Below are positions 1 through 34,593 of a stretch of 34,593 nucleotides of DNA, one piece after another. The notes under the pieces were generated by a model. The model did no database searches and was not told the origin of the DNA. It saw only the letters and a program-made list of their open reading frames with translations. The stretch's first letter is position 1, and every line of letters starts with the position of its first letter. The position numbers and the translations under genes are program-made. Source of the DNA: Octopus sinensis (lineage: Eukaryota); NCBI RefSeq assembly GCF_006345805.1, contig NW_021831681.1, positions 1 to 34,593 of the forward strand, read 5' to 3'.

Positions 1-330
1 GTTTTAAGTCACATACGGACGTACGTTTCGAGATCAAGTCTTAGGAAAGTATAAGAATTAGATAATTCTACTTACCCAGACTTCTTCTCTCATCAGCGCA
101 GGATACAAACAATCATGAATGATTGAATATTGAATTTTGAGATAATAGAAGGCACCAACTCAACTCAGTATTAGAGCGAGCTAGAAGCCACAGCTAGTAT
201 CACCAAATTCAAAGTATGAATGAAAGCTTGTGTCACCAGTCCCTTCCCACCCGCGTGTAGCCAAGACAAAGTGCTGTGGTCATTTGCTGAGATGAATATG
301 GTTATGAGTAACAATGAAGGGTGATATTAA
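1..330 (-). mobile_element. Penelope-like element terminus (pLTR remnant)
   Basis: Contains a hammerhead with the palindromic minimal helix III known from PLE pseudo-LTRs. No ORF evidence; extent approximate. Confidence 0.45.
14..100 (-). ncRNA. Type I hammerhead ribozyme (Penelope-type, palindromic helix III)
   Basis: Minus strand reads UGCG-CUGAUGA-GAGA...(extended stem AAGUCU/AGACUU)...UCUC-GAAAC-GUAC-GUC-CGUA. Full core, helix I 4 bp, helix II G-C closed, ACGUACGU palindrome, GUC triplet. Confidence 0.85.
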
Positions 331-565
331 TTGTATGTAAGTATACATGTATGTATAGATGTATGTATATACGTGAGTGAGTATGTATGCATGTATGTAT
401 GTATGTATGTGTGTATGTATGTATGCATGTATATATGTATGGGTGTATGTATGTACGTTTGAATGTATGCGTGCATGTATGTATGTATGTATGTATGTAT
501 GTATGTATGTCTGTATGTATGTATGTATGCATGTATGTATGTATGTATATATGTATGTATGTATG
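330..565. repeat. (ATGT)n microsatellite
   Basis: Direct inspection. Confidence 0.9.
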
Positions 566-732
566 GGTGGGTGGGAATTGGTAGGTTTTGATTTTGATAT
601 TCCCATAAAACTTTTCTAATCCGATTAACGCTTGTTGTGGAGAATCCAATCCGAACAGCGGACTTCATTAGATTAAGTCTTGCGATTACTGTGTGGGTTG
701 AACGAAATACTTCCCACTCTGGATATTAAAAC

Positions 733-1242
733 AGTGTGTGAGTGTGTGTGTGTGTGTGTGAGTGTGTGTGTGTGTGTGTCAGTGTATGTGTGTGTGTGGG
801 AGTGTGTGTGTGTGTGTTAATATGCGTGTCAGTGTATGTGTGTGTGTGTGTAAGTGTATGTGTGTGTGTCAGTGTATGTGCGTGTGTGTGTCAGCGTGTG
901 TGTGTGTGTGTCAGTGTGTGTGTGTCAATGTGTATGTCTGTGCGTGAGTGTGTGTGTGTGTAAGACAATGTATCTGTGTGTGTGTGTCAGTGTGTGTGTC
1001 AGTGTGTGTTGGTGTGTGTGGGTGTGTGTTGGTGTGTGTGTATGTCAGTATGTGTGTGTGTGTTAGTGTGTGTGCGTGAGTGTGTCTGTGTGTCAGTGTG
1101 TGTAGGTGTGTGTGTTGGTGTTTGTGTCAGTGTGTGCTTGTGTGTACGTGTCTGTGTGTGTGTGTCAGTGTCTGTGTGTGTGTCCGTCCGTGTGTGTTTG
1201 CGTGTCAGTGTGTGTGTATGCGTTTGTGTCTGTGTATGTGTT
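733..1242. repeat. Compound (TG)n/TCAG microsatellite upstream of copy 1
   Basis: Direct inspection. Confidence 0.9.
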
Positions 1243-1484
1243 GGTTGAACGAAATACTTCCCACACTGAATATTAAAACAGTTTCCCAAGAATAAACAAA
1301 TAAAATTAAATAACAACATTAGTAAATAAATATATCATAATATATCCAGAAACAGGAATCATTTCACTTTACACGTGTCTCTCATTCATCAAAATATTTT
1401 GCTAATTATTGTGTGACAATATCAAACCATCTCTTTCCAATAATTAAACCTGTCAGACAAGTTCACACCCGCTTTTACAGTTCC

Positions 1485-1590
1485 ACCAATCGCATTGGTT
1501 CATAAATTTACGATAAGATCTATGCCAGAGCTGGGTTGTTGTGCGCTCAATAAATACGTGGAATTCAGTTACAGGTCTTCAGCTTAAACC
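1485..1590 (+). promoter_or_regulatory. Putative proximal promoter (also ~20138-20243 and ~34265-34370)
   Basis: Inverted CCAAT pair ACCAATcgcATTGGT (1485-1499), GATAAG at 1512, and a TATA-like AATAAATA at 1549-1556 about 30 nt before an Inr-like TCAGCT (1579-1584). Motif-based only. Confidence 0.35.
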
Positions 1591-1654
1591 TCGCATCTCG
1601 ATCTTTTGTTGAAGCCACACGAAGTATCACTTACGACCGACAACTGTCACCAGA

Positions 1655-1798
1655 ATGGATTTCGCACAACTGTCCAGGAATATTTCGCAGCGTTATTCCA
1701 TTTCTTCTCTCATAGCTTTTGGGGTTCTTCTCGTTCTGACGATCGTGATTCTTCATCAAGATTCAAGAATAGGAAAAATGGAAGAGAAATCGAAAACG
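1655..1798 (+). CDS. Gene copy 1, exon 1: N-terminal tail and hydrophobic signal-anchor of a short-chain collagen C4 (NC1)-like protein
   Basis: ATG at 1655 and 48 codons MDFAQLSRNISQRYSISSLIAFGVLLVLTIVILHQDSRIGKMEEKSKT, ending at a canonical ACG|GTAAGT donor (phase 0). Repeated near-identically at 20308 and 34435. Confidence 0.85.
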
Positions 1799-2209
1799 GT
1801 AAGTCATGGATTTTGTGTTAATATATGTATGTCTTTATGTATTTATATATGCATGTATGTATGTATGCATTTACGTATGTATGTATTAATATGTGGATGT
1901 ATGTACGTACCGATGGATAGATGGATGTAAGGATGTATGCATGAATCACTTACATATGTTCCTATGGAGCACACACACACACATAAGATCACACACGTAA
2001 TCACACACGAACACACAGGCGCACACACCTAAACATACATATATTTGTATATATAATATACATATATATGTATATATAAATATACATATATATGAATATA
2101 TTATTGCGTGAACATATATAGATATATATATACAAACAAATATATGCGTGTGTGTATCTATCACTGTATCACTCTGCCTATCTCTCTCTCTCTCTCTCTC
2201 TATTTATCA

Positions 2210-2249
<40 letters not shown>

Positions 2250-2277
2250 CTGTGTGTGTGTTTGTATATAAATATAT

Positions 2278-2480
2278 TCTTCTACCCGTTTCAGTCATTT
2301 GACTGCGGCCATGCTAGAGCACTGCGTTTAGTAGGACGAATCGTTTCAGGAATTATTCTTTGTAAGCCTATTGCTCATTCTCTCGGTATCTCTAGCCGAA
2401 CCGCTAAATAACAGGGACGTAAACACACCGACATTAGTTGAGAATCGATAGTGGTGCAACAATAACAGACACACATAAAA
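2278..2480 (-). mobile_element. 3' half of an Octopus-type SINE (paralogous copy ~20938-21135)
   Basis: Reverse complement of the 3' part of the SINE at 27352-27775 (gtttcagtcatttgactgcggccatgct...gccgaaccgctaa...ggacgtaaacacacc). Confidence 0.8.
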
Positions 2481-2509
2481 CATAGATACATACACACTAT
2501 GTGTGCTAT

Positions 2510-2541
<32 letters not shown>

Positions 2542-2645
2542 ACATACATCTATATATATATATATTCATAACATATATACATACACACATATATAGTTAC
2601 GTATGTATGTACATACATGTCTATCTATCAATCTATTTATCTACA

Positions 2646-2676
<31 letters not shown>

Positions 2677-2714
2677 TTTTCTATCTATCTTTCTATCTAT
2701 CTATCTATATATCT

Positions 2715-2746
<32 letters not shown>

Positions 2747-3437
2747 CATACATAAACACACATCCCAAGGAAACACAAAGAAGAGTGGAATTGTACTCCT
2801 GTCCGATCGCTCTTTCACCAGACATAATCCTGGAGAGGGAAATAAGTGCGTAATGAAAAAAATCTAATGGTGGGGTTCCAGCATGGCCATGCCCTGTCGC
2901 TGCAACGTTTAGCCCTATTAATATTAGTGTTAAGTATTATATCTAGATGTACACTTGCACACACGCACAGAAACAGACACATACAAACACACACACACGC
3001 ACACATAGGAATACGTACATATTTACACACATTTATCTATTTCTCTCCATCAGGAACGGAAGTGAGGCGAGTTTTTTTAATCTTTTCTTTCCAACTGAAA
3101 ATAAAACGTGCGAGTGCCAATGTAGATCGGTGAATTTCGTAATGTTTGACTGTAATTCACGTTGGTTTTTATATATGACAATATGTAAGAACGAATGTAA
3201 ATACATACACACAGACACACGGACAAACACACGCTCAAATAAACACAAACACACACACATACGCACGCACACAGACACACGTGCTCAATTGTACACGAAG
3301 AACCACACTATACAGTGTATGTCCACTCACATATATGTGTGCGTTTGTGTGTGTCTATGCGTATAAGTAGATATGTATATTTGTGATATTTATGGCGTGT
3401 ATGCTTGAGTATACGTGTATACCTATACATTGATATG

Positions 3438-3502
<65 letters not shown>

Positions 3503-4667
3503 GGATGTTTTCTATTCTGAAGCCAGGACCACAGATCTTTCTACTTAACTAAATAATCTGAAACTTCGTATGCTGATAGAGTCTAGCAAAACAAGACACA
3601 GGTTGGAACTAGTTTATTTGAGAAAAATCTATTTGATGACTTTAATCGTAGATTAAAACTGCGAATTTTAACCAATGAGATTGTTTGTTTTCATGTGTAA
3701 ACCTTGACTGCATTCTATTAGTGTGACGTAGAAAGCGCTTTTGTGACGTACTAACGTTCGGAAAACTGTAAACAAACACGGCAGACGAAATACGGCTACG
3801 CATTTCGCCCGGCGTGCTAACGTTTCTGCCAGCTCTTTGCTTTTTTAATATTAAATTTCGGCGAAGTTTCGCTTGTCGTAGCACAAGTTTTCCGTCGATT
3901 TCCGTAAAAAACTTTTATTTTTTCACATAAGTAATGAGAGCGAAAGAGACTAAGAGGAAGCGATTTTATGACGAGGGAAGTTTGTCTTTGAAGTTACCGT
4001 CTAGGGGAAGCATTGATGTACATGTGTGTATGTGTGTGTTTGATGGGGTGTGGGAGACAGTATGTTGTGTAAGTGAAGTGCTTCTGTTAGTGTGTGTGAA
4101 GAGACAGAGAGAGTAATGTGTGAAAGAGAGAGATAACTGAAATTTTTTACTCGGTGTATGTGTATATGTATGTCTGCATGTATGTGTGTGTTTGTATGTA
4201 TCTATGTATGTATGGCCAATTCATCGTAATTACGATTACGATGAATCGGCTATACATACATACACACACACACATACATACACACACACACATACTTACA
4301 CATACATACACACACACATACATGCAGACATACAGAATGGAAACATTTTCAATTTAATACATGTGGCTTATTAACTAGTTTTAAATATTGTTATTAGAAG
4401 GTGGCCGACTTGTTTACATTTAAGATGTTAAATACGTCACGAAATTGGTGGTCGAGACGGAGTAAATAAAATAAAGCCGAATGACGGAATATCATTGGTT
4501 AAAATTCTAATTATTAAACAACGTTAAACTTAGAAGTTACAATTCCGTTTTCATTCTGGTTTACAATTAAGTTTACTTTTGACACATTCTACCAGTATAC
4601 GAAGTTTCAAATTGTTTGGTTCAGTAGGAAAAATTTGAAAAAACTGGCCTCAAAATAGAAAAGATCC
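3503..4667. mobile_element. Non-autonomous DNA transposon (MITE-like) with long imperfect TIRs, inside a (TA)n tract
   Basis: Left end GGATGTTTTCTATTCTGAAGCCAG...TGAAACTTCGTATGCTGATAGA...GAATTTTAACCAATGA mirrors the reverse complement of the right end GGATCTTTTCTATTTTGAGGCCAG...TGAAACTTCGTATACTGGTAGA...GAATTTTAACCAATGA. Absent from unit 2. Confidence 0.8.
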
Positions 4668-4683
4668 TATATATATGTATATA

Positions 4684-4736
<53 letters not shown>

Positions 4737-4768
4737 TATGAATATATATATATAGTATATTATATAAT

Positions 4769-4800
<32 letters not shown>

Positions 4801-4808
4801 GTCTGTGT

Positions 4809-5081
4809 GGGGGCGCAGTGGCTAGTGGTTATGGCAGCGGACTCATGATTGTCGGATCGAGGTTTCGTAGTGAGTGTTTAATGCTCCACGAGTCTCAGGG
4901 AATTGGGTTGTGTTGATCTCTGCTGTACTCTTTCGCTACAACTTTCTCCCTTTCTTCTGTTGGCCTGCTCGCCTAGCCAACGGGGTGGCGTCATTTGAAG
5001 GTTAAAACAATGCGAAGCGCATTGTAACCATCGATGTGTAGCAACAACTGATAGCCTGGTCTGTGACGGTCATCACAGAGA
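4809..5081 (+). mobile_element. tRNA-derived SINE, second family
   Basis: tRNA-like head with A box (GGCGCAGTGGCTAGTGG) and a partly deleted B box. Homologous to 22808-23068 at the same intronic position. Confidence 0.75.
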
Positions 5082-5084
5082 TAT

Positions 5085-5151
5085 GATTTTGATTTTTGAT
5101 TTGATTTTTCCAGTTTCAGCTAATGAGCTGTGGCCATGCTGGGGCACCGCC
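5085..5151 (-). mobile_element. 5'-truncated SINE/LINE 3' end
   Basis: Minus strand GGCGGTGCCCCAGCATGGCCACAGC...GCTGAAAC plus a simple tail matches the 3' end of 27352-27775. Unit 1 only. Confidence 0.6.
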
Positions 5152-5869
5152 ATATCATACGCACACAATACACGCACACACACACGCATCCACACGTACA
5201 TACACACATACCAGCACAGATGTCCACGTATACCTTTAACGAACAATACTCATACAGATACGCACACACTTATACACACATGGGCACAGACACACACGCA
5301 CATACACGTACTTAAGCGCACACACGCACGCACATTACTCCCACAAAACTCCCAAAAACCCCACATACACACGCATGCACAAATTCACATACAACCGATA
5401 CATATACATACACACAATAAATGCCTACACGCGCACACGCACATACACATACGTATACACATATAGACACGGACACACACACACACGCAAAAACATGCGC
5501 ACACATACGCACGCACACAAGCACACGAATGCACACACCCAAACTCGACGCATACACACACAAACACACATACATACACAGAAACACTACAAAACACACA
5601 CACACACGATACATATACATACACGCACACACACACATACTTCAAACTAGCAGTACCTACTACTTGACCTGTGGTAGAGACAAAAGGAGCCACGCCCAAT
5701 TCCTTCGTTGACCTTATCACTACTAGCCCTACAACACGCAAAGAATAACAGCCACAACCACACACACATACACACACACACACACACACGTGTCATCATT
5801 GCACTCATACACTCATACACACACACGCACACGCAGACCTCCGCAAACGCACATATCCACACTTACACA

Positions 5870-6150
5870 CACATTCCTCCTCCTCTACCACTCTCCTGTC
5901 TTTGAAAGAACTTTTCTTCACCCATTTCCTTCCGGTCATTCAAAATGTGACCGCGTGTGGACCGTTGGCGATTTTTTTCCTCTGTTTTCCCTCCTCTGGA
6001 TCTTTCCTCGTCGTATGTTTCTGACGAAGAGCTCCGCTCGTAACGTTGATCGCTCCTTCTTTCCTTCTTTCCTGAGCGTCCGATGATACTATATTTGTTC
6101 CACGTCCTCACGTGGCTGTGTTCTTTGTGCTTTCTTGTTTGGATTAAATT
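5870..6150 (+). mobile_element. Old Penelope-like terminus remnant (paralogue ~24195-24460)
   Basis: Pyrimidine-rich block with a degenerate hammerhead, between microsatellites, shared by both units. Confidence 0.45.
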
Positions 6151-6168
6151 TAAGTATATATATACATG

Positions 6169-6202
<34 letters not shown>

Positions 6203-6208
<6 letters not shown>

Positions 6209-9020
6209 TATTCGAGACAAAACCACTATTTTGCAAAACAAACAAGGAAAGACTTAATCAATACATAAAATTTTAATAAATAGTCAAAAAAACCGCCACT
6301 ACAATCGTTTCTTGTCTTGATCGACAATCTTCAGGTGGACTTCCAATCTAAAAAATCAATATTTTAAAATATAAAAATAATAATTTTAAAATAATTAAAG
6401 TATGAATGAAAAAATATAAGTATATAATCCATATATAACCTATCTATAATCCATATATAATCAATATATAAACAATATATAAACTAAAAAAACCTATCAA
6501 CAATTAAATATAAAATATAAAATATAAAATATAAAATATAAAATATAAAACAAAACAAAAAAAAATAATAATAATAATAAACTATATATACACCCATACG
6601 CATATACCTAATTATATACAACCATACCTAACTACATACACTAAATCACACACCTATATATATATCCCTATACATACACATAAAATGTCTAGGCAACTAT
6701 AAATAAATAAAATAGCTAAATACTTCAACACAATACTTATTCATACTCACACACACACACACATACAACCACATTCACGCTCTAGAAAACGGACATCACT
6801 CAAAACTATGAACGGAGAAATGGAATAAATGGAATTAAAAATTATATTCACTTGGTAAAACGAACACTACTTAAAAATTATGAATGAAACAATGCAATAA
6901 AACAACAGACATCGCAAATAGACACAAATTACTACAAATTCCTTATCAAACCTACCATGATAACCAAAACTCATAAAAACATATAATGATAAAATCTCCC
7001 TTTACTAAACTCTATAACAAACCTATATAGCAATCCCCCTAACCTAAACATTCACACACAAATACACACACGTAAACCACACCCCACGACATATACAAAT
7101 ACCCACACCACTTACACATACCAATACATACATATAAACCTCAACATATACTCCAAAAACCCACTCAACCCCACACAGACAAATAAACACAAAAATTATG
7201 AATGGATTCTTTTATAAAACTACCATGATAAGCTAAAACTCACAAAACAGAAATGATAAAACCTCCCTTTACTAAACACTAAAACATACTTATATAGCAA
7301 TTCCTTTAATCTATACATTCACACACAAAACCACTCGTAAACCACACACCCATAACAAATACAAACTCCCACCCCACTCACACACACCCACAAGTACATA
7401 TAATCCTCAACATATACACCAAACAAAATTACTTTACCAAGGAACTTAACATATATATAAAAAGTATAACCGCTCTGGAAACGAACATCTCTAAATTAAT
7501 GAATGGAGAAATGGAATAAATGGAATTAAAAATAAAATTCACGTGGCAAAACGAACACCACTCAAAAATTATGAATGAAACAATATAATAAAACAACCAA
7601 CATCGAAAATAGACAAATTACTACGAATTCCCTAAAAAAACCATGATAAACCAAAACTCTTAAAAAACATATAACGATAAAATCTCCCTTTGCTAAACTC
7701 TATAACAAACCTATATAGTAATCCCCCTAACCTAAACATTCACACACAAACACACACGTAAACCACAGACCCACGACTTATACACATACCTAAACTAACT
7801 TATAAACCTCCATATACACCAAAACCCACTCCCTCCCCACACAGACAAATTAACTCATACATCCCAAAACCTATATAACAAACCCATATACACATTCACA
7901 CACAAACACACACACACGCAAAACACACACACACAACAGATACATATACTCCCTCACATATACGCATATACATACTCACTAAACTCAATATATACAACAA
8001 TATTTACACACCCACACTCATACAGATAAATAAATTATACAACTAAAAACTCGCACACAATCTCATATACATAAACACTCCTATGAAAATAACATTAAAT
8101 ACATCATAATTAACCAGAATATCAAAAATAACAATATGACATAAAGGTAAATAAAATACATACTTACAATTCAGTGTCAAATTATGAAGTGAAATTAAAT
8201 TCTTAGCCGTTAAAAAATCAAACCAAAATTACGTTACCATAGAAATAACTTATGTAAAAAAAGACTAACAAACAACTTGCAGTAACCCAAACCCATTCTC
8301 TATGCCTACCTCACTACTACACTATTCCATTCACAATTCCAAACAACGCTAGTCCTCCTCCCGGTTATTCACGTGGCAAAACGAACACCACTCAAAAATT
8401 ATGAATGAAACAATGTAATAAAACAACCAACATCGAAAATAGACAAATTACCACGAATTCCCTAAAAAAACCATGATAAACCAAAACTCCTAAAAACATA
8501 TAACGATAAATCTCCCTTAGCTAAACTCTATAACAAACCTATATAGCAATCTCCCTAACCTAAACATTCACACACAAATACACACTCGTAAACCACAGAC
8601 CCACAACTTATACACATACCTATACTAACTTATAAACCTCAATATACACCAAAACCCACTCCCTCCCCACACAGACAAATTAACACATACATCCCAAAAC
8701 CTAAATAACAAACCCATATACACATTCACACACAAACACACACACACGCAAAAACACACACACACAACAGATACATATACTCCCTCACATATACGCATAT
8801 ACATACTCACTAAACTCGATATATACAACAATAATTACACACCCACACTCATACAGATAAATAAATTATACAACTAAAAACTCGCACACAATCTCATATA
8901 CATAAACACACCTATGAAAACAACATTAAATACATCGTAATTAACCAGAATATCAAAAATAACAATATGACATAAGGAAAAAAAATACAATACTTACAAT
9001 AGTGTCAAATTATGAAGTGA
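6203..9020 (-). mobile_element. Non-coding Penelope-like insertion with internal direct repeats, unit 1 only
   Basis: The empty (TA)n site is at ~24455-24505 in unit 2. Hammerhead at 6296-6338. A ~655-nt direct repeat at 7537-8192 / 8367-9020 and an older copy from ~6778. Strong A/C strand skew. Confidence 0.6.
6296..6338 (-). ncRNA. Minimal type I hammerhead ribozyme
   Basis: Minus strand reads CCAC-CUGAAGA-UUGUC-gaucaa-GACAA-GAAAC-GAUU-GUA-GUGG, with all three helices and the core intact. Confidence 0.82.
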
Positions 9021-9103
9021 GATATAGATATATTATATGTGTAGAAATATGTGTGTGTATATGTGTATGTGTGTGTGTGTGTGTGTGAGTGTGTGTGTGT
9101 GTA

Positions 9104-9725
9104 CTAGCAGAAATACCCGGCATTGCTGGGGACTACAATGGCAAAGCTGGTATATAATATATTCCACTCATTTTGAAACAGGTGATATGGGAATGTGGAA
9201 CATTGACAACAAAACATTTGTAGAGTAAATGCTGGGCTAATTCTACTAAGCAACATGCTCTGCGTCCGTTTGGAGTGTTTCAGGCCCTAACATGTCATGC
9301 AAAATTGGAGGTGGGGTTTCTGTGATTTTTGAACGCACCGAAAAGCTGTCAGTGGATATACTCTCCTTTGCAGCAGTGTGCGCTGTGTCTAGCACGACCC
9401 ATCATCGGAAATTTTGACACCTCACGTCAGGTTTGATGTCCTACATCTCTCATAGAGTAAATTTGGAGGAAATTTGGTTGTTCATTCGCGGGTACCGGAG
9501 AACCAATGAGGGGATAGACTTGCCCTTGAACTTTGACGTCGGCGTAAATTCATGTTTATCTATCTTCTTAGATTCACCAAAGGATGTCATTTGAAATTCA
9601 GATTTTTATTGTCTGATATTGTTCAGAAAATCCTTTGACTGGATTAAAGCGCCTTCTAGAAGATTACTAAGGGGTTGAGATGGTAGTGTTGGCAATGATA
9701 CCTGTCCAAATATGTTGCATTGTTT
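9104..9725 (-). mobile_element. Helitron remnant (Rep/helicase N-terminal fragment plus 3' terminus)
   Basis: Minus strand encodes GQVSLPTLPSQPLSNLL...FLNNIRQ*..FQMTSFG..(fs)KVQGQVY.LIGS...NEQPNFLQIY, matching the Helitron helicase-like N-terminal region. It ends in hairpin CCCAGCAATGCCGGG + 8 nt + CTAG|T. Confidence 0.8.
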
Positions 9726-9792
9726 TAAGTTCTAAACGATACTAAATACCCTGAAGTTCTATTTATATGATGCTATTTCTATTTTTTCACAG

Positions 9793-9844
9793 AACCGTTT
9801 CATCTCCAAGAAATCTCTCGACGATAAACCTGATGACACACCAA
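9793..9844 (+). CDS. Gene copy 1, exon 2 (52 nt, charged stalk NRFISKKSLDDKPDDTP)
   Basis: Acceptor tttctattttttcacAG and donor GTAAGA. Phase 0 in and phase 1 out exactly bridges exon 1 and exon 3. Identical in copy 2. Confidence 0.8.
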
Positions 9845-10099
9845 GTAAGAACTGATTTTATGGCTAAAGTCTTTTACCCGTGACTCATTAACTAATGGTT
9901 TATAATTTCACCAACTTTGAATTAGTTCCACATTATTATCCTTATGTCCACAATAATACATACTAAGACACTTGCCTGAATTTATTTCAAACTATATTGT
10001 ACTTTACAATAATTTCCTGAATAAAATGCTTTTATATACTATGCCATTTATTGTGTGTTTATGAGTATATATGCAGTGTTACGTCGATAATTGTACCAA

Positions 10100-11990
10100 G
10101 AACTCTTCATCTGAGAATCAAATGCCCGAGCTGGCGCTTCACTGCGTTTGTATCTACAATTCAGCATTCTGTCCACTCTTGTGCTTCCAATCGTTCGTGA
10201 ATAGAGACCCGAAATAATGATGTTCCACTTTCCGACACAGTGCGTATTTGTCAATCCTTCCTTGGGGTACTCGGCAGCCAACCAATTCAGTGCACGTTGT
10301 TGGTGACCATCAGACGAATCAGGTAGCAGCATGTCGTCTGCAAATAACAGTCGACCGATCACGTAGAGATGGATTGGGATACCTCTACCACAATGGCTGT
10401 GCATATTCAACCAGATCACAAAAAGAATGTGATAAGGGGCACTAACAATGCACACTTCAACAAAGAAACCTTCTCGTTGAAAAATTTCGACTTTTACATA
10501 AATACAATCATTTGAACATCCATATAAGTACTTTATGGCAACCATTAAAATCACCTTCCTGGTAAACCATCCGTAACATGCCCCAGGGCACGTGATCGTG
10601 TGCATTTTCGTGGTTTACAGCGAATAAATCTTGGAAATGCTTCAACGATTTCTTGAAGATCTGTCTTTGAACGACTATGTGGTCGGGTGTAGTGCGTCCT
10701 GGACAGTAATCTTGGGCGCGACAATTTCCCTAAATATCTTTTACTGTCATTAGTGTAGGCTTTTCTATAATTAGAACACGCTACTTGGTCTCTGTTTGAA
10801 AAATTGTGATTATCACACCATATTACCATTGCCTTGGTGTTTTTTGAAGAGGTCCCATCAACCTAGCGTACACGTGTCACTCAGAGAATACCATCTGTAT
10901 TCAAGGTTTATAAAATATCAAGCCGAACGTGCTTTTCACCAGCAGCTTTCACTTTAAGTGAGTTTAGCTCAAATAAGCGTTCAACCGAAGAAGAACCTGC
11001 CGAAAATATAATACAACCACGAATCCATTTCGATGTCCAACTTCATTCAGGCGGGTCACTCTCATTTGGATGCAAAAGTCTCCTTTTCGTTTCTGATTCC
11101 AGCATCCACTGCGGCTTCCAACTGTATTCTGTAGGTCGCACTAGACTTACCAATTTCCAGTGTTCGGCAGACCGTAGAAATTTTCAGGTTTTCAGATATG
11201 TAGGTAGTGCGAGTTGACAATTCCACCCCTCCTTTTACCCGAACGTTCAGCAAAGAGTGAAAGATGACCGAACACTATCAGAAACCTCTGTCACCAAGTA
11301 TTTCTATACCAGGCACCCTTATAAATATCCTGTCTTCAAATAATATCTATACCATAGAGAGGAGTGTGTATCCTGCACAGAAGCCTGCTAAGACCTCTCC
11401 ATTAAGTTCACTGACGACGTTCCTTCCAATCAATCCTTCTCACGGTTATCAGTGCCAAGGTGTGCACTGAAGTCTCCTTGCAGGACAAATGACTTTACCC
11501 CAAATATATCTAAAGCTGAGATGAATTTGCTTAGGAAGGATTTGTATTTGACCTAGCTGTTTGCTGCATATACTTTCAACAGCCACAGTGGTCTTTCATA
11601 TTCAGCCTTAGTTTCAAGAGGTGAACCCTCACACCTAGTAGGTTTCACTCCATTATACAATCCGAAAGCTGGGGATTGAGAGTATCCTAATCCCACCTGT
11701 GCAGACATTGTTGGCACCACAGTTGCGTAGTGGAGTTTTCAAGCCTATATCCAGGTGTACGCTATCGGAAAGGAAATTTTGTAGAGGAGACACCGATTAT
11801 ATCTTACAGGCAGATTATATCTAACAATTTTGACGTTTTAATTCTCAATTATTAAAGGTTGTTCCCTTCTTGATCTGCTTTCGTGTCCTGAGACCGTCAA
11901 TTTTGAGCTCCCACCCCACGCACGCCAGAGATTAATTTGCAGGCTTCTTGCTGGTTGCACCGGTATTGGGTGGGTTGTGCTATACATTTA
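10100..11990 (-). mobile_element. Decayed RTE-clade LINE (APE endonuclease and RT fragments)
   Basis: Minus-strand motifs LQGDFSAHLG (APE), CSNYR, HDHVPWGML (RT3-like) and LLFADDMLL...QRALNWLAAE (RT5), with many frameshifts. Confidence 0.78.
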
Positions 11991-12525
11991 TCGATCGGAC
12001 TCCTCTACTCGAGATACGGATGCGATGTCTTTTAACTAATCGACAAATGATGCGGTATGGTTGTTATTTTCATATTGTAGTTATGATGGCCTTATTTGCG
12101 CCGAGTTCCAAACTGATATTTGTAATTGACCGATGAATATTCGCACCTGGCGAATTTTTTATCATTATTCTATTGAGTTTTATCATTATTCTATTGAAAT
12201 TTATACTCATACCCAAGTTTACGTATCATACATACATCCGTTCATAGCGGAGACCGATACACATTCTGATATTCTGAGATTAATCTCTGAAATCTTTGAC
12301 ATCAACGTCAACAACAGGCTCAACAGACAAATGTCTTTTTCTTTCTTTACAATTTATTCTTATTATTTACATCTTTCGTTCTGACTTTCATTCATTCACT
12401 CGTTCTTTCTTAATTCTATAATTTTCTCTTCTCTATCAATTCCTTCTCATCCAACAATCTACTTTGTAAATGATTCCCCCCAATTCTTTCTTTTAAAACT
12501 ACATTATTCCATTTTAATTTCACAG

Positions 12526-12600
12526 AACCCGGTCTCGGATCATTGTATACCCGGTGGGGCAGAACAACTTGTCCTCCTTATTCAAAACTTGTATATGAAG
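12526..12600 (+). CDS. Gene copy 1, exon 3 (75 nt, KPGLGSLYTRWGRTTCPPYSKLVYEG), start of the C4/NC1-like domain
   Basis: Acceptor ttttaatttcacAG and donor GTTAGT, phase 1-1. The YTRWGRxxCP...LVYxG motif is typical of short-chain collagen C4-like domains. Confidence 0.88.
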
Positions 12601-13199
12601 GTTAGTATAATTTATATTTCTGATCTCTCATTCTCTTTTTGTCTTTCTCTTGTTCTCTTTTTATACCTCTCATTCTCTCTTTTTGTTGCCTCTCTTTCTC
12701 TCTAACCCTCTCTCTCACGCACACGCACACACACTCAACCTTTGTCGGGTTGTCTAACATAAACATTCTCAAATCCTCTTATGGTATGTCACGTTTCAAA
12801 CGTCTATACCTGTAGACTATACAGACACTACACAAGACTGCTTACTCCTTTGTAGGTATTTGGTCATATCAGAATATTATAAGTTGTCTACTACGGACCA
12901 AGTGAAAATGATGCTAATTGGTGATCAATTGTACAGGCTACGGATGGTGGTATTGTACGTGAGTGACTAGAGCTGAATAGTGGCCACTTGACTACTTTTA
13001 ACTAGAATGCGCAATGATCGTATGTGTGGGCTAAATTGAATAGAGTCTATTAGAATTGATGACAGTGACTGTAAATGGTGAAAGGAATAAACACACAATG
13101 TAGAATGAGGACTGGACAAGCCAATGCTTTAAGTGATGGAAAAAGCTAAGGACTGTATTCATTAAGTAAAATAGAGAGACTAAATATTAGTGAGAGAAC

Positions 13200-13600
13200 A
13201 CAACAGAGTACAGAATGCACTTCTATTCTTCTCCGCCTCACCGAAATCGTCCTATCGCTAAAACCTTGCTCTTTTCATGCACCACATCACCTCATTAATT
13301 ATCCAGTATATCTTTGTAAGGTAATTCCGAAACTTCCAATTCAAAACTGCTGCTACAAACTGCGTCCCCAATCAACCTCACATTCCTTAGAAATGCTCTG
13401 AATCTGCTCTTTATAAACCCTATACGTATGTTTTTTCGGTCGCCGCTTCCATCACCAAAAATATCCCCGTTCACTCGTGAACAAATTTTCCATTTCGGGT
13501 AAACACGAGTACATGCGTTACAGAATTCCTTCTTTTTCTCCTCTATTAACACATCCACGCAAAAACACTTCCCCATGTAACATACATAATAATCCACGTC
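13200..13600 (-). mobile_element. Very old LINE-like remnant (paralogue ~28860-29150)
   Basis: The copy-2 translation WMCRRYLTKIYWTINE...RRRRL resembles the post-RT region of RTE-type LINEs. Weak. Confidence 0.35.
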
Positions 13601-13653
13601 ATCACCTCAAATACTTACCCGTATAAACACAACATATATATACATATAACTAC

Positions 13654-13701
<48 letters not shown>

Positions 13702-13729
13702 CAAATAAAAACAAGATGCGAAGGATTCA

Positions 13730-13807
13730 GCGGTACATATTTTTCGGGCCTTTATTAGACAGATTTATAACAATGCATAATGTATGTCTGTGGCCTTCTT
13801 CAGCCGC
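13730..13807 (-). ncRNA. Degenerate hammerhead, inverted copy of 15664-15744
   Basis: GCGG-CUGAAGA-aGGCC...GGCCc-GAAAA-AUAU-GUA-CCGC. A C>A change breaks helix III. Confidence 0.6.
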
Positions 13808-15663
13808 GCACAACAACTTCCACAAGGGCATGTGTTACATCAATCAAAATTCTTGGTTGGGGATGCAAATCCTCCCATTCGCGTGCGACATAATGCGGCA
13901 GCAGCATAGAATTGAAGCGTCCATCTCTTTCTTCCCTCAATGTAGGATGAGGAAAAATGGATGTTGAAGTAATGTAAATAAATAAATACATGTATATACG
14001 TGAAGATGGAGGGGCGAGAATTCAGGACGAGGGATAAAAAATGTATAAAAAGTGTAAGTATAGAAAAATATAAAAATGTAGAGCATAAAGATATAAAGAG
14101 ATATAAGGAGATGTAAAGGGGGTATAAAGAATATAAAGAAATATAAAGAAATATAAATAAATGTAAAGGCATAAGGTTATAAAGTAAAAATAGAAATAGA
14201 AATAAAAATAAAAGTAAAAAAACATGATAAAAATGTAACAAAATATAAAAAAAAATAAAGATAAGGGATGTATAGAGGTTAAGGACCAAGCATGGTGGTC
14301 AGGAGATTGATAAAGTTTAGTTGTAGAATTGTCAGTAAATCAACAGTTTCGTCTGGGGACCTAATGCGTTGTAAATCAGAGCTGTTGAGCGTTTAATCTG
14401 GTTCCTTGAATTATTTGGACTTCTAGTACATACATACCAACATGGATACACACACCCATATACACGCGTACATATACGCCTCCAAGCCTATAAGCATACA
14501 CACGCACTCGCGTGTAAACATGCATATAAACACACACCACACCCACACGTACGTGCGTACACATACATACATACAACAGAATATCCGCATGTATACACGG
14601 ACACTATACATGTACACACTCACATGTACATACGCGCGCCCATCCCCACATACACACACGCATATGCCCACGCTTCCAGGTCTAGATATAAGATATTAAA
14701 GGATGTATATAAGGCGTATGTAAGGAATCACGTCTATGCGTGCACGCACACACGGCTGTGTGTACGTATGTGCGTGCACACATACACCTACACACACACA
14801 CAGAGACATAGGGGTATAGTTATAAGATATCAAAATATGCATGTACATATATGCGCGCGTTTATGTATGTATGCGTATACATACGTACAGAACGACGCTC
14901 GCATAGTCAAAAGTGGATCTATAGGTAGTAAATAAACACATATAGAGATGTAAAGCGATAAGTTAGGGGTAAGAATGAGGGTAAGGGTAAAAATTAGAAA
15001 TAAAAGTAAGAAATACAGTATAAAATAAGAAATACAATGTAATAGTTAGAAATGAAATATAAAATTAAAAAATTATAAGAGTTAAGGTAAGGGATGAAAA
15101 TGAAAATGAGAATAAATGGAAGTAGAATAAGAGTAAAAATAAATAAAATAAAATAAGATAAAAATATAATTTAACATGAGATGAAGGTGGTTGAAAGTTA
15201 GAGGTGTGTGTTAAAAGTGTCCACGTAGGGGCGGGCGGGGGGAACTGAAAATTGGAAGGGTGGGAAGTGGAGTTTGGCGGTGTGCGTTCAACATCCGAGT
15301 TAGAAATGTGAAAGGGTATAGATATAGGGAAGTAAAGAGACTATATAGGAAGGATATGGGTGTAGGAGAAGAAATTTAGGGAAAAGAAGTCATATATGGG
15401 AGACAAAATTTGTATATATAGGAGGAAAATGCAGGGAAACATATATGCACATACACACACCACACCACACAACACACGCACATATATATATATATATATA
15501 TGTACATATACGTACACATATGTGAACATACATATACATACAACACACATACGCATATACATATTCTATGCTGCTGCCGCATTATGTCGTACGCGAATGG
15601 GAGGATTTGCATCCCCAACCAAGAATTTTTGATGTAACACATGCCCTTGTGGAAGTTTGTTGT

Positions 15664-15744
15664 GCGCGGCTGAAGAAGCCACAGACATACATTATGCATT
15701 GTTATAAATCTGTCTAATAAAGGCCCGAAACATATGTACCGCGC
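15664..15744 (+). ncRNA. Type I hammerhead ribozyme, sense strand of copy 1 intron 3
   Basis: GCGCGG-CUGAAGA-aGCC...GGCcc-GAAAC-AUAU-GUA-CCGCGC. Helix I is 6 bp, ACAUAUGU palindrome, helix II base imperfect. Predicted cut after 15738. Confidence 0.75.
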
Positions 15745-15852
15745 TGAATCCTTCGCATCTTGTTTTTATTTTGATCAATTTACTCCACCACCTACACCAT
15801 CAAACGGTATACACAGGTGCTTATAATTATCAAGTACTCACCCCGAATTTCT

Positions 15853-15917
<65 letters not shown>

Positions 15918-15930
15918 TTATATGTAATAT

Positions 15931-15979
<49 letters not shown>

Positions 15980-16024
15980 TATATATTATATAATATATAT
16001 ATATATGTATATATATTATGTTAA

Positions 16025-16469
16025 TATATCTGGCAGACTATTGACAATGAAACGGAAGGTCTTATCATATATTATAGTTAAATATTTTAAACAATGTTGC
16101 TATGAATACAGTTGAAGTTTAGGGTTTTCCAAAGAATTATTTAGAAGAATATTATAACAAAAGGATAGAAATTGTTGAATATTTTTCTATTCATAAGTAT
16201 TCATAAATTTCTTGATAATTTTATTAACTTCTATGCTGAAGTAGAGACAACGTGATCTTTGAGTATCTCCTTAACTTCTTGGAGATTTTAGGTATAATTA
16301 TACTAATGTGTCAATCTGTTTTAATTTAATTAAATCCTATGTATTGGTGCAGCTGAAGATTCCACTATATTTTAAATTGATGTGATTATTGTATTGTTCA
16401 ATTAAATGGAGTTGCATGAAACAATTGTACTGCATTATCTCTGGATATCCTTGTTACTACTTACTTTGA

Positions 16470-16470
<1 letters not shown>
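16025..16470 (+). mobile_element. Penelope-like terminus remnant between (TA)n tracts
   Basis: AT-rich block carrying the hammerhead-like motif at 16346-16436; not seen in unit 2. Confidence 0.45.
16346..16436 (+). ncRNA. Type I hammerhead-like motif, sense strand of copy 1 intron 3
   Basis: GGUGCAG-CUGAAGA-UUCCA...UGGAGuugcau-GAAAC-AAUU-GUA-CUGCAUU. Helix I is 7 bp, ACAAUUGU palindrome. The 5' arm of helix II appears partly deleted. Confidence 0.65.
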
Positions 16471-16517
<47 letters not shown>

Positions 16518-16724
16518 AAGAGAATGCAAATGCACTGCTACGTTCTCGTGCATACAGTATCACACAGCTTACACTCATATAACACTAACATATACACCAC
16601 AATTCGTTCACACGCGAGTAAACATGACTTCTTTTAAGGGTTAAAATGTAATGAATGTTTCCGTTAGTTCATATATAATTTTGCTTAATATCTTTTTTAC
16701 TTGATTTATTCTTACCAATTCTAG

Positions 16725-17221
16725 GTGTTGTTGGTGGACAACATTATACCCATACTGGTGGCGGAAGTAATCTCTTGTGTTTACCTAACGATCCCATTTG
16801 GGCCAATTATACGACTGAAGTTGAAGAAGGTGGTTACATTTATGGCAGTGAATATGAAATATCCCACTACTCAAATAAACTCTTTTCTTTTGCAAACGCT
16901 GAATCAATTCATGATCACAACGTTCCGTGCGCTGTCTGTTTGACACGACAACCTGCTGTTTTTATGATGTTACCAGCCAGGACACAGTGTTACGCTGGTT
17001 GGACAGCTGAATATTCAGGATATTTGATGACCGAGGGTTCTGGTCATAAGGGCAGACTTGAATATGTGTGTGTGGATTATGCACCAGAAGCTGATCCAGC
17101 GGGTTACAGAAACGAAGATGGAGCTCTACTGTATTTCGTTCAGGCTGCTTGTGGTTCATTGCCATGTCCACCGTATGTCAATGGTCGAGAATTAACCTGC
17201 GTTGTGTGCAGTAAATACTGA
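16725..17221 (+). CDS. Gene copy 1, exon 4: bulk of the short-chain collagen C4 / collagen IV NC1-like domain, ending in TGA
   Basis: Acceptor ...ccaattctAG at 16723-16724. Open frame GVVGGQHYTHTGGGSNLLCLPNDP...VPCAVC...PARTQCYAGWTAEYSGYLM...YVCVD...CGSLPCPPY...LTCVVCSKY*. The spliced CDS is 768 nt (255 aa). Confidence 0.9.
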
Positions 17222-17350
17222 ATCGAATTTACATTCGTTTTTACATGAAACTTTATGTTGGCGAATCATAAAATATAATATAATAAAGCAACATATACGT
17301 TTCTTGTAATTGTGTTTCGCAGTATTTTATCCAACTAATATATGTCGTTA

Positions 17351-17356
17351 AATAAA
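17351..17356 (+). terminator. Polyadenylation signal of copy 1 (alternative AATAAA at 17282)
   Basis: AATAAA 130 nt after the stop, kept at the homologous position in copy 2 despite a diverged flank. Confidence 0.5.
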
Positions 17357-18867
17357 TTGCTGCTACAAGTTTTCAGAAAATATTCAAAACGAAACAACAG
17401 AGACGTCATAGAATGTGACAAATAGTTTGAGAGAACGATGTAATCCTAATCCTCAGAGAATGATTCTAGAATACATTGTATGAGGTTCAGTTTATCATTT
17501 AAATGTTGAAATAAAATGATGATTCGTTTAAATGTGTTGTATTCCGTCTTAAAATGAAAACAATCCCCAAATGAAACACCTCCGTACAAATATATCACCC
17601 TTTCATGATCAATCTTTAAAAAAACACGATAAAAGCTTATAACTAACATCACTAAATCATGATGGGTTAATAAAAAAAATACTCCCATACGTATCATTGT
17701 AACTACAATCGATGCGATGAAAGTTCTGCAATCCAATCGCGGATATTACCTAATAATGTTGACAACCTTACTACTTGTCAGGTTACTAACACATTGAAGT
17801 TTTCACGAAACACTTTCGACAAGGGTATAAGTACACGTCCCACGAAGAACTATTTTCAACCTACATTCACATATTCCACATCCAGCTTTTCTACAAATCA
17901 ACACACACACACCAGCCTCGCGTCACATTACACACGCAGCCTCTCATCGTTCCCTGAAAACTCATGTGCCAAAATAAAATGTGAAACCACCAAGAAATAA
18001 GAGTAGACTTCAAGAACGGCATCAACCGAATCTACAGCAACACCACAAAACATCGAGTTCAACAAATTATCGCGATCTGTAACATAAACTATCAAACTCG
18101 CAGAAGAGGAACTTGCTTCGAGATACATGCATACAATAACTGTAACACACATAAACGACTTAGTAAGGAAAGGAAGACGACTTATAAAATATACATTAGG
18201 TGGAATCAGTGCAACATGTTGAGTCTTTCACACTATACCCAGCATGATTGCTCCTTGTATGTGGGAGTTTGTAGAATGGCTGCCAGATAAACGAAGGTAT
18301 CCGTGGAAAGAGGGTTCTGTGGGTGGCAGCACGTTTTTTGTCCGATTCATTGCGTGCCATAAGAATGCTCGATTGTGAAAAAGCTAGAGAAAAAGAATAA
18401 TAATTAAGTAATATGAAAGCACGAAATGCAAATTGACAAATGAATATATGGAAACATTCAACATGGCGTTTCCAGTGAACAGTATTAGCGCTCAGTATTA
18501 GGCATAAGCAATTTTTAGGTTCGTTAAAATGTGCTAATGGCATATTTCAAACTCTAAACGCAAATTCTGTGCAAAAAGTTGCAAAAACAGCATATCAGTC
18601 CAGTGCTGCTCCCTATCGGGTTCCAGTTCAGCCGTTATCAAAAGAATACCGAAGAGGGGAATATCTGGACAAACTTAAAGCCATAGCTTTAACTAAAACA
18701 TAGTCAACAACAACGAGTAAGTGACGCCATTAGAGCGCCAGGCTGGAGTCTGTCGTGAGTTACCTCCCTTCGGTATTTCTCTCTGATAAATTCTTCGCTA
18801 GAGGAGTTGACTTCAAACTTGTGCCCCAACAGTAACTGCGGTCGCTCGTACGTGCCCGCATCTTTCC

Positions 18868-19890
18868 TTGTGTGTGTGGTGTGTGTGTGTGTGTGTGTTT
18901 TGTATGCGTGTGTTTGTATGTGTGTGTGTGTGTGTCAGTGTGTGTGTGTGGGTGGGTGTTTGTGTGTTTGCATGTATGTGTGTGTGTGTGTGTCAATGTG
19001 TGTATGTCAGTGTGTGTGTGAGTGTCAGTGTGTGTGTGTGTGTGTGTGTCAGTGTGTGTGTGTATCAGTGTGTGTGTATGTATCAGTGTGTGTGTGTGTG
19101 TATCAGTGTGTGTGTGTGGGTGTGTGGGTGTGTGGGTGTGTGTGTGTGTGTGTTTTCATGTGTGTGTGTGTGTAGGTGTGTGTGTCAGTGAGTGTGTGTA
19201 TGTCAATGTGTGTGTGAGTGTCAGTGTGTGTGTGTCAGTGTGTGTGTGTCACTGTATGTGTGTGTCAGTATGTTTGAGTGTGTGTGTCAGTGTGTGTGTG
19301 TCAGTGTGTGTGTGTCAGTGTGTGTGTGTATGTGTGTATGTCAGTGTGTGTGTGTGTTTGTCAGTGTGTGTGTGTATGTGTGTGTATCAGTGTGTGTGTG
19401 TGTGTGTGTGTCAGTGTGTGTGTGTTTATGTGTGTGTGTCAGTGTGTGTGTGTATGTCAGTGTGTGTGTGTGTGTGTGTCAGTGTGTGTATGTGTATGTG
19501 TGTGTCAGTGTGTGTGTGTATCAGTGTGCGTGTGTTGGTGTGGGTTTGTTTGCATGTGTGTGTCATTGTGTGTGTATGTCAGCGTGTGTGTGTGTGTTTG
19601 TGTGTCAGTGTGTGTGTGTGTGTGTGTCAGTGTGTGTGCGTCACTGTGTGTGTGTGTCAGTATGTGTGTATGTTAGTGTGTGTGTGTGTCAGTGTGTGTG
19701 TATGTGTATGTATGAAAGTGTGTTCGTGTGTATGTGTGTCGTTGTGTGTGTGTGTATGTCTATGTGTGTGTGTGTGTCAGTGTGTGTGTGTGTGTGTCAG
19801 TGTGCGCGAGTGTATGTGTGCCAGTGTCTCTGTGTCTGTGTTTCAGTGTGTGTTTGCGTGTCAGTGTGTGTTTAAGTGTGTGTCTGTCTA
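18868..19890. repeat. ~1 kb compound (TG)n/TCAG microsatellite upstream of copy 2
   Basis: Direct inspection. Confidence 0.92.
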
Positions 19891-20307
19891 TTTGTCGGTT
19901 GAACAAAATACTTCCCACACTGAATATTAAAACAGTTTCCCAAGAATAACAAATAAAATTAATTAAAAACATTAGTAAATAAATATATCATAATATATCC
20001 AGAAACAGGAATCAGTTCACTTTACACGTGTCTCTCATTCATCAAAATATTTTGCTAATTATTGTGTGACAATATCAAACCATCTCTTTCCAATAATTAA
20101 ACCTGTCAGACAAGTTCACACCCGCTTTTACAGTTCCACCAATCGCATTGGTTCATAAATTTACGATAAGATCTATGCCAGAGCTGGGTTGTTGTGCGCT
20201 CAATAAATACGTGGAATTCAGTTACAGGTCTTCAGCTTAAACCTCGCATCTCGATCTTTTGTTGAAGCCACACGAAGTATCACGTACGACCGACAACTGT
20301 CACCAGA

Positions 20308-20451
20308 ATGGATTTCGCACAACTGTCCAGGAATATTTCGCAGCGTTATTCCATTTCTTCTCTCATAGCTTTTGGGGTTCTTCTCGTTCTGACAATCGTG
20401 ATTCTTCATCAAGATTCAAGAATAGGAAAAATGGAAGAGAAATCGAAAACG
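20308..20451 (+). CDS. Gene copy 2, exon 1
   Basis: Same 48 aa as copy 1 with one silent change (ACG>ACA); GTAAGT donor at 20452. Confidence 0.83.
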
Positions 20452-20880
20452 GTAAGTCATGGATTTTGTGTTAATATATGTATGTCTTTATGTATTTATA
20501 TATGCATGTATGTATGTATGCATTTACGTATGTATGTATTAATATGTGGATGTATGTATGTACCGATGGATGGATGGATGTAAGGATGTATGCATGAATC
20601 ACGTACATATGTTCCTATGGAGCACACACACACACATAAGATCACACACGTAATCACACACGAACACACAGGCGCACACACCTAAATATACATATATATA
20701 CATATACGTATAATTGTATATATAATATACATATATATGTATATATAATATACATATATATGAATATATTAGTGCCTGAACATATATGGATATATATATA
20801 CAAACAAATACATGCGTGTGTGTATCTATCACTGTATCTCTCTGTCTATCCCTCTCTCTCTCTATTTATCTATATATATA

Positions 20881-20921
<41 letters not shown>

Positions 20922-21593
20922 TTTATATAAATATATTCTTTTAACCGTTTCAGTCATTTGACTGCGGCCATGCTAGGGCACTGCGTTCAGTAGAACAAAT
21001 CGACTTCAGGAATTATTCCTTGTAAGCTATTGCTCATTCTATCGGTATCTCTAGACGATCGGCTATGTAACGGGGACGTAAACACACCGACATCAGTTGA
21101 GAATCGATAGCGGTGCGACAATAACAGACACATACATAAAACATAGATACATACACACTATGTGTGGTATACACACACGCACACACACAAATCAATATAT
21201 ATATATATATACATATCATATATACATACACACATATATTACGTATGTATGTACATACATATCTATCTATCTATCTATATATCTATCTATGTATATCTAT
21301 CTATCTATCTATATATATATATATATATATAGGGATAAATAAAAATATGCATACATACAAACATATATGTACGTACCTACATCTACATGTATATATACAT
21401 GCATATATAAATAATTATACGGAAGTACAGGACATCACAATAGACGTAGAAACAGAAAAAGCCAAAAAACAAAAAACAAGAAAACGGAAAACGAAAACCA
21501 AATACAGGACAGGTTACACAAGGACAAAACCCCCGTCATCAGCTGTCGCTAGAGGAGTCAGGCATGTTTCGAAGGCATATAATATATATATAT

Positions 21594-21630
<37 letters not shown>

Positions 21631-22530
21631 GGATATATATATATCTGTCAGATATGATGTAATCGTATATTCTATTTCTATTTCCATGTCTTGTTATATT
21701 TGCAATATATTATGTATAATGTCATTGCTGTTATGTAATGGTTTATAAAGTATTGATTGGGTATTATCTGATGGTTGATGATTGATTTAGATATGTTTCT
21801 CCATTTTCTTTTTTGCATATATATATATATATCTATATACATACATATACACACATCCCAAGTAAACACAAAGAAGGGTGTAATTGTACTCCTGTCCGAT
21901 CGCTCTTTCACCAGACTTAATCCTGGAGAGGGAAATAAGTGCGTAACGGAAAAATTTAACGGTGGGGTTCTAGCATGGCCATGCCTGTCGCTGCAACGTT
22001 TAGCCCTATTAATATTAGTGTTAAGTATTATATCTAGATGTACACTTACACACACGCACACAGAAACTGACACATGCAAACACACACACACGCACACATA
22101 GGAATACGTACATATTTACACACATTTATCTATTTCTCTCCATCAGGAACGGAAGTGAGGCGAGTTTTTTGAATCTTTTCTTTCCAACTGAAAATAAAAC
22201 GTGCGAGTGCCAATGTAGATCGGTGAAATTCGTAATGTTTGACTGTAATTCACGTTGGTTTTTATATATGACAATATGTAAGAACGAATGTAAATACATA
22301 CACACAGACACACGGACAAACACACGCACAAATAAACACAAACACACACACATACGCACACACACAGACACACGTGCTCAATTGTACACGAACAACCACA
22401 CTATACAGTGTATGTCCACTCACATATATGTGTGCGTTTGTGTGTGTGTATGCGTATAAGTAGATACGTATATTTGTGATATTTATGGTGTGTATGCTTA
22501 AGTATACGTACATACCTATATATTGATATG

Positions 22531-22577
<47 letters not shown>

Positions 22578-22580
<3 letters not shown>

Positions 22581-22714
22581 GGGCTTCCTGATGATTTCAT
22601 TTGAATGAAACAGTTCTAGTCCTGTAGAAGCTCCTTCTATAAAATAAATTAATTTACTCTGCTATGTATTGAGTACCTTATTTACTGTGGTTAACCCCGA
22701 CTCAACCCGGGACC

Positions 22715-22717
<3 letters not shown>
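22578..22717 (+). mobile_element. 140-nt Penelope-like terminus inserted in (TA)n
   Basis: Consists essentially of the hammerhead plus an 80-nt tail. It occupies the TA tract that holds the MITE in unit 1. Confidence 0.55.
22579..22635 (+). ncRNA. Type I hammerhead ribozyme, sense strand of copy 2 intron 1
   Basis: AGGGGCUUC-CUGAUGA-uUUCauuuGAAu-GAAACAG-uucuaguc-CUGUA-GAAGCUCCU. Helix I is 9 bp, helix III 4 bp, GUA triplet (cut after 22626), weak helix II. Confidence 0.75.
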
Positions 22718-22796
<79 letters not shown>

Positions 22797-22807
22797 ATGT
22801 CTGTGTG

Positions 22808-23068
22808 GAGGCGCAGTGGCCCAAGGGTTAGGGCAGCGGTCTCATGGTTGCCGGATCGCGGTTTCGATTCCCAGACTGGGCGTTGTGAGTGTTTAATGCT
22901 GCACGAAGCTCAGTGAGTTGGGTTGTTGTGATCACTCTTTCTTCTGTTGGCCCGCTCGCTTAGCCAGCAGGGTGGCGTCATTTTAAGGCTAAAACAACGC
23001 GAAGCGCATTGTGACCAGCGATATGTAGCAACAACTGATAGCCTACTCTGTGACGGTGATCACGGAGA
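22808..23068 (+). mobile_element. tRNA-derived SINE (paralogue of 4809-5081)
   Basis: A box TGGCCCAAGGG and B box GGTTTCGATTCCC; shared body ...gcgaagcgcattgtgaccagcgat... Confidence 0.78.
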
Positions 23069-23074
23069 TATATG

Positions 23075-24195
23075 CATCATATGCACACAATACACACACA
23101 CACATACATACACACGTACATACACACACACCAGCACAGATGCCCACATATACCTTTAACGAACAATACTCATACAGATACGCACACACTTATACACACA
23201 CACGCACATACACGTACTTTAGCGCACACACGCACACAAGCACACGCACGCACATTACGCCCACACAACTTCAAAAAAAACCCTACACACACGCATGCAT
23301 ATATATGTATACACACAAACGCACAGTTACTCACCACACAAACTCTACGCATACACACACATACACACCGATACATATACATACACGCAATATATGCCTA
23401 CACGCGCACACACACACATACACATCCGTATACACATATAGACACAGACACACACACACGCACGCAAAAACATGCGCACACACACACACACACGAATGCA
23501 CACACCGAAAACTCACATCCACGGATACAGGTATATACACCTATATACGCTTACTCACACACATACAAACGCACGTGTACGCGCACACACAGCTACATGA
23601 ACATGTGAGACGCATGCACATACATACATACACATAAATGAACCCACACATACATCCCATACACACGGCACACAAATATACAAACACGCACACAATTATA
23701 CATACATGTATACACACAAACGCACAGTTATTCGCCACACACCCAAACTCTACGCATACACACACACACAAACACACATGTGTCATCATTGCACACATAC
23801 ACACACGCACACATACAGAAAGTAAAGCATAGTTATTCGCCAAACACCCTAACTCTACGCCTACACACACGAACACACACATACATACACACACACTACA
23901 AACAAAACACACACACGATACATATACATACACGCACACACACACATACTTCACACTAGCGGTACCTACTACTTGACCTGGGGTAGAGACAAAAGGAGCC
24001 ACGCCCAATTCCTTCTCCCTTGATCTTAACACTACTAACCCTACAACACGCAAAGTTTAACAGCCACAACCACACACACATACACACACACATGCACACA
24101 CACACACACACGTGTCATCATTGCACACATACGCACATACACACACACGGACATGCAGACCTACGATCACGCTCTTATCCATACTTACACACACA
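23075..24195. repeat. Degenerate (CA)n-rich low-complexity region (paralogue ~5155-5870)
   Basis: Direct inspection. Confidence 0.8.
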
Positions 24196-24323
24196 TTCCT
24201 CATCCTCTACCACTCTCCTGTCTTTGAAAGAACTTTTCTTCCCCAATTTTCTTCCGGTCATTCAAAATGTGACGGCGTGTGTACCGTTGGCGATTTTTTT
24301 TCCTCTGTCTTCCCTCCTCGTAT

Positions 24324-24358
24324 GTTTCCGACGAAGAGCTCTGCTCGAAACGTTAAAC
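24324..24358 (+). ncRNA. Degenerate ultra-minimal hammerhead (paralogous copy at 6017-6051)
   Basis: GUUU-CCGACGA-aGAGC-ucu-GCUC-GAAACGUU-AAAC. The copy-1 version keeps CUGACGA but has GUAA, so the consensus of the two is an intact core. Confidence 0.55.
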
Positions 24359-24512
24359 CCTCCTCCTTCCCTTCTTTCCTAAGCGTCAAATATTACTATA
24401 TTTGTTCCACGTCCTCGCATTGTTGTGTTTTTTAGTGCTTTCTTGTTTAGATTAAATTTAACTATATATATACATGTGTGAGTGTATATATATATATATA
24501 TGTGTAGAAATA

Positions 24513-24545
<33 letters not shown>

Positions 24546-24568
24546 ATGTGTGCGTGTGTGTGTGTGTA

Positions 24569-25190
24569 CTTGAAGACATACCCGGTATTGCTGGGGATTC
24601 AAATGGCAAAGATGGTATATAATATATTCCAGTCATTTTGAAACAGGTGATATGGGAAAGTGCAACATTGACAACAAAACATTTGTTGAGTAAATGCTGG
24701 GCTAACTCGACTAAGCAACATGCTATGCGTCCGTTTGGAGTGTTTCAGGCCCTAACCTGTCATGCAAAATTGGAGGTGGGGTTTGTGTGATTTTTGAACG
24801 CACCGAAATGCTGTCAGTGGATATACTCTCCTTTGCAGCAGTGTGCGCTGTGTCTAACACGGCCCATCATCGGAAATTTTGACACTTCACGTCGGGTTTG
24901 TTGTCCTACATCACTCATAGAGTAAATTTGGAGGAACTGTGGTTGTTCATTTGTGTGTGTGCGCGTGTAGGCATATATTGCCCTTGAACTTTGACGTGGG
25001 CGTAAATTCATGTTTATCTATCTTCTTAGATTCACCAAACGATGTCATTTGAAATGCAGAGTTGTATTGTCTGATATTGTTCAAGAAGTCGTTTGACTGA
25101 ATTGAAGCGCCTTCTAGAAGATTCCTAAGGGGTTGACATGGTTGTGTTGGCAATGATACCTGTCCGAATATGTTGTTATCTATTGCATTG
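24569..25190 (-). mobile_element. Helitron remnant (paralogue)
   Basis: ORF pieces PLRNLL...FLNNIRQYNSAFQMTSFG and NEQPQFLQIY; terminal CTAG decayed. Confidence 0.8.
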
Positions 25191-25260
25191 TTTTAAGTTC
25201 GAAACGATAATAAATATCCTGAAGTTCTATTTATATGATGCTATTTCTATTTTTTCAAAG

Positions 25261-25312
25261 AACCGTTTCATCTCCAAGAAATCTCTCGACGATAAACCTG
25301 ATGACACACCAA
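25261..25312 (+). CDS. Gene copy 2, exon 2
   Basis: Identical to 9793-9844; acceptor ttttttcaaAG, donor GTAAGA. Confidence 0.78.
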
Positions 25313-25569
25313 GTAAGAACTAATTTTATGGCTAAAGTCTTTTACCCGTGACTCATTAACTAATGATTTATAATTTCACCAACTTTGAATTAGTTCCACA
25401 TTACTATCCATATGTCCACAAAATATATACTAAGACACTTGCCTGAATTTATTTAAAACTATGTTCTACTTTACAATAATTTCCTAAATAAAATGTTATT
25501 CTTATATACTTATATGCCTTTTATTGTGTGTATATGAGTATACATGCAGTGCTACGTCGATAATTGTAC

Positions 25570-26680
25570 CAAGCCCATAAATACAATCATTTGAACATCC
25601 ATATAAGTATTTTATGGCAACCAGTATATACCCATTAAACTCACCCTCCTGGTAAACCATCCGCAACATGCCCCAGGGCACGTGATCTTGAGCCTTTCCG
25701 TGGTTTACAGCGTATAAACCTTGGAAATAATTCAATGTTGGCTGGAAGATCAGTCTTGAACGAATCTCTGGTCGGGTGTACTTCGTCCAAGACGGTAATC
25801 TTGGGCGCGACAATTTCCCTACATATCTATTCCTGACATTTAGTGTAGATTTTCTATAATTAGAATACACTCTTTGGTCTCAATTTGAAAAGATTATGAT
25901 TGTCACCCCATATTACCATTGCCTTGGTGTTTTTTCCAGAGGTCTCATCCACCTAGCATACATGGGTCACTCAGAGAATACCATCTGTATTTAAAGTTTC
26001 GAAAATATCAAGCCGAACGTGCTTTTCACCAGCAGCTTTATCACTTTTAAGTGAGTTTAGCTCAAATAAGCCTTCAAACGAAGAAGAACCTGCCGAAAAA
26101 CATAATACAATCACGAATCCATTTCGAGGTCCAACTTCATTCAGGCGGGTCACTCTCAATTTGGATGCAAATGTCTCCACATTTTCGTTTCTGATTCCAG
26201 CATCCACTGCGGCTTCCAACTGTATTCTGTAGGTCGCACTAGACTTACCAATTTCCAGTGTTCTGCAGACTGTAGGAATTTTCAGGTTTTTAGACATTTA
26301 GGTAGTGACGAGTTGACAACTCCACCCTTCCTTTTACCCGAACGTTCAGCAAAGAGTGAAAGATGACCGAAATCTATCAGAAACCTCTGTCACCAAGTAT
26401 TTCTAAATCAGGCACCCTTATAAATATCCCTGTCTTAAAAGAATATCTATACCATAGAGAGGAGAAGTGTGTATCCTGCAATGAAGGCTGCTATGACCTC
26501 TCCATTAAGTTCACTGACGACATTCCTTCCAATCAATCCTTCTCACGGTTATCAGTGCCAAGGTGTGCACTGAAGTCTCCTTGCAGGACAAATGACTTTA
26601 CCCCAAATATATCTAAAGCTGAGGTGAATTTGCTTAGGAAGGATTTGTATTTGACATCGCTGTTTGCTGCATATACTTAC
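25570..26680 (-). mobile_element. Decayed RTE-clade LINE (paralogue, internally deleted)
   Basis: Colinear with 10500-11575; motifs YSNYR, KAQDHVPWGML and GDFSAHLG. Confidence 0.75.
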
Positions 26681-26944
26681 AGAACGCTAAGGGCTCGAAG
26701 AAATAGCCATACCGCGTCATCCATCGAGTGGGATAAAAGCAGTTGCCCCCGGATCTTGATTGGAGGAGACGATTCGGGAATATATTGCAGTCTCCACCCA
26801 ACTCAATCTGAGATGAATGGGGACGGAATACAAAATATGCGTCTTCCAAACACCGAAGCAGGTCCAGATGGGATCAACCGTTCATAATTGAGAATTAGAC
26901 TGTCAAAACCGGACGATACAAAGCGCTATGAATGAAGGAGTGGT

Positions 26945-27190
26945 GTAGCTGTTGGAAGTAAATGCACCCAATAGCGAGGGCAAATACAAATGCTTCCTTA
27001 ACAAAGTCACTGCAGCTTTGGATATATTTGGGGTAAAGTCATTTGTCTTACAAGGAGACTTCCGTGCACACTTTGACGCTGATAACCGCAAGAAGTATTG
27101 ATTGGGTGGAATCGCCCCACACACATAATTGGGGTGGCCATACTAGTCTTCTGGAAGGAAACGGACTCTCTTCGCGCCAAACACCAAGCT
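26945..27190 (+). mobile_element. RTE-like endonuclease fragment in the opposite orientation
   Basis: Plus strand reads LLEVNAPNSEGKYKCFLNKVTAALDIFGVKSFVLQGDFRAHF; an inverted relative of 26521-26678. Confidence 0.72.
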
Positions 27191-27304
27191 GATATTCGTA
27201 AATGGCAAATCAGGTGCCAAGAATTGATAATATTGCCAACATATCTATAAAAGAAGGACTTAATCATTTTTATTGTCACAAATATATATAAATGTATATA
27301 TATA

Positions 27305-27351
<47 letters not shown>

Positions 27352-27353
<2 letters not shown>

Positions 27354-27773
27354 CGCAGGAGTGGCTGTGTGGTAAGTAGCTGCTGCTACCAACCACATGG
27401 TTCCGGGTTCAGTCCCACTGCGTGGCACCTTGGGCAAGTGTCTTCTACTATAGCCCCGGGCCGACCAATGCCTTGTGAGTGGATTTGGTAGACGGAAACT
27501 GAAAGAAGCATGTCGTATTATATGTATATATATATATGTATATGTGTGTGTGTTTGTGTGTCTGTGTTTGTCCCCCTAGCATTGCTTGACAACTGATGCT
27601 GGTGTGTTTTACGTCCCCGTCACTTAGCGGTTCGGCAAAAGAGACCGATAGAATAAGTACTGGGCTTACAAAGAATAAGTCCCGGGGTCGATTTGCTCGA
27701 CTAAAGGCGGTGCTCCAGCATGGCCGCAGTCAAATGACTGAAACAAATAAAAGAGTAAAAGAAAAAAGAGTAA

Positions 27774-27775
<2 letters not shown>
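27352..27775 (+). mobile_element. Full-length Octopus-type tRNA-derived SINE with CORE-like domain and internal microsatellite
   Basis: A box TGGCTGTGTGG, B box GGTTCAGTCCC, CORE-like GTGGCACCTTGGGCAAGTGTCTT, 3' GGCGGTGCTCCAGCATGGCCGCAGTC...TGAAAC and a purine tail. Flanked by (TA)n. Confidence 0.88.
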
Positions 27776-27809
<34 letters not shown>

Positions 27810-28138
27810 TCACATCCAAGTTCAACTACAAAACAAACATCCGTTTTTAAGGGAGACAAATACACATTCTGATATTCTGAGATTAATCTCTCAATTCGTT
27901 GACATCAACGTCAACAACAGGCTCAATAGACAAATGACTAATTTTCTTCGTTTAAAATTTATTCTTAGCGAATCATTTACTTCTTTCATTCTGATTTTCA
28001 TTCATTCACTCATTCTTTCTCTCTTAAATTCTAAATGTATCTCCTCTCTATCAATTCCTTCCAAGCCAACAACTTCCTTTGTATAGGATTCAAGAATTCT
28101 TTATTTTAAACTAAATTATTTCATTTTAAATTTCACAG

Positions 28139-28213
28139 AACCCGGTCTCGGATCATTGTATACCCGGTGGGGCAGAACAAGTTGTCCTCCTTATTCAAAC
28201 CTTGTATATGACG
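28139..28213 (+). CDS. Gene copy 2, exon 3 (KPGLGSLYTRWGRTSCPPYSNLVYDG)
   Basis: tttcacAG acceptor, GTTAGT donor, 75 nt, 3 aa changes versus copy 1. Confidence 0.85.
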
Positions 28214-29577
28214 GTTAGTATAAACTATACTTCTGTTCACTCTTTCTCTCTTTATCTTTCTCTTCTTCTCTTTTTATTCCTCTCATTTTCTCTTTCTGTC
28301 GCCCCCTCTCTTTCCGTTTCTCACACACGGACACGCACGCACGCACACTCAAGCAAATCATGTGATATATCACGTTTCAAACGATACCTATAGACCCTGT
28401 TGAGACTGCACAAGACTGCTTACTTCTTTGTAGGTATTTGGTCAAATCAGAATTTAAATGTTGTCTACTTCGGTTCGGACAGGTGAAAATGATGTTGTCT
28501 AACCTCAGAATATAGATATCTCTACGATAATTATAGATAGGACTAGACTGGAATCCAGTACAGCGATCAAGGACTCCTGGCTGACTTGTATGGAGTGTAG
28601 ATATCAAATACCGAGGCTGCTAACTGGTGATCAAGTGTACTGGATACGGATGGTGGTATTATACGTGAGTGACCAGAACTGAAAAGTGGCCACTTGACTA
28701 TCATTAACTAGAGTGTCTATTGATTGTAGTTATAGACTACAATCAATTGATGAACGAATGTATAGGGTTAATCAAATGAACGCAGAATGTACAATGTGGA
28801 CTGGACAACCCATACACTGTAACTAATGGACAAAGCTAACTAAGGGCCGTATGTATTATGCCAAATATGGAGGGACCAAGTACCACTGAGGGAACCCAGT
28901 GAGTACATATTGCACTTCTAATCTTCTCCGCCTTACCGATATCGCCCTATTCCTCAAACCTCTCTCTTTCATGCACCACCTCCCCTCATTAATTGTCCAG
29001 TATATCTTTGTAAGGTATCGCCGGCACATCCAATTCAAAGCTATTGCTTCCCACATCTTCTCCAACCAATCTCGCATCCTTTGTGAATCTGCTCTCTATA
29101 AACCCTACACATATCGTTTATCGGTCGCCCACTCCGCTGTCCATTCTTCTTAGCACTACGCACCATCAATGAGCTTCAAAATTCACTCCACCTCAGTTCA
29201 TGCTTTGCATGAAATAAAATCTCTGTGATCATAATATTATAGTATGTGGTATTACCGTCTCGTGGTAGGCCTGACTCGTCCCAGACAAACCGATGGATAT
29301 AGCCAGACACACACCGTATGGTCGGCTAAACAGTATTTCATCCCCTCTTACCCACCAGTTCTCTGCATGTCACCGTCTCTCGTATTGTTCTACTCTCAAA
29401 CCACATGCAATTCCCATCACCAACAATTTTCCCGTTCAAACGGGAACGACATCTTTTCATTTCGGGAAATCACGACCACATGCGTTACAATATCCCTTTC
29501 CTTTCTCCGTTTATTGACATCCACACACGAACATGTACCCCCTGCAATACACATCACAACCACGATTACTTAACCGT

Positions 29578-29610
<33 letters not shown>

Positions 29611-29834
29611 TATATATATAAAGAGAAGAGAACGCACAGCTGCGAACACATGCGCACTCCCATCCAGCAACACACAGCTTACACTTACATAAACACTAAC
29701 ACATACACCACAATTCGTTCACACGTGACTAAACATGGCTCCTTTTAAGGGTCAAACTGTAATGAATGTTTCCGTTATTTCATATATAATTTTGCCTATA
29801 TCTTTTTTACTTGATTTATTCTTACTAATTCAAG

Positions 29835-30333
29835 GTGGGCTGGTGGACAAAATTTTGACAAGACAGGTGGCGGAAATAATCTCTTATGCCTACCCAACGA
29901 CCCCATTTGGGCCAATTATACTGCAAAAGGGGAAAATGCGGGTTGGATTTATGGCAGTGAATATCAACTACAGTCATACGACACCAATACTATTTTTTCT
30001 TTTGCTAACGCTAAATCACTTCATGATCACAACGTTCCGTGCGCTGTCTGTTTGACACGACAACCTGCTGTTGTTATGATGTTACCAGGCAGGAATGAGT
30101 GTTACGCTGGTTGGACAGCTGAGTATTCAGGATATTTGATGTCCAGTAATCACGAAGAAAAGGGCAGACTAGAATATGTGTGTGTGGACTATGCACCAGA
30201 AGCTGATCCAGCAGGTTACAGAGACGAAAATGGAGCTGTTTTATATTTCGTTCAGGCTGCTTGTGGTTCATTGCCATGTCCACCGTTTGTCAATGGTCAC
30301 GAATTAACCTGCGTTGTGTGCAGTAAATATTGA
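29835..30333 (+). CDS. Gene copy 2, exon 4 (C4/NC1-like domain). One base short at the acceptor: a frameshifted allele/pseudogene or a sequence error
   Basis: The homologous frame is open from 29836 (WAGGQNFDKTGGGNNLLCLP...CVVCSKY*) and keeps all cysteines. Splicing at the AG at 29833-29834 enters a shifted frame that stops at 30055. Confidence 0.75.
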
Positions 30334-30443
30334 ATAGAAATTAAATTCGGTTCCATATGAAAATATGTCTGTGAATTAAAAGAAATAATATAAAATTTTA
30401 ATTGTTTTACCTAATATTTACTTCAAAGTATGTCTATCGTTAC

Positions 30444-30449
30444 AATAAA
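30444..30449 (+). terminator. Polyadenylation signal of copy 2
   Basis: AATAAA homologous to 17351-17356. Confidence 0.5.
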
Positions 30450-31828
30450 CTGTTGTACTAGTTTACAGAAGATATTCAAACAATACAAAAGAGGCGACGT
30501 AGAATGCCAGAAATATCCTCAAAAACAAGAAAAATCTAAATCTGTCGAAATGATTCTAGAAAACATTTTGTAAGATTTCAGTTTATCAAACTTATCGTTG
30601 AAATAAAATGTTATTTTGTTTAACTGTATTTTGTCTTCTGTCTCATGATTCAACAAACCCCAAATAAAGTACCACCATAGAATTATATCAGCTTTCATGC
30701 ACAGCCTTAGAATTTCTAATACTCGACGCTACTATCTCCGACATCTTGGTTTTCAAATTACAGCTCGGATTCTGACAAGGAGCCATGAACCGCTACATTG
30801 CATAGCACAGAACTTAACTGATTCTTTCAACAACAACCAGATACTTCCACACAATCCATTCTTTGCCGTTATTAATCAGGAAAGCTTTCCGATCCATTCC
30901 AAACCCATATCTTATAAAACCTATTTATCGTCTACTTTAGAAATATCACAAAATGTTCAATTTAGCTTTCTGAGAATGTGGAATTTACACGATCAATCCC
31001 TCAAAGACAGTATAAATGAGTATTGGTCCTGCCAACCTATATCTATATCACAAATTCCCACCTCTCTTCAAAATAAGACAAAATGAAACTCGATGCACAC
31101 AACATACACATCATATACTAAACGCTGATATACAAGAATAAGAAATGAAATCAACCAGAAAAATTGCCTCATTTCGACAGCAGAGATCATCAAATACGAC
31201 GATTTCTTTCACTCATCTACGTAAACATACCAGACTCGAAGAAAGGATGGATCCTAGAAGCTGAATAGATTTCATGCGAAACGAATACAAAACCCATAAA
31301 AGTGAGAGTAAAGAGAGCAAATATAGTCAGGGCAAGCACGGATGCTGTGTGTAAGAAGGCTGAGATGTTGTGACCGTCACGTTATATCCAATAGGATTCA
31401 TGACAGTATGTTGGAGTGTGTCGAATATTTGTCAGATAAACGAAGGTTTCGGTTAACAGCATCAAGCTGCAATAAAGATTAAAGATTATTAATGTTTACT
31501 ATCCCACTATTATTAGTCTGATGGGTAAATCTGCATTCGTTTCTCTAGATTACAAATATTTTCCTGGTTGTAAATCGTAAACAATTGCAGAGAATACGGA
31601 CGCTGGTAGATCTTCAAATTCATCTTTTGATTCAGCGGCATAATTAGACAGTTAAAACGACCGCCAGGTGTTTAAGCTGTACAGAGCATGCGCAGCTGCA
31701 TATGCAACCCGCCATTACAATAGGAAAAATTATGGGACTTTGTTGAAATCTGACATGGATGTAAGATTTATTTTGTAGCTTATTTCGAATTAACCTTATT
31801 TCGAGGGCCAAACCGAGAGTGTTACACA

Positions 31829-31883
<55 letters not shown>

Positions 31884-32237
31884 ACATACACATATATATA
31901 TTAAATTTGGTCAAACTATATCTGAGGGGTCTAATATGCTTCATCTAAGAATATTTAATCATAACTATGGAATTCCGTCGTACATATGCAGTCCATACGG
32001 AAGGTGCACTTGCGAATTGAGTTTCAAATGGGAGACGCTGTACCTGTATGTTTTGCTATGATTTATAAAACAAGAAGAAACATATTCAAAGCTAGTGATA
32101 ATGACTAGCTAAAAATATGTATGAATGTCATTATTCGGTTTTAATAGAATATTTATGGCCAACAGAAAGAGAGACGGCTTCTAACTTAGTTCCAAGTATC
32201 TTTCATTGGAATTTCAACAACATGAACAGGATATTTT

Positions 32238-32780
32238 TGTATGTATGTATGAATGTATGTATGTATGTATGTATGTATGTACGTATGCATGTATGTATGT
32301 ATGTATGTATGTATGTATGTATGTATGTATGTATGTATGTATGTATGGATGCATGCATGCATGTATGTATGTATGTATGTATGGATGCATGTATGTATGT
32401 ATGCATGTATGTATGCATGTATGCATGAATGCATGTATGTATGTCTGTATGTATGTATGTATGTATGCATGTATGTATGTATGCATGTATGTAAGTAAGT
32501 ATGTATGTATGTATGCATGTATGTATGCATGTATGCATGCATGAATGTATGCATGTATGTATGTATGTATGCATGTATGTATGTATGCATGTATGTATGT
32601 ATGCATGTATGTATGTATGTATGTATGTATGTATGTATGTATGTATGTATGGATGCATGCATGCATGTATGTATGTATGTATGTATGTATGCATGTATGT
32701 ATGTATGCATGTATGTATGTATGCATGTATGTATGTATGTATGTATGTATGTATGTATGTATGTATGTATGTATGTATGT
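32238..32780. repeat. (ATGT)n/(ATGC) microsatellite
   Basis: Direct inspection. Confidence 0.92.
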
Positions 32781-33235
32781 CAGGTCTCTTTCGAGTGCTA
32801 CTGGTAACATGTAACCCAGTACAACCTGTTGCATTTTCGGGTCGTCGGCGACTAAACCGGCAACGCAACCAAGCTTGCTTGGTGAAGAGGGTGTTTACTG
32901 GAAACCCTGCGGGATGAAAAACAAAACCCGTCAAAGAGCGGAGGAATTCTTGAGTCAACGGCCATCCAATAAATGTCTTAAGACTGTATCATGCGCGGGG
33001 ACATAGAAATAATCGGACTGAATACTCGATCGTGCGGTTAAACCACAGGGAGTGAAGGACTTCTAGCCTTTGTTAGGGCATCCTTCTAGGAGAGGCTAAC
33101 TCAGGTAACTGGGATAACTCCGACATAAAACCTGCGGCTCAGTGGTTACCGATGATGTTGAATTATTCTTCTTTTCGGATTATGGCTGCTGTTGATTAGT
33201 GAGTGGGATTGACTCAGTGCACAGCCTTTCCTCGC
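32781..33235 (+). mobile_element. Interspersed repeat resembling an RTE-type LINE 5' UTR, embedded in (ATGT)n
   Basis: GC-richer block with GGGCATCCTTCTAGGAGAGGCTAACTC, similar to a motif seen in RTE 5' UTRs; no ORF. Confidence 0.35.
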
Positions 33236-33743
33236 TTTAAAAAAATCTTCATGCACAGGCATTGCACGATAACAACATTGATTAAGCACCGAGCAATGGC
33301 CATGCTCGATAATGAGGGGGCAGCCACCAAGTATGAATGTATGTATGTATGTATGTATATATGGATGTAAGTATGTATGTATATATGGATGTATGTGTAT
33401 ATATGTCTATCGATATATACATGCTTACATTCATACCTACATGCGTGCATACATGTGTGCATACATACATGTAAGTATACATATATGCATGCATGTATGT
33501 ATGTATGTATGTATGCATGTATGTATGTATACATGTATGTATGCATGTATGTATGTGTGTGTGTATATATGTATGGGTGGGTGGGAATTGGTAGGTTTTG
33601 ATTTTGATATTCCCATAAAACTTTTCTAATCCGATTAACGCTTGTTGTGAAGAATCCAATCCGAACATTAGACTTCATTAGATTAAGTCTTGCGATTACT
33701 GTTTGGGTTGAACGAAATACTTCCCACACTGAATATTAAAACA

Positions 33744-34022
33744 GTGTGTGAGTGTGAGTGTATGTGTGTGTGTGTGTGAGTGTGTGTGTGTGTTAGTGTG
33801 TGTGTGTGAGTGTTTGTCAGTGTGTGTGTCATTGTGTGTGTCTATGTGTGAGTGTGTGTATGTGTGTCAGTGTGTGTCTGTGTGTTTGTTAATTTGTGTG
33901 TGTGTGTCAGTGTTTATTGGTGTGTGTGTGTCAGTGTGTGTTTGTGTGTGTGTGTGTCCGTGTCTGTTTGCGTGTCAGTGTGTGTGTATGCGTTTGTGTG
34001 TCTTTGTGTCTGTGTATTTGTT
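33744..34022. repeat. Compound (TG)n/TCAG microsatellite upstream of copy 3
   Basis: Direct inspection. Confidence 0.9.
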
Positions 34023-34434
34023 GGTTGAACGAAATACTTCCCACACTGAATATTAAAACAGTTTCCCAAGAATAAACAAATAAAATTAAATAACAACATT
34101 AGTAAATAAATATATCATAATATATCCAGAAACAGGAATCATTTCACTTTACACGTGTCTCTCATTCATCAAAATATTTTCCTAATTATTGTGTGACAAT
34201 ATCAAACCATCTCTTTCCAATAATTAAACCTCTCAGACAAGTTCACGCCCACTTTTACAGTTCCACCAATCGCATTGGTTCATAAATTTACGATAAGATC
34301 TATGCCAGAGCTGGGTTGTTGTGCGCTCAATAAATACGTGGAATTCAGTTACAGGTCTTCAGATTAAACCTCGCATCTCGATCTTTTGTTGAAGCCACAC
34401 GAAGTATCACGTACGACCGACAACTGTCACCAGA

Positions 34435-34578
34435 ATGGATTTCGCACAACTGTCCAGGAATATTTCGCAGCGTTATTCCATTTCTTCTCTCATAGCTTTT
34501 GGGGTTCTTCTCGTTCTGACGATCGTGATTCTTCATCAAGATTCAAGAATAGGAAAAATGGAAGAGAAGTCGAAAACG
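34435..34578 (+). CDS. Gene copy 3, exon 1 (gene continues beyond the window)
   Basis: Same 48 aa with one silent AAA>AAG change; GTAAGT donor at 34579. Confidence 0.83.
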
Positions 34579-34593
34579 GTAAGTCATGGATTT

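What the first reader, a model, noticed from the sequence alone, without database searches (positions are those of the whole stretch)
16725..30333. Four hypervariable segments on an invariant scaffold in exon 4
Manual alignment gives about 38 differences in ~166 aa between copies 1 and 2. Most fall in four patches: HYTH/NFDK, TEVEEGGY/AKGENAGW, EISHY-SNKL/QLQSYDTNTI (1-codon indel) and TEGSGH/SSNHEE. All cysteines are kept, and long stretches (e.g. CATGATCACAACGTTCCG...CCTGCTGTT) are identical even at silent sites. The first and fourth patches occupy the equivalent position of the two subrepeats. Inference: diversifying selection on surface loops forming a binding face (CDR-like), or on oligomer chain-selection loops.
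Basis: partly seen in the sequence, partly recalled or inferred. Interest (0 to 1): 0.75.

Follow-up and report, generated by a model that had tools for sequence, protein, structure and literature searches.

The report
Octopus shuffled-loop collagen-head gene array
An octopus carries at least 115 side-by-side copies of a gene whose predicted membrane anchor is nearly identical in all copies while four loops of its collagen-IV-like head are swapped between copies into almost as many combinations as genes, likely a repertoire of binding proteins whose targets are untested.

Summary
Observation confirmed: 38 differences in 165 columns, 24 in the four patches, all 9 cysteines kept. The two exons belong to an octopus array of at least 115 genes in 2.9 Mb. 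Each encodes a collagen-less 'short-chain collagen C4-like' protein: a predicted type II anchor (exon 1 identical in 83 of 150 scored places) and an NC1-like head. Across 104 genes the patches form 96 combinations, and the exon is a gene-conversion mosaic. Diversifying selection is only partly supported. Silent diversity also rises in the patches, so pooled dN/dS is about 1. The proposed single-tree M8/M7 test (LRT 283) is unreliable, because neutral simulations with recombination gave false positives in comparable tree-based tests. A tree-free test still flags 8 codons, 5 of them in patches, against 0-3 in 21 neutral and 9-13 in 5 selection simulations. Whether the loops share one face was not tested. 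Elsewhere the same head occurs in threes behind MACPF domains and in a giant choanoflagellate protein, which favours a trimeric binding module. Copy 2 is frameshifted in this assembly. The scan noted similar arrays in oyster and mussel before; the mussel one lacked recent conversion.

The parts
1655..1798 (+). Gene 1 exon 1: short N-terminal tail, hydrophobic segment (residues 15-33, predicted type II anchor), start of helical neck
   Evidence: identical over 48 aa in 83 of 150 scored places
9793..9844 (+). Gene 1 exon 2: stalk with a dibasic motif (possible shedding site, inferred)
   Evidence: canonical AG/GT, in frame
12526..12600 (+). Gene 1 exon 3: first strand and first cysteine of the head
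16725..17221 (+). Gene 1 exon 4: rest of the NC1-like head; the spliced gene gives an intact 255-aa protein
16742..16753 (+). Patch 1 (columns 6-9), hairpin tip of sub-repeat 1; codons 6 and 8 flagged
16814..16837 (+). Patch 2 (columns 30-37), loop; codon 34 flagged by every site-level method
16856..16882 (+). Patch 3 (columns 44-53), long loop with indels; codon 46 flagged, pooled omega below 1
17030..17047 (+). Patch 4 (columns 103-108), hairpin tip of sub-repeat 2; codon 107 flagged
20308..20451 (+). Gene 2 exon 1 (same protein sequence as gene 1)
25261..25312 (+). Gene 2 exon 2 (AAG acceptor)
28139..28213 (+). Gene 2 exon 3
29835..30333 (+). Gene 2 exon 4, with a 1-nt deletion just after the acceptor (frameshift: pseudogene or assembly error); patches at 29851-29862, 29923-29946, 29965-29994, 30142-30159
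34435..34578 (+). Exon 1 of a third gene of the array

Best explanation
The exons belong to a tandem array of at least 115 octopus genes for predicted membrane-anchored, likely trimeric proteins with a collagen-IV-NC1-like head, in which gene conversion keeps the anchor and head scaffold nearly uniform and shuffles four loop patches, and selection likely favours new residues at some 5-10 loop codons, as expected for a repertoire of binding proteins. Shown: the array, the constant exon 1, the mosaic exon 4, the combinatorial patches, and the rise of silent diversity near the patches. Predicted: the anchor, the fold and the loop positions. Inferred: the trimer, selection against homogenisation of the loops, and the binding of diverse outside ligands (most likely microbial or parasite surfaces) on epithelia or after shedding into mucus.
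For: Array: 150 of 282 candidates scored, all at 73-100% identity; 112 full-length exon copies on C18, 106 of them intact. Exon 1 is identical in 83 of 150 places, while patches give 96 combinations in 104 genes. Mosaicism: local trees cut parsimony steps by 30%, against 3-5% in 8 no-recombination simulations; 12 of 26 patch differences in 14 recent duplicate pairs have both strings elsewhere in the array. Fourfold-site diversity is 0.21-0.25 within 2 codons of a patch and 0.07 beyond 10 codons, the divergence-peak pattern described in PMC3924837 (passages). Tree-free test: 8 codons with P>0.9, against 0-3 in 21 neutral simulations and 9-13 in 5 simulations with omega 3-4 at 10 codons. 7 columns have at least 11 amino acids, against 0-3 in 20 of 21 neutral runs. 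At codons 91, 105, 142 and 153 the first two bases vary while the third mostly stays T. Fold: only NC1 chains scored Z>=2 among 48,161 (6mpx Z 6.9, rmsd 5.5, 155 aligned). The head occurs in 3 tandem copies behind MACPF in 3 proteins, and in 6 and 9 copies in two giant TNFR-repeat proteins, one from a choanoflagellate. One contig of a probable RNA run carries exon-3-like letters joined to exon 4 of a paralogue. Two family peptides occur in an octopus ink proteome (PMC10142993 supplement).
Against: Pooled patch dN/dS is about 1. Patch diversity at positions 1+2 (0.34) is no higher than that of the wider intron and 3' flanks (0.30-0.33, alignment quality uncertain). Tree-based tests are not decisive: neutral forward simulations gave local-tree LRTs of 12-54 against 30-47 observed. 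3 of the 8 tree-free codons (91, 142, 153) lie outside the patches, and the site lists differ between methods. The same columns vary in 87 more distant homologues (Spearman 0.56), so they are tolerant loops anyway. One neutral run reached 8 columns with at least 11 amino acids, though at about seven times the observed scaffold silent diversity. No simulation, neutral or selected, reproduced all statistics, and the models are simple. No ligand, tissue or immune-induction data. The ink evidence is weak: the rows seen show one spectrum each, in one of three samples.
Confidence: 0.5

Rival explanations
1. Dosage array with tolerant loops: many copies supply a bulk surface or mucus protein; conversion homogenises the constrained scaffold, and the loops drift neutrally and convert less because they mismatch.
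For: Pooled omega about 1; patch diversity matches distant flanks; the loops vary family-wide; tree tests fail calibration; promoter-proximal DNA and exon 1 are nearly uniform, which fits co-expression.
Against: None of 21 neutral runs combined a scaffold silent diversity near 0.07 with patch diversity near 0.34, and none gave more than 3 flagged codons. Codons 46 and 107 hold 23 and 20 different codons, above the flank maximum of 16-18.
Confidence: 0.3
2. Cell-identity or self-recognition code: heads meet face to face, as collagen IV NC1 trimers do, and the patches set which paralogues bind each other across cells.
For: Constant anchor with a variable head; NC1-like fold; NC1 trimers pair end to end (PMC6527180, passages); a very large combinatorial set.
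Against: Fast patch turnover: 4 of 24 O. bimaculoides patch strings occur in this array, against 28 of 36 for O. vulgaris, which fits an arms race better (inference). The alignment to the NC1 interface residues was too weak to map.
Confidence: 0.12
3. Chain-selection loops: the patches decide which paralogues co-trimerise.
For: NC1 domains select chains in collagen IV (established knowledge); there are over 100 paralogues with identical necks.
Against: Nearly free recombination of patches would break fixed partner codes. There is no collagen helix to register. Spongins are reported to lack the domain-swapping region (PMC5395295, figure legend passage).
Confidence: 0.08

Closest known systems
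[quoted passage not shown] 2006, not read; described in PMC5395295)
   Same: Same NC1-type head: array members carry this name; two sub-repeats; no HSQ motif.
   Different: No Gly-X-Y collagen stretch in the 255-aa protein; a predicted uncleaved anchor and helical neck; at least 115 tandem copies with shuffled loops.
Collagen IV NC1 domain
   Same: Best and only fold match (Foldseek E 7e-5; VIA Z 6.9 to the single-chain trimer 6mpx).
   Different: 12-19% identity; PF01413 not matched; low TM-scores to single chains; shorter; no HSQ or RND motif.
Conversion-diversified recognition gene families (MHC, plant R genes, self-incompatibility genes; PMC3924837 passages)
   Same: Tandem paralogues, mosaic genes, divergence peaks at a few sites, pseudogenes within the cluster.
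   Different: Unrelated fold; no ligand known; weaker evidence of positive selection.
Type II trimeric surface proteins with neck and head (TNF/EDA, group II and V C-type lectins; recalled)
   Same: Order of parts: short tail, anchor, helical neck, dibasic stalk, C-terminal head.
   Different: The head is NC1-like, not a TNF or C-type lectin domain; trimer and shedding untested.

Membership tests
Spongin short-chain collagens | NC1-type domain of two sub-repeats with conserved cysteines | tested here: met
Spongin short-chain collagens | Short Gly-X-Y collagenous domain before the NC1 | tested here: not met
   The spliced 255-aa protein has none; other homologues do carry PF01391
Spongin short-chain collagens | No HSQ motif | tested here: met
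   sequence; feature taken from PMC5395295
Spongin short-chain collagens | Secreted through a cleaved signal peptide | tested here: inconclusive
   19-residue hydrophobic segment at residues 15-33 (mean KD 2.67) within a helix to residue 57; an anchor is more likely; no signal predictor was run
Collagen IV NC1 | HSQ motifs and chloride-binding R-x-D loop | tested here: not met
   Absent by inspection; present in the genome's own collagen IV exons
Collagen IV NC1 | Trimer and hexamer assembly | not tested
   Indirect only: 3, 6 or 9 tandem copies in other proteins; the match to 6mpx spans chain residues 7-675
Diversified recognition gene families | Large tandem cluster reshuffled by gene conversion | tested here: met
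Diversified recognition gene families | dN/dS above 1 at the variable sites | tested here: inconclusive
   Pooled about 1; 8 codons flagged tree-free, above neutral simulations; tree tests fail calibration
Diversified recognition gene families | Variable sites form a ligand-binding face | not testable with these tools
   No model coordinates were available; only loop positions
Diversified recognition gene families | Variant-specific ligand binding, or expression in defence tissue | not testable with these tools
   No binding or tissue data

The most novel reading that the evidence does not exclude
Octopus has a germline variable-receptor system built on the collagen IV NC1 fold: over 100 genes with a constant membrane anchor, whose four loop cassettes are shuffled by gene conversion and diversified by selection into trimeric binding faces that recognise microbes, parasites or self. 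The same head would serve as an ancient targeting module in MACPF proteins and choanoflagellate receptors.
Probability: 0.3. Interest if true: 0.85.

Novelty: new variant of a known kind. Interest (0 to 1): 0.6.

Why it matters
Cephalopods have no known antibody-like receptors (recalled), and these genes sit in databases under a structural 'collagen' name. An array with a constant anchor and a variable head gives a concrete candidate for diversified recognition in octopus. It also makes the function of the spongin-type NC1 head testable with natural loop-swap variants. It is a clean example, too, of standard single-tree selection tests misleading on a converting gene family.

Tried and rejected
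Pfam and PDB sequence searches gave nothing useful. The full-length model's wide fold search was filled by the N-terminal helix, so the head was refolded alone. Profile alignment to the genome's collagen IV exons was too weak (probability 20 or less) to map the patches onto NC1 interface residues; a hand alignment was not used as evidence. Single-tree M2a/M8 results (LRT 291 and 283, 11 sites) were rejected as proof: null data recombined over six segments gave LRT 18-64 in 7 of 7 runs of a single-tree mixture test, against 62 observed. The local-tree result (LRT 44 against 0-2) was also set aside after fine-scale conversion gave 12-54. Codon 88 looks like conversion toggling among four codons. 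Four simulations with selection only against conversion flagged 0-2 codons. The PHI-like test was only p=0.02, with incompatibility near 65% at all distances. The regional fits and three local fits failed to optimise and were redone. One search used a shifted frame and was redone. No RNA holder is on record, so tissue and level are unknown. The copy 2 deletion is unresolved: the second contig carrying it is a 99.8-100% duplicate of the window, and the one run contig spanning the site has the base but 3 other differences. Literature: searches for 'short-chain collagen' with octopus or cephalopod, 'short-chain collagen C4' with expansion or mollusc/immune, 'octopus sinensis' with tandem, gene cluster and collagen, and octopus with spongin and tandem listed no description of this array. 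The library lacks most subscription papers, and supplements were seen for one paper only.
Full report
OBSERVATION. They differ at 38 of 165 columns, 24 of them in the four patches, and keep all nine cysteines. Copy 2 lacks one base just after its acceptor, so in this assembly it is frameshifted; its 99% paralogue on C18 has the base. The window is a 99.8-100% duplicate of the end of contig C11086, so the deletion has no independent support.

THE GENE. Gene 1 has four exons with canonical junctions and gives an intact 255-aa protein. It has a 14-residue tail, a 19-residue hydrophobic segment inside a long predicted helix (folded on paralogue P0014), a short stalk with a dibasic motif, and a 184-residue head. 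There is no Gly-X-Y stretch. Database relatives are named 'short-chain collagen C4-like' from Octopus species, with distant ones in annelids, cnidarians, bivalves and amphioxus. The head, folded on paralogue P0016 (pLDDT 91.9), matches only collagen IV NC1: Foldseek E 7e-5 but TM below 0.3, and VIA Z 6.9, rmsd 5.5, 155 aligned to the single-chain trimer 6mpx, with 2 of 48,161 chains at Z>=2. Its halves are homologous. Patch 1 pairs with patch 4, and the variable columns 129-135, 140-142 and 153-155 of the second half pair roughly with patch 2, the start of patch 3 and columns 63-64. All patches lie in predicted loops or at hairpin tips and ends.

THE ARRAY. The genome search scored 150 of 282 candidates. 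With, I fetched 154 loci, which gave 145 full-length exon hits and 16 partial ones. I dropped the partial hits, one repeated locus, 14 broken or frameshifted copies, all unplaced contigs except window copy 1, and 3 identical sequences, which left 104. C18 holds 112 full-length and at least 3 partial copies between 3.67 and 6.53 Mb, in blocks of alternating strand; 106 of the 112 are intact in exon 4. This is a lower bound, though some copies could be assembly duplicates. Exon 1 is identical over 48 residues in 83 of 150 scored places; nucleotide diversity was 0.6% in 30 of these, chosen for protein identity. In contrast, the patches take 46, 54, 61 and 61 forms and 96 combinations in 104 genes. 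O. vulgaris proteins have counterparts at 96-99% in 8 of 9 parsed cases (the ninth score was spoiled by an indel) and share 28 of 36 patch strings; O. bimaculoides shares 4 of 24. Six of 21 proteins could not be parsed.

CONVERSION. Six local trees need 30% fewer steps than one tree, against 3-5% in 8 simulations without recombination. In 14 independent recent duplicate pairs (flanks 1.5% apart, chosen below 3%), patches differ at 7.7% and the scaffold at 2.3%; in 12 of 26 patch differences both strings occur elsewhere in the array. Fourfold-site diversity falls from 0.21-0.25 beside the patches to 0.07 beyond ten codons, while near flanks are 0.21-0.23 and wider flanks 0.30-0.33.

SELECTION. 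My own codon code gave M8 over M7 an LRT of 283, with omega 2.9 at about 8% of sites; 10 of 11 flagged sites are in patches. That test assumes one tree and one silent rate, and both fail here. With the patches' own silent rate, pooled omega is 0.88, 1.04, 1.0 and 1.09 by four approaches; patch 2 gives 1.55-2.7 and patch 3 0.4-0.8. Calibration showed false positives for single-tree and for local-tree tests. A tree-free allele-frequency model (my approximation of a GenomegaMap-type method, recalled) flagged codons 6, 8, 34, 46, 91, 107, 142 and 153. Neutral simulations with homology-dependent conversion flagged 0-3 in 21 runs, and runs with ten codons at omega 3-4 flagged 9-13, one of them with pooled omega 1.0 as in the data. 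Each setting was run once, and none matched every statistic. I put site-level positive selection at about 65% and patch-wide positive selection as not supported. The same columns also vary in 87 more distant homologues. There, an aromatic-x-His pattern is common at both hairpin tips (columns 7/9 and 106/108), alternating with the hypervariable positions, which resembles a conserved site with a variable rim (inference).

MECHANISM. The profile search found 4,592 proteins at E<=0.001. Of 28 scanned, three are MACPF proteins, five carry collagen repeats, and others carry TNFR repeats, SH2, sushi or discoidin domains. Of 7 mapped, the three MACPF proteins each end in exactly three heads, two giant proteins have six and nine (one from the choanoflagellate Choanoeca perplexa), and the other two have one head, or two full and two partial heads. 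Multiples of three suggest single-chain trimers, and the place behind MACPF is where perforin-family proteins carry their targeting domain (recalled). I infer a trimeric binding head on a constant anchor, diversified by mutation at a few loop codons and reshuffled by conversion. The ligand is unknown. Expression evidence is thin: one exon 3-exon 4 junction in one run contig of a paralogue, and two family peptides in an ink proteome.

PAPERS SEEN. PMC5395295, PMC6527180, PMC3924837, PMC6626399 and PMC13093298: passages only. PMC10142993: passages and supplement rows. Aouacheria 2006: citation only. All others: search listings. None of the searches listed a description of this array; papers and supplements outside the library may hold one.

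VERDICT. It is related to spongin short-chain collagens but fails the collagen criterion. It evolves like a conversion-driven recognition family, with moderate evidence for selection at a few codons and no test of the binding face. New variant of a known kind; interest 0.6.

Noticed in passing
P0128, P0137, P0138: Unnamed proteins with a MACPF domain followed by exactly three copies of this NC1-like head; possibly an undescribed targeting domain for perforin-like proteins.
   Followed up: partly
P0121, P0122: Proteins of about 3,900 aa with nine and six N-terminal heads and TNFR cysteine repeats; one has SH2 domains, and the other is from the choanoflagellate Choanoeca perplexa.
   Followed up: partly
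G000:C18 3.65-6.05 Mb: The array lies in large blocks of alternating orientation, with three pairs of identical exon 4 copies 0.2-0.4 Mb apart: recent segmental duplication or assembly duplication.
   Followed up: no
window 1346-1820, 19999-20473, 34126-34593: The promoter-proximal region and exon 1 are 98-99% identical among the three genes, while the introns are 75-94% alike.
   Followed up: partly
window 10048-10614 (-): A 188-aa stop-to-stop frame with an FADD motif, suggestive of a decayed LINE reverse transcriptase; no Pfam hit.
   Followed up: partly
window 13703-13912 / 15563-15771 and 26522-26681 / 26953-27112: Inverted repeat pairs (96% and 84% identical) in introns, possibly transposon ends.
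   Followed up: no
G000:C18 about 5.43-5.89 Mb (L112, L119-L121, L124-L126, L129, L130): A divergent subfamily with an N-E-T glycosylation sequon at patch 1.
   Followed up: no
window against C11086 and C18: The window duplicates C11086:37223-71831; most of its gene 1 region best matches C18 4.12-4.13 Mb and most of its gene 2 region C18 3.90-3.92 Mb, as an unequal crossover or another haplotype would give.
   Followed up: partly
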